From contig RXIG01000002.1 in NCBI GenBank assembly GCA_004212155.1, positions 47,993 to 111,992 on the forward strand: a stretch of DNA of 64,000 nucleotides, read 5' to 3'. Shown in pieces: positions 1-64,000 of the stretch (within the stretch, counting starts at the first letter, position 1; every line of letters starts with the position of its first letter). The notes under the pieces are model-generated. The model was not told where the DNA came from, did not search any database, and saw nothing but the letters and a program-made list of their open reading frames with translations. This stretch comes from an archaeon (lineage in GTDB: Archaea > Methanobacteriota_B > Thermococci > Methanofastidiosales > NM3). A program made the position numbers and the translations under genes.

Positions 1-633
1 GAACTCGGATTCAGCAAGGACGAGGCCAAGGGCATCGAGGACGTCTACCAGGGCAACATGTACCTCAACATGACGCGCGGCGTTGTGCACATCGGAGAGG
101 TCCGCGAGCTTATAATGGAGGCGTTCCACTCCGTGATGGACAAGGGTATCGTCGCCGGTGAGCCCACGACAAAGCTCTTAGTCAAGCTCATGGACACGAA
201 ACTTCACGAGGACGCGATACACCGCGGTCCCTCGCAGGTCATCCCTGCCGTGCGCCAGGCGCTCTTTGCGGCCATCCTCTCGGCACAGCCGGTGCTCGAG
301 GAGCCGCTGCAAAAACTCTTCGTCACGGCCCCACAAGACTTCATGGGTTCTGTCACGAAGCTGATTCAGTCGCGTCGCGGCCAGATCCTGGACATGACGC
401 AGGAGGGAGAGCTTACCACCGTCATCGCCAAGACACCTGTAGCGGAGATGTTCGGATTCACAGGGGACATCCGCGGGTCCACGGAGGGCCGCGCGCTCTG
501 GACCACCGAACAGCTCGGTTATGAGCCACTTCCGCGAGAACTCCAGGAGCCCATCGTCCGCGAGATACGCATGCGCAAAGGCATGAAGCCCGAGCCACCA
601 AAGGCGGCCGACTATCAGAATCCGCAGGGGTAG
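1..633 (+). CDS. fusA: Translation elongation factor aEF-2, C-terminal part (5' end outside window)
   Basis: Frame open from base 1 (ELGFSKDEAKGIEDVYQGN...); diphthamide loop LHEDAIHRGPSQ; domain V SRRGQI...PVAEMFGF...IRGSTEGRA. Confidence 0.97.
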   Translation, partial: ELGFSKDEAKGIEDVYQGNMYLNMTRGVVHIGEVRELIMEAFHSVMDKGIVAGEPTTKLLVKLMDTKLHEDAIHRGPSQVIPAVRQALFAAILSAQPVLEEPLQKLFVTAPQDFMGSVTKLIQSRRGQILDMTQEGELTTVIAKTPVAEMFGFTGDIRGSTEGRALWTTEQLGYEPLPRELQEPIVREIRMRKGMKPEPPKAADYQNPQG

Positions 634-1439
634 GTGCAGTGCTCACGATAGTGGCATGCACCACACTTCTCTTTTTTTATCTCTACTTCTTTAGGTTCTT
701 CTCGTTGTTCTACGATACGTTTCACTTCATCAAGCAGCGCTAGCACGTACTCCTTATGCTCATCATCGATGAGAACTGGTACCTGCCTGTCGATAGCGGT
801 GTACTCGATGATGCCAAACGGTACGGGGCGGCCGCGCTGGCGCTCGAGGAGGAGCGCGTAGGCGGCAAGCTGGACCTGCTGTCCCGGCGTGGGCTCGTCA
901 TGGTATGCGCCCGTCTTGTAATCGACAGGCACAGGGCCGCTGCGCCGCTCATCGATCTTGTCGATGCGCCCGCGCAGCCCGAGAGGTCCGTCCTCGATCA
1001 TCTCCTCGGCACGCTGATCGGGCAGCACGATGTCGATCGCCGTTCGCACGTCGGTTGCAGCCATGGCACGTTTGATACGTGCTGCACGCACGATGCTTTC
1101 CAGCTTGAGCTCCTGTTTCAAAAACGACATGAGCTCGATGGGGTCGATGCCTGCCTTCTCGAGCCGAGGTCGGAACTTGAGCACGGCGTTCTTTGCACAC
1201 TGATACCCGTTTGAATAGATGATCGACTGGATCTCAGAAAAGGGAGTCGATTCTTCGAGTGCATTGGTGAGCACGATGCGCTCCCGCGCTTCCCGATCCT
1301 CGCGCACCTTGTGCAACACAGTCCCGCGCACCATTGCGGGAGTGGGCGGCACCTTTATGCGCCGCACCTTCTTGAGGTAGACGAGGTGGGGGCACCAGAC
1401 ATAGTCGCAGAGGTCAGTTACCGTTATCATGATACTCAC
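615..1439 (-). CDS. cas4: Cas4-like PD-(D/E)XK nuclease with Fe-S staple (solo, no CRISPR locus)
   Basis: N-terminal DYVWCP; RGTVLH; LRGRIDKI; VPVDYKTG; QLAAYALL; C-terminal CGACHYREHC. Confidence 0.88.
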   Translation of the reverse strand: MSIMITVTDLCDYVWCPHLVYLKKVRRIKVPPTPAMVRGTVLHKVREDREARERIVLTNALEESTPFSEIQSIIYSNGYQCAKNAVLKFRPRLEKAGIDPIELMSFLKQELKLESIVRAARIKRAMAATDVRTAIDIVLPDQRAEEMIEDGPLGLRGRIDKIDERRSGPVPVDYKTGAYHDEPTPGQQVQLAAYALLLERQRGRPVPFGIIEYTAIDRQVPVLIDDEHKEYVLALLDEVKRIVEQREEPKEVEIKKEKCGACHYREHCTYPCGF

Positions 1440-2220
1440 ATGTGGAGACGTAGTGGCACGTGTCGCACGACGATGTGTTCGGAGAGAACTGCGAGCACTG
1501 TGCGATCATCGAGCGGAAGCTCTTGACCTGTTCCTTGGTCCCTTCGTCGATGGGTATGTAAAAGGAGCGGTCACATGCGGTGAGATAGGCCGCCGATAGA
1601 GGCACCTCCTCGCCCAGTTCGAACGAGACCAAAAGCGCGTTCGCCTTGAGCGCCATCGTGAGAAGTTCCTCCTGACGCGATGTAGGGAGCATCCAGGGTA
1701 TGAACTGTATGGGAACCGGTCCATGGGGCATGCGGGCAATGAGTGACACCGTCCCGACAATGCGGTGCCGGTAGTCGACGATGCGGCGCGCGACCATCTC
1801 GGGCGGATGGGCGACAATGTTTGCAAACTCGTCGCCACATGCGCCGCTGCGCCGGATGCACTCTCGGCAGGCCTGTTCATGAACCATGCGTTCCCGAGAG
1901 AGCTCGTGGGCGACACGGCGTTCGACAGCCTCGTAGTCGATGTGGTCCAGGTGGCGCGAAGCGCGCGATATGGCATGGGCCACGGCTACGTCGGTGAGTG
2001 CGTCGTATGCCTCCGTCACACTGTCTGGTCCCGTCGCGTGCATTGAAAGCTCATCACGCTCGTGCGCATAGAATGCTTCGCGCGCGCTGGTGGCAATCAG
2101 CTGCCATATCCGGTCATCGCTCGGGTCGGGGTACGTTCGTTTGATTGTCGAGAGGTAGTATCTGTATGGGCACGCACAAAACTGCAGCACCGCCTCGTTG
2201 GATAGATACCGCCTTGCCAC
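1414..2220 (-). CDS. Catalytically degenerate Cas4-like paralog
   Basis: Colinear with the neighbouring Cas4 (QFCACPYRYYL ... CDTCHYVSTC), but nuclease motifs are replaced by GTVSLI / VPIQFIP / ALKANALL. Confidence 0.75.
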   Translation of the reverse strand: MARRYLSNEAVLQFCACPYRYYLSTIKRTYPDPSDDRIWQLIATSAREAFYAHERDELSMHATGPDSVTEAYDALTDVAVAHAISRASRHLDHIDYEAVERRVAHELSRERMVHEQACRECIRRSGACGDEFANIVAHPPEMVARRIVDYRHRIVGTVSLIARMPHGPVPIQFIPWMLPTSRQEELLTMALKANALLVSFELGEEVPLSAAYLTACDRSFYIPIDEGTKEQVKSFRSMIAQCSQFSPNTSSCDTCHYVSTCEYHDNGN

Positions 2221-3051
2221 TCAATCACCGTCTATCTCCAGTGACATGTCCACGGCCGTCACCGAATGCGTGAGCGAGCCCATCGAGACGATGTCGACGC
2301 CCGTGTCGGCGTAGTCTGCTATGGTGTCTTTGGTTATCATGCCCGATGCCTCGAAGAGCGCCTTGTCGTGCCCCTCTTCCCTGAGGGTCGCGATGACCGT
2401 GCGGATCTCGCCAGGGGTCATGTTGTCCAGCATGATGATGTCTGCACCCGCAAGTGCAGCCTCACGCGCCTGGTCAAGCGTCTCTGCCTCGACCTCTATT
2501 CGTTTCGAAAATGAGAATTCTCTTGCCTGTCGCACCGCCTCTGTGATGCCCATTAGCTTGATGTGATTATCCTTGATGAGGAACATGTCGTCGAGGCGCC
2601 ATCGGTGGGGGTCGCCCCCTCCCGCTATGATCGCCATCTTGTCGAGCTGCGGAAAGAGCGTCTTTCGCGTGCCAGCGACCTTCACGTGAGGGCCTGCCAG
2701 ATCGACACAGGTGCGCGTTGCGGTGGTAATGCCGCTCATGTGCTGTAGCACGTTGAGCACGGTGCGTTCGGCCGTGAGGATGTCCCTGATGTCGCCTTCA
2801 AGCGTGCATAGCGTCGTTCCTTCGTTGACAAACGATCCGTCGCTTACACAGAGCTGCGTGCGAACGTTGCATGTCGCAAGCAGGTCGCAAGCGACCCCCA
2901 GGCCGGAGATGTATGCGTCTTGTTTCACGCGTATGCTTGCACGCACCTCCCTGGGAGCGAGAAGCTCGGTGGTGATGTCGCCATATCCGATGTCGTTGTC
3001 CAGAAGCGTTCGCAGGGCCCCTATATCCATGTGTATCAATGGCCCTTGCAC
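2221..3051 (-). CDS. nadC: Nicotinate-nucleotide pyrophosphorylase (carboxylating)
   Basis: DIGYGDITT, AERTVLN, GTRKT, HRWRL, IKDNH, IMLDN, EASG, SMGSLTH; start may be the ATG at 3030. Confidence 0.96.
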   Translation of the reverse strand: MQGPLIHMDIGALRTLLDNDIGYGDITTELLAPREVRASIRVKQDAYISGLGVACDLLATCNVRTQLCVSDGSFVNEGTTLCTLEGDIRDILTAERTVLNVLQHMSGITTATRTCVDLAGPHVKVAGTRKTLFPQLDKMAIIAGGGDPHRWRLDDMFLIKDNHIKLMGITEAVRQAREFSFSKRIEVEAETLDQAREAALAGADIIMLDNMTPGEIRTVIATLREEGHDKALFEASGMITKDTIADYADTGVDIVSMGSLTHSVTAVDMSLEIDGD

Positions 3052-3069
3052 GATATAACGATTTCGGTC

Positions 3070-5319
3070 CTATCCCGTCAATGCCCCGTAGTCGATCTCA
3101 AGAATGTAGACCTTGTTGCGGGGATTTGACGTGTCCTCGTAGATGACTGTAAAGGCGTCGTTATTGAAGAACTTGTTCCAATTGACCGGCACGCCAAATC
3201 CGCCGCCGCGATAGGCTCCAAGCCATCCGCGCGTGGCCATGTTGTCAGAGATGTAGACGTGGGTGATCCCGTAGCGCTCCCCTATCGTTTTTGTGAGCCC
3301 GGGGTCTGATGTTTTGTAGAAGTCGTAGATGTCGTCCTGGACCTGTGCTGGCGCCTTGATGTAGTCGTTGAAGTCGATGTTGCGCAGCGGGAACAGTCCT
3401 CCGATGAGCGAACGGCCTGCGCACACACCGCTAATCATCTGTCCCGTATAGTAGTCGGCCACGATGAGGTCGTCGCGTTCTGAATTCGCCTTGAACCACA
3501 CGGCTGCGTCGTAGTCCTCGATGAGGACGCCCGAGTTTGTGATCTTGGTGTCCATGTCGTAGTCGGGCACAGAGAATCCTGTGAGTGTGAAGTAGCCGAT
3601 GCATGCGAGAAATATCATGAATCCATAGGCGAACGCGCGCTTGTGCTTGCGCAGTTCCATGATAAACAGCGACGAGAGCAAAGCGAACGGTTGTGCGAGG
3701 AAGATATAGAAACGATACCCCTCGAGGGGCCGCACCGTCGTCTCCCACATGAGCCCGTATTCACGCACGATGGAGAGGATGTTCTCACTGAATACCTCAT
3801 AGAGCATGAAGATCGTCCAGAGGATGAGAAATGTCTCGAAGGCATTGTTGAGTATGAAGCTTGTGCTCTTCTTGTCGGTCTGGTAGGAGAACAGCAGTGG
3901 TATGAATATGATGGCGAGCACGCCAAGCAGCGCGCGCGTGGTGAGGAAACGCTCTGCGATGTCACGCAGCCCTATGGCAGCTGAAGTGTTCGTCGCTATG
4001 AGCGAGGTCGCAACGACCAGCAACACAAACGATGCGAACGTCAACAGCGGGGGTGCCCCGTGCCAGCGCCGCGCCAGGGGTGCGCTAATGATGGGGATGG
4101 CAAGAAACACGAACAGGACGACGACGAGGCTTACGATCGCAAGATAGCTTGGAGAAAACGAGCTCTGGTAGAAGATGAACGTCTTCGTCCAGGCGCCGAT
4201 GTTCCCTGCGTTATGCGTGAAGAATGTGGCTATGGCGCCTATGAGCAGGGCATCGATCATGGCGACGATGAGCGCGAATGCGCGCGATGTCTTGAACGCC
4301 GTCACGAAGAGGAACGCGGCTATGGCGGCAAGCATCGAGACGACAGGCGTCGTGACGGTCTTGCCCGCGAATATGCCGCACAAGGCTGAGAGTATGATCG
4401 TGAGCACGGCGATGTGCCATGGATTTGACGTCGTGTCCCTGTTGACATATGAGAGACGGTCGACGAGAAGGTAGCCGAATCCGATGAATCCGAGTATCAT
4501 GAACGGTGCGCCGTAGGCGGTGAGGTGTGAGCCGAACGTCTGGAGCAGCGTGGATGTCGTGATGATAAATATCCACCAGTAAAACAGGAAGTCGGGCAGC
4601 CACCACCAGCTCGAGATGATAAGGCTCACCACGAGGGCGATGGCGGTGAACTTGATCTCATTGCGCACGGGACGCCTGTCCAACTTGAGCGCTATGAGGT
4701 AGAGCAGCATGAGGCCCACCGTAATGAAAAAGGAGAGATGGGTGAGGAAGTTGATCCCAAGCAGCACCCCTATCCCGAGCGCCGCGTTGCGCGAGAACCC
4801 GTATCTCTGCCGTGACAGGTAGACGAGCACAACGGGGATGACCATGAGCGTGATCACCTGCGGGTCGGCTATGGCGCTGTACAGTATGAACGAAGGTGTG
4901 ATGGCGAGGATGATGAGTGCGATGCGTGCTACCATCTTGTCGTACCATTCACGCACAAGGAAGTAGAAAGGAATGGGGGTGAACGCCTCGATGAAAGGCA
5001 CGATGCGGGTCATGACGGTGGGAAGGTCCATGCCCGAGATGACCGAGAGGCCTGCGAACCCTACCATCGAGAGGGGCGGATACCAGAGCGGGACATCGCC
5101 GTAGGGGATGTATCGAATGTCTGGTATGGGCAATGAATGGTAGTCAAGGATGTGTTGAGACATGCAGATCCTATACCAGACGTCGCCGAGGAAGACGGGA
5201 AGATGGCTGTCCATCTCGAGCTTCGGGGCCAGGCGTATGAAGACGCCAAATCCGTAAATTATCAGGATAAGGAGGATATCGTGGTCTTTGAGCCATTGTA
5301 AGAGGGATTTGCCTTTCAT
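3070..5319 (-). CDS. Multi-pass membrane glycosyltransferase, GT-C fold (STT3/AglB- or PMT-like)
   Basis: Luminal loop GDVWYR...YPP, many TM helices, C-terminal soluble domain DYDAAVWFKANS..DLIVADYYTG..YGITHVY. Confidence 0.65.
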   Translation of the reverse strand: MKGKSLLQWLKDHDILLILIIYGFGVFIRLAPKLEMDSHLPVFLGDVWYRICMSQHILDYHSLPIPDIRYIPYGDVPLWYPPLSMVGFAGLSVISGMDLPTVMTRIVPFIEAFTPIPFYFLVREWYDKMVARIALIILAITPSFILYSAIADPQVITLMVIPVVLVYLSRQRYGFSRNAALGIGVLLGINFLTHLSFFITVGLMLLYLIALKLDRRPVRNEIKFTAIALVVSLIISSWWWLPDFLFYWWIFIITTSTLLQTFGSHLTAYGAPFMILGFIGFGYLLVDRLSYVNRDTTSNPWHIAVLTIILSALCGIFAGKTVTTPVVSMLAAIAAFLFVTAFKTSRAFALIVAMIDALLIGAIATFFTHNAGNIGAWTKTFIFYQSSFSPSYLAIVSLVVVLFVFLAIPIISAPLARRWHGAPPLLTFASFVLLVVATSLIATNTSAAIGLRDIAERFLTTRALLGVLAIIFIPLLFSYQTDKKSTSFILNNAFETFLILWTIFMLYEVFSENILSIVREYGLMWETTVRPLEGYRFYIFLAQPFALLSSLFIMELRKHKRAFAYGFMIFLACIGYFTLTGFSVPDYDMDTKITNSGVLIEDYDAAVWFKANSERDDLIVADYYTGQMISGVCAGRSLIGGLFPLRNIDFNDYIKAPAQVQDDIYDFYKTSDPGLTKTIGERYGITHVYISDNMATRGWLGAYRGGGFGVPVNWNKFFNNDAFTVIYEDTSNPRNKVYILEIDYGALTG

Positions 5320-5333
5320 GCTTTGTTCCGTCC

Positions 5334-7478
5334 TTACTGTGTTGACAGGTCGTCTATGTTGGTGGCATAGATGTCCGGGTTGTCCTCTGCCGTTCCCGTC
5401 TGCATGCCGTCAAGGTCGTTTCGCCAATCGACCCACACGATGTATGTGGCATATACCTCAGGGCGTTCCTGATCGAGGACTGATGTCGTTACCTGGCGAA
5501 TCGTGCCGCTCTCGATGTCGTTGAGGTAGATGTCCTTGTTGCCGTTGCGGTCGTCCTCCCAGACGATGTACTGTCCGTACACCGACGGATTGATCTGATT
5601 GGTGGGGCTGCTTGTCACCTGGGTCTGCACATTCGTTGTCAGATTGTACCTGAAGATGTCCCAGTTGCCGTTTCGATTGTCCTCCCAGACGACAGTATCG
5701 CCATGGATCGATGGATTGAACTTGATCGACCGTCCGCTTGTGATCGTGCTTTCGTTACCCGTGGCGATGTCGTAGCTAAAGATGTTGAACTCCCCGAACC
5801 TGTTGTCGAGCCATATGATCGTATCATCGTAGATGCGCGGAGAGGTCTGGAACGGTTGCAGCTCGGGGTCGTCCATGGTGATGCGCTCCTCTTTTCCGTC
5901 CTCGATGTCGTACATGTAGATGTCCGAGTTGCCGTGGCGGTCGTCCTCCCAGACGATGACCGAGCCGTAGATGTCGGGATTCGTCTGATTGAACGGGTCG
6001 TTTGTGATACGCGAGGTCGCTCCGCTCTCGATGTCGTAGAGATAGATGTCCCAGTTGCCGTTTCGATTGTCCTCCCAGACGACCTTGCCCTGCCATGTGC
6101 GAGGATGGCGCTGATCGTTAGGGTTGTCGCTTAGGTTTACCTCGTCCGACGAATCGAGGTATTTGATGAAGATGTCCCATTTGCCATCCCTGTTGTCTTC
6201 CCACAGGAAAAACGCCCCTGCTCCCTCCATCTCCCCCATCACGGGGTTGTCCTGGTCTGCGAGGCTGCGCGTCACGGGAAATGTCAGGTCTCCCGTCGGT
6301 TCTATGGCCGTCTCGTCAAGCGCATAGACGGTAAGCGCAGTTATGACGAAAATGCCGATGAAGAGGGTGAGTATGCCTCGCCCACCGATGGGCAATCGCC
6401 TCTGTTTGCTTGTTTCCCTCTTTATCTTCGAGCGCTGGATGAGCGAGACACCGATGCCCATCACGGAGAGGAATCCGATCACGAGCAGCGAGAACACCAT
6501 CTCGTTGCGTGTTATCTCGTTTTGGGTAAATGATGTGTACTGATATATGGTGCCAAAGATGCCACATGCCAGGATGAAGACGATGAGATGGTTCCATATA
6601 TAGTTGAATCCCCGCGTGTATGCGCTGATGACGTTGCCGGCAAGCGCCGCGAGGATGCCTATGTAGAGCAGCGGGAACGAACCATCGAAGAAGACGGTGA
6701 AGACGTAACGCACCGATTCCCAGTTGAGGTAGGGCACCATGCCCCATTTGATGTTCTGGAATCCGTTGTAGGCGCCATACGCTGCGATGACGAGCGCTAC
6801 GCTGTAGGCGATGAGCTTGATCTTTCTGGGCGTTATGCGCTCCCTGACGTAGTCGTCGACGCCAAACCCCTTGGCAAAGAGGTAGATGCCGACGATAGAG
6901 AACGTCGAGAACCACCCATACTTGGTGAACTCGGGAAAGAGGTAGGTGAACGCGTAGATCAGGATAATGATGCCGGGCAGCCCGAGAAGCAGTCCCGATA
7001 CCTTGCGGTCCTCCATCATACGCTTGAGATAGCGGTGGAGGATGAAATAGGTGTCCTCCAGGCTCTCGCTTTGTTGCACCGTGACCCGTTCGATGGACAC
7101 GAGTGACAACTTCGATTGGAGTATGGGAAGGATGTTCTCGTCCTCCCTGCCGTCGGTCACCAGGATGGTGTTGCGCGTGTCATAGAGCGAGATGATCGTG
7201 TCGAGCTGCTCGGATATGACCATGTCTGATGTGACACCGACCTGCTTGTCGCCCGTCACACATGCAACATATACCTCGCGCCCCTCGGCCTCGAGCTGGT
7301 CGTAGAGCTTGATGCAGTGGAAAAGGACGTTGGTGTCAGATTCCGTCGGGTCCTTCACTCCCAGGGCAAGCGCAGTATCCATAAGTGCCTTTTTTCCCAG
7401 AATAGGGCCATTTATGCCTGTTTTATCTCCAATATCGTTGTCTCTGTCGACACCGAGAACGAGAATTTTTTTTTCCAC
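5334..7478 (-). CDS. DUF373-family membrane protein fused to a beta-propeller repeat domain
   Basis: N-terminal LVLGVDRDNDIGDK..DPTESDTN..VTDGRED..VQQSE (DUF373); C-terminal repeats of consensus VWEDxRNGNWDIYxYD. Confidence 0.8.
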   Translation of the reverse strand: MEKKILVLGVDRDNDIGDKTGINGPILGKKALMDTALALGVKDPTESDTNVLFHCIKLYDQLEAEGREVYVACVTGDKQVGVTSDMVISEQLDTIISLYDTRNTILVTDGREDENILPILQSKLSLVSIERVTVQQSESLEDTYFILHRYLKRMMEDRKVSGLLLGLPGIIILIYAFTYLFPEFTKYGWFSTFSIVGIYLFAKGFGVDDYVRERITPRKIKLIAYSVALVIAAYGAYNGFQNIKWGMVPYLNWESVRYVFTVFFDGSFPLLYIGILAALAGNVISAYTRGFNYIWNHLIVFILACGIFGTIYQYTSFTQNEITRNEMVFSLLVIGFLSVMGIGVSLIQRSKIKRETSKQRRLPIGGRGILTLFIGIFVITALTVYALDETAIEPTGDLTFPVTRSLADQDNPVMGEMEGAGAFFLWEDNRDGKWDIFIKYLDSSDEVNLSDNPNDQRHPRTWQGKVVWEDNRNGNWDIYLYDIESGATSRITNDPFNQTNPDIYGSVIVWEDDRHGNSDIYMYDIEDGKEERITMDDPELQPFQTSPRIYDDTIIWLDNRFGEFNIFSYDIATGNESTITSGRSIKFNPSIHGDTVVWEDNRNGNWDIFRYNLTTNVQTQVTSSPTNQINPSVYGQYIVWEDDRNGNKDIYLNDIESGTIRQVTTSVLDQERPEVYATYIVWVDWRNDLDGMQTGTAEDNPDIYATNIDDLSTQ
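5654..6083. repeat. Intragenic repeats of the beta-propeller coding region, including a 40-nt perfect duplicate
   Basis: agatgtcccagttgccgtttcgattgtcctcccagacgac at 5654-5693 and 6044-6083. Confidence 0.85.
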
Positions 7479-7712
7479 GCTTTATCCCCTTTATATGCGG
7501 CAATCGTAGTGTTTTCTATAAATGATTGTCTATAAAAAGTTTCTCTTCTTGTGGCTTGCACATAACGGCAACTTTGAACATAAAGGCCCAATTGGCTGAA
7601 CATGAAGCTATGGCAATTTCCCATTGTTATAGGCTATTCCATACATATTCACTGTATGCGTTCTCATCCTAGTCTCTTTCGTGTACGCATATCAAACGCG
7701 CCAGGTGGCGCT

Positions 7713-7870
7713 GCGGGACTGCGTGTTCGCAGAGGCCTGTTCATACCGGCGACGGCAGCGTTGCCAACGCTGACGTGAACGTAGCATACTACATACTGAG
7801 AAAGACATTTCCCAATGCGTTTGCGGGGATAGAGGATGCCATCTCGCATCCGGCACGCATGCCGCAGGCA
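7713..7870 (+). pseudogene. tnpB: Frameshifted C-terminal remnant of an IS200/IS605- or IS607-family TnpB
   Basis: AGLRVRRGLF, then a 1-nt deletion near 7743, then TGDGSVANADVNVAYYILRKTFPNAFAGIEDAISHPARM; matches the TnpB tail RGLF..NADVNGAxNIxRK..PNAF..GIE. Confidence 0.75.
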
Positions 7871-8089
7871 CTGCGTGCGAACGCACATGAAAAGATGCGA
7901 CCTTATGTGCGAAGCCCCCTCTTGTAGAGGACCCAGGTAGGCCTACGTGATGGCCCACTCTTTCAAAAATGCGACGCATGGCGACAATGCTATCAAAAGG
8001 TCGTATGCATTGATTATTTAAATGGCGCATGACCTCGTGGCCACTACGCATTGAAAATGAACAAAATCAGGAGGGTATGGAGTGTATTG

Positions 8090-8977
8090 CTAAAGGAAGT
8101 TGGATTCCTGTAGAATCCGCACTTCCTCGGTGCTTAGCTTCTCGCCGCTAATGAATCGGTCGTAGAGGTCTTTTGCCTGGACGTTGATCTCGTCCATCAT
8201 CTTCTTGTTCTCTCTTTCCTTTTCCTTCGTGCGGCGGACATGTCCTTCAGCCTTTTTCTCGCCAATCTTGTCCCTGTGCCTGTTCATCTGGTCGCGTATC
8301 TTGCGAAGCTCGGCATAGGTGTTGTTGAGCACGGACTTCTTCGCTAAAAAGTCCTGATGCGCCTTGTCCGCCACCTTCTTGGTCTCGGATGCGCGCTGAG
8401 AGTAGTATGTTACTCGCTCGTGATATTTGGCTGATTCCTGTGAGAACTCAACAACCTTTTCGTGTTCGGCATCGATATCCTTGCGAAGCTCGGATATCTG
8501 TTCGCGCAAGCTCTTGATCTTGTCACGCGTCTCCTTTGAGAGCTTCGTAGACTCAAGGTCCTTGCGCATATCGGCTATGTGAGTTATGAGCTTATTTTCC
8601 TCTTTGAGAGAGAGGACTGATGTTTCAAGTTTCCATTCCATCTCATCGATGCGCTTTTGCAGCTTGAATGGATTGGGAGAGGAACCGTCCTCATCGGTAA
8701 GTTCCTTCTTTATGCCCTTTAGCTCATCCTTTAGCTTAGAGAGTTCTTTGCGCTTTTCATCGCGTCGTTCCTTGTAGGCGGCAACTTCCTTGTTGGCCTC
8801 GTCCCTCTTCTCCTTAGCTTCCTTGAGCTGAGCCAATAACTCCTTGAATTGTTTATTGTTTTCATCTCTCTTTTTGATGCTTTCTTCTATTTCTGTCTTG
8901 AGAATATCGATTTTGTCTCTGAGCTCCTGATGTGATGTCTTTAATGTTCCAAGCTCTTTGTATAAGTCGTCTTCCAA
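8090..8977 (-). CDS. Archaeal coiled-coil protein (COG1340-like)
   Basis: Lys/Glu-rich heptads; IDEMEWKLETSVLSLKEENKLI; C-terminal GEKLSTEE; TTG start with GGGGGAG SD. Confidence 0.75.
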   Translation of the reverse strand: MEDDLYKELGTLKTSHQELRDKIDILKTEIEESIKKRDENNKQFKELLAQLKEAKEKRDEANKEVAAYKERRDEKRKELSKLKDELKGIKKELTDEDGSSPNPFKLQKRIDEMEWKLETSVLSLKEENKLITHIADMRKDLESTKLSKETRDKIKSLREQISELRKDIDAEHEKVVEFSQESAKYHERVTYYSQRASETKKVADKAHQDFLAKKSVLNNTYAELRKIRDQMNRHRDKIGEKKAEGHVRRTKEKERENKKMMDEINVQAKDLYDRFISGEKLSTEEVRILQESNFL

Positions 8978-9121
8978 CTTGACTCCCCCGTAGAATTAGT
9001 CATACTTTATGACATCCCTTTTTAAATTTTACCGTCTCGGACCCGTGTAGCCTCTTCATACCACCCCTCGGGGAGTAGTTAATTTTTTATAATAGCCGGC
9101 ATTATGTCTCGATGGTGTTCC

Positions 9122-10528
9122 ATGATGTATCTCGTTCTCGGCCCCGGAACAGTGGGCTTTACGATCGCCTCGGCGCTCAAGGAGCGCGGGGAGACCGTAA
9201 CGATCATTGAAAAGGAGGCCTCACGCGTCAAGGAGCTCAAGGAGAAGGGATTTGCCGTTATCGAGGGCGATTTTTTCTCTGCAGCATCGGCTGTGCGCAG
9301 GGCGATTGAGCAATCGAGCGTGATCTTCATCCTTACGGGCAAGGGCGAGACCAACAGCAAGCTTCTCACCTACGTTTATGACCTCAATCCCTATGCGTTC
9401 ATCGTGGTGAGGGCCACGCGGCCCAAGGATGTCAAGGAGCTCAAATCCCGCGGTGCGGGTGCTGTGATCACGCCCCAGACGGCTATGGCAGAGGTCGCAT
9501 TGCAGAAACTCCATTCCATAGAGCGCATCGAGCGAGCGCGACGGCTGAAGCAGGGACTCAAGCGCGGAGAGCGTGTTGGCATCATCATGCATGATAATCC
9601 CGACCCCGATGCGATCGCGTCCGCCATGGCGCTGCAAAGGATCGCCGATAAGCAGGGGGTCAGTTCGGACATCCTCTATGGCGGCAACATCGGCCACCAG
9701 CAAAACAAGGTGTTTGTCAATCTTTTGGGCATCGACCTTGTGCGCATCGACGAGTACAACAAATACCTCCTGAGGGGTTATGACCGCCTGGCGTTCGTTG
9801 ACCTTTCATCGGATGCGAACACGAGCATACTTCCGTCCGACATCACGCCTGATATCATCATCGACCACCATCCAAAGAGCGGGGACTATTCCCTCTCGGT
9901 GGAGGACGTACGAAGCCACATAGGCGCCGTCTCGACGATGCTGACGGAATATCTCGTCGACTTCGACATCGAGCTCAATGAATCGCTTGCCACGGCGCTG
10001 CTCTATGGCATCATGACCGATACCAACAACTTCAGGCGTCGCATATCCCGCGAGGACGTCGAGGCGGTGGCGTGGTTGCAGACGAAGGTCGACCAGGAGA
10101 TGCTCTCGAAGATTGAAAACCCCACCATCTCATCCGAGGTACTAGACATCATCGGAAAGGCGGTGCTCGGTCGCGAGGTGGTCAACGGGTATGTCATATC
10201 GAACGTTGGCTACATCTCGAACAGGGACTCGCTCCCGCAGGCGGCCGAATACCTCCTCAATCTGGAAGGGGTCTCGACCGTGCTCGTCTTCGGCGTGCTC
10301 AACGACTCGCTCTACATATCTGCACGCACGAAGGATATCAAGCTCCATCTGGGACAGACGTTGGAGGAAGCGTTTGGCACCATCGGCTCGGCAGGAGGAC
10401 ACGTGTCGTCGGCCGGGGCGCGCATACCCCTTGGCATCTTTGGCATGATCGATGACAAGGAGATACTCAAGAGCCTTGCGGGCGAGGCGATAAAGAAGAT
10501 GTTCCTCAAGGCAGTCGACGTTTACTAA
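9122..10528 (+). CDS. TrkA-N (RCK) domain + DHH/DHHA1 phosphoesterase
   Basis: VLGPGTVG Rossmann motif; HDNPDPDAIAS; IIDHH; GIMTDT; SAGGH. Confidence 0.9.
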   Translation: MMYLVLGPGTVGFTIASALKERGETVTIIEKEASRVKELKEKGFAVIEGDFFSAASAVRRAIEQSSVIFILTGKGETNSKLLTYVYDLNPYAFIVVRATRPKDVKELKSRGAGAVITPQTAMAEVALQKLHSIERIERARRLKQGLKRGERVGIIMHDNPDPDAIASAMALQRIADKQGVSSDILYGGNIGHQQNKVFVNLLGIDLVRIDEYNKYLLRGYDRLAFVDLSSDANTSILPSDITPDIIIDHHPKSGDYSLSVEDVRSHIGAVSTMLTEYLVDFDIELNESLATALLYGIMTDTNNFRRRISREDVEAVAWLQTKVDQEMLSKIENPTISSEVLDIIGKAVLGREVVNGYVISNVGYISNRDSLPQAAEYLLNLEGVSTVLVFGVLNDSLYISARTKDIKLHLGQTLEEAFGTIGSAGGHVSSAGARIPLGIFGMIDDKEILKSLAGEAIKKMFLKAVDVY

Positions 10529-10537
10529 TCAATTTCT

Positions 10538-11191
10538 TTAGAATTCCTTCATGATGCGTACGCCATGCGAGGTGCCGATGCGCGTGGCGCCCGCTTCGAT
10601 CATGTCCTTGACAGCCTCGAGCGTTGAGATGCCGCCTGCCGCTTTCACGCCCACGTCGTCGCCAACGACGCGCCTCATGAGCCTGACATCCTCAACGGTG
10701 GCGCCGTACCTGCCGAATCCGGTCGATGTCTTGACATATGCAGCGCCCGCACGCTTGGCAAGCTCACATGCCATGACCTTCTCCTCGTCGAGCAGGTCGC
10801 ATGCCTCGATGATCACCTTCACGGGCACACCGAGCGCGACAACCCGTGCGATGTCGTCTTCCACATCGCCGAATCGCTGGGACTTGAGCGCGGCGAGATT
10901 GAGGACCATGTCGAGCTCATCGGCCCCGTCGTCGATCGCGATACGGCCCTCCTCTGCCTTGGTCTCGGTCTTGTTCTGCCCCAGCGGGAATCCTACGACG
11001 CAGGCTATCTTCGTGGGTGACCCGTCGAGATGCTCGCGCGCTGTGGCCACCCAGTATGGATTCACACATACTGCGCCAAATCCGTGTTCAATGGCCTCTT
11101 TGGCTAGAGCGGTGATATCGTCGTGCGTAGCGTTCCCCTTGAGTTGAGTATGATCGATCATCGCTGCTAGTCGTTCCCTGTCGATATCCAT
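10538..11191 (-). CDS. deoC: Deoxyribose-phosphate aldolase
   Basis: IDHTQLK, VVGFPLG, GADELDMV, KVIIE, VKTSTGF, VKAAGGI, RIGTS. Confidence 0.97.
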   Translation of the reverse strand: MDIDRERLAAMIDHTQLKGNATHDDITALAKEAIEHGFGAVCVNPYWVATAREHLDGSPTKIACVVGFPLGQNKTETKAEEGRIAIDDGADELDMVLNLAALKSQRFGDVEDDIARVVALGVPVKVIIEACDLLDEEKVMACELAKRAGAAYVKTSTGFGRYGATVEDVRLMRRVVGDDVGVKAAGGISTLEAVKDMIEAGATRIGTSHGVRIMKEF

Positions 11192-11422
11192 ACATCTCAC
11201 TTTGAATACGATTTAATATACTTTACCATCTGGGCCTGAGCACCATCGGCGGCAAGGGCAGTATGTCATTATCGAGACGAGGGGAGAGTGGGCGTGGCCG
11301 AAGCAGAAGCATGGGCGCATTGTATCAGAAACTGAAGATGATTCTTCATTTGTACGTATCTGCGAATTATATTTACCAAAAGACTTTTAAGCTAGCTGCA
11401 AAGACTTGCATGGTGTCATTTC

Positions 11423-12448
11423 ATGTCCATAAAAGTAGGCATTGTCGGGTATGGAACCATTGGCAAGCGTGTTGCTGACGGTGTTGCTGCATCACCAGGC
11501 ATGGAGGTCGCGGGGGTCACAGGACGCCGCTACGCATGCAAGATGGATATCGCCAGGCAGCGGGGCTATCCCGTTTACGTCGCACCCGATGGTGCGTCAG
11601 AGTTCCAGGACCGCGGATTCGAGGTCGGGGGCACGATGGAGGACCTTTGCGAGGAGGCGGACATCATCGTTGACGCCACCCCCAGCAAGGTACCTGCGCA
11701 GAACATGCCGCTCTACGAGGCCAAGGGCGTCAAGGCGATCGTGCAGGGTGGTGAGGACCATGCGCTTACCGGATTTTCCTTCTCGTCCCTTGCCAACTAT
11801 GAAGAGGCGCTCAACAGGGAGCACGCCCGCGTGGTATCATGCAACACGACAGGACTCTCACGGCTCATCTCGACGCTCGATGGGGCATATGGTGTGGAAA
11901 ATGTCTTTGTCACGCTCATACGCCGCGCCGCAGACCCGAAGGAATCGAAGAAGGGCCCAATAAACGCTGTGAAGCCCGTCATGGGCGTCTCACACCACGG
12001 CCCTGATGTGATGACGGTCATGCCGCACATCAATATCTACTCGATGGCCGTTGCCGTGCCTCACACGCTCTCACACGTTCACACGCTTCGAGTACGCCTT
12101 GAGACCCCGCCGACAAAGAGGGAGCTTGTTGAACTTTTCGATTCAACGCCGCGCATCGTGCTCAGGAAGGGCAAAGAGGGATTTTCCGACACGGCCCAGA
12201 TAGCAGAGTACTATCGCGACTTCAGACCGCGCTACGACATGCCTGAGCTGTTCATATGGGACGAACCACTCGATGTCGTCGACAATTACGCATATATCAT
12301 GGCCAATGTCCACCAGGAATCGATCGTCGTGCCTGAAAACATCGATTGCATCAAGGCCATGTGCGGCATGGAGACTGATAAGATGAAGGCGATCTACGAG
12401 ACCGACAAGGCGCTTGGCATCGCTAAGGACAAGCGATGTTACACGTAG
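11423..12448 (+). CDS. gap: Archaeal type II glyceraldehyde-3-phosphate dehydrogenase
   Basis: GYGTIGKRVAD, QGGE, RVVSCNTTGL, SHHGPDV, HQESIVVPENID. Confidence 0.96.
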   Translation: MSIKVGIVGYGTIGKRVADGVAASPGMEVAGVTGRRYACKMDIARQRGYPVYVAPDGASEFQDRGFEVGGTMEDLCEEADIIVDATPSKVPAQNMPLYEAKGVKAIVQGGEDHALTGFSFSSLANYEEALNREHARVVSCNTTGLSRLISTLDGAYGVENVFVTLIRRAADPKESKKGPINAVKPVMGVSHHGPDVMTVMPHINIYSMAVAVPHTLSHVHTLRVRLETPPTKRELVELFDSTPRIVLRKGKEGFSDTAQIAEYYRDFRPRYDMPELFIWDEPLDVVDNYAYIMANVHQESIVVPENIDCIKAMCGMETDKMKAIYETDKALGIAKDKRCYT

Positions 12449-12543
12449 GTCAAAAATACCCCTAACCTTTATATTTTTCTTTTTTTGGCTGTAATTCCAA
12501 TACTTTTTTATTCCTTTTGTAAGCAAGTAGTGAACGTGATACG

Positions 12544-14388
12544 ATGCGAAGGGCAGTGATTACGCTTATGTGTGCACTCATGCTACTGGCAATGGTGCCG
12601 CACCCCTCATACGGTCAACCGTTCGATCATACAGTAACGATACATGCGCCAGCGGTCGCGATGCAAAATGGTTCATATGTCGGCACGGTGAGCGAGATGG
12701 TCGTTGGTATCTCGGAGGGGGATGGTTCGATCTATGTTGAGACCTGGCCCCTGTCCGAGATCGATACGCAGGCATCTGCGCGCATCGCTGTTTCAGTGGC
12801 AGGGGAACTCACAGGTATGGACATGCAGGCTCATAATTTTTACTACTCCATCGTCTCCGAGGCGCCCGTCATCGGGGGACCTTCCGCAGGCGGCATCCTG
12901 ACCGTCGCTACCGTGGCATGCCTCAATGGATGGGAGATGGACCAGGACGTCATGATGACGGGCATGATCAATCCCGATGGGTCCATCGGTCCCGTGGGCG
13001 GCATATACGAGAAGGCGAAGGCGGCCCATGAATACGGCATCACCACATTCCTCGTTCCCGAGGGCCAGGCAACGGTGCAGCACGATGACGAGACGATCGA
13101 CCTCAGCACGTATGCACCTCGAGAATGGGGCATGGAGGTCAAGGAGGTCTTCGATATAGAGGATGCAATAGCCGAGTTCACAGGGTATACCTATGAGAAA
13201 GAGGAGTTCGAGGGCGACCTCGAAGTTGACACGTCTTTTTTTGCATCAGATGTCGAGGCGGAGCTCGCCTTGACCAGGGACCTCAAGGAACAGGTGACCG
13301 AAGAACTCTCATCAGCATCGATCAGCGAGAGCATACGTTCCGAACTTGCCCAGAATACGGACTCGGCAGACCAGCGCATCATCGACACTGAAAAAGCAAT
13401 TGAGGACGAGTTGTACTACACCTCGCTTTCATACCTCTTCCAGGCGCGCATATCATATATGTATGTCAGCTATTCTCTTGAATACCTCCAAAGCGATGAT
13501 CGCGGCTCGGTCATGGCTTCAACGCTCGATGACGTGCAAGCGTTCATCGACGAGACGGCGTCGATGGTGGAGGAACGTTCCGAAGATCTCGAGGGATACT
13601 CGGCGCTTGAGGCGTACTCTGCTGCGGAGGAACGATCGTTTGAGGCACAGCGCTATCTGGACGATGCGAAAAGGCAGGTCACCTTAAACGATGCTGCTTC
13701 TGCACTCTACAATGCAGCGTTCGCATACGAGCGTGCGCGCACGAGCCGGTTTTGGCTTGATGTCATGGAACGTTGTTCAGGCGGCGAGTCAATCGACATG
13801 TCGGCGCTCGAGGCAGATGCAGAGACACTCATCAACGATGCGAACCTAACCTTCATCTACGCGACAAGGCTCAATATCTCCAATTCACTCATAACGAATG
13901 CCCAGGAGCTCCTCCGGTCCGCTCAAAAGGAGTTCAACAATGGCAACTACGCCGCAGCACTCTACGATGCGATGGAGAGCAAGGCGAGCGCATCGGTCGC
14001 CATCCAATTCTTTGCGACGGGCGAGGAAGGTGTCGAACTTGCGATGCAGCGCGCCAAACAACAGGCAAGCGAGGCCATACAGCGTCAGCAGTCCCATGAC
14101 ATCACACCCGTGCTCTCGATGTCGTACTTCGAGTATGCTTCGACGTTTGAGCAGGACCAGTCGTACGGGCAGGCGACGATGTATTACAAGTATGCAAAGG
14201 GCATCGCCAACGCGTTCAAGTACACCAAGGGCGGATTCACGCCCGGTACGCCCGACGTATCAAACGGCGGCGAGGAAAGTACTTCAGGCATACCGCTTGT
14301 CCCTGTTGGGACGTTCATAATCGGTGCCATCGTCGGCATCGGGGTGGCCCTTGCGATCAAGGGTAGGTCGAGGACGCAATCTTTATAA
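12544..14388 (+). CDS. Secreted, membrane-anchored Lon-like (S16) serine protease (COG1750-type)
   Basis: Signal peptide; IGGPSAGG (catalytic Ser); TGMINPDGSIGPVGGIYEK (Lys); helical C-terminal region and TM anchor. Confidence 0.88.
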   Translation: MRRAVITLMCALMLLAMVPHPSYGQPFDHTVTIHAPAVAMQNGSYVGTVSEMVVGISEGDGSIYVETWPLSEIDTQASARIAVSVAGELTGMDMQAHNFYYSIVSEAPVIGGPSAGGILTVATVACLNGWEMDQDVMMTGMINPDGSIGPVGGIYEKAKAAHEYGITTFLVPEGQATVQHDDETIDLSTYAPREWGMEVKEVFDIEDAIAEFTGYTYEKEEFEGDLEVDTSFFASDVEAELALTRDLKEQVTEELSSASISESIRSELAQNTDSADQRIIDTEKAIEDELYYTSLSYLFQARISYMYVSYSLEYLQSDDRGSVMASTLDDVQAFIDETASMVEERSEDLEGYSALEAYSAAEERSFEAQRYLDDAKRQVTLNDAASALYNAAFAYERARTSRFWLDVMERCSGGESIDMSALEADAETLINDANLTFIYATRLNISNSLITNAQELLRSAQKEFNNGNYAAALYDAMESKASASVAIQFFATGEEGVELAMQRAKQQASEAIQRQQSHDITPVLSMSYFEYASTFEQDQSYGQATMYYKYAKGIANAFKYTKGGFTPGTPDVSNGGEESTSGIPLVPVGTFIIGAIVGIGVALAIKGRSRTQSL

Positions 14389-14415
14389 GGAATGATCCTC
14401 TTGGTGAGTGATGGC

Positions 14416-14489
14416 GGGCCCGTGGTCTAGTTGGTCATGACGTCGCCTTTACGAGGCGAAGGTCACGAGTTCGAATCTCGTCGGGCCCA
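14416..14489 (+). tRNA. tRNA-Val(TAC)
   Basis: GGGCCCG/CGGGCCC-A acceptor stem; anticodon arm TCGCC-TT-TAC-GA-GGCGA; T-loop GTTCGAATC; CCA not encoded. Confidence 0.96.
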
Positions 14490-14527
14490 CTCGCCTTGTT
14501 ATATTCTTCTTTTCAAATAACGTTTTT

Positions 14528-17419
14528 ATGGCTGCACGAGTTCATAGTTGTGTGGCACGTATACCTAAGGACCTTCTCACATTGGAAGGGATCGAACGAA
14601 TGCTTCATGCCCGTTGTCGCATCATGGGCAAAGGTACGTATCGTTGCACCCTGAAGGACTCTGATGGCGACATCATCTTTTACCTCTTTGACGAAAGGCG
14701 TGGCAAGGACCATTTTGACAGGAAAAGATGCGAGCAAGATGGGTCAAGACATCATCTTATCGTCTTCTCACAGAGTGAGGACCGCATGACAATCGATGCG
14801 CGCATCGGGTCACACAACTACCACCGTGCCATCGATGCAGGGCATGGCACAGAACATGGTGTCGAATTGCTGCATGACGCATTGCGACACCCCAGCGATC
14901 TATGGGGGTGGCATAGCTTCCTTGAGCGCAGGGACGTCATCGCACTCCTTGCGTCACATTGTGAAAAGGGCATATCCGCACTGCAGGGAACGCTCAATAC
15001 CGACGATGCCACTCGTTATGTGCTGCAGTTGCTGTTACTCGATCACCTTGTGCATCGTGGACACCTCTGTGGTAGAGGACCGTTCCAGGCGGTACCTGGA
15101 CGCTCATCTCATGATGCCGTACCTTGGTCGGAACAGGTCGCTCGCCTTATAGGGCTCATGGCGTATCCACCTCATGAAGCAGAAGCGGAGATGGTGCCAC
15201 CGCTTGGTCCCTCGATACTCCTTGGTGGAGCCGCCCCTTCTACGAACATCCCCGATCCGTTCTTCTACTCCGCTGGTGATTGGTCGTTTTTTCCTCTTCC
15301 CGTTTCTCGTGGAGAGCTTGATGTCCATGTGATAGCTCACGTTGCAGAAGCCATATTGGATCAGGAAAGCCGCAAGACGTGCGGATGCTTCTTTACCCCA
15401 CAACCGTTGGTGACCCATATGTGCTGGCGTACCATTGTCCCATGTGTCGTATCGATGGCAAACGGAGCCAGCGCAACATCGTACCACGGAGCGGACGAAG
15501 GGCTTCGCTCGGGCGATCCTGCCTGGCTCGATGCGTTCACACATGCTCTCCGTAACGTCCGTATCGTCGATCCTTCCTGCGGAAATGGCCATTTCCTCGT
15601 AGAGGCCCTGTCAACACTCGTTCGATTGCACGAAGCACTCGTCGACGTTCATCCTCAGGCAGCAAAGGATATAGACGCCCCCTGGCACTTCATCGAGCAC
15701 TGCATCTGTGGCGTGGACATCTCTGCGATGCTCGTTGACATGACGCGCCTCAGGCTGCGCATGAAGGCCTTATGCAGCACAGGTGAGTTAAGGGATGTAG
15801 GAGACCGCTGCCATGTGGGCAACGGTTTGCTCGGGACCATACGGCAAGATGAGGATGGAAGGACTTCCCCTTCGCATACCACCTACGCAGGGGATGGGAG
15901 CGTTCAAGGGAGCATGCCCCATGAATGGACAAAATGGCATGCAGACGTGTTTTCGAAGCGTGGTGGATTCGATGTCGTCATCGGCAATCCCCCTTATGGC
16001 AAGGTCAAGAATCTCGATCTCCCGCGTACCGAGAAGCGTGCCATCTCACACATCTATCGAGAACGATTCCCAACACTAAAAGGCAACATAGAGTACTCAC
16101 GTCTCTTCCTTGCGCTCTCCATCGAGCTTCTCAGGGAGGGAGGGCACTGTTCACTCGTCGTTCCCTCTATGGTGTGGGGCGATAGTGATACGCACGAGCT
16201 CCGCACACACTACGTGCGACATGTGCTCAGCGAGGTTTACCACTTCCCATATGAAACGACCCGTACCATCTTTGGCGGCGCCGTGCTCTTCGAGGTCTCG
16301 GTTTTCGTGGGCCGGCTGTGCTCGAATAACATGGACGGCACAATAACATTTTTTCCTTCTATATCAGTGCCCGAGATCTTCTCAATGCGATCCATCATGG
16401 GCATCGATACGACCATTAACAACATACTCTCCTCATCTCATCTCGCACGACTCCCCCTCCCGGTCGGGGGTCAAGGAGGCCACGACATACTTTCCTACAT
16501 GTCATCGTTCCCACGGCTGTCCGAGATGAATATGGAAATATTCGTTGGAAAGGTGGATGAGACACTAGACAGGGAGCATCTCTCAGCGGTACCAACTGAA
16601 GAGCTTCTCATCGCAGCAAATCATATCAAGGACTGGCATGTCGAGCTGGATGGTCTGGGATCGAAACGATGGGTGATACGGGGTGAAGACGTGCGTGCCA
16701 GACGGTTGCGCCACCCCATCGCAGGCGCGACGACAGTAGGTGAGCTCATGGACGGTTCCCCAAAGATCGTGGGACGGCAGATGGCCCATCGTGGCGAGAA
16801 GAAGAAGCTTCACTTCTCCCTTCACTATGGCCATGAGCTCCTTACCAATGGTGTCAGGGTCATCGTGCTCCCCGATGCTTCAAGGGATGACTATGCCTTT
16901 CTTTTGGCAGTTCTCAACAGCTGCGTCGCAAATTGGGTCTTCTCTGCATACTCGCTCACATTCAACGTGAAGCCCTATGAGTTGCAGGACCTTCCGCTCC
17001 CTTTGCCTGAATCATATGAGAGAACGGTCATCAGGACACTCGTTGAACATGTTCTCCTTGCTTATGAACTGGAATGTGATAAGAAGATGCGCGACTTTTT
17101 CGTGTTGTTACTCGACGTGGTGATGACCGAGCTCTTTTGCCTGCGTCGATTCGTCAGTGATGCGACATATGCGAATTATGGTAGCACCATCATCCCTCTC
17201 GTAGCGAACCACCTGGACCAGCTGCCCTTTGCAACCATTATGGAACGCTCTCGCTCTTACGGCGCCATACGAAGCATGACCAGGTCGAAGCTGGTGGAGA
17301 CGCACGCGGCGATGTATGATGACATGGAACTGCGCAATGCCGTTTTGCGCGTACTCGCCCATCCGTGGGCAAAGATGTTTTTCCAACACCATGATCGCAG
17401 GGCGCGGCCCTTCCCATAA
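14528..17419 (+). CDS. Large N6-adenine DNA methyltransferase (Eco57I/type IIG-like) with TaqI-C-like target recognition domain
   Basis: GCFFTP, IVDPSCGNGHFL (motif I), GVDI, GNGL, FDVVIGNPPY (motif IV), FLLAVLNS...LQDLPLP. Confidence 0.85.
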   Translation: MAARVHSCVARIPKDLLTLEGIERMLHARCRIMGKGTYRCTLKDSDGDIIFYLFDERRGKDHFDRKRCEQDGSRHHLIVFSQSEDRMTIDARIGSHNYHRAIDAGHGTEHGVELLHDALRHPSDLWGWHSFLERRDVIALLASHCEKGISALQGTLNTDDATRYVLQLLLLDHLVHRGHLCGRGPFQAVPGRSSHDAVPWSEQVARLIGLMAYPPHEAEAEMVPPLGPSILLGGAAPSTNIPDPFFYSAGDWSFFPLPVSRGELDVHVIAHVAEAILDQESRKTCGCFFTPQPLVTHMCWRTIVPCVVSMANGASATSYHGADEGLRSGDPAWLDAFTHALRNVRIVDPSCGNGHFLVEALSTLVRLHEALVDVHPQAAKDIDAPWHFIEHCICGVDISAMLVDMTRLRLRMKALCSTGELRDVGDRCHVGNGLLGTIRQDEDGRTSPSHTTYAGDGSVQGSMPHEWTKWHADVFSKRGGFDVVIGNPPYGKVKNLDLPRTEKRAISHIYRERFPTLKGNIEYSRLFLALSIELLREGGHCSLVVPSMVWGDSDTHELRTHYVRHVLSEVYHFPYETTRTIFGGAVLFEVSVFVGRLCSNNMDGTITFFPSISVPEIFSMRSIMGIDTTINNILSSSHLARLPLPVGGQGGHDILSYMSSFPRLSEMNMEIFVGKVDETLDREHLSAVPTEELLIAANHIKDWHVELDGLGSKRWVIRGEDVRARRLRHPIAGATTVGELMDGSPKIVGRQMAHRGEKKKLHFSLHYGHELLTNGVRVIVLPDASRDDYAFLLAVLNSCVANWVFSAYSLTFNVKPYELQDLPLPLPESYERTVIRTLVEHVLLAYELECDKKMRDFFVLLLDVVMTELFCLRRFVSDATYANYGSTIIPLVANHLDQLPFATIMERSRSYGAIRSMTRSKLVETHAAMYDDMELRNAVLRVLAHPWAKMFFQHHDRRARPFP

Positions 17420-17451
17420 CTATTATAAATCGTACGGCACGAGTGAGGGCA

Positions 17452-18207
17452 ATGATCGAGCGAACGTTCATCCTCCTTGATGGCATCGGCGACAGAATGG
17501 AGCGCACCCTCTGGGACAGCGGCATTACGACATGGGGCGACTTCATGGGTGCATCGTCGGTGCCGCGCATCTCTTCGCAGCGCAAGCTCCGCTACGACAA
17601 GGACCTGCTCAAGGCATCGGCGAATCTCTCTGTCAGAAACGGCGACTTCTTCGCTCACCGGCTCCCCGGCAACGAACACTGGCGCCTCTTCGAGACGTTC
17701 AGGGACGATGTCGTCTACCTCGACATCGAGACGACGGGTCATTTCGCAGGCAACGCGACGACGGTCGTGGGCCTCTACGACGGCGCGACGTTCAAGGCGT
17801 TCGTGCGCGGCAAGGACCTTACGCGCGAGGCGCTGGCATCGGCGCTTGACGGCAAGAAGATGGTCGTCACGTTCTTCGGCCGCGGATTTGACATCCCCGT
17901 GCTGCTGCATGAGTTTGACATCCCCGTGCCGCCGCTTCACTTCGACCTCTGCTTTGCGGCCAAGCGCCTCAACATGCATGGAGGGCTCAAGGTGATCGAG
18001 CGGGAACTTGGGATATGCCGTTCCGACGACACGCAGGGCCTGTCAGGTGCCGACGCGGTGCGTTTGTGGTACCGCTACAAGCGGCACGAGGACGAGTCTG
18101 CGCTCTCAACGCTGCTCCAGTACAACAAGGAGGACGTTGTGAATCTGGAATATCTCGCTTCAAAAATATTCGAATCACTAAAAACCAAAGTAACAGGGAG
18201 TTTCTGA
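17452..18207 (+). CDS. RNase H-like (DEDD) exonuclease, YprB/MrfB family, with N-terminal HhH-like motif
   Basis: TFILLDGIG, YLDIETTG, VTFFGRGFDIP, HFDL, GGLKVIE, QYNKEDV. Confidence 0.88.
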   Translation: MIERTFILLDGIGDRMERTLWDSGITTWGDFMGASSVPRISSQRKLRYDKDLLKASANLSVRNGDFFAHRLPGNEHWRLFETFRDDVVYLDIETTGHFAGNATTVVGLYDGATFKAFVRGKDLTREALASALDGKKMVVTFFGRGFDIPVLLHEFDIPVPPLHFDLCFAAKRLNMHGGLKVIERELGICRSDDTQGLSGADAVRLWYRYKRHEDESALSTLLQYNKEDVVNLEYLASKIFESLKTKVTGSF

Positions 18208-18318
18208 ATCGTACGACACATGAAACATGTCCCACAAAAAAAGAGGCGCAACTTAGTTAACTATTTAAATTTGCACAAGCAAACATAATGTATTACATCT
18301 ATTACATCGGTGATATGA

Positions 18319-18846
18319 TTGCCACGATTGACAAATATAAAGAGTGCCGGTAAGGACATCAGCCGTTATGTTGGTTCCATGTACCGGAAGGAAAAGAAGG
18401 AGGAGAAAAAGATCGGCCTGCTCGTTGATGGGCCCAACATCCTCCGAAGAGAGTTTGCCATTGATTTGGAGGACATCCGCAGGATCCTCGATGACCTTGG
18501 GGATATCCGTATCGCCAAGGTATTCCTAAATCAGTTTGCCTCCCAGGGCCTTATTGAGGCCATATCCAATCAGGGATTCGATGTCATCATCGTTACCGGC
18601 GACACCGACGTGCGCATCGGCGTCGATGCGATGGAGGTCATCTTCATGGACAGCATCAACACAGTTGCGCTTGCAACGCGCGATGCCGACTTCCTCCCCA
18701 TACTCATCAAGGCCAAGGAACACGGAAAGGAGACCATCGTCATCGGTGCCGACCCTGGGTTTTCCGTGGCATTGCAAAACGCCGCAGATTATGTTATCAA
18801 GATGGGTGGCGAAGAAGTGAAGCGTGACGACGAGGTCTACTTGTAA
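18319..18846 (+). CDS. NYN-domain protein (TIGR00288 family)
   Basis: LLVDGPNIL, GDTDV, ATRDADFLP, GFSVALQNAAD. Confidence 0.9.
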   Translation: MPRLTNIKSAGKDISRYVGSMYRKEKKEEKKIGLLVDGPNILRREFAIDLEDIRRILDDLGDIRIAKVFLNQFASQGLIEAISNQGFDVIIVTGDTDVRIGVDAMEVIFMDSINTVALATRDADFLPILIKAKEHGKETIVIGADPGFSVALQNAADYVIKMGGEEVKRDDEVYL

Positions 18847-18860
18847 TCCCCTTTTCCCAT

Positions 18861-20756
<1,896 letters not shown>

Positions 20757-20837
20757 TCACCGTCAGAAGGTATGGTATTACCACTGAATCGTAGTTTAAA
20801 AATATTGCTATTCGTCAGGTTCGCGGATAAAATTCCA

Positions 20838-22142
20838 TTATTCGTTCCAAACGTGTTCGCGCTTGTCGATGATGCGTTTGGCTTTGTGGGTCGCGCGCGG
20901 CAGCGTGTCCTCGTCGTAGACCACTACCCGCGCGGAGACGCCGAGCGCAGCTTTGATGTCGTGTTGGATCTTTTGTTCGAGCAGGGCGAGATTGCCTTTG
21001 AATCTATCGACGTGTTCCGTTTCCACCGTAAGCGAATCAAGGTGATTTTCCCGTGTCACGACGAGCCGGTACTCGCCGGTAAGGTCCTCGTTCGAGCGAA
21101 TGATCGATTCGATTGCAGAGGGCATCACGTTGACGCCCTTGATGATGAGCATGTCGTCGACACGTCCGTGAATGCCTGTCAGCCGCAGGTGTGTCCTTCC
21201 GCACGAGCACCGGTCCGTCTCGTACGTGACGATGTCTCCCGTCCTGAATCGTATGAGGGGCCGTGCCTCCTTCCTGAGCGTCGTAAGGTACATCTCCCCC
21301 TTTTCGCCCTCTGCGACATGCTCGTTCGTTTCGGGATCGATCACCTCGAGGAGCATGTGGTCCTCCGCAAGGTGGAGGCCCTCCTTGGCAGTGCATTCAC
21401 CCGCGCAGGCGCCGAAGATATCCGAGATACCGTAATAGTCGTGCACGCTGGCGTTCCAGAGCGATTCGATGCGGCGTCTGGTCGTCTCGATCGACCCTCC
21501 CGGCTCACCTGCGACAAAGAGGCGTTTGATCGACGATGCGGCAGGGTCGAATCCCATCTTCTCCGCCGTCTCGCCGAGATACCACGCATACGAGGGCGTG
21601 GTCCAGATGACGGTAGGCTTGAACTGATCGATGATCTTTATGAGACGTTCTGAGGGTATCGTGCCCGCATGGATGGAGAGCGCCCCGACCTTCTGGGCAC
21701 CAAGCACACATGGTCCTCCCACAAAGAGTGAGAAGTTGAGCGCATGACAGTACCTGTCTGTGTTGCGAAGGCCCGAGGAATAGAAGAGGCGTGCCTCGTA
21801 ATCGATCCATTCATCGAAGTCGCGCTGGGTGAACGGCGATGCTGTGGGCGCCCCCGTTGATCCAGATGATGCGGAGATGTAGACGACCTTCTCCTCCGGT
21901 ACGCACAGCATCCTTCCAAGCGGTGGCATGGCTTCCTGGTCCTTTCGGATGTCATCCTTGTCGCACACAGGGAGTCGCGCTATGTCCTGCATCGTGCGCA
22001 CATCCCTGCACTCCTTGGGTATGTGGCGCGCATAATATGGGCTTTGTTTCACTGCATGGCGTACCGTTGCCCGCACCTTCTTGAGTTGGTAGTCCTCGAG
22101 TTCCTCGCGTGGCATCGTCTCTATAGGGTCCCAGTATGTCAT
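20838..22142 (-). CDS. paaK: Phenylacetate-CoA ligase family protein
   Basis: SSGSTG, TPSYA, AGEPG, YGISDI, RFRTGD, GRVDDMLIIKGVNV. Confidence 0.9.
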   Translation of the reverse strand: MTYWDPIETMPREELEDYQLKKVRATVRHAVKQSPYYARHIPKECRDVRTMQDIARLPVCDKDDIRKDQEAMPPLGRMLCVPEEKVVYISASSGSTGAPTASPFTQRDFDEWIDYEARLFYSSGLRNTDRYCHALNFSLFVGGPCVLGAQKVGALSIHAGTIPSERLIKIIDQFKPTVIWTTPSYAWYLGETAEKMGFDPAASSIKRLFVAGEPGGSIETTRRRIESLWNASVHDYYGISDIFGACAGECTAKEGLHLAEDHMLLEVIDPETNEHVAEGEKGEMYLTTLRKEARPLIRFRTGDIVTYETDRCSCGRTHLRLTGIHGRVDDMLIIKGVNVMPSAIESIIRSNEDLTGEYRLVVTRENHLDSLTVETEHVDRFKGNLALLEQKIQHDIKAALGVSARVVVYDEDTLPRATHKAKRIIDKREHVWNE

Positions 22143-22325
22143 CTTGTGATTCACTCCCAGTAGCACAAAGAATTGAAGTAGTATTAATATAGTTTATTGT
22201 ATAAAATATTCTTATTATACTTCTTTATTTCCTATTGGTACTTAAGGCTCCTTCGCCGAATCAGATGGGGCGTATGGCATCGGGACCAACCAATAACCAT
22301 ATTAGCGCGCATGTAGAATAACCCC

Positions 22326-22967
22326 ATGCACGACATAGGGTGGCAGCTCGAACGAATAGCCGAGATGGTCGATGTACCACCGCGCCGAAGGGAGGATCCG
22401 TTTCGCGTGCTCATTACGACGATCCTCTCCCACCGCACGAGGGACGAGAACACTGAAAAGGCCGCTCAGATGCTCTTCGATGCATACCCTTCCCCCAGAG
22501 CGCTTAAAGATGCGCCCGTTGACGAGATCGAACGCCTGATACATGCAACTGGATTCTACTCCGTGAAGGCCGAGCGCGTCAAGGAGGTTGCGCGCATCGT
22601 CGATGAGGAGCGAGATGGCGTTGTCCCTGACACGCGCGAGGGTCTCGAGGCGCTGCCTGGCGTGGGGCCGAAGACGGCCAACTGCGTCCTCGTCTATGCG
22701 TTTGAAAAGGAAGCCCTTCCTGTCGATACTCATGTGCACCGCATCGCCAACAGGATCGGATGGGTATCGACCTCGTCTGCGGAATCAACGGAGCGAGAGC
22801 TTGCGGCCGTCGTGCCCCGTAGATACTGGGGAATGCTCAACGAGACGCTTGTCTCGTTTGGAAAGCAGATATGCCGACCCATACGCCCACTGTGTGCGCT
22901 ATGCACGATATCCTCCTCTTGCGACTACTACAACGAGTCAGTTTCACAAATAAAGGAAAAACATTAA
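22326..22967 (+). CDS. nth: Endonuclease III
   Basis: LPGVGPKTA HhH motif, VDTHVHRI, C-terminal CRPIRPLCALCTISSSC Fe-S motif. Confidence 0.95.
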   Translation: MHDIGWQLERIAEMVDVPPRRREDPFRVLITTILSHRTRDENTEKAAQMLFDAYPSPRALKDAPVDEIERLIHATGFYSVKAERVKEVARIVDEERDGVVPDTREGLEALPGVGPKTANCVLVYAFEKEALPVDTHVHRIANRIGWVSTSSAESTERELAAVVPRRYWGMLNETLVSFGKQICRPIRPLCALCTISSSCDYYNESVSQIKEKH

Positions 22968-23023
22968 GTCAAATGTCTCTAGCAAAACCAATAGGCTTAA
23001 AAGTCTCGCATCACGTGTTTTCT

Positions 23024-23335
23024 ATGGTGAGCAATGTGAGCGATCTTGAGTTGACCAAGGCAAGCAAGACGGACAAGATAGTAATATACAACAAGAAGGG
23101 CTCTATCGACGAGACCGCTTGTCTCTTTTGCGGAAAGAAGAAAAGCGACGGCGTATCCAAGATAGCTATCGACTACGGTGCGGGGGTCCTCTTTGCCCGC
23201 GTATGTCAGGAGGACCGGAGCAAGACGCTTGGCGAGTTCATCGCCGAGGCGGTATATGCAGCCTCCGAGGTCGAACTCGATCCTGAATCCAACATGCAGA
23301 TCGACTTCATCATGCACCAGTACGAGGAAGAGTAG
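23024..23335 (+). CDS. Small hypothetical protein with possible Zn-binding motif
   Basis: CLFC ... CQED; codon usage like neighbouring genes; start uncertain. Confidence 0.55.
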   Translation: MVSNVSDLELTKASKTDKIVIYNKKGSIDETACLFCGKKKSDGVSKIAIDYGAGVLFARVCQEDRSKTLGEFIAEAVYAASEVELDPESNMQIDFIMHQYEEE

Positions 23336-23345
23336 TCCTTCTCTT

Positions 23346-23909
23346 TTATTTATCATACAGTTCTGGAGAAAGGCGCGGCACCATCGCCATGAGGACGGCA
23401 TGGCGCGTGAAGGCGGTACGGTCGATATGCCCCTTTGAAAGCATGCCTATTGCGCCTTGTTCCCTTTTTATGTTTTCATTCCCGCTCAGTGTTGCGAAGA
23501 TGTCCCCGATCTCGTGACCCTTCTCGACCTCGCTCAGTACTGAAGGGGGATAGGCGAATCCTCCGCTATGTCCCACTGTCATCCATCCATCCGTGTCGAA
23601 TATGATGCAGTACTGCACATCGAGGGACACGCCGCGCACCGCATAGATGCCTGCCTCGATGCCGATGCCGTAAGTGGCACCTTCCACTGATTCGAGCGCA
23701 TGGCAGGCACGATTGCGGGCACCGTCAAAGATCGTTTCCAAGCCAATGGGCTGGGGCGGCACGTTGGAATCGGCCTCGCATGCACGGACGGTGCACGAGA
23801 TGCCACGCGCGTCGAAGATCTCACACATGACTTGTGATACTGCCCCTACCTTCACGGGATTTCTCGATCCCACCGACACGGTCAAGTCACGTGCCTGTTG
23901 TGCGTTCAT
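23346..23909 (-). CDS. yjjX: Inosine/xanthosine triphosphatase (non-canonical purine NTPase)
   Basis: VGSRNPVK, VPPQPIG, GARNRA, IGIEAG, GAIGMLS. Confidence 0.92.
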   Translation of the reverse strand: MNAQQARDLTVSVGSRNPVKVGAVSQVMCEIFDARGISCTVRACEADSNVPPQPIGLETIFDGARNRACHALESVEGATYGIGIEAGIYAVRGVSLDVQYCIIFDTDGWMTVGHSGGFAYPPSVLSEVEKGHEIGDIFATLSGNENIKREQGAIGMLSKGHIDRTAFTRHAVLMAMVPRLSPELYDK

Positions 23910-24492
23910 CCCGCTTCACCTTCTCGATCATGGCCCGTGCCGCATCGTTGGTGCCATCGATTTCAAGCGCGATCTCGGCAAAGGCGTGCGCCTCGGCGAG
24001 GTCCCCCTCGTCGTAGGCGATCTTGCTGCGGTAGACCCATGTCTCTGCATAATTGCCCATGATGGGCGAGTGCATGATCGTCTCGAGCACTTCCTTTGCT
24101 CGTTCCTTGTCGCCCATGTCGTAGAATCCAATGGCGCTCTGGCTCATGATCCGTTCGTTGTGCGCAGCTTTTGTCATGGCGGTCTCGAACGCGTTCCGTG
24201 CCTCGTCGTAGCGCCCCTTGCGCACGAGCAAAGACCCTTTCATGGCCAGGAGCTCGTGATTCTTCTTATCGTAGCCGTACGCAAGCTCGTAGCATTCGAT
24301 CGCCTCATCGTATTGTCCCAGTTTTGCCAAGAAGAAGCCCTTGTTCTGAAGAAATACGGGGTTCCCGGCACGCTCGCACAGAGCCTGGTCGACGAGATCG
24401 AGCGCCGTGGAATAGTCGCCGCGCTCGGCTGCCTTCATCGCTTCGCGATTGAGGCGTTCAGGGCGAAACATGAACTTATCGAACACTCCCAT
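23887..24492 (-). CDS. Tetratricopeptide repeat protein
   Basis: NKGFFLAKLGQYDEAIECY, KGSLL..KGRYDEA repeats. Confidence 0.85.
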   Translation of the reverse strand: MGVFDKFMFRPERLNREAMKAAERGDYSTALDLVDQALCERAGNPVFLQNKGFFLAKLGQYDEAIECYELAYGYDKKNHELLAMKGSLLVRKGRYDEARNAFETAMTKAAHNERIMSQSAIGFYDMGDKERAKEVLETIMHSPIMGNYAETWVYRSKIAYDEGDLAEAHAFAEIALEIDGTNDAARAMIEKVKRDERTTGT

Positions 24493-24702
24493 GTTTGTTC
24501 CCTCGTGCCCACGCTTATTAATTTTTTCCGGTGTAGGGCTTTGCGCATGGCGCATTGCCCCATGCACGAATCTCCCGCATTAAACGGTTGATTATCAGTT
24601 ATCCAAACCAGCAAAAATTTTTTTTCATTGACTGCCCAGGGGCGCCCCATATCCCCTAGGTGGCCTCTTCTATTCATGCAGGGGCACATGATGTGGTGTT
24701 TG

Positions 24703-25275
24703 TTATACACGGCGCGCTACGAACGGAAGCTCTGAAAGGGGTGTGATGAATGGGGGAATGTCTATTGATAGCTGATCGGGCGAATGGGCGTCGCTTCCAA
24801 ACGTTATCTGCACGCCTTGAGATTCCGCCTGCTCGTAGAGCCAGGCGGGACCCCCGTAGCTTGCGTTATATTCGATGGCGATGGTGTGTTCTGACATCAT
24901 ATCCAGAAGGTAGTCCCAATCGGAACACAACACCCCGGGGGCGAACGGGTGGGCCAGGATGTCGATGCGTTCCCGCACCATGTTGCCGACGAGGTCGGCA
25001 AGGTCGTGTCCGCAGGTTGCGTGAGCAAGCGAGTAGTCCGCCTTCATATGGCGTGCGCCGGTGCGGGGGATCGTGCGTTCGATGCCGAAGTATGCGGCAA
25101 TGCCTTCGAGCGGCTCGCATGCGGGGGTCGCATCGTGCATGACGAATCCGGCCGTCGCGATGCCGAGCTCGAGCAGCGTCACGTAATAATCAGAAGGCGA
25201 GAATCGGACGGGCGAGTGCGTGTCTAGGTGTATGTGTAGATCATAGATTCTTCCACGTGAATTGCTGTTTGGCAT
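24703..25275 (-). CDS. PHP-domain phosphoesterase (histidinol-phosphatase-like)
   Basis: YDLHIH, GIE, DILAHP, AIEYN, FGSDAH; start uncertain. Confidence 0.8.
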   Translation of the reverse strand: MPNSNSRGRIYDLHIHLDTHSPVRFSPSDYYVTLLELGIATAGFVMHDATPACEPLEGIAAYFGIERTIPRTGARHMKADYSLAHATCGHDLADLVGNMVRERIDILAHPFAPGVLCSDWDYLLDMMSEHTIAIEYNASYGGPAWLYEQAESQGVQITFGSDAHSPDQLSIDIPPFITPLSELPFVARRV

Positions 25276-26740
25276 ATGCGTCACGCTTGTTCATGGCGAC
25301 CTTGAGGCTGTCGCGTGCAAGGTTGAACTCAGGCATGAGCTCGAGCGTGGTCTTGTATTGCTTGATAGCCTCGTCGAGGTCGCCCTCCTCGAACATGATA
25401 AATCCCAGATTGTAGTGTGCCTCGGCGTAGTTGGGGTCTACCTCGACAGCCTTCTTGAAGTACTCCGTGGCCTTCTTGTAGCGTGACTGGAGCTTGTTGA
25501 TGACGCCCATGTTGTTAAGGAGGACGGCATTGTCGGGCGTTTTTCGCAACTGGCGCTCATACGCACTGAGCGCTTCTTCGAGCTCTCCAGCCTCGAAGTA
25601 GCAGTCGCCAAGCTCGCCCCACGCCCACGTGTTGTTCGGTGAGTCCTTGAGCACCTTCTCGAGTGCCTCGATCTTCTCGGCGAGGTCGCCCATGGACTCG
25701 AGCTCCTTTTGCATCTGTTCCTCGGAGCGATATGGGCTGTGCATGCGCATCTCCTCCTCGAACTCCTCTTCTGAGAGAATAGGCTTCAGGGCCTCGTCTA
25801 TCTCCTCCTCACCCTCGTTGTATGATACGGTCTGGAGCTTCGGCTCCCGTGGCACCACGTCCTCCTCGGTACGTAACGCATCGTAGAGGGAGGAGAGCAG
25901 CTGGGCAGCCTCTTTGTACTCCCCCTTGTGATAGTGGGTGGTCGCCTTATCCAATCGGGACGCATACGTGCGTTTCCTGCCCGTGTTGGCAAGCGATTCG
26001 ACCATGGTGAGCACGTTGGTGTAGAGGGTGTCGTACTTTTCCTTGTATCGGTATGTGACTACGTCGCGCTCAATGTTTTTTTGAACGCGTTTGAGGTAGA
26101 ATCCGGCGCGACCGTAGAGGCCCTCGTCCGCAAGCTCTATCGCCTTCTCGAAGTCGGGGTACATATGCCGTGATATCCCCTTGTCCTCGAGGTAGGATAC
26201 CTTCTCCTCGAGGTCCTCGATGAGCGACTGCATCATGCCTCGCTTCGTCATCACGGGTGTGGCCTCCTCCTCGCGGCGCTCCGACGTGTACTCTGCCAGA
26301 TTGTGCTGTTGGGATATGAACGCGTCATAGCTGCGGTCGAGCTCATCCATGACCTGGTACGGCACACGTTCGAGTCTGAGTCCGTTGAGCACCATGCAGC
26401 GCACGTCGCCATCGTGTTCGGGATGTATGACCATCATGACAGAGACGGGAAACGCGTCCTCGAAGCGGGCCTGGGTCTTGAACCGTTCGAACGGCACGAA
26501 CGATGTTCCTTCCTCTTGGGCATACCCCCACCCAATGAGCTCGAGGTGGGCCTTGTACTGCGGAAGTGATGCAACGGTATCCGAAGTGAACGACTCCATA
26601 TCCACATCGATTACATAGAGATAATTCTCGTTTTTTGAATAAAATCCATACAGAAGGAACGTTTCGTATTCCGTGGTCGACGAGACGACCATATCGTAGA
26701 CGTCCCTTAGTATTTTTACCCGAAGGGTCATGTCAATCAC
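25241..26740 (-). CDS. TPR protein with N-terminal degenerate MPN/JAB-like domain
   Basis: C-terminal TPRs (AWGELGDCY, LNNMGVI, AHYNLG); N-terminal VKI..V..E..LLYG..VIDV..LELIGW..TQ..F..VMMVIHP pattern. Confidence 0.75.
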   Translation of the reverse strand: MIDMTLRVKILRDVYDMVVSSTTEYETFLLYGFYSKNENYLYVIDVDMESFTSDTVASLPQYKAHLELIGWGYAQEEGTSFVPFERFKTQARFEDAFPVSVMMVIHPEHDGDVRCMVLNGLRLERVPYQVMDELDRSYDAFISQQHNLAEYTSERREEEATPVMTKRGMMQSLIEDLEEKVSYLEDKGISRHMYPDFEKAIELADEGLYGRAGFYLKRVQKNIERDVVTYRYKEKYDTLYTNVLTMVESLANTGRKRTYASRLDKATTHYHKGEYKEAAQLLSSLYDALRTEEDVVPREPKLQTVSYNEGEEEIDEALKPILSEEEFEEEMRMHSPYRSEEQMQKELESMGDLAEKIEALEKVLKDSPNNTWAWGELGDCYFEAGELEEALSAYERQLRKTPDNAVLLNNMGVINKLQSRYKKATEYFKKAVEVDPNYAEAHYNLGFIMFEEGDLDEAIKQYKTTLELMPEFNLARDSLKVAMNKRDAYAKQQFTWKNL

Positions 26741-26874
26741 TATACACTCTTTTATATGTTATTAAATACCTTTCTGTGGTGTGAATGTGATTTGTTAGTT
26801 GTAACGTTGTTTCTTTCCTGAAAATCGATGGAAACGTTTTAATAATCTTACAGACTGCATCCATATGTGGTAGA

Positions 26875-27606
26875 ATGAAGGTATTCGGTGTGTATGGGTA
26901 TAAGAATTCAGGCAAGACGGCGGTCGTCACGTCGATCATACGTGAGCTTCGTCGGAGGGGAAGGAGCGTGGCTGCGGTCAAACACGTTTCGCATCCCGAC
27001 TTCACCGTCAACGCCCCAGGGGTCGACACCGACCTCTTTTCAAAGGCTGGCGCCAGGTCGATAGGCATCCTCAGCGATGAGGAGACGACGATAATCTACA
27101 AGGACAAAAAAAAGCTGCTTGACATGATGCCGTTTTTCCATTCAGATTATCTCATACTAGAGGGATTCAGGCAGGCGCTTGTGCCCAAGATCATCACTGC
27201 GCGCAACAGCGACGAGCTCGAACAGGACTTCCGCAGGGAGGTCTTTGCCATAAGCGGCCTAGTCGCGAACGAGATATCGGAGTACAAGGGGAAAAAGGCC
27301 GTGCCGATAGGCAAGATAGAAAGGCTTGTCGACATCATCGAGGAGAAGACATTCTCGAAGATACCAGAGATTGACTGCAAAGGGTGTGGCCTCTCATGCG
27401 AGGAGATGCTCTATGCCATCGTCGAGGGAGAGCGGACGATTGACGATTGCATGACGCTCAAACAGGACGTCAAGATCTTCATCGGCGATCGTGAGGTCCA
27501 GCTCAACGCCTTCGTCCAACGGTTCATCAAGAACACGATCACTGGTATGCTGTCCTCCCTCTCCGAGTACAAGGAGGACACGATAACGATCACCATAGAA
27601 AAGTGA
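26875..27606 (+). CDS. mobB: Molybdopterin-guanine dinucleotide biosynthesis protein B with C-terminal Fe-S domain
   Basis: GYKNSGKT P-loop, VKH, DT..F..AGA, LEGF, DCKGCGLSC...C. Confidence 0.92.
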   Translation: MKVFGVYGYKNSGKTAVVTSIIRELRRRGRSVAAVKHVSHPDFTVNAPGVDTDLFSKAGARSIGILSDEETTIIYKDKKKLLDMMPFFHSDYLILEGFRQALVPKIITARNSDELEQDFRREVFAISGLVANEISEYKGKKAVPIGKIERLVDIIEEKTFSKIPEIDCKGCGLSCEEMLYAIVEGERTIDDCMTLKQDVKIFIGDREVQLNAFVQRFIKNTITGMLSSLSEYKEDTITITIEK

Positions 27607-27610
27607 TGGG

Positions 27611-28474
27611 ATGGAGCAGCGCCATCTGCGGGCGATCAGGGAAATGCTTTCGGATGATCTTGACGAATGCGAACTTGGCCTCATCCCCACACGCTATGAG
27701 CTCGTCGGCGACATCCTGCTCTTGTCCGTTCCAGCAGCGCTTCATCCAAAAAGACATATCGTTGCCGCCGCGTTTCAAAGCGTGCTAGGCGTCGCGTCGG
27801 TCATGGAAAAACGCATCGTCGAAGGCGAATATCGCATCCCAGCCCATGAGCTGCTTGCAGGGCGACGCACGACGACCGTCCACAATGAAAACGGCATCCT
27901 CTACAGCATCGACCTGTCCTCGCTCATGTTCTCATCGGGAAACATCAATGAACGCATACGGATGTCGCGTGTCGAGAACGTCGGCACGGTGATCGATATG
28001 TTTGCCGGCATTGGTTACTTCTCTCTTCCTCTGGCCAAGTATACAAGATCGCATGTCGTTGCACTGGAGAAAAATCCCCGTTCATACCGCTACCTGCTCA
28101 ACAACATCGCACTCAATCACCTCGAAGATCTCGTCTCTGCACACAATATCGACTGCAGGGAGTATGGGGGACCGCTCGCCTCGCGCATCGTCATGGGATA
28201 TGTCGGCACGACCGACCGATTCCTTCCCACTGCGTTCTCGCTTGCGCGGGACGGATGTATCATCCACTATCATCAGACCGTTCCGGTGGATGGGGCGCGC
28301 GAGGAGGTGGAACGGCAACTGTTTGACGCTTCTGCGGAGAGCGATGTGTCAACAAAGATACGCACGCTGCACATGGTCAAGAAATACTCGCCCGGTGTGG
28401 TACACGTCGTTGCCGACGTGCTGGTATCGCGTCGCGACACACCTTCCCGTGAAAAAGATTTATTAAGTGAGTAG
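27611..28474 (+). CDS. taw2: tRNA(Phe) wyosine-pathway aminocarboxypropyltransferase Taw2 (Met-10+/Trm5 superfamily)
   Basis: SSGNINERIRM, DMFAGIGYF, EKNP, IVMGY, HYH, VKKYSPG. Confidence 0.78.
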   Translation: MEQRHLRAIREMLSDDLDECELGLIPTRYELVGDILLLSVPAALHPKRHIVAAAFQSVLGVASVMEKRIVEGEYRIPAHELLAGRRTTTVHNENGILYSIDLSSLMFSSGNINERIRMSRVENVGTVIDMFAGIGYFSLPLAKYTRSHVVALEKNPRSYRYLLNNIALNHLEDLVSAHNIDCREYGGPLASRIVMGYVGTTDRFLPTAFSLARDGCIIHYHQTVPVDGAREEVERQLFDASAESDVSTKIRTLHMVKKYSPGVVHVVADVLVSRRDTPSREKDLLSE

Positions 28475-28489
28475 GGGGTATGTGCAAAG

Positions 28490-30220
28490 ATGTTTGAGAT
28501 AAAGGCCAAGGACGGCTTGGGGCGTATAGGTCGCTGGCAGGTCGGCAAGAAGACCGTTGAGACACCGACGATCATGCCGGTCATCAATCCAGGGAAGCTC
28601 ATCATCACCCCCCGCGAGATGAGGGAACGATTCGATACGGACGTTATCATCACCAATTCATACATTATCTACTCCTCTTCACGCCTGAGGGAGCGGGCGC
28701 GACGCAAGGGCGTGCATGCCATGCTCGACTATGATGGGGTCATCGTGACCGATTCGGGGTCGTTTCAGCTCATGCAGTACAAGGATATCGGAGTCACGAA
28801 TGAGGAGATCATCCGATTCCAGAACGAGATCGGCGTCGATGTCGCCACGTCGCTTGACATACCGACGCTTCCTGACGAACCGTATGAGAAGGCCGAGCGT
28901 GACCTCGAGACTACCTTGGCGCGCGCACGCGAGGCGCGTGCTCTTCGCGATGGACCCCTCAATGGCACTGTCCAGGGATCGACGCACCTCGACCTTCGCC
29001 GCCGATCGGCCCGTGAGATGGCGGGCGTGGGCTGCGACGTGCACCCCATCGGCGCTGTCGTCCCGTTGTTTCTCGACTACCGGTTCGGCGATGTCGTGGA
29101 TATCGTGCTTACCGCAAAACAGGAGCTCTCGCCAGCCGTGCCCGTGCACCTCTTCGGCGCGGGGCACCCCATGGCGCTCTCGCTGTTCGTGCTGCTCGGT
29201 TGCGACCTCTTTGACTCGGCTGCCTACGTGCTCTATGCAAAGGACAACAGGTATCTTACCGTTTCGGGCACCAAGAAGCTCGAGGAGATGCTCCACTTCC
29301 CGTGCATGTGCCCCGTCTGCAGGGAGCACACGCCCCACGACCTGCTTGCCATGGATGACGATGTAAGGACGCGCCTGCTCGCGCTCCATAATCTACATGT
29401 CACCTACGAGGAGTTCAAACGGATAAAACAGGCCATTCACGAGGGGACGCTGTGGGACTTCGTGGAGATGCGTGTTCGGGGCCATCCAAAGCTCTACTAT
29501 GCCTATCGCAAGGTGAAAGAGCATGCTGATTTCATGGCCCGTTTCGATCCCCTTGTGAAACGTTCGACCGCCTTTTACACGGGAGAGGAAACGGCATGGC
29601 GCCCGATCTTCAAGACGGCGCTTTCCCGTGCCCGCGAGCGCGTGAAGCCTTATCAGACCGTTGCGCACCCCATCTTCGGAGACATCCCTGCGTCACTCAT
29701 CCACACATACCCCTTCAACATGGAGATGGACCGTGAGCTCGAGGCGGACGTGCCCGAACGCACCATGGTGGAGGAGATCGCCGACTACCAGTTCGGCCAT
29801 GGCGCAGGAGCCCGATTATGCACGGGCGCGACGCTCTCACACTCGCGTAGCGACCGCGTGCGCTCGATCATGTCCGGCGACGAGGTCGTTGCCACGGTAC
29901 GCGCCCGCGACGGGCTGCTGATCCTCGGAACGGAGGGTCAGACACGACTTCATGAATTCCTGGCACCACCGCATTACCGTGTCGTCGTAGACAACGAGGT
30001 TGCCTCGTATGCCGAGGCACATAGTGACGTCTTCTCCAAGTTCGTGCGCGGCATCGACTCCGGATTGCTTAGCGGTGAGGAGGTGCTGCTCGTCGACGAG
30101 GGGGACCGGCTTCTCGGTTCAGGAACGCTGCTTCTCGCACCCGATGAGATACCTCACTTCAAGCGTGGTGTGGCCGTCAGGACGCGCCGCGGGGTGGAAG
30201 CTGAAGACGATCAGTCATGA
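28490..30220 (+). CDS. tgtA: Archaeosine tRNA-guanine(15) transglycosylase
   Basis: TPTIMPV, ITNSYII, TDSGSFQ, HLFGAGHP, DLFDSAAY, CMCPVC, C-terminal PUA domain. Confidence 0.96.
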   Translation: MFEIKAKDGLGRIGRWQVGKKTVETPTIMPVINPGKLIITPREMRERFDTDVIITNSYIIYSSSRLRERARRKGVHAMLDYDGVIVTDSGSFQLMQYKDIGVTNEEIIRFQNEIGVDVATSLDIPTLPDEPYEKAERDLETTLARAREARALRDGPLNGTVQGSTHLDLRRRSAREMAGVGCDVHPIGAVVPLFLDYRFGDVVDIVLTAKQELSPAVPVHLFGAGHPMALSLFVLLGCDLFDSAAYVLYAKDNRYLTVSGTKKLEEMLHFPCMCPVCREHTPHDLLAMDDDVRTRLLALHNLHVTYEEFKRIKQAIHEGTLWDFVEMRVRGHPKLYYAYRKVKEHADFMARFDPLVKRSTAFYTGEETAWRPIFKTALSRARERVKPYQTVAHPIFGDIPASLIHTYPFNMEMDRELEADVPERTMVEEIADYQFGHGAGARLCTGATLSHSRSDRVRSIMSGDEVVATVRARDGLLILGTEGQTRLHEFLAPPHYRVVVDNEVASYAEAHSDVFSKFVRGIDSGLLSGEEVLLVDEGDRLLGSGTLLLAPDEIPHFKRGVAVRTRRGVEAEDDQS

Positions 30221-30529
30221 GACATGGATGATGTGCCGGCATCACTGCGCCACACATGCCCACCCCAAAATATACGTTTGCGATTTTCTGGGCTTTGCCC
30301 ATATGCCCCTTGTCAAGAACGGTGATGCGTAAGGCCTTTTTTCCTGTAGGCGCACTACAAGCATCGCACATCGTATGCAGCATGCAGGCGAGCAGCACAA
30401 CGAGTCAGGTGCGCTTGCCCATACCCCGTTTTTCGAGTGGGCGTTGCGTGGCAACCCGTATCGACCAATAGTTTTATATTCGTGCGGTCGTACACACTCT
30501 TTCATTCATTTTTACCGAGGGTCATAGAG

Positions 30530-30865
30530 ATGGAATTCTGTCCAAAATGCGAATCTCTCATGCTCCCCACCAAACGGGACGGAAAGACGGTCATCGTGTG
30601 CACGAAATGCGGATACTGCCGCGACGTCGACGAGGTGGGTGACGCATCGAAGTATATTGTCAAGGAAAAGATCGAACACAAACCCAAGGACACGCTCGTC
30701 GTCATCGACGACGACGTCGATACGCTCCCCAAGACTCGCGAGGAGTGCCCAAAATGCGGCAACAAGGAGGCGTACTGGTGGGAATTGCAGACACGCTCTG
30801 GCGATGAACCGTCCACCAAGTTCTACCGTTGCACCAAATGTTCTTATACATGGAGAGAGTATTAG
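30530..30865 (+). CDS. tfs: Transcription factor S (TFS/RpoM)
   Basis: MEFCPKC..CTKC; CPKCGNKEAYWWELQTRSGDEPSTKFYRCTKC. Confidence 0.96.
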   Translation: MEFCPKCESLMLPTKRDGKTVIVCTKCGYCRDVDEVGDASKYIVKEKIEHKPKDTLVVIDDDVDTLPKTREECPKCGNKEAYWWELQTRSGDEPSTKFYRCTKCSYTWREY

Positions 30866-30873
30866 GCGATTGT

Positions 30874-31176
30874 ATGCCACGACGAATGACTGCCAAGGTC
30901 GTACGACTTAATGAGATACACACCGCCACGCGCGTTGCCGTCATAGGGGCCATCATCCACAAGGACGATGACAAGATCACCATCGATGACGGCACCGGCC
31001 CTGTGGACGTGATGCTTTCCCAGGACGTACCATATGAGGTAAAGGACGTCGTTCGCGTCATCGGCCGTGCGTATGGTTCGACCATCGAGGCAGAGATCGT
31101 CCAGGATGCCAACGGTATCAACACCGACCTCTACAAGCGCGCTCTTGGCATCATACAGACGTATCACGAGTATTGA
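30874..31176 (+). CDS. Single OB-fold protein, RPA small-subunit-like (RepA/RPA14)
   Basis: RVAVIG..IDDGTG..VRVIGR..IEAEIVQD. Confidence 0.72.
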   Translation: MPRRMTAKVVRLNEIHTATRVAVIGAIIHKDDDKITIDDGTGPVDVMLSQDVPYEVKDVVRVIGRAYGSTIEAEIVQDANGINTDLYKRALGIIQTYHEY

Positions 31177-31294
31177 ACATGGCGCCTTGGGTTGCCATCG
31201 AGCCTTCATCTATATCGACGTGCGCCTCAATATAGTATAACCCTGAGAAAACCTTTTAATGAGAACAAGAATAGTATTTTAAGCGGTGATTGTG

Positions 31295-32029
31295 ATGTTC
31301 GAAGCCAAAATAGAAGCGAAAAACTGGAAAAATGTTATTTCCGTCATTGGGAGCATCATAGAGGAAGCTCCTCTCAAACTAACTCCTGATGGCCTCACAC
31401 TTCGTGCGATGGACCCGTCCCATATCTCACTTATCGACCTTGAACTGCCCAAGGACCAGTTCATCGAATACTCCATCGATCAGGAGCGCGTGGTGGGCAT
31501 CGACGTTGATGAGATGTCTCGTGTCATGGGGCGAAGCAAACCTACCGATATCATGATAATTCGTGCCGACGAGGATGCGAACAAGCTCTTTATCACATTC
31601 GTTGGCGAATCGAAGCGCCGATTCGGATTGCCCATAATCGACACACCTGAACAGTCGAAGCTCAAGATGCCCAATTTCCCCACGAGTGCCATCGTGGGCA
31701 TCGACGCATCGGTGTTCAAGGATGGCATAAAGGACGCGTCGATCGTTGCCGACCACATCACGCTCGAGGCGATGGAGGGGGCGTTCGTGATGCGCGCCGA
31801 AGGGGATATCGGCGATATCGAGTCGAACATCGAGGAGGACACGCTCGTCGAGTTCAAGTTGCAGGAACCTTGCAAGTCGACCTTCAACCTCAGCTACCTT
31901 GCAGACGTCTCGGGATCCATCACGGGACCCATCACCCTCGAGCTGGGAAGCGACTCGCCCTTGCTCATGAACTTCGAGATGGGGGGCGCAACAATTAAAT
32001 TTGTCCTTGCTCCAAGAATCGAACGATGA
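31295..32029 (+). CDS. pcn: PCNA DNA sliding clamp
   Basis: LRAMDPSHISLIDL, STFNLSYL, LGSDSPL, LAPRIE. Confidence 0.96.
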   Translation: MFEAKIEAKNWKNVISVIGSIIEEAPLKLTPDGLTLRAMDPSHISLIDLELPKDQFIEYSIDQERVVGIDVDEMSRVMGRSKPTDIMIIRADEDANKLFITFVGESKRRFGLPIIDTPEQSKLKMPNFPTSAIVGIDASVFKDGIKDASIVADHITLEAMEGAFVMRAEGDIGDIESNIEEDTLVEFKLQEPCKSTFNLSYLADVSGSITGPITLELGSDSPLLMNFEMGGATIKFVLAPRIER

Positions 32030-32520
32030 TCGAACTTGACAAGGCACTCGCCCAGGAGCGTGCGGAGCGAACGCTAGCTCCCATAGGCGAGGCACTCTTT
32101 GAACAGGTTGCGCGATACATAAAAAGGCTTGAATCTCTTGCTTTAGAGGCAGAAGGAATAGATAATGAGATTTTAGTTGCGGAAATTAACGATGTTAAGA
32201 AAAAAATGACATATCTCTTTGAATTTCGGTTAAAAAAGATAACATGCCTTGATGACACTCATTTGATAGCCGACGAACAAAAGATTTTTAAACACTTCTA
32301 TTCATTGAAACAACAATACCGTGCGGAGCTACTCGAACCTATCCTCAAGGGAGAATGCACGTTTGAGAGAGACGGGTTCATAAAGGCGAAGGTGCTATCA
32401 CCGCTTCCCTCCTTTTTGGATGGCGAGTTGCGCTCATACGGTCCATACAACCCCGGTGATGTTGATCATTTTCCAGAGGAGATCCATGCGTTGTTGAAAA
32501 AGCATGGCGTGATCGAGTAG
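32026..32520 (+). CDS. GINS complex subunit (Gins51/Gins15-type)
   Basis: Helical A domain (FRLKKI) followed by B domain [19 protein letters not shown]; position between PCNA and L44e. Confidence 0.78.
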
Positions 32521-32521
32521 G

Positions 32522-32818
32522 ATGGTGAAAACGATGTTAATGCCAAAGACGAGAAGAACATATTGCCCCTTCTGTAAGAAACATACCGTTCATACAATAA
32601 AGGTCGTCAAGAAGAAGAAACGTGGCGAGCTCTCGGGTGGTCAGAGGAGATTCCGCAGGAAGATGGCGGGGTATCACGGATATCCGCGTCCAAAACCATC
32701 AGGCGAGAAGCCAACGAGGAAGCACGACCTTCGGTATGTGTGCAAGGAGTGCAACAAGGCACAGACTAAGGCAGGATTTAGAGTAAAGAAGCTTGAGTTC
32801 AGGGAGGCGAGGGCATGA
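32522..32818 (+). CDS. rpl44e: 50S ribosomal protein L44e
   Basis: [16 protein letters not shown]; GQRRF; GYHGYPRP; CKEC. Confidence 0.96.
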
Positions 32819-32988
32819 CCCCAACATCCAAGTTTGTAAAGATCAAATGTGATGACTGCGGAAACGAGCAGGTCGTGTTCAGCAAACCGGCAAGCAGCGT
32901 CCGCTGCCTCGTATGCGGCAAGACCGTGATCGAATGCACTGGCGGGCTCGGCGAGTTTAAGTCTACGATCGTTGCTGAGCTGGAGTGA
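32815..32988 (+). CDS. rps27e: 30S ribosomal protein S27e (not in ORF track)
   Basis: [44 protein letters not shown]... Confidence 0.95.
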
Positions 32989-32993
32989 CCATA

Positions 32994-33779
32994 ATGTTTG
33001 AGCTTGAAGAGGGATTCCCGGAGGTGGGAATTTACGTCATATGCACCGTCAAGGACATATTCCCCTATGGGGCAATGGTGCGTCTCGACGAGTACGACCT
33101 CGAGGGCATGATCCCCATTCGTGAGATATCATCAAGTTGGGTCAAAAATATTCGCAACCATGTCAAGGAGAATCAAAAGGTCGTCTGCAAGGTAACGCGC
33201 GTCGATGCGAAAAAGAGACATATAGACCTCTCCCTTCGCAAGGTCACGAATCATCAGAAGAAGGTGGCCGTCCAGCGCTACAAGGTCAAGAAGAAGGGAA
33301 ATAAGCTCCTTGAGTACTTCGGGACCCAAAACAGCATCCCATCCGACCAGTTGCTTGACATCTACAACAGGATAATGGAGAACTACTCCACGGTCTATGA
33401 GTGCTTTGAGGAGGCAGTGGCCGACGGCAAGGACGTGTTCGAGGGCATGGTGCCTCCGCAACACATCGATTCGCTCTACGAGATCGTATTATCCAACATC
33501 GAGATGCCGCTCATCGAGATCACGGGCGAACTGTCCCTGTCATGCCCCACCGGCGATGGCATAAACGTTATCAGACAAACGCTCTCCGAGGCGCGTGACA
33601 CATATTCTGACGATCAAGTGACCGTTGATATGCATCTTCTCGGTTCACCCCGTTACAGCGTCAAGGTGATAGCCGAGGATTACAAGAGCGCCGAGAACAC
33701 GCTTGACAAGGTCGTCAAGGATGTCACAGACCGCATGAAGCGACATGATGGAGAGGCATCGTTCAAACGAAACAGGTAA
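32994..33779 (+). CDS. eif2a: Translation initiation factor aIF-2 alpha
   Basis: S1 domain FPEVG..YGA.V.LDEY..EISSSWVKNIR..HIDLSLRKV; GSPRY. Confidence 0.96.
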   Translation: MFELEEGFPEVGIYVICTVKDIFPYGAMVRLDEYDLEGMIPIREISSSWVKNIRNHVKENQKVVCKVTRVDAKKRHIDLSLRKVTNHQKKVAVQRYKVKKKGNKLLEYFGTQNSIPSDQLLDIYNRIMENYSTVYECFEEAVADGKDVFEGMVPPQHIDSLYEIVLSNIEMPLIEITGELSLSCPTGDGINVIRQTLSEARDTYSDDQVTVDMHLLGSPRYSVKVIAEDYKSAENTLDKVVKDVTDRMKRHDGEASFKRNR

Positions 33780-33794
33780 CCGGTGCCCACGACC

Positions 33795-33956
33795 ATGAAG
33801 CTGAGAAAATGCATCGAATGTGGAAGGTATACTCTTCACGACCCATGCCCCTGCTGCGGGGCTCAAACACAATTTGCGCGACCACCGAAATATTCGCCGA
33901 AGGACAAATATGCCCGATATCGGCGCATGTGGAAAAAGGAATGTAGTGAGAAGTGA
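33795..33956 (+). CDS. nop10: H/ACA RNP protein Nop10 (not in ORF track)
   Basis: MKLRKCIECGRYTLHDPCPCCG..PPKYSPKDKYARYRR. Confidence 0.95.
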   Translation: MKLRKCIECGRYTLHDPCPCCGAQTQFARPPKYSPKDKYARYRRMWKKECSEK

Positions 33957-34738
33957 TCCATGTGAAGGAGACCATAATCAGATCTCTTAAAGAGATAAAA
34001 GCAAAAAACGTTATATTTATTGAAGGATTACCCGGCATTGGCCTTATTGGCAAGCTCGCTGCCGAGCACCTGATACAGGAGATCAAGGCGGAAAAGATCG
34101 CAGAGCTCTATTCACCGCACTTTCCCCATCAGGCATTGGTGAAAGAGGACTCATCTGTCCGACTCATGAGGAACAAGTTCTATCATGGGAAGGTAGGCGA
34201 CACCGATCTCATCATCCTCGTCGGCGACACCCAGCCCTCTCCGTCGAATCCCTATGGCCACTACGAGATCGTGACTGCCATACTCGATTATCTCGAACAG
34301 TTCGAACCGTCGATGATGTTCACGCTTGGCGGATATTCGACAGGCGGCGAGGTTGTGGAAAAGCCGCGCGTGCTCGGCGCCGTGAGCGATGCTGAGCTTG
34401 TGGGAAACTATCAGGACACGGGCATCACATTCAGGGACGATCCCGGCGCTGCCATCGTCGGTGCGTCTGGCCTGCTGCTCGCCATGGGTAGGCAGAAGTC
34501 GCTCAACGCTATGTGCCTCCTGGGCGAGACGCCCGGCTACATGTACATCGACGCTAAGGCCGCCAAGAGCGTCCTTGAGGTCCTAGCCACCATCCTTGAG
34601 ATCGACATCGACATGACAGCGCTTGACGAGCGTGCAGAGGAGACGGAGAATCTCATCAACAAGATCCAAGAGATGCAGCAAAAGTCGGCGACGCAAAACA
34701 CGCCCGAGTTCGGAAAGGATCTTGGCTACATAAGGTAA
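33953..34738 (+). CDS. Proteasome assembly chaperone (PAC2) family protein
   Basis: EGLPGIGLIGKLAAEHL, GDTQP, TLGGY, IVGASGLL, CLLGET, C-terminal YIR. Confidence 0.9.
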   Translation: MIHVKETIIRSLKEIKAKNVIFIEGLPGIGLIGKLAAEHLIQEIKAEKIAELYSPHFPHQALVKEDSSVRLMRNKFYHGKVGDTDLIILVGDTQPSPSNPYGHYEIVTAILDYLEQFEPSMMFTLGGYSTGGEVVEKPRVLGAVSDAELVGNYQDTGITFRDDPGAAIVGASGLLLAMGRQKSLNAMCLLGETPGYMYIDAKAAKSVLEVLATILEIDIDMTALDERAEETENLINKIQEMQQKSATQNTPEFGKDLGYIR

Positions 34739-35682
34739 TCTTCTTTTCTTACCTTATTTTTTACTTCTTTTCCTTCTATATACCGCAGCACGTTCTCGCT
34801 GCAGTAGCGTACCGTACGCAGTCGCCATCCCTCGACCATCGCTGCATTGTGCGGCGTGGCGAGCACGTTTGGCAGCTCGAGGAACGGGTGTGCCTGTTCC
34901 CACCGCGCGCCCTTGTGTGGATAGTGCCACCATACGTCAAGCCCCGCGCTGAAGTCGGGGTGTGACACGAGGTGTTCATAGAGGTCGCCCTCGACGATGA
35001 TCTCACCCCTCGATACGTTGATAAGCGTTGCATCGTCTTGCATCATCGAAAGGGCCTTTGCGTCGATGAGCCCCCTGGTGTGCACCGTGAGCGGTATGGA
35101 GAGCACGATGAAGTCAAGGTCGTGGAGTATGCCGTGCAACCCTCCGAGCGTGACCGTGATGTCCGCATCGCTTGTCCCCGTGCTGTTTACCGCATAGACC
35201 TCCATTTCAAACGCCCGTGCGTACCGGCCGATGCGCGCGCCTATCTCACCATACCCAATGATGCCGATGCGTTTTCCCGCAAGCTCGGCCGCTAGGGGCG
35301 ACTGTTGGGAGAAGACTCCCTTGCTCAAGCTTTCATGATGTTCCTTGATGTGCTTGGAAAGCGCAAGGAGCATGGCAAACGCATGTTCGGCAACAGGTGT
35401 GGCATTGCTCCCGGAGCATGACGCCACGGTTATGTGGGAAGGAATCGAGGAAAAGTCAAGGCGGTCGACGCCAGCGAAGAGGTACTGCATGAACTCAAGC
35501 CGCTTCATGGACGAAAGGAGCGGGGCTACCGTGCGCCACGAACGAAAGATGAGCACCTGTGCATCGCCCATATCTCCCTCGGGCGTCACATCGTCCAGAT
35601 AGGTGACGTTGTGTCGGGAGAACGTGTGGTCGAAGACCTCTCGTTCCTCTTCACTATACGTTCCTTCAATGAGAATGTTCAT
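34726..35682 (-). CDS. D-isomer-specific 2-hydroxyacid dehydrogenase
   Basis: VAEHA, GIIGYGEIG, PLT..T.GLI, INVSRG, GLDVW, TPHNA. Confidence 0.92.
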   Translation of the reverse strand: MNILIEGTYSEEEREVFDHTFSRHNVTYLDDVTPEGDMGDAQVLIFRSWRTVAPLLSSMKRLEFMQYLFAGVDRLDFSSIPSHITVASCSGSNATPVAEHAFAMLLALSKHIKEHHESLSKGVFSQQSPLAAELAGKRIGIIGYGEIGARIGRYARAFEMEVYAVNSTGTSDADITVTLGGLHGILHDLDFIVLSIPLTVHTRGLIDAKALSMMQDDATLINVSRGEIIVEGDLYEHLVSHPDFSAGLDVWWHYPHKGARWEQAHPFLELPNVLATPHNAAMVEGWRLRTVRYCSENVLRYIEGKEVKNKVRKEDYLM

Positions 35683-35698
35683 CGTCGCATCCCTCTTG

Positions 35699-36277
35699 TC
35701 ACTCGCTGTCCGCCTCGCCCATGGAAAAGCCATGCGTGCCGATGATGTCACCAAACGTGTAGTAGACGCCCTGGGCGTAGATTATGGGATTGAGCTTGTC
35801 CGTATCAGGGCGCGCATGCATGAGCACCTCCTCGTCGATAGCGACGGAGGCTACCTGCCCGATGAAGAGGTCGTGCGAGCCAAGGTGGACCGTCTTGTCA
35901 AGGTAGCATTCGATATTGACTGGGCATTCCTTGATCCGCGGTGCACTCACCTTTGTTGACGCCTCGGGCGTGAACGAACACTCTTTGAACTTGTCGACGT
36001 CCTTTCCCGATACGCTTCCGCACAGGTCGACCTTCCTGACATCGGAGGCGCGGGGGAGGTTGACGACGAAGTCCTTTGTCTCCATGATAAGGTTGTATGA
36101 GTATCGTGTAGGGGTGACAGCGATGCTTACCATCGGCGGGTCGAGGCATGCCGTCGATGCCCATGCGATGGTGATGATATTGGGCGACTCGAGCGAGCCG
36201 CATGATACCAGGACGGCGGGATGGGGGAAAAGTGCGGTATAGGGGGCGATATCCTTTTTCATATATCCTCTTCGCAC
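35699..36277 (-). CDS. Flavin reductase family protein
   Basis: PHPAVLVS, NIITIAW, CGSVSGKDVDKF, ECPVNIEC, GSHDLFIG. Confidence 0.92.
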   Translation of the reverse strand: MRRGYMKKDIAPYTALFPHPAVLVSCGSLESPNIITIAWASTACLDPPMVSIAVTPTRYSYNLIMETKDFVVNLPRASDVRKVDLCGSVSGKDVDKFKECSFTPEASTKVSAPRIKECPVNIECYLDKTVHLGSHDLFIGQVASVAIDEEVLMHARPDTDKLNPIIYAQGVYYTFGDIIGTHGFSMGEADSE

Positions 36278-36340
36278 TGGAAATTATTTAATCTTGTGTT
36301 CGGCCGATGAACGCCCAAAGGCATGAACGCATTGTATTCA

Positions 36341-36712
36341 TCAGGTCTGGTATTTGTCAAGGCCCATCTTCTGTTCTCCGGAAAAGTAACTAAGCACGAA
36401 CTCCCAGGCATGTTCATATCCTAGCGAGGATGGGTCCCTGAACGTCTGTTCTAGGCGTCCCTGCACGTTCGAGCGAAGAAGCTTGGCTGCCCCGGCATCC
36501 ACCTCATTGTGAAGGAGCTTGTAAAAGAGGCTGTCGCGTTCGTTGTTCTCAATGGAGGCCACGAGGCCGTAGAGGGCCTTTTTGTACCCTTCTTCATACG
36601 ATGAAGCAGGTGCGTGGCTCGCTGAGAGTATGTCGCTTGCCTTGTTCGTCTCGCCCTGCTCGAGGAACCGTATGAGCTTTATCGTGTCAAGCTCAGTAAT
36701 CATCGTACTCAC
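36341..36712 (-). CDS. Hypothetical protein
   Basis: 123-aa ORF overlapping the FAU-1 stop; YEEGYKKALYGL motif. Confidence 0.6.
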   Translation of the reverse strand: MSTMITELDTIKLIRFLEQGETNKASDILSASHAPASSYEEGYKKALYGLVASIENNERDSLFYKLLHNEVDAGAAKLLRSNVQGRLEQTFRDPSSLGYEHAWEFVLSYFSGEQKMGLDKYQT

Positions 36713-38090
36713 GCTCTGTGTCTGAGAGCAGGTAGGTCGCTTCGTTCTTGGCTATCTCTGCTATCTTCCTCGAAAAAACGCCTTCCTCTACACGTTTTTG
36801 AAGCAGGTCCTCGTCTATGATCTCCGGTGCCTCACCCGGTCGGCGCACGACGTCGATCTCGAGGTCGATATATCTGATGCGCGAGGGAAAGATCTCGATA
36901 GGCGTGCAGATGTTGTGGTATTCCCCCTTGATGGTGCTGTCGCGGTCATAATAGGTGTGGGTAAAGTGCCACGCCCCTTCCTTCATCTCGGTGATCGCAT
37001 AGTCTCCCGGCTCCTTGGGCACGTTGAGTCCGTCGTAGTGTCCGCGCGACGAGATGTAGCGTTTCAGCTTGATATAGGGGGGTGCGAACTTCTTCACCTT
37101 GGCCCCCTCGATGTAGACGGGGTGCGAAGAGGGCTTTATGTGTTCGAGCGTTACGTCGTCGCCTATCTTCGGACCCTTCACCTGCCTGAACACGGAGGTG
37201 AACAGCTCGTCGATCCCCTCGATGTCACGTTCGCCCTTGATCTTCTCGATGACGTCGACGGCAAACGAGATGTCGCGTCCTGCCGATTTGAGCATGTGAT
37301 GGTACTCGATCGTAGGCACGACCTTGCCACGGATCGAGTCGAGAGACTGTTTCGTCTGTCCACCGAAGATGACCTTCATGTGGTGCTTGCCCTCCTTGAT
37401 CAGGCCGGGGCCCTCGAGCTCGGTGAATCGGTCCATGACATACTCTGCGTTCTTTGCAAGCTCCTGGGCCTCATGGAGCAACGTCTCCTCTCCCACGTAC
37501 TCGGACGACGTCCTCCAGAGGACGCCGAAGTTCTTCGGCTTTGCGCGTTTGCCCACCTCGATGAGCCGTTCGCGCTCAGACTCGTCACGTATCTTACGCG
37601 AGATCTTCACATCGTTTTCAGGTATGATGACGCAGTACTCGCCCGAGAACGTGATCCTCGTCGTGAGCGTGGGCTTGCCGTTCATCTCCAACACCTGGAC
37701 GAGCACCTCTTCCTCCTCCGTCTGTTCGGGGAGGATGCCGATGTCCTGGCCCAGGTTGATGATGGTCTCGTGATTCGTCTTGATCACGGAGCCCTTGTAG
37801 ATGCCGTATAGCTCGATGTTTGACTTGAGGATAAATGCGTCGTTGAACGTTTCCACCATATCACGCGCGATGCGTTCGAGCGATTCCTTGTCGCCCACCA
37901 TCGAGATGCCCTGCAAGTCTCGGGTATGCTTCACGTCGACGTCTGGGATGTCGTGCGTCTCGTAGGAGGGAAATCGTTCCCGTATAACATCCGACATCTG
38001 ATTGATCATGTATTCCTTGTTGATAAAGAATTTTGTAAGGGCGGTGGTATATATTCCCCTAATTCGTATTGATGTCATGTGATTCACCAT
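36693..38090 (-). CDS. fau-1: AU-binding ribonuclease FAU-1 (RNase E/G-like + DUF402)
   Basis: IRIRGIYTTALT, GVLWRT, HHMLK, YDGL..PKEPGD, NICTP.E..YIDLEIDV. Confidence 0.9.
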   Translation of the reverse strand: MVNHMTSIRIRGIYTTALTKFFINKEYMINQMSDVIRERFPSYETHDIPDVDVKHTRDLQGISMVGDKESLERIARDMVETFNDAFILKSNIELYGIYKGSVIKTNHETIINLGQDIGILPEQTEEEEVLVQVLEMNGKPTLTTRITFSGEYCVIIPENDVKISRKIRDESERERLIEVGKRAKPKNFGVLWRTSSEYVGEETLLHEAQELAKNAEYVMDRFTELEGPGLIKEGKHHMKVIFGGQTKQSLDSIRGKVVPTIEYHHMLKSAGRDISFAVDVIEKIKGERDIEGIDELFTSVFRQVKGPKIGDDVTLEHIKPSSHPVYIEGAKVKKFAPPYIKLKRYISSRGHYDGLNVPKEPGDYAITEMKEGAWHFTHTYYDRDSTIKGEYHNICTPIEIFPSRIRYIDLEIDVVRRPGEAPEIIDEDLLQKRVEEGVFSRKIAEIAKNEATYLLSDTEREYDDY

Positions 38091-38856
38091 ATTTGTATAC
38101 TTTCGTTCCCCCCCTCATCTTATATTGCAAGATGCCGTATCTTGTGAGCACATCGAGGATCTCATCGATCCTGTTCTTTGAGAGGGAGAGATTGTTTTCG
38201 ATAAAACGAGGTTCTACCCACATCACGTTCTGATCATGGAATGATCGTATCTCCTTGATCACCATGGCCTCGTCCGTTTCGAGCACCGACTCCGGATTGT
38301 TCTTGACGAGAAGCGACACCTTCCGTTCATACGTTTCCACCCGAGTGTTGAGCGAAACGACCTTCGCATCGAGCGCCTCCACGCGTTCCATCAGGTCCTC
38401 TCTTTTCTTGCCCTCGATAAACTGTCTGAACGTGATCTCCGTGAGTTCGGCCGTGACTTCCCCTATGAACAGTGATAATACGTATTCTGCGCTTACCAAG
38501 CTCCTTTTGAGGAGTGATAGATGTTTAGAAAACGTCGTACGGTCACGCGCCTGCAGCGACTCCTTGAGCGCTTCCAGCTTCAATGCAGTCTGGTAGAAGA
38601 ACTTGCATAGTTCGGTCGAGTCCTTCTCTATGCTCTTGTTCGAGAAGAGCACACTCGCCTTCTTCCCCACCTCCTCTACGGTGTACATGGAGTTTATGAC
38701 GGTCTGATAGAGGAAGGAGAGCGTTTCCACGGTGGCAGAATTGTGCTCCATATCGTGGAGTATTTCTGTAATATGGAGGAATTCATTTTTTACCTCGTGA
38801 ACTTGTTCCTGCACCTTTTCTATCTCAGCCTTCTGTTCCTTTTCTATTTCGACCAT
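38059..38856 (-). CDS. Hypothetical helical/coiled-coil protein with probable C-terminal winged helix
   Basis: Heptad-rich; C-terminal IENNLSLSKNRIDEILDVLTRYGIL..GGTKVY resembles a wHTH. Confidence 0.6.
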   Translation of the reverse strand: MVEIEKEQKAEIEKVQEQVHEVKNEFLHITEILHDMEHNSATVETLSFLYQTVINSMYTVEEVGKKASVLFSNKSIEKDSTELCKFFYQTALKLEALKESLQARDRTTFSKHLSLLKRSLVSAEYVLSLFIGEVTAELTEITFRQFIEGKKREDLMERVEALDAKVVSLNTRVETYERKVSLLVKNNPESVLETDEAMVIKEIRSFHDQNVMWVEPRFIENNLSLSKNRIDEILDVLTRYGILQYKMRGGTKVYKYGESHDINTN

Positions 38857-39177
38857 GGCATAGAAGTTATTTCGTTTCGTCCTTATTAATGTATGTTTCT
38901 TGCCGTTGACCCGTGCGCGATGGGGCGGCAGCATTCATTACGGTCACGCCAATCACCCGGCAATGGCGACATAGCCACCAGGACGCCGCCCCGAGGCCCA
39001 TAAAAATGAAAGGTGCCAAATGGGTCGTTATGCCCTACCCCCTCCAAAAGAGATTAGGCAGTGCATGTGGTGCAATGGGGCGCACATGTGCACACCCGCA
39101 GCTACATGTGCCCTGAGGGACATAGACGAGATTTTTTATATGTTCATTTTCATACGACTAGCAACACAGGTGATACG

Positions 39178-39522
39178 ATGGTCAGTGAAGAGATCAGGTC
39201 AACTATTTGTGAATATCATGACAGTGGCATGCATATCAACGAGATAGCAGCACGTCTCCTCCTCGACGTATCGACCGTTCGAGACGTCATCGAGGAATAC
39301 GAGTCGCAACACAAGAAGATCAAGGAGAAGGATGAGCGGTATTCTTTTGTTTTGGAACAGCTGCAACAGGGCGTTCGAACGCTTCATGAGCACAACGAGA
39401 CGCTCTTTTCCCAGGGCCTCTATGACGAGTACTTCATGGGATATGAAGAGATGCTTGCATCGCTTGAACTCTACCTTACTGCGCTCGAACAGCGCGAATC
39501 CGAATTAGGGAACGATACGTAA
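39178..39522 (+). CDS. Hypothetical protein with N-terminal helix-turn-helix
   Basis: SGMHINEIAARLLLDVSTVRDVI; SD GGTGA before the ATG. Confidence 0.62.
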   Translation: MVSEEIRSTICEYHDSGMHINEIAARLLLDVSTVRDVIEEYESQHKKIKEKDERYSFVLEQLQQGVRTLHEHNETLFSQGLYDEYFMGYEEMLASLELYLTALEQRESELGNDT

Positions 39523-39581
39523 AAAACGTAAGAAATATATAAATATTATAATGAAGATGTATATGGAAAGAAGGTAGTCGC

Positions 39582-39959
39582 ATGGCTCTTGAGATACTGG
39601 GACTTGGTCTAGCCGCACTCCTGGCGGCGGTCGTTATATTCTTTGTCGTAATGGCGTTTTTCATCTGGATCGGCGCAAAGTTCGCCGCCATCAAGAATGC
39701 GTCGTTTGGCAATGCATTCGTTTCGGCCATAGGCATCACCATCCTCACCATCGTGCTTGGGGCCGTGCTCGCATTGCTCAATATCACCAGCGGCGGCCTC
39801 GTGGGGACCCTCATAAGCATCCTCGTCACCGTATGGGTGATCAAGTCCGTCTTCGACACAAACTGGGGCCGTGCCTTCATCGCATGGATCTTCTCAATCA
39901 TCGGAGCCTTCGTCGTTGGCATCATCATCGTCGTCGTGCTTGGTGCGTCGTTGTTGTGA
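39582..39959 (+). CDS. Small 4-TM membrane protein
   Basis: Hydrophobic throughout; IKSVFDTNWGRA motif. Confidence 0.75.
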   Translation: MALEILGLGLAALLAAVVIFFVVMAFFIWIGAKFAAIKNASFGNAFVSAIGITILTIVLGAVLALLNITSGGLVGTLISILVTVWVIKSVFDTNWGRAFIAWIFSIIGAFVVGIIIVVVLGASLL

Positions 39960-40113
39960 AAAAAAGGCTGCCCAGCACAACCAACCTTTTAAAAATCGTC
40001 TGAAATAGGAACAATAATTATTTAAATAGTTACGATTTACCAACGTTCTAACTTAAATAATCTTTTCCATCTTTCAAAGATGACATTTAGTTGTATTCTA
40101 GTGGTGGACGTAA

Positions 40114-40551
40114 ATGACCAATAGTATATATTCTTGTATGAAATGTGGCACATGTACAGGCGCATGTCCATCAGGTCGCGTCGTAGCATTCAGGACGCGA
40201 AAGATCGTCGAGGACCACTGTAATGGTGAGATCGACCTTGGCGACGAGTCGTTGTGGTATTGCACCACATGTTACAACTGCATGGAGCGGTGTCCGAGAC
40301 ACATCGACATTACCGATGATATCCTCGGCCTGAGGGAACAGGCATACCGCGCCGGAAAGGCGCTTTCCCCCCACCTCAAGGTGCTGGGGTATCTTCACAA
40401 GACGGGACATGCAGTCCCCATCAACGAGAAGGTGGCCGACAAGCGTGCATCGCTCGGTCTGTCCCGGCTGCCCCCGACGACCCATTCCTACGAGGATGCG
40501 CTTGAAGAAGTGAGGCGCATCCTCGAGGGGGAGGGTGTCTCAGGTGAGTAA
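40114..40551 (+). CDS. hdrC: Heterodisulfide reductase subunit C-like
   Basis: CMKCGTCTGACP; LWYCTTCYNCMERCP. Confidence 0.92.
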   Translation: MTNSIYSCMKCGTCTGACPSGRVVAFRTRKIVEDHCNGEIDLGDESLWYCTTCYNCMERCPRHIDITDDILGLREQAYRAGKALSPHLKVLGYLHKTGHAVPINEKVADKRASLGLSRLPPTTHSYEDALEEVRRILEGEGVSGE

Positions 40552-41356
40552 GACGTTCTCGTTCTTCCTGGGATGTCTCATCCCCAACAGGTTCCCAGAG
40601 CTCGAGAAGGCATCGCGATTCGTCTGCGACGCGCTTGACATAGGCCTTGAGGAGATGGAAGGCGCATCGTGCTGTCCGGCCCCAGGCGTGATCAAGTCGT
40701 TTGACAAGACGCTCTGGTACAAGGTCGCCGGTAGGAATCTCTCGCTTGCCGCGGCACAGGGCAACGACATCCTCGTTCTCTGCAACGGGTGCTACGGTAC
40801 GCTAAAGGACGTTTCAATGGTGCTTCGCGAGGACGAAGGTAAGCTCGGGATGGTGCGCGACTCGCTCTCGACCATAGGGCGAACCCTGCCCTACGTGCCC
40901 GACGTCGTCCATATCGTCGAGCACCTGTGCTTTGATTACGGGTTCGAAGAGATACGAAAGCGCGTGACGTCGCCGCTCTCGGCAAACGTGGCCGTGCATT
41001 ACGGGTGCCACCTGCTCAAACCGGCGCGCTACAGGGGCTTCACGTCGTTTGAGGACCCGACGTTTTTTGATGAGCTCGTCGAGACGACCGGCGCCAGGAG
41101 CGTGCCCTACCTCGAGAAGAACTCATGCTGCGGAGCAGGCGGCGCCGTGAGATCGGGGCTCAAGGACCTCTCGCTTGACATAGCGCGTAAGAAGGCCGCG
41201 TCGATCAAGGGGGCTGACTGCATCGTCACCCCCTGTCCGTTCTGCCACATGCAGCTTATGGAGGTTTCAGAGATCCCCGTCATCTACATCACCCAGCTGC
41301 TCGGGCTCGCCCTGGGAGGAACCCCTGAGGACGTTGGGATGGAGGGACCGTTATGA
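40535..41356 (+). CDS. hdrB: Heterodisulfide reductase subunit B-like
   Basis: FLGC, SCCP, CNGC, HYGCH, CCGAGG, CPFC (CCG domains). Confidence 0.93.
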   Translation: MSQVSKTFSFFLGCLIPNRFPELEKASRFVCDALDIGLEEMEGASCCPAPGVIKSFDKTLWYKVAGRNLSLAAAQGNDILVLCNGCYGTLKDVSMVLREDEGKLGMVRDSLSTIGRTLPYVPDVVHIVEHLCFDYGFEEIRKRVTSPLSANVAVHYGCHLLKPARYRGFTSFEDPTFFDELVETTGARSVPYLEKNSCCGAGGAVRSGLKDLSLDIARKKAASIKGADCIVTPCPFCHMQLMEVSEIPVIYITQLLGLALGGTPEDVGMEGPL

Positions 41357-44346
41357 ACAAGTCGACAGCAGTCATAGGTGCAGGTATCTCGGGCATGCAG
41401 GCTGCGCTCAGCCTCGCCAACAGGGGCATACGCGTCCACCTCATCGAGAAGACATCGAGCATCGGCGGCATCATGGCCCGTCTCGACAAGACCATGCCAA
41501 CGCTCGATTGTTCGATATGCATCCTCTCGCCCTTCATGCTCTCCGTCGCGCGCAACCCGCTCATCGAGGTCCACACGCTCACCGACGTCGTTGGCGCCAC
41601 GAAGCATGCCAACGGTTACATGCTCACGCTTAACAAACGCCCGCGCTACGTTGACATCGACAAGTGCACGGGTTGCAGGGAATGCATGGCGAAATGCCCC
41701 GTGAAGATCAGCCTCCCCAACGAGGAGAAGTTCGGGACCGTCAAGGCGATCCATTTTGATTTCGACCAGGCAATCCCCGCCGTCCCTCACATCGAGGCCG
41801 ATCGCTGCCTCATGCTGACGAAAGGCAAGTGCGGCAATTGTGCCAAGTTCTGCGACAAGGACGCCGTCGACTTCGAGCAGCAACCAGAGGAAGTGGCAAT
41901 CGATGTGAGCAGCGTCGTGCTCGCAACGGGCGCCCGCCCATACGACCCCACCGACCGCCCCGAGTATGGCTACGGGAAGTACAAGAACGTGATCACGGCG
42001 ATGGAGCTTGAACGCCTGCTGTCCGCATCAGGCCCCACAGAGGGCGAGGTCGTGCGCGCAAGCGACAAGAAACACCCACGGCGCGTGGCGTTTATCAACT
42101 GCGTCGGGTCGAGAGACCATCGCGTCGGACGCGGCTACTGCTCGAAGGTCTGCTGCATGTATGGCATCAAGGAGGCTCTGCTCGTGCGCGACCATGACGA
42201 GGATGCCGAGGTCACCATCTTCTACATCGACATCCGTGCCAGCGGCAAGGGTTACGAGGAGTTCTTCCAGAACGCCAAGGAGCGCATTCGCTTCGTGCGC
42301 GCCAGGCCCGGGGAGATCCATGAGCTCGAGAATGACGACCTCCTCGTCCGCTACGAGGACACAGAGGCACAGGAGGTGCGCGAGGAGACCTTTGATATGG
42401 TCGTCCTCAACACGGCGCTCGTGCCCACCGAGGACACGCACGAGCTATCCAGATTATTCGGCGTCTCCACCAACGAGTATGGCTTCTTCACGCCGCCCGC
42501 AGACATCTCAAAACCCATCGATACCGATGCCGCTGGCGTCTACGTCATCGGCGCATGTCAGGGGCCAAACGACATCACCGACTGCGTGTCCCAGTCGATA
42601 GGCCCCGTTGCCAAGGGATACGAGATGGCTGGCGACATCAAGCTCCCAGAACGGGGAGAACTGCCGGGCGCCCCGGACGGGCCGCCACGTGTGGGCGTCT
42701 TCGTATGTCACTGCGGCAAGAACATCGGTAGGTACGTCGACGTGCCCTCCGTGGCCGAGTATGCACGTAGCCTTCCGGGCGTCGTCTATGCCGAGGATTC
42801 GATGTTTACGTGCTCCGATCAGGGTCAGTCGTCGATCAAGAAAAAGATCAAGGAACATAAGCTTAATCGTGTCGTCGTTGCCGCATGCTCTCCCAAGACC
42901 CACGAGGCGACGTTTCAGGAGGCGCTCGAGGGGGCAGGGCTCAATCCCTATCTCCTGGAGATGGCAAACATCCGCAATCAGTGTTCCTGGGTGCACTCAA
43001 AGGAACACGATAAGGCCACGGAGAAGGCAAAGGACCTCGTCAAGATGGCCGTAGCAAAGGCGCGCCTCCTCGAGCCGCTCTATGAACGCGAGGTAAATGT
43101 AAATCCCCGCTCAGTCGTCATAGGCGGCGGAGTCACCGGCCTTATTAGCGCCTTGGAGCTTTCGCAAAACGGATTTGCCGTCTCGCTCATCGAGCGCTCC
43201 TCGACACTTGGTGGAAAGGCGAATCTGGCAACGAACCAGCCCGATGGTTCAAATCCAAGCGACATTGTGCAGTCGCTTTCCAGGAAGATCAAGGAGGATG
43301 ATGACATCACCGTTCACTTCAACTCGGAGGTGACAGCGGTTGACGGATTCGTCGGTGACTTCACGCTTACCTTCTCGACGCCAGAGGGAGAAGCGAAGGT
43401 GCCGTGCGGGACCGTTGTCATCGCAACTGGATTTGACTTTGCAAATCCTGCCAGCAGCGGATTCGAGTGCAAGGGTGACGTGATCAGCGAGGAGCGCTTC
43501 ATCGGCCGCCTCAAGGAGGGACGGCTCGAGGGGAAGGACTTCGTGTTCATACTGTGCGTCGGGTCACGCAACGAGAAGCATCCGCACTGCTCGCGATTCT
43601 GCTGCCTCTCGTCGCTCAATCAGATCCGGGAGCTTTTGGAGACGCACCCCGATGCGAACGTGACGGTGCTCTACCGGGACATCCGCGCATACGGCTATCA
43701 TGAGGACATCTATAAAGACGTGGCCGACAGGGGAGCACGCTTCATCCGTTACAGCCCCGAGTCGATGCCGCGCATCAACTACGACAACAACACGCTCATG
43801 GTCTTTGATACGACCTCTGACACGACAAAGCACATCCACTTCGATTCATGCGTGCTGGAGCGAGGGGCCATACCCTCCAAGGGCACGGACAAGCTCAGGC
43901 AGCTTTTCAAGGTCTCGTCATCTCCATCTGGCTTCTTCGCCGAGGCGCACCTCAAGCTTGCCCCCCTCGACACGGCCCTTGACGGCGTTTTCATAGCAGG
44001 GGGCTGCCAGTATCCAAAGACCATATCAGAATCGATATCCCAGGGTGTCTCGGCTGCTGGCCGCGCCGCGATTGTGATGGGAAGGAAGGTCTATGAGGTC
44101 ATACCGATAGCAGCCTCTATAGATCCCAACAGGTGCGTGGCGTGCAGGCTCTGCGAGAAGCTGTGCCCATACAGCGCCTTGCGCCTCTCGGATGACGGCA
44201 CCCATATGGACGTCATCACCGTCTCGTGCAAGGGTTGTGGCACGTGTGCGGCGTTCTGCCCGTCCAACGCCATCACGCTTTCTGGGTTCACCTACGGGCA
44301 GGAAAAGGAAATGATCAAGGCAGCACTTGAGGAGGATTCAGAATGA
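41353..44346 (+). CDS. hdrA: Heterodisulfide reductase subunit A (large, two FAD-binding modules)
   Basis: VIGAGISG, DKT.PTLDCSICI, CVGSR..YCSKVCCMY, GVFVCHCG, AACSP, NIRNQCSWVH, VIGGGVTG, terminal 2x[4Fe-4S]. Confidence 0.95.
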   Translation: MNKSTAVIGAGISGMQAALSLANRGIRVHLIEKTSSIGGIMARLDKTMPTLDCSICILSPFMLSVARNPLIEVHTLTDVVGATKHANGYMLTLNKRPRYVDIDKCTGCRECMAKCPVKISLPNEEKFGTVKAIHFDFDQAIPAVPHIEADRCLMLTKGKCGNCAKFCDKDAVDFEQQPEEVAIDVSSVVLATGARPYDPTDRPEYGYGKYKNVITAMELERLLSASGPTEGEVVRASDKKHPRRVAFINCVGSRDHRVGRGYCSKVCCMYGIKEALLVRDHDEDAEVTIFYIDIRASGKGYEEFFQNAKERIRFVRARPGEIHELENDDLLVRYEDTEAQEVREETFDMVVLNTALVPTEDTHELSRLFGVSTNEYGFFTPPADISKPIDTDAAGVYVIGACQGPNDITDCVSQSIGPVAKGYEMAGDIKLPERGELPGAPDGPPRVGVFVCHCGKNIGRYVDVPSVAEYARSLPGVVYAEDSMFTCSDQGQSSIKKKIKEHKLNRVVVAACSPKTHEATFQEALEGAGLNPYLLEMANIRNQCSWVHSKEHDKATEKAKDLVKMAVAKARLLEPLYEREVNVNPRSVVIGGGVTGLISALELSQNGFAVSLIERSSTLGGKANLATNQPDGSNPSDIVQSLSRKIKEDDDITVHFNSEVTAVDGFVGDFTLTFSTPEGEAKVPCGTVVIATGFDFANPASSGFECKGDVISEERFIGRLKEGRLEGKDFVFILCVGSRNEKHPHCSRFCCLSSLNQIRELLETHPDANVTVLYRDIRAYGYHEDIYKDVADRGARFIRYSPESMPRINYDNNTLMVFDTTSDTTKHIHFDSCVLERGAIPSKGTDKLRQLFKVSSSPSGFFAEAHLKLAPLDTALDGVFIAGGCQYPKTISESISQGVSAAGRAAIVMGRKVYEVIPIAASIDPNRCVACRLCEKLCPYSALRLSDDGTHMDVITVSCKGCGTCAAFCPSNAITLSGFTYGQEKEMIKAALEEDSE

Positions 44347-44762
44347 GCTTTGAACCACGTATCATCGCGTTCCTGTGCAACTGGTGCTCCTATGGGGCGG
44401 CAGACATGGCAGGCACGTCACGGGTGCAGTACCCATCAAATGTGCGCATCATCAGATTCATGTGCAGCGGCCGCATCGATCCAAACTTTGTCGTCGAGGC
44501 ATTCCTTCGCGGCGCCGATGGCGTCATGATGACGGGATGCCACATCGGCGACTGCCATTATATCGACGGCAACTACAAGACCGTCCACCGCTACGAGTTC
44601 CTATCACACTACCTCGATGTCCTTGGCATCGGAAGCGAGCGGCTCAAGCTGGCGTGGTGTTCAGCGGCTGAGGGCAACAAGTTCGCATCAGAGGTAAAGG
44701 AGTTTACCGATCTCATTCGTGGGCTTGGGCCAAGCCCAATGCGGGGGGATGATGATGAATAA
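44343..44762 (+). CDS. mvhD: MvhD/FlpD [2Fe-2S] subunit
   Basis: FLCNWCSYGAAD.AG, MCSGR, GCHIGDCHY..GN. Confidence 0.95.
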   Translation: MSFEPRIIAFLCNWCSYGAADMAGTSRVQYPSNVRIIRFMCSGRIDPNFVVEAFLRGADGVMMTGCHIGDCHYIDGNYKTVHRYEFLSHYLDVLGIGSERLKLAWCSAAEGNKFASEVKEFTDLIRGLGPSPMRGDDDE

Positions 44763-45909
44763 GCTCTACTGGGGCTGGGCCACCGACGAATCGATGCGCC
44801 TCGGTGGCGAATCGGGTGGATTCGTTACCGCTCTGCTTCGTTCTCTCATTGATGATTATGACGACGTTATCGTCATACGCAAGGTCGGCACCATCTTCGA
44901 GGGGTCGGTCGTCTCGCTCTCGTCTGCCGATGAAACGAAAAGGGTGCAGGGCGCTCTTCACTCAGTGTGCATCGAGCTTTCCCACTATATACGCAAGGGG
45001 AGGAGAACGGCTATCGTGCTCAAGCCCTGTGATGCGCGCGCAGTGATCGAGAACATCAAGCGCAATCACGTCGACAGGGACGAGGTGCTGCTGATCGGCC
45101 TTAACTGCGGCGGCACGCTGCCGCCGGTGCCCGCGATGAACATGTTGAGCTCACAGTACGACCTCCAACCGGATGACGTCGTGAAGGAGGAGATCGACAA
45201 GGGCAATCTCATATTTACCACGACCGCCGGCGACGAGGTGAGCAAATCAATAGACGACCTCGAGGCAAGCGGCTACGGCCGCCGCGAGAGCTGCAGGTAC
45301 TGCGATGTGAAGATCCCCACGATGTGTGACCTTGCATGCGGCAACTGGGGCACGCCCTCGGGAAAGAACATGACGTTTGTCGAGGTGTGCACCACCCATG
45401 GCATGGACGTGCTCACGAACGCGATCGACGCCGGCGCCGTCGATGTGAAGGAGCCGTCCGAGAAACTGTCGACCATCCGCACGAAGGTCGAAGGGGCCAT
45501 GAAAAAGCTTGCACGCACGTGGGACAAGAAACTCCTTGGACGCATGCGAGACATGGGCGAAGCTGAACGCCTCGAACATATCCAGAGGACGCTTGCGCCG
45601 TGCATCGGCTGTTACGGATGCCGAAAGGCGTGCCCCGTCTGTAAGTGCAGCGACGATTGCAAGTGCATGCAGTTCGCGCCAGACGACGTCTACCCCATCT
45701 CGTTGTTCCATTCGATCCGTCTCCTGCATCTCATGGAGTCATGCATCGGGTGCGGCAACTGTACCGATGTCTGCCCCGTCGACATCCCGCTTGCGCACCT
45801 GCACCAGCTGTTTGCGCGGAGCTACGAGTCAAAAACGGGCTACAAGCCAGGCATGTCCGTAGACGACGTCCCCCCGCTCTCACGAGGTGATTTCCCTGAA
45901 GGTTATTGA
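44752..45909 (+). CDS. fdhB: F420/FAD-binding FdhB/FrhB-family beta subunit
   Basis: GESGGFVTALL, KPCD, IGLNCGGT, GYGRRESC..C, DLACGNWG, two C-terminal [4Fe-4S] motifs. Confidence 0.88.
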   Translation: MMNKLYWGWATDESMRLGGESGGFVTALLRSLIDDYDDVIVIRKVGTIFEGSVVSLSSADETKRVQGALHSVCIELSHYIRKGRRTAIVLKPCDARAVIENIKRNHVDRDEVLLIGLNCGGTLPPVPAMNMLSSQYDLQPDDVVKEEIDKGNLIFTTTAGDEVSKSIDDLEASGYGRRESCRYCDVKIPTMCDLACGNWGTPSGKNMTFVEVCTTHGMDVLTNAIDAGAVDVKEPSEKLSTIRTKVEGAMKKLARTWDKKLLGRMRDMGEAERLEHIQRTLAPCIGCYGCRKACPVCKCSDDCKCMQFAPDDVYPISLFHSIRLLHLMESCIGCGNCTDVCPVDIPLAHLHQLFARSYESKTGYKPGMSVDDVPPLSRGDFPEGY

Positions 45910-47332
45910 TTCACACTGTCCAGGATGCAGTATATTATGCGGCGTTCACATCATCGAGGATGGGGACACCGTCGATATCGAGTTCATGAAGCATAGCGTC
46001 ATCAACCATGGCAAGCTATGCCGATTCGGAGTGGAGCTTCCCTCCTACTATGCACAGCGCCTTGATACATGCTATGTCAATGGCGTCGAGGCGACATACG
46101 ATGAGGCCATTCACGCGGCTGGTGCCTCCTTTCAGGCATGGTTGAAGGAGCGGGGCCGCAGCGATGGTGTCATCCTTTGCACGGGCGACGCCACCAATGA
46201 AGAGCTTCTCGCCCTCAAGCGCATGGGCGAGACGTTTGATATCAGGCGCGCTTCCGGTATCGGCCATATCGTGTCCACGCTCGGACCCTCATCGATGCAG
46301 AAGAAGTTCGGGTATTTCGAGGTCATCGAGCACGCAAAGAGCATCGTTTTGGTCGACGTCGATCCCTCTGTTCGCTATCCTCTTATCCTGCGCAAGATCC
46401 AGATAGCACGCGACCAGGGCGCAGAGGTCGTCTCGATCGGCGCAGATAAGGCGCATGTGAGCCACGTGGCAGATACGGTCTATGCAGTGACGCCAGACAA
46501 GGTTGCTTTGACACTTCAGGATATCAAAGACGATTTACCCTCACACACGCTTTTCATTTGCGGCGTGGGGCCCTATTCGGACATGTCTGCCGTGGTGGAG
46601 GTAAACAACATCTGTGCGGCGACATCGTCTCGCGCCATGTTCCTGAAGGACCACGCCAACTCAGAGGCAACACTCCCCTACGAATTTGACAATATGCGAA
46701 AGAGCGTTGACGAGATCCTTGATGACATCGAGTCCGGACGCATCTCAGCCGTTATGCTCGTCGAGACGCCATACATGGAGACCTACCTCGACGATAAGCG
46801 ATTCCGTGCTGCTTGTGAATCGCTCGAACACTTCCTCATCGTCCAGTCACGGCCCCTCTCATCGCCCCCCGGAAACGCGATTGTCATATCCATACCGCCG
46901 TTCTACCAGCGCAAGGGCACGGTCGTCAACATATGCGGCCGTCTTCTTGAGATGGGCGGTGACAAGGAGGGTGCATCGCGCGCATGCAGGGACATCATCA
47001 CAGCGGCGGGGCTAAAGGCGCCACTGGACTACGAAGGGATCAATGAAGATGCCATACGCATGCATGAGCGATGGTATTCCCACAAACCGGAGTACCGGCG
47101 GGTCCCCCCACCAGAACGCAACTATCCCACCACACCGTTCCATGTTTATGAGCCGAATCCCTATCTTCTCCGCGCGATGCCGTATCCCGTGGCCAAACGG
47201 GCATCTCCGGAGGTCTATGACACTGCGCGGACAAAGGAGCGCTACGTGAGAAAGGATGCAGTGGCCAAAGGGGTCGTGCTTGCGTATGAACGTGACAAGC
47301 GCTACACAGACACCATCAGCCATTACGAGTGA
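45887..47332 (+). CDS. Truncated FdhA-like molybdopterin oxidoreductase homologue lacking the metal-ligand motif
   Basis: N-terminal CPGCSILCG..GKLCRFG, TNEE, GTVVN..GR; no CARLC(U)H segment; 481 aa. Confidence 0.75.
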   Translation: MISLKVIDSHCPGCSILCGVHIIEDGDTVDIEFMKHSVINHGKLCRFGVELPSYYAQRLDTCYVNGVEATYDEAIHAAGASFQAWLKERGRSDGVILCTGDATNEELLALKRMGETFDIRRASGIGHIVSTLGPSSMQKKFGYFEVIEHAKSIVLVDVDPSVRYPLILRKIQIARDQGAEVVSIGADKAHVSHVADTVYAVTPDKVALTLQDIKDDLPSHTLFICGVGPYSDMSAVVEVNNICAATSSRAMFLKDHANSEATLPYEFDNMRKSVDEILDDIESGRISAVMLVETPYMETYLDDKRFRAACESLEHFLIVQSRPLSSPPGNAIVISIPPFYQRKGTVVNICGRLLEMGGDKEGASRACRDIITAAGLKAPLDYEGINEDAIRMHERWYSHKPEYRRVPPPERNYPTTPFHVYEPNPYLLRAMPYPVAKRASPEVYDTARTKERYVRKDAVAKGVVLAYERDKRYTDTISHYE

Positions 47333-47364
47333 GGCCTTCTGCATGGGGCGTCATCATCGGCGCC

Positions 47365-48684
47365 TCATGTGAGGTCGTTTATGAAGAGTTCGAGCATATC
47401 GATGCCAGCGACGATGCGGGGGGCGTGTGTCTCAACGAACTCCTCGCGTTCCTTCTCATTTCTTGGCGCCTGGTTCTCATATGCGTCCATAGCCGCTGCA
47501 CCGTCGTAGTCAACGAGTGCGAATCTGGCACCATAATCGGTATCCTCAAGCATGATGTCCTCTCCTGTCACCACGGCAAGGTGGTAGGGGTGCGAGAGGA
47601 GCGCATGGGCCAGCTCGTTTGACGATGTGGCGCCACGTATCATCATCTCCCTGCGATAGGCGTTGAAGTTGACAAACAGGTAGAACGTGCCTTGCGGCTT
47701 TGTGGCGTGGAGATAACCTATCTTGTTTATCCTCCTTGAAGCATACGTGCCGATGATATCGTGAATGGCGCGGGTCACAGAGAAGTAATGGTCGATTTCT
47801 TCGCTATGTTCGTACGCTGCGATGCCCGCGTACTGGATAGGGGTGGAGACGTTCGTGTAGACCGTTGCCGCCACCTTCGCGAACGCACTCTTTACCTTTT
47901 CAGGGCATGATGAGGGCAGTATGGCGTACCCCAGTCGGTATCCTCCTGCCGACCGGTCCTTAGATATGCCGTTTGTGATGAATGTCCCTTCAGGGTATAT
48001 GGCGCCCATGCTTGTAAAACGCTCGAAATCATATGTGGTAAGCGCATATATCTCGTCTGCGAGTACGAGGGCACCGTGCTTGTCGCAGACCCGAGCGATC
48101 TCGGTGAGCTCCTCTCTCGTGTAGACTGCGCCCGTGGGATTGTGCGGATTGTTGAGCACGAGAATGTGCTGACCCTTCTTTTCTGACAGCACCTTGTCAA
48201 GGTCGTTGGGATCGAGCTTGTATCCTTTCGAGGGATCGAGCTTGATGGTGTGCGAGTTCTTATGTTTTAGGCTGATGAGCGGCCCGTATCCGATCCATGA
48301 AGGGGTCGGTATCACTATGTCCCCCTCTATGGTATCGAAGATGATGCTGATGATCTCCTTTGTGCCAGGGCCGACAAATATCCTGTCCGTGTCTACCTCA
48401 AGGCCATAATAGCGTTCCATGAACGATGCGATGGCGGTCCGCAGCGGTTCGATGCCAACGGTCGATGAGTACGTGCCCTTGTTGGCATGTTCGCAAAGTG
48501 CGCGTTGCACGATCGAGGGTACGGGAAAAGGCGACTGTCCAAAAGCAAACCCATAGTAGTCGAAAGCACATGAATTTTTTGTACATTTCCTCCTATGCTC
48601 TGATATGAGGTTCCCGATGCGTACGTTCTCGGGCATGGTGATCTTTTCAACATAGGGTTCGATACGTATTTTGGATTCCATCAC
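47365..48684 (-). CDS. PLP-dependent aminotransferase class I/II
   Basis: NNPHNPTG, ADEIY, GISKDRSAGGYRLG. Confidence 0.92.
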   Translation of the reverse strand: MMESKIRIEPYVEKITMPENVRIGNLISEHRRKCTKNSCAFDYYGFAFGQSPFPVPSIVQRALCEHANKGTYSSTVGIEPLRTAIASFMERYYGLEVDTDRIFVGPGTKEIISIIFDTIEGDIVIPTPSWIGYGPLISLKHKNSHTIKLDPSKGYKLDPNDLDKVLSEKKGQHILVLNNPHNPTGAVYTREELTEIARVCDKHGALVLADEIYALTTYDFERFTSMGAIYPEGTFITNGISKDRSAGGYRLGYAILPSSCPEKVKSAFAKVAATVYTNVSTPIQYAGIAAYEHSEEIDHYFSVTRAIHDIIGTYASRRINKIGYLHATKPQGTFYLFVNFNAYRREMMIRGATSSNELAHALLSHPYHLAVVTGEDIMLEDTDYGARFALVDYDGAAAMDAYENQAPRNEKEREEFVETHAPRIVAGIDMLELFINDLT

Positions 48685-48756
48685 TATGTATTATGTCATA
48701 CATCCTTTAAATTATTTTCATAAAAAATACTGAAAATGCGTCGTTTTCCCTTCTGT

Positions 48757-50388
48757 TCACGGCGCTTCACAGCCGCCCCTGCCGCAGCGGGCAACACCTT
48801 CACGTTCCCTGCTCTTGTTTCGGTAGATAGTGATACCTTTGCAATCGGATGCCCATGCATGGGCGAACGCACCCTTGACATCGTCGACGGTGGCGTCTTC
48901 TGGCATGTTGATCGTCTTGCTGATGCCGCTGTCAATGTGGCGTTGCCAGATGGCCTGCATGTTGACATGGTCGCGCCAGTGCAGGTCATGGGCAGTGACC
49001 ATCAATGCGCGCACATCCTCCGGGATGGAGTGGTGCGGCGTCCCGCGTGTCGCGTAATGGTCTAACACCGCGATCCGATCCAGGCCGTATGCGTCAATGA
49101 GCCATTCCATGGCGGGCTCCACCATCAAGGCAGTGGTATCGCGGTGAGAAGGATCGCGTATGCGCCGACGGTATACGAACGAGAATATGGGCTCGATGCC
49201 AGGCGATGTACGTGCGATAAGCGACGTGGTGCCAGTGGGTGCCACGGTGGTGACACGCTCGTTGCGCCTGAACGGGTCGCCGCCCCTCCACGCGGGGTAG
49301 GGCCCCTTCTCCTCGGCGAGCACGGCCGATGCGTGGTGTGCATGGCGCTTAAGCAACGATGCTGTCCTTTCTGCAACTTCGTATGATGCCTTGCTGCCGT
49401 AGGCTACGCCCATTCGTATGAGCATCTCTGCAAACCCCATGACACCAAGACCGATCTTTCGGTGGCGAAGCGTCGTTCGTGCTACCTCCTGCAGCGGATA
49501 GCAGTTCGTGTCGACGACATCATCGAGAAATCTGACCGCAGCATGCACCGTATCAGCGAATCCTTCCTCGTCGAACGCGCCGTCGTTCACGAATCGGGCG
49601 AGATTCACATGGCCGAGATTGCATGATCCGTAGGGGGCCAGGGGTTGCTCGCCACAGGGATTCGTGCAGCGTATGGGTGCGTTCTTGTTGGATGCATTGA
49701 CCGCATCGCGGAAGAAAAGGCCAGGCTCGCCTATTTGCCATGCGCTCGTGCATATGGTGTCCCACAAAGGATGATCCTCAACATGCTGCATGAACTCGTC
49801 ATCGACGCTTACGGAGATGTTGAAGTTTTCGAGCGCCCCCTCGTTCGCCTTGGCGCGAATGAACGCCTCGATGCCATCATGCTCCCTGTCGAGCATCCCC
49901 ATCATGGCCCCGCTGCGTTTGGTCTTCGATCGCATCATGTCACACATTGTGTCAAACAGTGTCATGACGGGAACGACACCGCAGGAACACCGGTCAGGTC
50001 CCCGGGGCGGGATGTCGCTGAAGTTGAACCCCACCCCACCGCCACCCTCAAAGATCCTGGCAGTCGCGTGGAGGGCCGAGAAGATGCTGTCCGTGGAGCC
50101 CCCTATGGGAAGCACGAAGCAGGCAGAGAGCTGCCCCGTGTTGCATCCGGCGTTCATCAGGGTGGGGGAGTTTGGCATGAAGCGTCCCGAGGACATAAGC
50201 GCATAGAACGTGCGTTCCCACCGCAGTGATGCATCCTCTGCCCGTGCGATGTGATGTGCGACACGCCGGTACATCCCCTCCTCGGACTCGCCACGGTAAA
50301 GATATCGGGACCGTATCACTTCATCACGAAGGGTGAAATCTATCATCTCCTGAGCGGTCACATGCAGCATTCGTGTTCCGATGGGCAC
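48757..50388 (-). CDS. nrdJ: Class II (adenosylcobalamin-dependent) ribonucleotide reductase, compact form
   Basis: PNSPTLMNAG, QLSACFV, GGGVG, TNPCGEQPL, SCNLG, RKIGLGVMG, APTGT, SKTIN, KGITIYR, C-terminal CGRGGC. Confidence 0.9.
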   Translation of the reverse strand: MPIGTRMLHVTAQEMIDFTLRDEVIRSRYLYRGESEEGMYRRVAHHIARAEDASLRWERTFYALMSSGRFMPNSPTLMNAGCNTGQLSACFVLPIGGSTDSIFSALHATARIFEGGGGVGFNFSDIPPRGPDRCSCGVVPVMTLFDTMCDMMRSKTKRSGAMMGMLDREHDGIEAFIRAKANEGALENFNISVSVDDEFMQHVEDHPLWDTICTSAWQIGEPGLFFRDAVNASNKNAPIRCTNPCGEQPLAPYGSCNLGHVNLARFVNDGAFDEEGFADTVHAAVRFLDDVVDTNCYPLQEVARTTLRHRKIGLGVMGFAEMLIRMGVAYGSKASYEVAERTASLLKRHAHHASAVLAEEKGPYPAWRGGDPFRRNERVTTVAPTGTTSLIARTSPGIEPIFSFVYRRRIRDPSHRDTTALMVEPAMEWLIDAYGLDRIAVLDHYATRGTPHHSIPEDVRALMVTAHDLHWRDHVNMQAIWQRHIDSGISKTINMPEDATVDDVKGAFAHAWASDCKGITIYRNKSREREGVARCGRGGCEAP

Positions 50389-50397
50389 GCCACGTAT

Positions 50398-50802
50398 TCA
50401 TCGTATCTTATACTCTTCCCATCGGACCCTTTTCTCTTTTATGGTGTCGCGCACATCGCGCTCACGGGTCGAGAGTCGCGCATTGCCGCTCTTGACCTCT
50501 ACGAACACGATCTCCTCGAGACCGTCGCCATCCATGCCCTCGAAGACGATGAAGTCGATCGGCTTGCCAATGAATCTGACCTCGTTTGGATTATGGCCAA
50601 AATCGGGAAAATACGGTGCAAGCTGTTCCCCCACCTGTCCGCCTATGACCGCCCTTGATCGCGCAGCTGCGTCTTTGCGGATAGCAGGAAGCTCTTTTGT
50701 CCATTTGCGATGCTCCCGCGCCATACCGAGGCGCGCGCCGAGGTATACGCCGGCGATAAGGAACAGCAGAGCGCCAAGAAGGTAGAAAACAGCGTCGTTC
50801 AT
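50398..50802 (-). CDS. Membrane-anchored Holliday junction resolvase-like endonuclease (COG4741)
   Basis: N-terminal TM helix; RSRAVIGGQVGEQLAP, RFIGKPIDFIVFEG, FVEVKSG. Confidence 0.88.
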   Translation of the reverse strand: MNDAVFYLLGALLFLIAGVYLGARLGMAREHRKWTKELPAIRKDAAARSRAVIGGQVGEQLAPYFPDFGHNPNEVRFIGKPIDFIVFEGMDGDGLEEIVFVEVKSGNARLSTRERDVRDTIKEKRVRWEEYKIR

Positions 50803-50831
50803 GATGCCACCTGTGAAAAGCTTAAAAACCA

Positions 50832-50919
50832 TGGTGCGGGGGAAGGGATTCGAACCCTCGAACTTCTACAAGACTAGGCCCTGAACCTAGCGCCTTTGAC
50901 CAAACTCGGCAACCCCCGC
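50832..50919 (-). tRNA. tRNA-Leu(CAG)
   Basis: GCGGGGG/CCCCCGC-ACCA; anticodon arm CTAGG-TT-CAG-GG-CCTAG; long variable arm; GTTCGAATCC. Confidence 0.96.
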
Positions 50920-51084
50920 TTGGGCATGTATCCCGTTTTATCCTCCATATTTAAAGGTTTCTTAGGCCGTGGCTTTTGCATATTCGTGGCCCATCGAACA
51001 TTGTGTATGGTCCTTCAATACAGGGGGGAATGTTGAAGGCATCTGGCACGAGCCGTTGCGCTCTATAGCATTATCTTGGTCGAT

Positions 51085-51236
51085 TTGGGAAAGCCAGAGG
51101 AGTAGGGGGAGTCATCAACGATGAGCGAATCTGGTAAGAAGTGTGAACAATAGGAGCATGGCGTCCTATTGTTCAGGTTGGAGGATAGAGATTTTCCATC
51201 TCTAGGGGAGGATTTATTGGTTTCAAAGAAACCATG
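51085..51236 (-). ncRNA. Candidate structured small RNA
   Basis: Hairpins at 51218-51234, 51186-51204, 51144-51175 (12 bp perfect) and 51094-51134; TATA-like TTTTATAG about 20 nt upstream on the minus strand. Confidence 0.4.
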
Positions 51237-51515
51237 TTGCCACCTCAAGTACCCTATAAAAATTTTTTCACTAAATCGTTGACGATACGATACTTCTCTA
51301 TCCCTCTTGATGAATCCCACCACCTTTCCCCCGCGTATTTCACAAGGCGAAATACATGTTCGATGCCTACCAGATGACAGGGAATTATTGCCGCCGCATT
51401 CCCGAAAGCTTTAAATAACTTAGAGGGATTCTAGGCGTAATGGTGTGTGATATGTGCCAATTTTGATTCATGTATCAATATTCCTCACTAATATCTCATT
51501 TTGGAGGTCTTATTC

Positions 51516-53018
51516 TTGAATGATGTCACCCAACTAATCGATGGTCTGTCCAATGAAGAGAAAAAGGTTTTGAAAAAGCTCTCGCAACAGGGAGGAGGGC
51601 CAGCTTCCGTTTCATCGCTTGAAGACGAAGGTCTCTCCTCAGTTGCCATCAATCGGGCAGCGCTCGGCCTGGAGGCCAAATCGCTCATTTCAGTCGAAGA
51701 GAAGACCAAGACGCACATATTCGTGACCCCTTCTGGCAAGGAACTTCAAAAGGACGTGCCCGAGCGTACGGTGGGACGGGCCGTCTTGGAACAGGGCAAC
51801 TCAGAAGCGTTTTTAGACGAGCTCGATGTTGACAAGAAGACCTCCGGCATCGCCCTCGGATGGCTCAGGAAGCGCGGATGGGCGACCATTACCAAGGAGG
51901 AAGGGCGGGTCAAAATCATGCTAACCCAAGACGGCATCGACGAGCTCAGCTCGCCCTCATGGATCCAGCAGGCGCTCACACAAATAGAGGATGCCACCAT
52001 GGGCATCGACGACCTCAGCCCCGACCAGCTCTCGGTGCTCAAGGGCCGAAAGGCAGTGGAGACAAAGGAGGAACGCACGCGCTCCCTCTCTCTCACAAAG
52101 AAAGGCATCGTGGTGGCGTCTCACGACCTCCTGATACGCGAGGAAGTGACCCAGATCACCCCCGAGCTTCTGCGCGACGAGGCGTGGCGCTCTTGCGAGA
52201 TCAAGCGGTTCAACGTCGAGGCGCCCGTTCGGCGCATCTACGGCGGAAAGAAACAGCCGTACCTCGCCTTCCTTGATGGGATTAAGCAGCGATTGGTGGC
52301 CCTGGGATTCACGGAGATGCGTGGACCGCTCATCGAGAGTGAGTTTTGGAACTTTGATGCCCTTTTCCAACCACAAAATCATCCTGCCCGCGACTGGACC
52401 GATACGTATAGGCTGATATGCCCCTCGCATGGCCATCTTCCGCCCGAGGACGTCGTGGCAGCGGTGAAGTCGTCACATGAACGGGCCTGGCGCTACACAT
52501 GGCAGCATGAGCGGGCGACAACGCTCATGCCTCGTGCCCACGGCACGTGCCTCTCGGCACGGCAGCTTTTCCAGGGCATCGACGTGCCTGGTAAGTACTT
52601 TTCCATTGCACGATGCTTCAGGCCCGATGTCCTTGACAAGACGCACCTTGTCGAGTTCAATCAGATCGAGGGCATCATCTGCGACCCATCGCTTACGTTC
52701 AGGAATCTGCTCGGTATACTCAAGCAGTTCGCACGCGAGATCGCCGGGGCTGAGGATGTACGGTTCTATCCCGATTATTACCCGTTCACGGAGCCGTCTG
52801 TGCAGATGTCTGCCAAGCATCATGACCTTGGATGGGTGGAGTTTGGCGGTGCAGGCATATTCAGGAAGGAGCTCACCGAGCCTCTTGGCGTCGATATCCC
52901 CGTCATCGCATGGGGCCTAGGTGTCGACCGTTTGGCCATGTTCAAGCTTGGCATCGATGATATACGTTATTTGTTCTCGGACGACATACAGTGGTTGCGC
53001 GATGAGGAGATGATATAG
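51516..53018 (+). CDS. pheS: Phenylalanine-tRNA ligase alpha subunit
   Basis: FWNFDALFQPQNHPARD, FRPD..D.TH..EFNQIEG, YPFTEPS, EFGGAGIFR, AWGLGVDR; TTG start after GGAGGT. Confidence 0.97.
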   Translation: MNDVTQLIDGLSNEEKKVLKKLSQQGGGPASVSSLEDEGLSSVAINRAALGLEAKSLISVEEKTKTHIFVTPSGKELQKDVPERTVGRAVLEQGNSEAFLDELDVDKKTSGIALGWLRKRGWATITKEEGRVKIMLTQDGIDELSSPSWIQQALTQIEDATMGIDDLSPDQLSVLKGRKAVETKEERTRSLSLTKKGIVVASHDLLIREEVTQITPELLRDEAWRSCEIKRFNVEAPVRRIYGGKKQPYLAFLDGIKQRLVALGFTEMRGPLIESEFWNFDALFQPQNHPARDWTDTYRLICPSHGHLPPEDVVAAVKSSHERAWRYTWQHERATTLMPRAHGTCLSARQLFQGIDVPGKYFSIARCFRPDVLDKTHLVEFNQIEGIICDPSLTFRNLLGILKQFAREIAGAEDVRFYPDYYPFTEPSVQMSAKHHDLGWVEFGGAGIFRKELTEPLGVDIPVIAWGLGVDRLAMFKLGIDDIRYLFSDDIQWLRDEEMI

Positions 53019-54680
53019 ATGCCGACGATTGATGTTTCATTGAAGGACGTCTCACGACTGCTTGGCACGACGGTGACTGCCGAAGAGTTTGATGACCTCG
53101 TGCTCTTTGCCAAGGGCGAGGTCGACGATGTCAATGGCGACGAGGTCAAGGTCGACCTCAAGGATACGAATCGCCCCGACCTGTGGTCAACGGAGGGAAT
53201 CGTGCGCCAACTTCGCGGTATAGCAGGCACGCATCGCGGTCTTCCCTCATATCCTATCGAGGAAAGCGACGTGCGCGTGATAGCCGACCCGGCACTGCGC
53301 AATGTGCGCCCATACTGTGTCAATGCCGTTGTTACCGGTCTCTCGATAGATACAGCATTCCTTTCCCAGATCATACAACTCCAGGAAAAGATCGCCCTCA
53401 CGTTCGGTCGCAAGAGGAGGGAAGTGGCTGTAGGCATCATCGACTACGACAAGATCACGCCCCCTATCCACTACAAGGCGACATCTCCCAGCGAGAACGC
53501 ATTCGTGCCGCTTGGATTCGACCGCCCCATGACGCCTGCCGAGATCCTACGCGAGCATCCAAAAGGTATCGAATACCGCCATCTCGTGGAGGGAAGCGAC
53601 GTCTATCCGCTGCTTATCGACTCAAAGGGCGTGGTGCTGACCATGCCGCCAATCATCAACTCAGAGCACACGGGAAAAGTGTCAACGGAGACGAAAAACA
53701 TATTCATCGATGTGACGGGTCATGACCTGGAGACGCTCAAGGTGGCGCTCAACGTCATCGTTGCGGCGTTCTCGGAACGAGGTGGAACGGTCCATGGCGT
53801 CACGGTCGAGTACGAGGATGGGCCCGTGAAGGTGCCTGACCTCACGCCCCGAACGTTCACACTTGAGAAGGATTACGTCAATACGACACTTGGCATCATG
53901 CTCGAGGACGACGAGCTCATCGAGGTGCTCGAGAAGATGCGCTTTGATGCGAAGGTGGCGGGAAATGCGCTTACCGTTTCATACCTGCCGTATCGAAATG
54001 ACATCATGCATGCCAACGACGTGGTGGAAGACATTGCTATAGGATATGACTACAACACGATGGAGCCTGTCGTGCCACAGCTGTTCACCACGGGGCGCAC
54101 GCTGCCGCTCACCACGACGATCAACACGGCCCGCGAGCTCATGATCGGCCTGGGATTCCAGGAGATAACATCGTTTACCCTTTCCAGCAATGAAACGCTT
54201 TTTGACCGTATGCGCCTCGAGCGCCCTGGCGATGTGGTCGAGATCGAAAATCCCGTCTCGCTCTCGTGGGCGGTGCTTCGCAACTGGATCACGCCATCAC
54301 TCATATCGTTTTTATCGAAGAACACGCACAGGGATTATCCGCAAAACATCTTCGAGATATCAGAAGTGGTATCGATCGACGAGACGAAGGAGACGATGGT
54401 TGACAGCAGGTACAAGCTCGCATGTGCTCTGTGCCATTCGTCAACCAACTTCACAAAGGTCAAGGAGGCACTCGATGCGTTCATGCGCAACATTGGGATT
54501 ACGTATGATGTGGTCGCAAGGGAACACCCCTCGTTTTTGGACGGCAGGTCCGGGGCGGTACTGGTCGACGGCGCGCCTGTTGGCATCATAGGAGAGATGC
54601 ATCCGGAGGTCATCACCGCGTGGGGCATCGAGATGCCCATCAGCACGTTCGAGCTCGAGCTTGAACGGTTACTCGAATGA
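53019..54680 (+). CDS. pheT: Phenylalanine-tRNA ligase beta subunit
   Basis: DTNRPDLWS.EG, MPPIINS, YRNDIMH..DVVED.AI.Y, GEMHP. Confidence 0.97.
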   Translation: MPTIDVSLKDVSRLLGTTVTAEEFDDLVLFAKGEVDDVNGDEVKVDLKDTNRPDLWSTEGIVRQLRGIAGTHRGLPSYPIEESDVRVIADPALRNVRPYCVNAVVTGLSIDTAFLSQIIQLQEKIALTFGRKRREVAVGIIDYDKITPPIHYKATSPSENAFVPLGFDRPMTPAEILREHPKGIEYRHLVEGSDVYPLLIDSKGVVLTMPPIINSEHTGKVSTETKNIFIDVTGHDLETLKVALNVIVAAFSERGGTVHGVTVEYEDGPVKVPDLTPRTFTLEKDYVNTTLGIMLEDDELIEVLEKMRFDAKVAGNALTVSYLPYRNDIMHANDVVEDIAIGYDYNTMEPVVPQLFTTGRTLPLTTTINTARELMIGLGFQEITSFTLSSNETLFDRMRLERPGDVVEIENPVSLSWAVLRNWITPSLISFLSKNTHRDYPQNIFEISEVVSIDETKETMVDSRYKLACALCHSSTNFTKVKEALDAFMRNIGITYDVVAREHPSFLDGRSGAVLVDGAPVGIIGEMHPEVITAWGIEMPISTFELELERLLE

Positions 54681-55982
54681 TTTCACGACCATCTCGAGCG
54701 GACCCTTGAATCCGCTCTCCTTTGCTTTCTCTTTCGTGATCGAGCGTTCCTTTGCCATCTTGGAAAGGAGCGAGTGGATGCCGCATCCGTACTGTATCGC
54801 CTTCTTCTTGCGTTCGGCGATCGATTCGGGAAGCCCCATCTTCTCCGCGATCTTGCGCAACACCAGTTTGTTGTTCCTGACGTTGATCTTTGTCATCGTC
54901 TCGGTCGAAAGCGCGTATTCAGTCATCTTGGGGGTGAGGTATGGTGTGGTCAGGTGGCTTCCACCAGCCCTCACGGCGAGCTGGTCGCGTTCGAGATTCG
55001 TCCTTCCTATCTCTGAAAGGTCGTTTAGTTGCATCTTCTCGAACGTATCGGGGGATTCCTTGTATGCGAGATTGTAACGGTGATATCCTCCGAAGAGCTC
55101 ATCGGCGCCCTGCCCCGATACGAGCAGGCCGGCATGTGTGGTCCTCGCGGCCATGTAGAATGGGAACGCAATCTCGAAGTCAAGGACCGAGCCTCCCCCG
55201 ATCGCCTTTGCGAGGTCCGTACCGTAGCGTTCGATGTCCTCGATGGTGAGGTCTATCGTCTGGAGGCTAATGCCGAGTTCCGTCTCGAGCGCTTCTGCCA
55301 TCTCTCTGTCCTCGCAGCCTTCCTGACCGACCGTCACGAGAGAGACATCGGCGTACTCTCGCGCGCAATGGGCAAGCAGTGCGCTGTCGATGCCCCCTGA
55401 GAAGAGGATGGTGAGGGGGCTGCAGTAGGCGGCACGGCGCCGCAATGCATTGTCGAGTTCCTCCTTGATTAGGGGAAGCGTGGTGAAAAAGTCCTTTCGT
55501 TCTTTTTCGAATTTGAACTTCCTACGTTCGTATCGTTTCGTGACCTTGTTGTTCTTTACAACGACGGTCTCCCCCTCTGCAAGCCGCCCGGTCTGTTCGC
55601 CCTGGAAGCCTTCTCGTCCTGTCGAGAACTGGTAGACTGGTTCGTGTTGAGTGAAAAGCGGCATCTTTCCATAAAAGTCGCGTGCTAGGCACAGTTTCCC
55701 GTTGTCAAACGATGTGAGCACATATTCTCCATCCGCCTGATGCACGAACGCGGAGAACGCCTTTGCCGTCTCATCGATCGAATCACCGAAATAGTCGTTG
55801 AGGTCCTCATCAGAATAGAGCTTTCCAAAGAAGAATCCCTCGCCAAGGCATCTGCCTTCCCTTCCGGTGATGGCAACACCAGGCTCTTTGACGTATAGTT
55901 CGCGTTCACCTTCCTGTTTGATGTGATTCACGAGTGCCTCTAATTGCTCACTCGTACCGAATGAGCCGCATATTCCTCCCAT
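54669..55982 (-). CDS. Asparagine synthase-like ATP pyrophosphatase family protein
   Basis: ARDFYGKMPL, FSGGIDS, SGQGADELFGGY, NLERD, KKKAIQYG. Confidence 0.85.
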   Translation of the reverse strand: MGGICGSFGTSEQLEALVNHIKQEGERELYVKEPGVAITGREGRCLGEGFFFGKLYSDEDLNDYFGDSIDETAKAFSAFVHQADGEYVLTSFDNGKLCLARDFYGKMPLFTQHEPVYQFSTGREGFQGEQTGRLAEGETVVVKNNKVTKRYERRKFKFEKERKDFFTTLPLIKEELDNALRRRAAYCSPLTILFSGGIDSALLAHCAREYADVSLVTVGQEGCEDREMAEALETELGISLQTIDLTIEDIERYGTDLAKAIGGGSVLDFEIAFPFYMAARTTHAGLLVSGQGADELFGGYHRYNLAYKESPDTFEKMQLNDLSEIGRTNLERDQLAVRAGGSHLTTPYLTPKMTEYALSTETMTKINVRNNKLVLRKIAEKMGLPESIAERKKKAIQYGCGIHSLLSKMAKERSITKEKAKESGFKGPLEMVVKSFE

Positions 55983-56069
55983 GGTAGTAGCTTATCGTTG
56001 TGATATATATCAATTTCGGTCCTCGTGGCGATGCTAAATTTTTTTAATCGCTGATGCCACGTTACTAAT

Positions 56070-56348
56070 ATGCCACAACGCATCCATGTGATGGTCGAGG
56101 GGAAGGTCCAGGGAGTCTTTTTCAGGGACACGACACGACGAAAGGCTCTCGAGCTCGGTATCTGCGGATGGGTCCGCAACGTTCCCACGGGCGAGGTCGA
56201 GGCATACTTGGAAGGCAGCGAATCGGCTATTGATGCAATGCTTGCGTGGTTGTGGGAGGGTCCCCCCCATGCATCAGTGGAGGACGTGCGTGTCATATCC
56301 AAGGAACAGGGAGAATCAGAATACGCTTCATTTGATGTGGTGTATTAA
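56070..56348 (+). CDS. acyP: Acylphosphatase
   Basis: VEGKVQGVFFR, GWVRN..GEVEA, GPPHA.V. Confidence 0.96.
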   Translation: MPQRIHVMVEGKVQGVFFRDTTRRKALELGICGWVRNVPTGEVEAYLEGSESAIDAMLAWLWEGPPHASVEDVRVISKEQGESEYASFDVVY

Positions 56349-56665
56349 TCCTCTTCCTCTTTTCGTATCTCAAAGACCACGTCTTTGGGGATAGCAAGGT
56401 CGGCTTCTGCCTCCACCGCTTTGAGAATAGCACACGGGACGGGACAAGCGCCATGATTGATGTGTTCGTCCGCCTTTGAGTAGACCTTTGAATTGTTAAA
56501 TCCATTGAACAGCTCGTTCATTGCATCAACGATGCCAATCTTGAGCTCCGAGACATCTGCGCAATCTGAGGTGATACTGACATAGACGTGTCCTGGAGCA
56601 ACGAGCTTGGCCTCGATGATCGTCTTTAATCCACACGCACCCGGATTTAACTCAATTATGGTCAT
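56345..56665 (-). CDS. Small Cys-containing conserved protein (DUF6951-like)
   Basis: PGACG..T.I, SDC, H.ACPVPCAILKAVE.EA.LA.PKD. Confidence 0.7.
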   Translation of the reverse strand: MTIIELNPGACGLKTIIEAKLVAPGHVYVSITSDCADVSELKIGIVDAMNELFNGFNNSKVYSKADEHINHGACPVPCAILKAVEAEADLAIPKDVVFEIRKEEED

Positions 56666-56750
56666 GCTAGTAGGGATGGGAGAATTTCATATAAGGTTTT
56701 CTGTTTATGCGTGGACATCCTCTTTTAGCAGTAGCGGGACACTGTTTTAG

Positions 56751-57057
56751 ATTGTATTATTCATAATAATTAACAATATAGTAATCATGAAAGTTCTCAC
56801 CCCAAATATCGCGCAATTGGAATTTTCAGGTATAGTGCATGGGATGGGGCAAAGATTCTTTGCATGCAAAAATGATTTTTGTATCATGTACTTTTTTATT
56901 TCATATTAACGTACAGAATATTCCTTGATGACTATACTGAGTTATAATATTTCGCTTAATAGAATTTATGTAGCATGTAGCAACGAAAGTTTTTTATATT
57001 AAGCTTATAATGATTGGTCGACGGTAGTAGCTAATCTTACTTTTGATAACGCTACCG
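56751..57057 (+). promoter_or_regulatory. AT-rich promoter region with several dyad elements upstream of the FAD oxidoreductase operon
   Basis: GCAAAGA-T-TCTTTGC (56849-63), TTTGCATGCAAA (56859-70), TATTAT-TC-ATAATA (56755-68); TTTTATAT TATA-like element near 56995. Confidence 0.45.
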
Positions 57058-57081
57058 AATTAATTTTGAGGAGGAAGGAAT

Positions 57082-58512
57082 TTGGCAGGAGATCCAAATA
57101 TCTTGAAAGAACTTCAAGGAATCGTCGGCGAGGAGCAAGCAACCTCGGACAAGCACATCATGTACGCATATTCGTACGACATGTCGTTTGTCAAGAACAA
57201 GTTGCCTGCATATGTCGTCTTGCCAGAAAATGCTGAGGAAGTTCAGCAGATAGTAAAGTTGGCAAACAAGACAAAGACGCCTTTGATTCCATATGTTGCA
57301 GGTACCAATATTGGTGGCCTATGCATTCCAGAAAAAGACAATTCAATCGTCATGGACCTCAAGAGGATGAACAGAATCATCCGGATCGATGAGGATTCCC
57401 GATATGCTATCATAGAGCCTGGTGTTTCCCATGCTCAGCTTGCCGAAGAACTGTACAAACGGGGACTTAGATTTGGCTGGCCTGTTGGTCCACCATCGGC
57501 TTCCGTGCTCGCATGTGCGATATGCCATGGCATTGGTGGTATTACAGGTAGGTACGGTCTCAACAGCGAACAGATTACCAGCATGGAGGTCGTTCGACCT
57601 ACGGGTGAGGTAGCCCGCGTTGGTTCGTGTGCTATTCAGGAGGATTCGTGGCATTCATTGCTCCCGTTGCCGCTTCTTAACGGTCTTTTCACCGGATGGC
57701 TTGGTACCACTGGCGTGGTTACAAAAATTGGCATATTTACGCCCGCAATCCCACCAGAGGTAGAGATAGTCACGACGGCGACAGACACGTTACAGGACAT
57801 GTACAAGTACATGCTCCAAATGGGACGCTATGAAATAGCTGATGACCTTACCGCCGTCAGCTGGTGGTTGTCTCAAGTACCTATCCCATATCCCTACAAG
57901 GAGAAGCCAAAAGACGCTCCCGAGTGGAATAGCTACGCCGTTTTGTACGCGTACACACCCAAGGAGCTCGAAGCAAAGCTAGAGATGTTTGAACAGACCG
58001 TCAAAGACCAGCAAAAGGCTGGCAGCTCACTCCAGGTCACACAGTATCCGGAGGAGGCACGACGTGCTCGAACTGAGCTTCCCTCACAGATCGTTGGTTC
58101 AACAAAGAACTACTCTAAGGAAGCCGGAGGAGGCATCTCATGGCCTGGCACGTTCACACCTGCAAACAGGTGGGTCGACGTCTGGGAGAAATGGAGAGAT
58201 ATCTACACCAAGAGGAACCTTTCACCTTCTGTGCGCGTGACTATGTACAGAGGTACTCACTACGGTATGCTGAGGGCGATGACGCCCCTTAACAAGCAAT
58301 ACCCTGACCAGGTCGAGAACGCTCGAATGGCTATCGTCGAAGCACTCCAAGTGCTCCTTGACAATGGCGGTATCCCCTACAAGCCCCCAGTGGACTTCTG
58401 GAAGGAGATCTTTGACCGTGCAGACCCCGGATTCGTACAGTTGATCCAAGATGTTAAGGACTTTATCGACCCGAACAACATCATGAATCCTGGAAAACTG
58501 CTCTATAGGTGA
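57082..58512 (+). CDS. FAD-binding oxidoreductase (GlcD/VAO-PCMH family)
   Basis: PAYVVLP..AEEVQ.IV, GTNIGG, DLKRMNRI, IEPGV, TTGVVTK, DPNNIMNPGKL. Confidence 0.9.
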   Translation: MAGDPNILKELQGIVGEEQATSDKHIMYAYSYDMSFVKNKLPAYVVLPENAEEVQQIVKLANKTKTPLIPYVAGTNIGGLCIPEKDNSIVMDLKRMNRIIRIDEDSRYAIIEPGVSHAQLAEELYKRGLRFGWPVGPPSASVLACAICHGIGGITGRYGLNSEQITSMEVVRPTGEVARVGSCAIQEDSWHSLLPLPLLNGLFTGWLGTTGVVTKIGIFTPAIPPEVEIVTTATDTLQDMYKYMLQMGRYEIADDLTAVSWWLSQVPIPYPYKEKPKDAPEWNSYAVLYAYTPKELEAKLEMFEQTVKDQQKAGSSLQVTQYPEEARRARTELPSQIVGSTKNYSKEAGGGISWPGTFTPANRWVDVWEKWRDIYTKRNLSPSVRVTMYRGTHYGMLRAMTPLNKQYPDQVENARMAIVEALQVLLDNGGIPYKPPVDFWKEIFDRADPGFVQLIQDVKDFIDPNNIMNPGKLLYR

Positions 58513-59840
58513 TTCTCATGGAATGGAATTTTAGGAACATTGACAAAGAAGCCGAGCTTAACCTGAAACACTTCTTCTGGAAGTGTACCGCATGCGGTAC
58601 CTGCAGAAGTGGTTACACCTTTGGTCCGCCTCCTACCTTTAGGAAGATATGTCCACAGGGCCAGAAGTTCGGATTCGAAGGCTTCTTCGCTTCGAAGGGT
58701 AAGGCAGCACTTGCCCGATGGATGACCTCCGACCCCATTCTTAAGAATGAGTTTGAATGGACCCCTGAATACCTTAAGACACTCTACACCTGTACCGGAT
58801 GTGCAGGATGTCAGAACCAATGCCAAATCGACTTCAAACCACATATCATTGACACCATCGAGGCAATGAGGGCAAAGGCTGTTCAGGACGGAGTAGGACC
58901 TCTCAAGGATCACAACGTGCTCGTGCAGTCTATGAGGAACAACGACAACCCCTACACCGGACCTCGCGGCATGCGTGCCAAGTGGATGAAGGGACTTGAT
59001 GTCAAGGACATCAACAAGGAGGACTCATCGGTTCTCTACTTCGCAGGGTGTACCCCTGCCTACAACGCCCCTATCCGCCAGCTCGCCGTCAAGACGGTCA
59101 GCGTCTTCAACAAGATCGGCGTGGACTTCGGTACGCTTGGCAAGAAAGAGGTCTGCTGCGGTTCGACCGTACTCAGGCTCGGTGCCCGCGAGGAGTTCAA
59201 GCGCGTTGCTGAGAAGAACCTCGAGATCTTCAAGAACCTCCATGATGAGCGCGGCGTCGACACGATCGTCACATCGTGTGCAGGCTGCTACCGCTGCATC
59301 CTGGAAGACTACGAGATCGCAGACGACTTCAAGGACTACATGGACGGCATAACGATCAAGCACACTGCAGACTTCATCTACGACCTCTACAAGGAGGGCA
59401 AGTTCGAGCCCAAGAACGAGATCGACATGAAGGTCACATACCACGACCCGTGCCACCTTGGCCGCCACGTCAAGGACTGGAAGGTCGACTGGGATGGTTC
59501 ACAGCAGTGGAAGGGTTCATACCTCGATGTCGAGGACAAGGGTACGTTCGAACAACCCCGTGAGCTTATCAAGGCGATCCCGGGCATCAAGTACGAGGAG
59601 ATGCGAAGAAACCGCAACAACTCATACTGCTGTGGTAGCGGCGGCGGTGTCAAGACCGCATTCCCCGACTGGGCAGCCGAGAACGCAGCACTCAGGGTTG
59701 AAGAGGCCGAGCAGACAGGTGCAGAGAAGATCATCACCTGCTGTCCGTTCTGCCACGCAAACCTCAACGACGGTGCCAAGGTACGAAATTCGCAGCTTAG
59801 GACTATCGACTTAGTAGAGCTTCTTGACGAAGCTCTCTAA
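58509..59840 (+). CDS. Fe-S oxidoreductase with CCG domains (GlpC/GlcF/HdrD-like)
   Basis: CTACGTC, CTGCAGCQNQC, YFAGC, CCG, SCAGC, YHDPCHLGR, CCGSGGG, CCPFC. Confidence 0.92.
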   Translation: MILMEWNFRNIDKEAELNLKHFFWKCTACGTCRSGYTFGPPPTFRKICPQGQKFGFEGFFASKGKAALARWMTSDPILKNEFEWTPEYLKTLYTCTGCAGCQNQCQIDFKPHIIDTIEAMRAKAVQDGVGPLKDHNVLVQSMRNNDNPYTGPRGMRAKWMKGLDVKDINKEDSSVLYFAGCTPAYNAPIRQLAVKTVSVFNKIGVDFGTLGKKEVCCGSTVLRLGAREEFKRVAEKNLEIFKNLHDERGVDTIVTSCAGCYRCILEDYEIADDFKDYMDGITIKHTADFIYDLYKEGKFEPKNEIDMKVTYHDPCHLGRHVKDWKVDWDGSQQWKGSYLDVEDKGTFEQPRELIKAIPGIKYEEMRRNRNNSYCCGSGGGVKTAFPDWAAENAALRVEEAEQTGAEKIITCCPFCHANLNDGAKVRNSQLRTIDLVELLDEAL

Positions 59841-59874
59841 TTTTATTTTTTCTTTATTTTAGGAGGTTTAAGAC

Positions 59875-60210
59875 ATGGCTATAAAAGTAGACCCAGAAAA
59901 GTGCATCAACTGTGGTGCATGCGAGTTGGGATGTAGTTTTTACCGAGACGAGGTATTCACTACTATGTCTGCATCCGTTATGATGTATCGTGAAGAGAAG
60001 AAGAACTACTTCGGTATTATGCTCAAGAGAGAGGACGACATGATCCTTGGTCGTCCCGAAGGTGTTGAGATTCAAAAGGAAGGAGAGGAATCTGACAGTG
60101 ATGCTGGTGCTTCAGCAAAGCCCATTTTACTCAGGGAACCCTGTGACAACTGCAAGAATGCGATGTGTGTCAGATTCTGTCCAACCGGTAGTTTGATAGA
60201 GGTGGATTAA
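59875..60210 (+). CDS. 4Fe-4S ferredoxin-like protein
   Basis: CINCGACELGC; CDNC....CVRFCPTG. Confidence 0.88.
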   Translation: MAIKVDPEKCINCGACELGCSFYRDEVFTTMSASVMMYREEKKNYFGIMLKREDDMILGRPEGVEIQKEGEESDSDAGASAKPILLREPCDNCKNAMCVRFCPTGSLIEVD

Positions 60211-61443
60211 ATGGATTATTTGTACACCGAGTATTATCTCGTAGTAGATCTTGCCACCGGTGAGGCCGAGGAAGTCGAACTCGAAGAGGAGTTCGTCCAG
60301 GAGAACGTTGGCGGGGCAAAGCTCAACATGGCATTGTATGAGGAACACAAGGACGGTGACCCAGTAGTGTTGGGTACTGGTCCTTTCACGAGCACTCTCG
60401 TCCCGGGCGGTTGCCTTGGCGTCATTACGGCCAAGAGCCCCGTGACCGGCAACGTTGCCCACGCTCCCATCACCTGGAACGCCGGTGCCGAACTGAAACT
60501 TTCAGGTTATTCATTCGTCGTTATCAAGAACAAGGCCGACAATCCTACCTACCTCTGGCTCCACGATGAGATCGCCGACTTCGTAGACGCATCCGCCCTC
60601 TGGGGCAAGGACGTCTGGGAGACGGTCGACGTCATCAGGGACGAACAGGGAGAGGACAGGATACAGTTGCTCTCGATCGGCAAGGCGGGGGAGAACAAGC
60701 TTTCGACCGCCCAGATCATGAACAACTACTGGGGAGACGGTGACCGATTCGGATTCGGTGCGCTCTTCGGTGAGAAGAACCTCAAGGCCGTTGCCGTACG
60801 AGGCATGGGCGAGCTTGACATCGACGACGCCGAAGCGTTCATCGAAAAGACTGAGGAACTCCTTGGCAAGGTCAAGTCAGCGCTCCCAGGAAAGAGCGGT
60901 CTTGACGCAATCGACTTTGCTGACATCCCTGACGACGCCAAGGCGGCGCTCAAGAGCCAGCTTCACAGGGTCGAGGCGGACTTCAACAATCCGTTTGCAT
61001 ACAAGTTCTTCCTCAAGTACCGTGAAGATCCCAGTGTCATGAAATCGACCGACGTCGAAGAACCTGGCGTGCTCATCTCAGACCCCATGGGACTTGCGGC
61101 GCTTCTCAAGGCAGGCGTGCCAGCAGATGCTGTTGGCGAAGTGTTCGAGAAGGCTTTCAAGCTAGGTCTCAACCCTGCCGCGGTTGCAAGCAAGCTTTCC
61201 GGCAAGGACAAGGACGCCGCGCTCGCCGAGCTCGATTCACTGGCCGAATCATCAGAGGCGGAGAAGTTCGAGGCAACGTTTAGCCCCTTCGCACCCTCAA
61301 GCGACAGGATGGAAGCAGCATATATCGCTGGCATCTGCCCTGTGCTCGCTTCAAAGGTCGAGGCGCTCAATGCCGAGATGTTCGCCGAACTGATGTCTAT
61401 CGGTACAGGAATGGACTTTGACGCAGATGCTTTCAAGATGTAG
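60211..61443 (+). CDS. Truncated aldehyde:ferredoxin oxidoreductase homologue lacking cofactor ligands
   Basis: AOR N-terminal domain (VDLATG, GTGP, KSPVTG, LWGKD..ET, IGKAGEN, KNLKAVAVRG); no CxxCxxxC; 410 aa. Confidence 0.8.
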   Translation: MDYLYTEYYLVVDLATGEAEEVELEEEFVQENVGGAKLNMALYEEHKDGDPVVLGTGPFTSTLVPGGCLGVITAKSPVTGNVAHAPITWNAGAELKLSGYSFVVIKNKADNPTYLWLHDEIADFVDASALWGKDVWETVDVIRDEQGEDRIQLLSIGKAGENKLSTAQIMNNYWGDGDRFGFGALFGEKNLKAVAVRGMGELDIDDAEAFIEKTEELLGKVKSALPGKSGLDAIDFADIPDDAKAALKSQLHRVEADFNNPFAYKFFLKYREDPSVMKSTDVEEPGVLISDPMGLAALLKAGVPADAVGEVFEKAFKLGLNPAAVASKLSGKDKDAALAELDSLAESSEAEKFEATFSPFAPSSDRMEAAYIAGICPVLASKVEALNAEMFAELMSIGTGMDFDADAFKM

Positions 61444-61450
61444 ATAAACT

Positions 61451-61485
61451 AAGAACCTTTTTAGGTTCTTTTTTTATTCTTTTTA
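61451..61485 (+). terminator. Hairpin plus T-tract terminator after the AOR-like operon
   Basis: AAGAACCT-TTTT-AGGTTCTT followed by TTTTT. Confidence 0.6.
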
Positions 61486-61503
61486 TAAAGGTGGAGAGGA
61501 CGG

Positions 61504-62721
61504 TTGGATAGCATCGCTCGGTCCCAGAAGATAGGTATCTATATCGGAAAGGGTGCATCGTATTCATGGATATGGTTCGTGAAGACGTTTGATGCGCTCG
61601 GATTCCATAATGTGTACTTTATCGATGAGAACGATGTATGTGAAGGCGTTCTCCGACATTTCGATTGTTTCATTCTTCCAGGCGGCGATCCGTTTCAGGT
61701 AGCAGAGGGACTTGAGACCGATGGCCTTGCAGCTATTCGTCGATTTGTCGAGGAAGGCGGCACCTATATCGGTGTATGCGCAGGTACGTATCTGTCCATC
61801 ATATTCCATGACGATCCCCTACCGTGGTTGAACTTTGAGAAGGTCCCGGTGAACAATTTCTCTTTAGACCCGCCGGAGGCCATACGGATGAGGTACAAAT
61901 ATCTTGTTTCGTACCAGGACGGATATGTGTACCATCCCGTGCGTGGCCCTCTAAGGGTCACGGATGGCACCACTTCCTTTTCTGCTCCACTCTACGGCGG
62001 ACCGCCAATGATCGCTCCACGCGAGTACATCATGCTGGAATATGAGGGATTTGAGGACAAGACGCTCTATCTAATAGAGGAGGATAAGGCTTTCGAGACA
62101 ATGGTAGGCTACGCTGCAGGCATTCATATACCCGTCGGTGCGGGACAACTCTATTTATTTGGTCCCCATTGTGAACACCCGCAGTATCCGCGGGCAAACA
62201 ACTATCTCAATGACGTGCTCGTACGCATCACTCCTCAAGCAGAAGGTCCAGGACGTACTGCTACAGACATCCTTCGCGGTGAGAAGAAGAAACGATTTCT
62301 CAAGTCCGTGAAGAGGGAATTATCTTCTGCCCGTATCATTGCAAGCGGCATGACCGATCTCCGTTGGAAGATCGGTGAGAAGATATGGGAAGACGAGAAG
62401 ATAACGTATTTTCTTACAGAAACATGGAAGACGATTAAGCAGCTGCAAAAGCACGACTGTCTTCCTGTTGAAGGCCCTTCTACGCTTATTTCTATGGCTC
62501 GAAGGATTCATGTGCTGCTCTCAGATATTCGGACGCTATCCAAGGAGGGACGTGACACGAACACTGAGGCGGCAGAGCTCATAGATCTTACGAAGCTTCT
62601 ATCAAAGGGTCTCTTCGATTGTTATTTCAACTATAAACGAAGGAGTTGGATGCCTGATGGAAAAGACTGTGGACGAGATTATTCGGGAGGGAAATGCCTA
62701 TGCATGCATACAGTGCGGTAG
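61504..62721 (+). CDS. BPL_N-domain (class I glutamine amidotransferase-like) protein
   Basis: IYIGKGA, LPGGD, IRRFVEEGGTYIGVCAGTY, YGGP, GPHCEH. Confidence 0.78.
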   Translation: MDSIARSQKIGIYIGKGASYSWIWFVKTFDALGFHNVYFIDENDVCEGVLRHFDCFILPGGDPFQVAEGLETDGLAAIRRFVEEGGTYIGVCAGTYLSIIFHDDPLPWLNFEKVPVNNFSLDPPEAIRMRYKYLVSYQDGYVYHPVRGPLRVTDGTTSFSAPLYGGPPMIAPREYIMLEYEGFEDKTLYLIEEDKAFETMVGYAAGIHIPVGAGQLYLFGPHCEHPQYPRANNYLNDVLVRITPQAEGPGRTATDILRGEKKKRFLKSVKRELSSARIIASGMTDLRWKIGEKIWEDEKITYFLTETWKTIKQLQKHDCLPVEGPSTLISMARRIHVLLSDIRTLSKEGRDTNTEAAELIDLTKLLSKGLFDCYFNYKRRSWMPDGKDCGRDYSGGKCLCMHTVR

Positions 62722-63139
62722 GTGCACCGGTTCGTGCCCTTCGGGAAGGGAATGCGGATTTCGTACCCGCATGATCATACACATGGCCAAACTTGGCCGT
62801 GACGTATTTAAGATGGACGAGTTGTGGGACTGCACCACGTGCTTCACGTGCCAGGAACGCTGCCCCAAGGAAGTTAAGATTACCGACATCATCATCGAGC
62901 TTCGCAACCTCGCGGTGAAGAACAGCTATTATCCAAGCATGGCCGACGTGCCAAAGATCATCATTCAGAATCTCTACAAGACGGGCAGCGGCCAGCCGCT
63001 CTCCCCCGAGGTGCAAAAGATGCGCTCGATCATCGGCCTCGAGAAGACGCCCTGCGACGTGGGAAGGGACGAGGACGACCTCAGGGCGTTCCAGAAGCTC
63101 CTTGACGGCCTCCCGCTCATGCGATGGGGTGATATCTGA
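62657..63139 (+). CDS. hdrC: Second HdrC-like subunit
   Basis: CIQCGRCTGSCP; LWDCTTCFTCQERCP. Confidence 0.9.
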   Translation: MEKTVDEIIREGNAYACIQCGRCTGSCPSGRECGFRTRMIIHMAKLGRDVFKMDELWDCTTCFTCQERCPKEVKITDIIIELRNLAVKNSYYPSMADVPKIIIQNLYKTGSGQPLSPEVQKMRSIIGLEKTPCDVGRDEDDLRAFQKLLDGLPLMRWGDI

Positions 63140-64000
63140 TGCCAGACTATGCGTTCTTCCCGGGCTGCATCGCAAAGAACGTCTACCCCGGCATCGAGAA
63201 GGCCACCCGCATCGTCAGCGACACCCTCGGGATCGGCCTCACCGACTACGGCTACTCGTGCTGCCCGCCCCCGGGCGTCGTCGCCTGCTACGACAAGGAC
63301 ACGTGGCTCGCACTCGGCGCGCGCAACCTCGCACTCTCCGAGGCGGACAACCGCGACATCATGACGATCTGCGCGGGCTGCTACGGCACGCTCCACAACG
63401 TCTGGCACGCCCTGAACGAGAACAGGGCAAAGCGCGACTTCGTCAACGACCACCTCGGCAGGATCGGCATGAGCTACCGCGGCACGTCGCGCCCCGTCCA
63501 CTTCGTCGACGTCCTTGACGGCATGCGCGACACCATAAAGGAGAAAAAGCAGATCGACCTCGGCCTGCGCGTCGCGGTCCACTACGGCTGCCACTACCTG
63601 AAACCAACAGACGTCACGGGCGAGAACTCCGAGGCGCCCACGGTCCTTGACGAGATCGTCTCCCTCGTTGGCTGCGAGAGCGTCCCGTTCAAGGACCGCC
63701 TCACGTGCTGCGGCGCGGGCGGCGGCGTCATGAGCGGCGAGCCCGACCTGTCGCTTCGCATCATGGAGCGCAAGCTCAAGAACATCAAGAAGGCAAACGT
63801 CGACTGCATCGTCAACATCTGCTCGTTTTGCCACATGAACTTCGACCAGAGCCAGAAGAAGCTGGAGTCATACGACATCCCCGTGCTCCACTTAAATCAG
63901 CTCCTCGGCCTGGCGTTCGGATCAAAGCACAAGCACCTCGGCCTCCACATGAACCTTGTCTCCACGAGGGACATCGTCAAGAAGGTCAAGGATGTGAAAA
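63139..64000 (+). CDS. hdrB: Second HdrB-like subunit (runs off window end; not in ORF track)
   Basis: MPDYAFFPGC, SCCP, CAGC, HYGCH, CCGAGGG, CSFC; frame open to base 64000. Confidence 0.92.
   Translation, partial: MPDYAFFPGCIAKNVYPGIEKATRIVSDTLGIGLTDYGYSCCPPPGVVACYDKDTWLALGARNLALSEADNRDIMTICAGCYGTLHNVWHALNENRAKRDFVNDHLGRIGMSYRGTSRPVHFVDVLDGMRDTIKEKKQIDLGLRVAVHYGCHYLKPTDVTGENSEAPTVLDEIVSLVGCESVPFKDRLTCCGAGGGVMSGEPDLSLRIMERKLKNIKKANVDCIVNICSFCHMNFDQSQKKLESYDIPVLHLNQLLGLAFGSKHKHLGLHMNLVSTRDIVKKVKDVK

Follow-up and report, generated by a model that had tools for sequence, protein, structure and literature searches.

Why would an archaeon keep, directly beside an intact gene for a Cas4-type nuclease, a second copy whose product has lost the catalytic site? 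The question is raised by one end of the analysed window (the whole stretch of DNA under study, 64,000 nucleotides), where three genes form a packed string on the minus strand. The first is nadC, encoding quinolinate phosphoribosyltransferase (2221..3051; Pfam QRPTase_C 169.3 bits, QRPTase_N 69.6 bits). It is followed by U, the nuclease-dead Cas4-fold paralog with retained Fe-S cysteines (1414..2220, 268 aa), and by D, the intact solo-Cas4 nuclease (615..1439, 274 aa). The TGA stop codon of nadC abuts the GTG start codon of U without a gap; U shares 26 nt with D, or 17 nt if the likelier start of D, the ATG at 1430, is taken. The two overlapping, co-oriented genes of 268 and 274 aa after nadC, as described in the original prediction, are borne out by these ORF coordinates. 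The string is bounded by the 3' end of a convergent plus-strand gene (1..633), which we take, reading the sequence by eye and not from a family model, to be elongation-factor-2-like; its full-length homolog (734–737 aa) occupies the equivalent place in relatives. The two genes upstream of the string encode a PMT_2-like membrane protein and a DUF373 protein (Pfam). Recoding, suggested by TGA/TAA-inside flags on matches in relatives, was rejected because the flagged matches extend past the gene ends into the overlapping neighbour; the ORFs are open. A promoter and terminator scan gave one promoter-like and one terminator-like site, below the level of the shuffles, with a sigma-70-type model that is inapplicable to an archaeon. 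Contigs of an RNA-labelled run, from a library that may contain DNA, cover 795-1144 (D, one difference) and 1591-2112 (U, no differences) and leave the nadC part and several U and D bins without cover; they cannot show an operon transcript, and they give a weak hint of expression of U and D.

The downstream copy, D, had been predicted to be an active-type Cas4, and its profile scores agree. It scored above the cut-offs of Cas_Cas4 (70.1 bits, cut-off 22.7) and TIGR00372 (98.1 bits, cut-off 65), with additional Pfam scores of 60.5 bits for PDDEXK_1 and 46.1 bits for Csa1 (cut-off 27). A sequence check and alignment placed motif II GRID at 960..971 (Asp160), motif III DYKTG at 909..923 (Asp173 and Lys175) and QLAAY at 858..872 (Gln190 and Tyr194), all on the minus strand. 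With H43 these residues make up a complete set of RecB-type motifs, all of them invariant columns of the order-wide ortholog alignment A4; every invariant column of that alignment is present in D. The four-cysteine pattern C...CxxCx5C is likewise complete, consisting of Cys16 (1392-1394) and the C-terminal CxxCxxxxxC at 636..665 on the minus strand (Cys259, Cys262 and Cys268). The AF2 model of D reached a pLDDT of 94.5. Profile scores, motifs and cysteines all place D in the Cas4 family. D is distinct from Csa1, the Cas4' of type I-A systems: it scored 44.5 bits against the TIGR01896 cut-off of 103.35 and has no cas context, although it passed the looser cut-off of the Pfam Csa1 model.

CRISPR-associated Cas4 proteins belong to adaptation modules with cas1 and cas2 beside an array, and on the Cas1 and array evidence D lies outside this class. 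Cas1 (PF01867) was absent from the whole 1.49-Mb assembly (89.8% complete), and the window held no CRISPR-like tandem array, its one tandem row having a period of 15 and 2.5 copies. Across the order, no more than 12 of 34 genomes yielded a Cas1, compared with 30 of 33 for D-type genes. A CRISPR role for the pair was rejected on these three grounds. The original prediction had also stated that no cas2 or helicase gene lies nearby. This part of the claim was judged from the ORFs of positions 1-6000 and the Pfam matches of the two upstream neighbours, among which neither gene was seen. D occurs outside characterised contexts and shows mostly vertical inheritance, in agreement with the solo-Cas4 definition of Hudaiberdiev et al. 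(2017). We concluded that D is, judged by its sequence, a genuine nuclease of the Cas4 family and that it has no cas context.

The upstream copy is a different matter. BLASTP aligned U with D at 65 of 266 identical positions (24%, E 4e-11), a similarity far above chance that, with their colinearity, marks the two proteins as paralogs. U fell below all Pfam and NCBIfam cut-offs (TIGR00372 12.1 bits, cut-off 65; PDDEXK_1 10.9 bits, cut-off 22). All six motifs quoted in the original prediction, three in each protein, were found where it had placed them. In U, GTVSL (1741..1755, minus strand) replaces the G-x-I-D of motif II, with Ser159 in place of the catalytic Asp; IQFIPW (1693..1710) replaces the (D/E)xK of motif III, with Gln172 and Ile174; and ALKAN (1639..1653) replaces QxxxY, with Ala190 and Asn194. 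The D, D/E, K, Q and Y columns therefore read S, Q, I, A and N in U, and the equivalents of H43 and E145 are replaced as well. The motif II Asp is present in 42 of 42 active-family sequences, whereas the dead clade has Ser (54%), Pro or Thr there. The motif III Lys never varies in the active family; in the dead clade it does, and the Glu/Asp column there is Gln in 62% of sequences. At QxxxY the active family has Gln in 95% and Tyr in 79%, and Asn194 is found in 69% of the dead clade. In total, the 13 dead-clade sequences have other residues at all ten columns that are 79-100% conserved in the 42 active relatives (G39, H43, E145, D160, D/E173, K175, Q190, Y194, E199 and Y213).

The Fe-S staple cysteines have been retained in both proteins, as predicted. 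In U, Cys17 of the CP motif (2170..2172, minus strand) and the three cysteines of the C-terminal CxxCxxxxxC (1438..1467; Cys252, Cys255 and Cys261) are invariant in 13 of 13 dead-clade sequences, and the four probably bind an Fe-S cluster. Other residues are conserved in the dead clade specifically: Y21, D77, A81, I84, S85, R146, D149, H152, R153, Q172, N194, K229 and K233. Some of them fall in what were the active-site strands and some in the helical insert. Among them are residues of RRIVDYRHR (1762..1788, minus strand), a basic strand and turn, where R146, V148, D149, H152 and R153 are 77-92% conserved in the dead clade only and the active family has E, S, L or G.

U fails the Cas4 profile and catalytic-motif tests, yet it passes the predicted-fold test. 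Its AF2 model had a pLDDT of 93.9 and a pTM of 0.90. A Foldseek search with this model returned 13 matches at E<=0.001, every one of them ACE1, Cas4, Dna2 or AdnA. Structural alignment in VIA against Cas4 (7mi4_A) gave Z 16.8 and an rmsd of 2.7 over 180 aligned residues, with lower Z values for AdnA (14.2), Dna2 (13.5) and ACE1 (13.0). A feature search of the ESM Atlas returned just generic PD-(D/E)XK/Cas4/Dna2 clusters and unnamed clusters. DSSP analysis of the model placed a helical insert at residues ~35-136 of U (1813..2118, minus strand), between the N-terminal Cys and the nuclease core. Its helices (H35-61, H65-86, H96-125 and H129-136) match those of D (H34-60, H67-88, H100-128 and H131-138), and the order of helices and strands is identical in the two models, including the three-long-helix insert. 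The colinearity and the common helical insert noticed in the original prediction were thus recovered, and the structure prediction that it proposed for the dead copy pointed to a Cas4 fold. We concluded that U is confidently modelled as a Cas4/PD-(D/E)XK fold without a catalytic site.

To find how old and how general the arrangement is, we turned to the relatives, which bear the names Methanofastidiosum, Theionarchaea and Thermococci. The U homologs had to be collected by an exhaustive profile search, a word-indexed search having returned only two proteins; for the contig scan of genomes, a broad alignment (A3) had no conserved stretch and the narrower A4 worked. U is present with an intact frame in 7 of 7 genomes of family f1, to which the source genome belongs, and the U lineage also occurs in ~10 clusters (at 50% identity) of a library of 1.84 billion proteins, with no stop or frameshift. 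D is intact in four of the seven f1 genomes. In the other three, U is intact and D has been deleted with a 160-nt gap left between U and the elongation-factor-2-like gene (G002, 96% complete), deleted with about 115 nt left (G005, 91% complete), or reduced to a decayed pseudogene (G003, 93% complete); no f1 genome has D only.

Beyond f1, D orthologs were found in 30 of the 33 genomes of the order besides G000. A Cas4-like gene follows nadC in f1, in family f2 and in genus g7 of family f4, and f2 has the packed nadC-U-D order as well; the stop/start overlap of U and D is retained wherever D is present in f1 and f2. In g7 and in 16 of 17 f3 genomes, D-type orthologs are not accompanied by a U. 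D groups with the f3 and f4 single-copy genes in one clade (SH-aLRT 94), the context being nadC or a UbiA-like gene and never cas genes. A D-like form of ~265 aa also occurs in Woesearchaeota, Pacearchaeota, Nanoarchaeum equitans, Methanobacteriaceae and Methanosarcinales. The dead-clade sequences are monophyletic (SH-aLRT 100), and the U copies of f2 retain D/E/K and score above the Cas_Cas4 cut-off (58.7 bits); both f2 copies look active. Since the dead clade is monophyletic and f2 still has the catalytic residues, the tree indicates that the U lineage was inactivated once, in the f1 ancestor.

The dead copy is under purifying selection. Between G000 and G001, U had a dN/dS of 0.130 (NG86) and 0.149 (YN00); the corresponding values were 0.093 and 0.105 in D and 0.087 and 0.074 in nadC. 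This is the one independent close pair, since L019 does not differ from G001, nor L020 from G004; the deeper pairs G004-G006 and G003-G005 are saturated, with dS of 1-3 or undefined. Identity between genera is 27-33% for U, 49-52% for D and 53-60% for nadC, so that U evolves at about twice the rate of D and nadC. In a genus without D, U has 40% identity and nadC 64%; in a D-containing genus the values are 39% and 65%. The constraint on U shows no visible dependence on D, because U diverges no faster in the D-less genus. The original prediction had suggested looking for the tandem and for purifying selection beyond this genome, and both were found. The dead copy is not confined to a single genome with a dN/dS near 1, and a Cas4 fold and a contact with D are both predicted for it; none of the three refuting outcomes named in the original prediction was observed.

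Do the two proteins act together? Prediction of the U-D complex gave an ipSAE of 0.69 in 3 of 3 runs, compared with 0.25 for the best of three controls. The runs share at least 88% of contacts, the partner pLDDT is at least 84, and the contacts are symmetric (221-221, 208-208, 219-219 and 223-223). Among solved complexes 116 of 157 attain the ipSAE mark, as do 2 of 215 mismatched pairs, counts that hold only roughly here because our own alignments were used. The predictor cannot separate U-D from U-U or D-D dimers of paralogs, as near relatives of a genuine partner pass as well. In the dead clade, conservation is lower at the predicted interface columns than at the others (mean top-residue fraction 0.35, n=29, vs 0.48, n=239). 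These models support a pseudo-symmetric U-D heterodimer. The heteromer of an active nuclease and a pseudo-nuclease proposed in the original prediction therefore stands as a predicted contact and falls as an obligate pairing: the presence of U in 7 of 7 f1 genomes, with D intact in 4 of 7, indicates that U has a function not strictly needing D, and the weaker conservation of the interface also counts against it.

The explanation that we favour, and hold at about even confidence, is that U is a non-catalytic member of the solo-Cas4 family that most likely pairs with D in this genome and binds DNA without cutting it. It is built on the observed gene order and overlaps, paralogy, motif loss, cysteines, distribution and purifying selection, and on the predicted fold and dimer. 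U would descend from an ancient second line of paralogs whose members in the sister family f2, again placed between nadC and D, still have their catalytic equipment. In the f1 ancestor the whole metal-binding and catalytic site would have been lost once, and the Cas4/Dna2/AddB-type fold, the helical insert and the four cysteines retained. Made together with D from the packed nadC-U-D string, U would most likely bind DNA ends, flaps or single strands without cleavage. Pairing with D would most likely be via an edge beta-hairpin (residues ~207-223 of both proteins), and the resulting pseudo-two-fold dimer, with one live and one dead site, would cleave only one strand or one end of the substrate. 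Where D is missing, U may act alone or as a homodimer. The role of U and D may lie in repair, recombination or defence.

A serious competitor, which we regard as possible though distinctly less probable, is that U works alone as an exapted, non-cutting Fe-S binder of DNA ends, flaps or damage, or as a redox-sensitive regulator, its place next to D being a trace of tandem duplication. All seven f1 genomes have U and four have an intact D, U diverges at an equal rate with and without D, and the predicted interface is without preferential conservation, all of which such a protein would explain. New residues specific to the dead clade, placed in the helical insert and in what were the active-site strands, fit it too, and there is a precedent in TP1 of TTV1, described in the available text as a Cas4 derivative turned DNA binder (PMC4625639). 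However, the complex prediction passed its controls (0.69 vs 0.25), the overlap with D is maintained wherever D exists in f1 and f2, and no independent partner or target of U is visible in the neighbourhood. As a tentative extension, about as doubtful as that competitor, the dead, full-length Fe-S copy may have become in f1 the main component, retained by all genomes for a non-cleaving job such as the recognition of DNA ends or damage, possibly redox-sensitive, the active D being dispensable and repeatedly lost. If true, this would be the first cellular case of Cas4 exapted to serve as a non-enzymatic Fe-S protein binding DNA, and a natural separation-of-function allele for the role of the cluster in Cas4, AddB and Dna2 nucleases apart from catalysis.

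We consider it improbable that U is a stoichiometric, antitoxin-like inhibitor or regulator of D that occupies the D dimer interface or the substrate. Within f1 there are U-only genomes (3/7) and no D-only genome (0/7), an imbalance that would be expected if cells can bear D only when U is there; the models predict a U-D contact, and overexpression of M. mazei Solo-Cas4 is reported, in the available part of that work, to slow growth (PMC12501428). A toxin, however, would be expected never to occur without its antidote, and the D-type orthologs stand alone in 16 of 17 f3 genomes and in g7, so that D intrinsically needs none. In f2 both copies look active, and U is conserved after the loss of D, which is unexpected for an antidote. 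Marginally less probable still is a nuclease with a re-built active site, formed for example from D149, H152, R153 and Q172. The residues of the former active-site strands are conserved and different, not random, and M. mazei Solo-Cas4 activity is reported, again in the available part of the source, without a recognisable RecB motif (PMC12501428). Against such a site, the metal ligands of Cas4 structures (His, Asp and Glu, equivalent to H43, D160 and E173) and the catalytic Lys have been lost together, no acidic pair replaces them in the alignment, and no nuclease family model scores above its cut-off. That U is a decaying relic without function is very improbable: its twofold faster evolution and its scores below every family cut-off would fit, but a dN/dS of 0.13-0.15 contradicts this reading, no stop or frameshift was found in 7 of 7 genomes or the ~10 clusters, the four Cys, along with some dozen further columns, are (nearly) invariant, and the D pseudogene of G003 gives the look of real decay at the same locus.

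The pair bears on the cellular role of solo-Cas4, encoded by most archaea, and on the reason for an Fe-S cluster in Cas4, AddB, Dna2 and Exo5 nucleases. U amounts to a natural experiment in which the catalytic site was removed and the fold, cysteines and purifying selection were kept, which sets the functions of the cluster and of DNA binding apart from cleavage. The distribution among the relatives, an active pair in f2 and an active/dead pair and dead-only genomes in f1, gives clear predictions for the biochemistry of recombinant proteins; the reach is limited to in-vitro and heterologous work because the organisms are uncultured.

A description of a tandem active/dead Cas4 pair was not found in the literature searched, in line with the original prediction, and the nearest precedents are Cas4+Csa1, TP1 of TTV1 and M. 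mazei Solo-Cas4. Archaeal solo-Cas4 proteins (COG1468/PF01930 outside cas loci) resemble D in being stand-alone, having four Cys, following the order's taxonomy and occurring in genomes without Cas1. The available part of the survey of these proteins states that every Cas4 protein keeps its catalytic motifs, which U has lost, and in that part two distinct solo-Cas4 are noted in some DPANN genomes and a tandem active/dead pair is unmentioned (Hudaiberdiev et al., 2017; PMC5704561). The Cas4 and Csa1 (Cas4') of type I-A are likewise two paralogous Cas4-family genes in one operon, thought, according to the same survey, to form a complex with distinct roles (PMC5704561). They lie beside cas1 and cas2 in a CRISPR locus and both have catalytic motifs, whereas U and D have no cas context and one of them is dead. 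TP1, the Thermoproteus tenax virus 1 nucleocapsid protein, as far as the available text goes, is like U a Cas4 derivative with lost catalytic residues, exapted for non-catalytic DNA binding; it is viral, a split N-terminal fragment without the Fe-S cluster and with its Cys divided between two genes, whereas U is cellular, full-length and has four Cys (PMC4625639). M. mazei Solo-Cas4, compared with U by description only, is a stand-alone Cas4-fold protein with a [4Fe-4S] cluster, reported in the available part of the source to be without a RecB motif and to be an active, high-order oligomeric nuclease from a single gene (PMC12501428). ACE1, the Argonaute-associated Cas4 family enzyme (PMC12094033; PDB 9iab, 9iac), was the top Foldseek match of U (E 2.4e-5) and is of similar size (~270 aa), with a 4Fe-4S cluster and additional helices on a Cas4 core; it cleaves ssDNA as an active endonuclease in partnership with a pAgo, whereas no Argonaute gene lies beside U and D. 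An AddAB-like pair was observed elsewhere in the source genome. In the RecBCD enzyme, a nuclease-dead domain of RecC guides a DNA strand next to an active nuclease that is its paralog. This domain and the nuclease domains of AddB and AdnA have a PD-(D/E)XK/Cas4-type fold like U (VIA Z 12.1 for AddB, 14.2 for AdnA and 7.0-8.3 for RecC); they are domains of large helicase-nuclease machines, whereas U and D are small separate genes without a helicase.

In the window, nadC (2221-3051; QRPTase_C, 169 bits) and the two Cas4-like genes behind it are packed head-to-tail on the minus strand. The upstream copy is U (268 aa, 1414-2220) and the downstream copy is D (274 aa, 615-1439). The GTG start of U directly abuts the nadC TGA stop. 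The overlap between U and D is 26 nt, or 17 nt with the ATG at 1430 taken as the start of D, a start that agrees with the N-termini of D orthologs. A convergent gene, named elongation-factor-2-like (EF-2-like) from a reading of its sequence only, ends at 633. No further copy was found in a search of the window's own genome (G000). Upstream of nadC, also on the minus strand, lie a 749-aa polytopic membrane protein (3070-5319; weak PMT_2 glycosyltransferase match, 37.7 bits), which directly precedes nadC in every locus seen in the window's family (f1), and a 714-aa protein (5334-7478) with an N-terminal DUF373 domain (290 bits), which is kept upstream in relatives. The C-terminal half of the 714-aa protein consists of 'WEDNRNGNWDIY'-type repeats suggestive of a beta-propeller.

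By its profile matches D is clearly assignable to the Cas4 family: Pfam Cas_Cas4 70.1 bits (cut-off 22.7), PDDEXK_1 60.5 bits and Csa1 46.1 bits, and NCBIfam TIGR00372 98.1 bits (cut-off 65). U reached no curated cut-off in Pfam or NCBIfam; its alignment with D spans the full length of U (65/266 identical, E = 4e-11). The original prediction of paired Cas4-like genes, one of active type and one lacking the motifs with its cysteines kept, was right, and each motif string it quoted was found in place in a coordinate check. We aligned 13 U-type sequences without catalytic residues (the dead clade) with 42 catalytically equipped relatives, in which ten columns are conserved at 79-100% (G39, H43, E145, D160, D/E173, K175, Q190, Y194, E199 and Y213, D numbering). 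The dead clade has replacements at all ten columns and keeps the four cysteines in 13/13 sequences. Other residues are conserved only in this clade (Y21, D77, A81, I84, S85, R146, V148, D149, H152, R153, Q172, N194, K229 and K233); since some of these sit in former active-site strands, the alignment argues for a site that was remodelled and is still constrained rather than randomly decayed. A dead-clade profile retrieved 240 proteins at E≤0.001 and nine at E≤1e-30 from a library of 1.84 billion proteins, and ten library representatives (P0001-P0009 and P0011) carry the dead signature. Beyond the dead clade, approximately 16 of the representatives listed have a substitution in at least one D/E/K column with the cysteines kept (for example P0063, P0071, P0100, P0123, P0127, P0130 and P0148, by automatic alignment); loss of catalysis with retention of the cluster may recur in the Cas4-like family.

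Structure prediction gave U the Cas4 fold that had been expected of it. The AlphaFold2 model of U (82-row alignment) has a pLDDT of 93.9 and a pTM of 0.90, and that of D (pLDDT 94.5) shows the same order of elements; in both, an insert of three long helices separates the N-terminal cysteine from the beta core. All 13 Foldseek matches of U in the PDB at E≤0.001 are ACE1, Cas4, Dna2 or AdnA. With a second structural aligner, U matched Cas4 7mi4 best (Z 16.8; rmsd 2.7 over 180 residues), followed by AdnA (Z 14.2), Dna2 (Z 13.5), ACE1 (Z 13.0), AddB (Z 12.1) and the nuclease-dead domain of RecC (Z 7.0-8.3).

The dN/dS check proposed for the dead copy indicated purifying selection in the single pair available. 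Between G000 and its congener G001, dN/dS (NG86 and YN00, respectively) was 0.130 and 0.149 for U, 0.093 and 0.105 for D, and 0.087 and 0.074 for nadC. No other independent close pair exists, because locus L019 duplicates the G001 sequence and L020 that of G004; deeper pairs are saturated. Between genera, U shares 27-33% identity; D shares 49-52%, nadC 53-60% and the C-terminus of the EF-2-like protein 79-84%. Taken together, these values indicate that U evolves roughly twice as quickly as the genes around it, yet under constraint. We concluded that U is a bona fide pseudo-nuclease under selection, with a predicted Cas4 fold.

We searched 60 related genomes with each protein. U found matches in 6/6 genomes of f1, 6/6 of f2, 0/17 of f3 and 1/4 of f4 (families of the same order), and in 0/27 of the sister order f5; the corresponding numbers for D were 4/6, 6/6, 16/17, 4/4 and 0/27. 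Relatives in the species-genome collection include Methanofastidiosum, Theionarchaea and 'Thermococci archaeon', and more distant members of the ∼265-aa form occur in Woesearchaeota, Pacearchaeota, Nanoarchaeum equitans, Methanobacteriaceae and Methanosarcinales. Given this order-wide and wider archaeal spread, D is this lineage's ortholog of the solo-Cas4 that Hudaiberdiev et al. (PMC5704561) describe as vertically inherited in archaea. The order nadC-U-D is common to f1 and f2; in g7, a genus of f4, nadC is followed by one Cas4-like copy, and in f3 one copy follows a UbiA-like gene. A Cas4-like gene thus comes after nadC in three families, with stop and start touching or overlapping (window 2221-3051 with 615-2220; L008, L010-L014, L023 and L024); no functional tie of NAD synthesis to the nuclease is evident. 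Tandems were present in 8 of the best 80 loci of the species-genome collection: two are f1-type, and the remaining six have D copies with 30-35% identity to D of the window, as in f2. A further two-match locus (L104) is unrelated to these eight. In f2, a small NTPase_1 P-loop protein (160 bits) lies upstream of nadC-U-D and an NYN-domain protein (87 bits) downstream (L010 3-545 and 3116-3613; equivalents in L011-L014); both are absent from the window's locus.

The U-type copy of f2 and of genome G009 retains D, E and K (signatures CDEKQS and CDEKQY) and scores 58.7 bits against Pfam Cas_Cas4, above the cut-off. In a quick-search tree of 62 rows, which left out the truncated U of G005, the 13 dead sequences are monophyletic (SH-aLRT 100), and D and the single-copy genes make up a second clade (SH-aLRT 94). 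The single dead clade indicates that U was inactivated once, in the ancestor of f1. The active U copies fall in an unresolved polytomy adjoining the dead branch, and the tree does not place the date of the U/D duplication.

A profile search detected U in 7/7 f1 genomes; D is intact in only four (G000, G001, G004 and G006). In G002 (96% complete), U lies 160 nt from the EF-2-like gene, and neither a D-type gene nor a Cas4 gene was found genome-wide. In G003 (93% complete), D survives only as decayed remnants: a stretch covering residues 4-62 that contains a stop, and a trace of the C-terminus. In G005 (91% complete), ∼115 nt lie between U and the EF-2-like gene, and U is split across two contig ends with the C-terminal CxxCxxxxxC present. 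The G005 gene (L015 and L018; contigs C27 and C117) is broken by an assembly gap, and its ends overlap by ∼90 codons with several differences, suggesting strain heterogeneity in that bin. U is 40% identical in the D-less genus, where nadC is 64% identical, and 39% in the D-containing genus (nadC 65%). Hence, from this retention and equal divergence, the selected function of U does not strictly require D.

We predicted the complex of D (chain 1) with U (partner) from our own alignments, in three runs and with three controls. The ipSAE was 0.69 in each run (best control 0.25), a mark reached by 116/157 solved complexes and 2/215 mismatched pairs, with contact agreement of at least 88% and partner pLDDT of at least 84. 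The predicted interface is pseudo-two-fold: the beta-hairpins at ∼207-223 of both chains are paired, assisted by the third long helix. The model supports U-D binding; near relatives of a genuine partner pass as well, so the prediction does not separate U-D from U-U or D-D dimers. The predicted interface columns in the dead clade are less conserved than the rest (0.35 vs. 0.48).

The original prediction of an active/pseudo-nuclease heteromer stands in part: the pseudo-nuclease is real and under selection, with a predicted Cas4 fold, and G000 may plausibly form a U-D dimer, but U outlives D. That comparative finding favours a non-cleaving role not bound to D, and we give roughly even chances to the combined statement that U has a non-cleaving DNA-binding or partner role of this kind. 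The main rival, a function fully independent of D, fits the D-less genomes and is set against the plausible dimer; we consider it rather unlikely. A toxin-antidote pairing of D and U is disfavoured by the D-type genes without U in f3 and g7.

No Cas1 or NurA was found in G000 (89.8% complete) and no CRISPR array within the window; Cas1 occurs in 12/34 genomes of the order, regardless of U and D. The only f1 genomes with a Cas1 match are G002 and G003, two of the three that lost D; the Cas1 of G003 has a canonical short Cas4 (70.8 bits) as its neighbour. The numbers are far too small to speak of a replacement, and f2 genomes carry U, D and Cas1 side by side in one genome. Outside the window, G000 contig C24 (∼18253-22171) has two adjacent large ORFs (875 and 991 aa), both with PDDEXK_1 and the second also with UvrD_C, which look like a bacterial-type AddAB/AdnAB helicase-nuclease; homologous PDDEXK_1 matches were present in 5/5 f1 genomes searched. 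In a run labelled as metatranscriptomic, nearly identical contigs cover 795-1144 (D) and 1591-2112 (U), a weak hint of expression. The three public runs with at least half of the sampled words of 500-3100 come from two studies of oil fields or crude oil and are metagenomes; the window itself may derive from one of them. Subsurface metagenome X6 contains a diverged strain (95-99% alike).

The literature searched gave no account of a dead Cas4 paralog that is cellular, full-length and Cys-retaining, nor of the U-D tandem, and the claim that the arrangement was undescribed holds to that extent. Among the closest work, PMC12094033 describes ACE1. TP1 of TTV1 is a nucleocapsid protein derived from a dead Cas4, split and lacking the cluster (PMC4625639). 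The Solo-Cas4 of M. mazei has a [4Fe-4S] cluster and is said to be without the RecB motif, yet is reported as active (PMC12501428). Some DPANN genomes have two solo-Cas4 genes, and type I-A systems have Cas4 with Csa1 (PMC5704561). According to the same survey, the catalytic motifs are retained in every Cas4 protein, whereas U has lost them.
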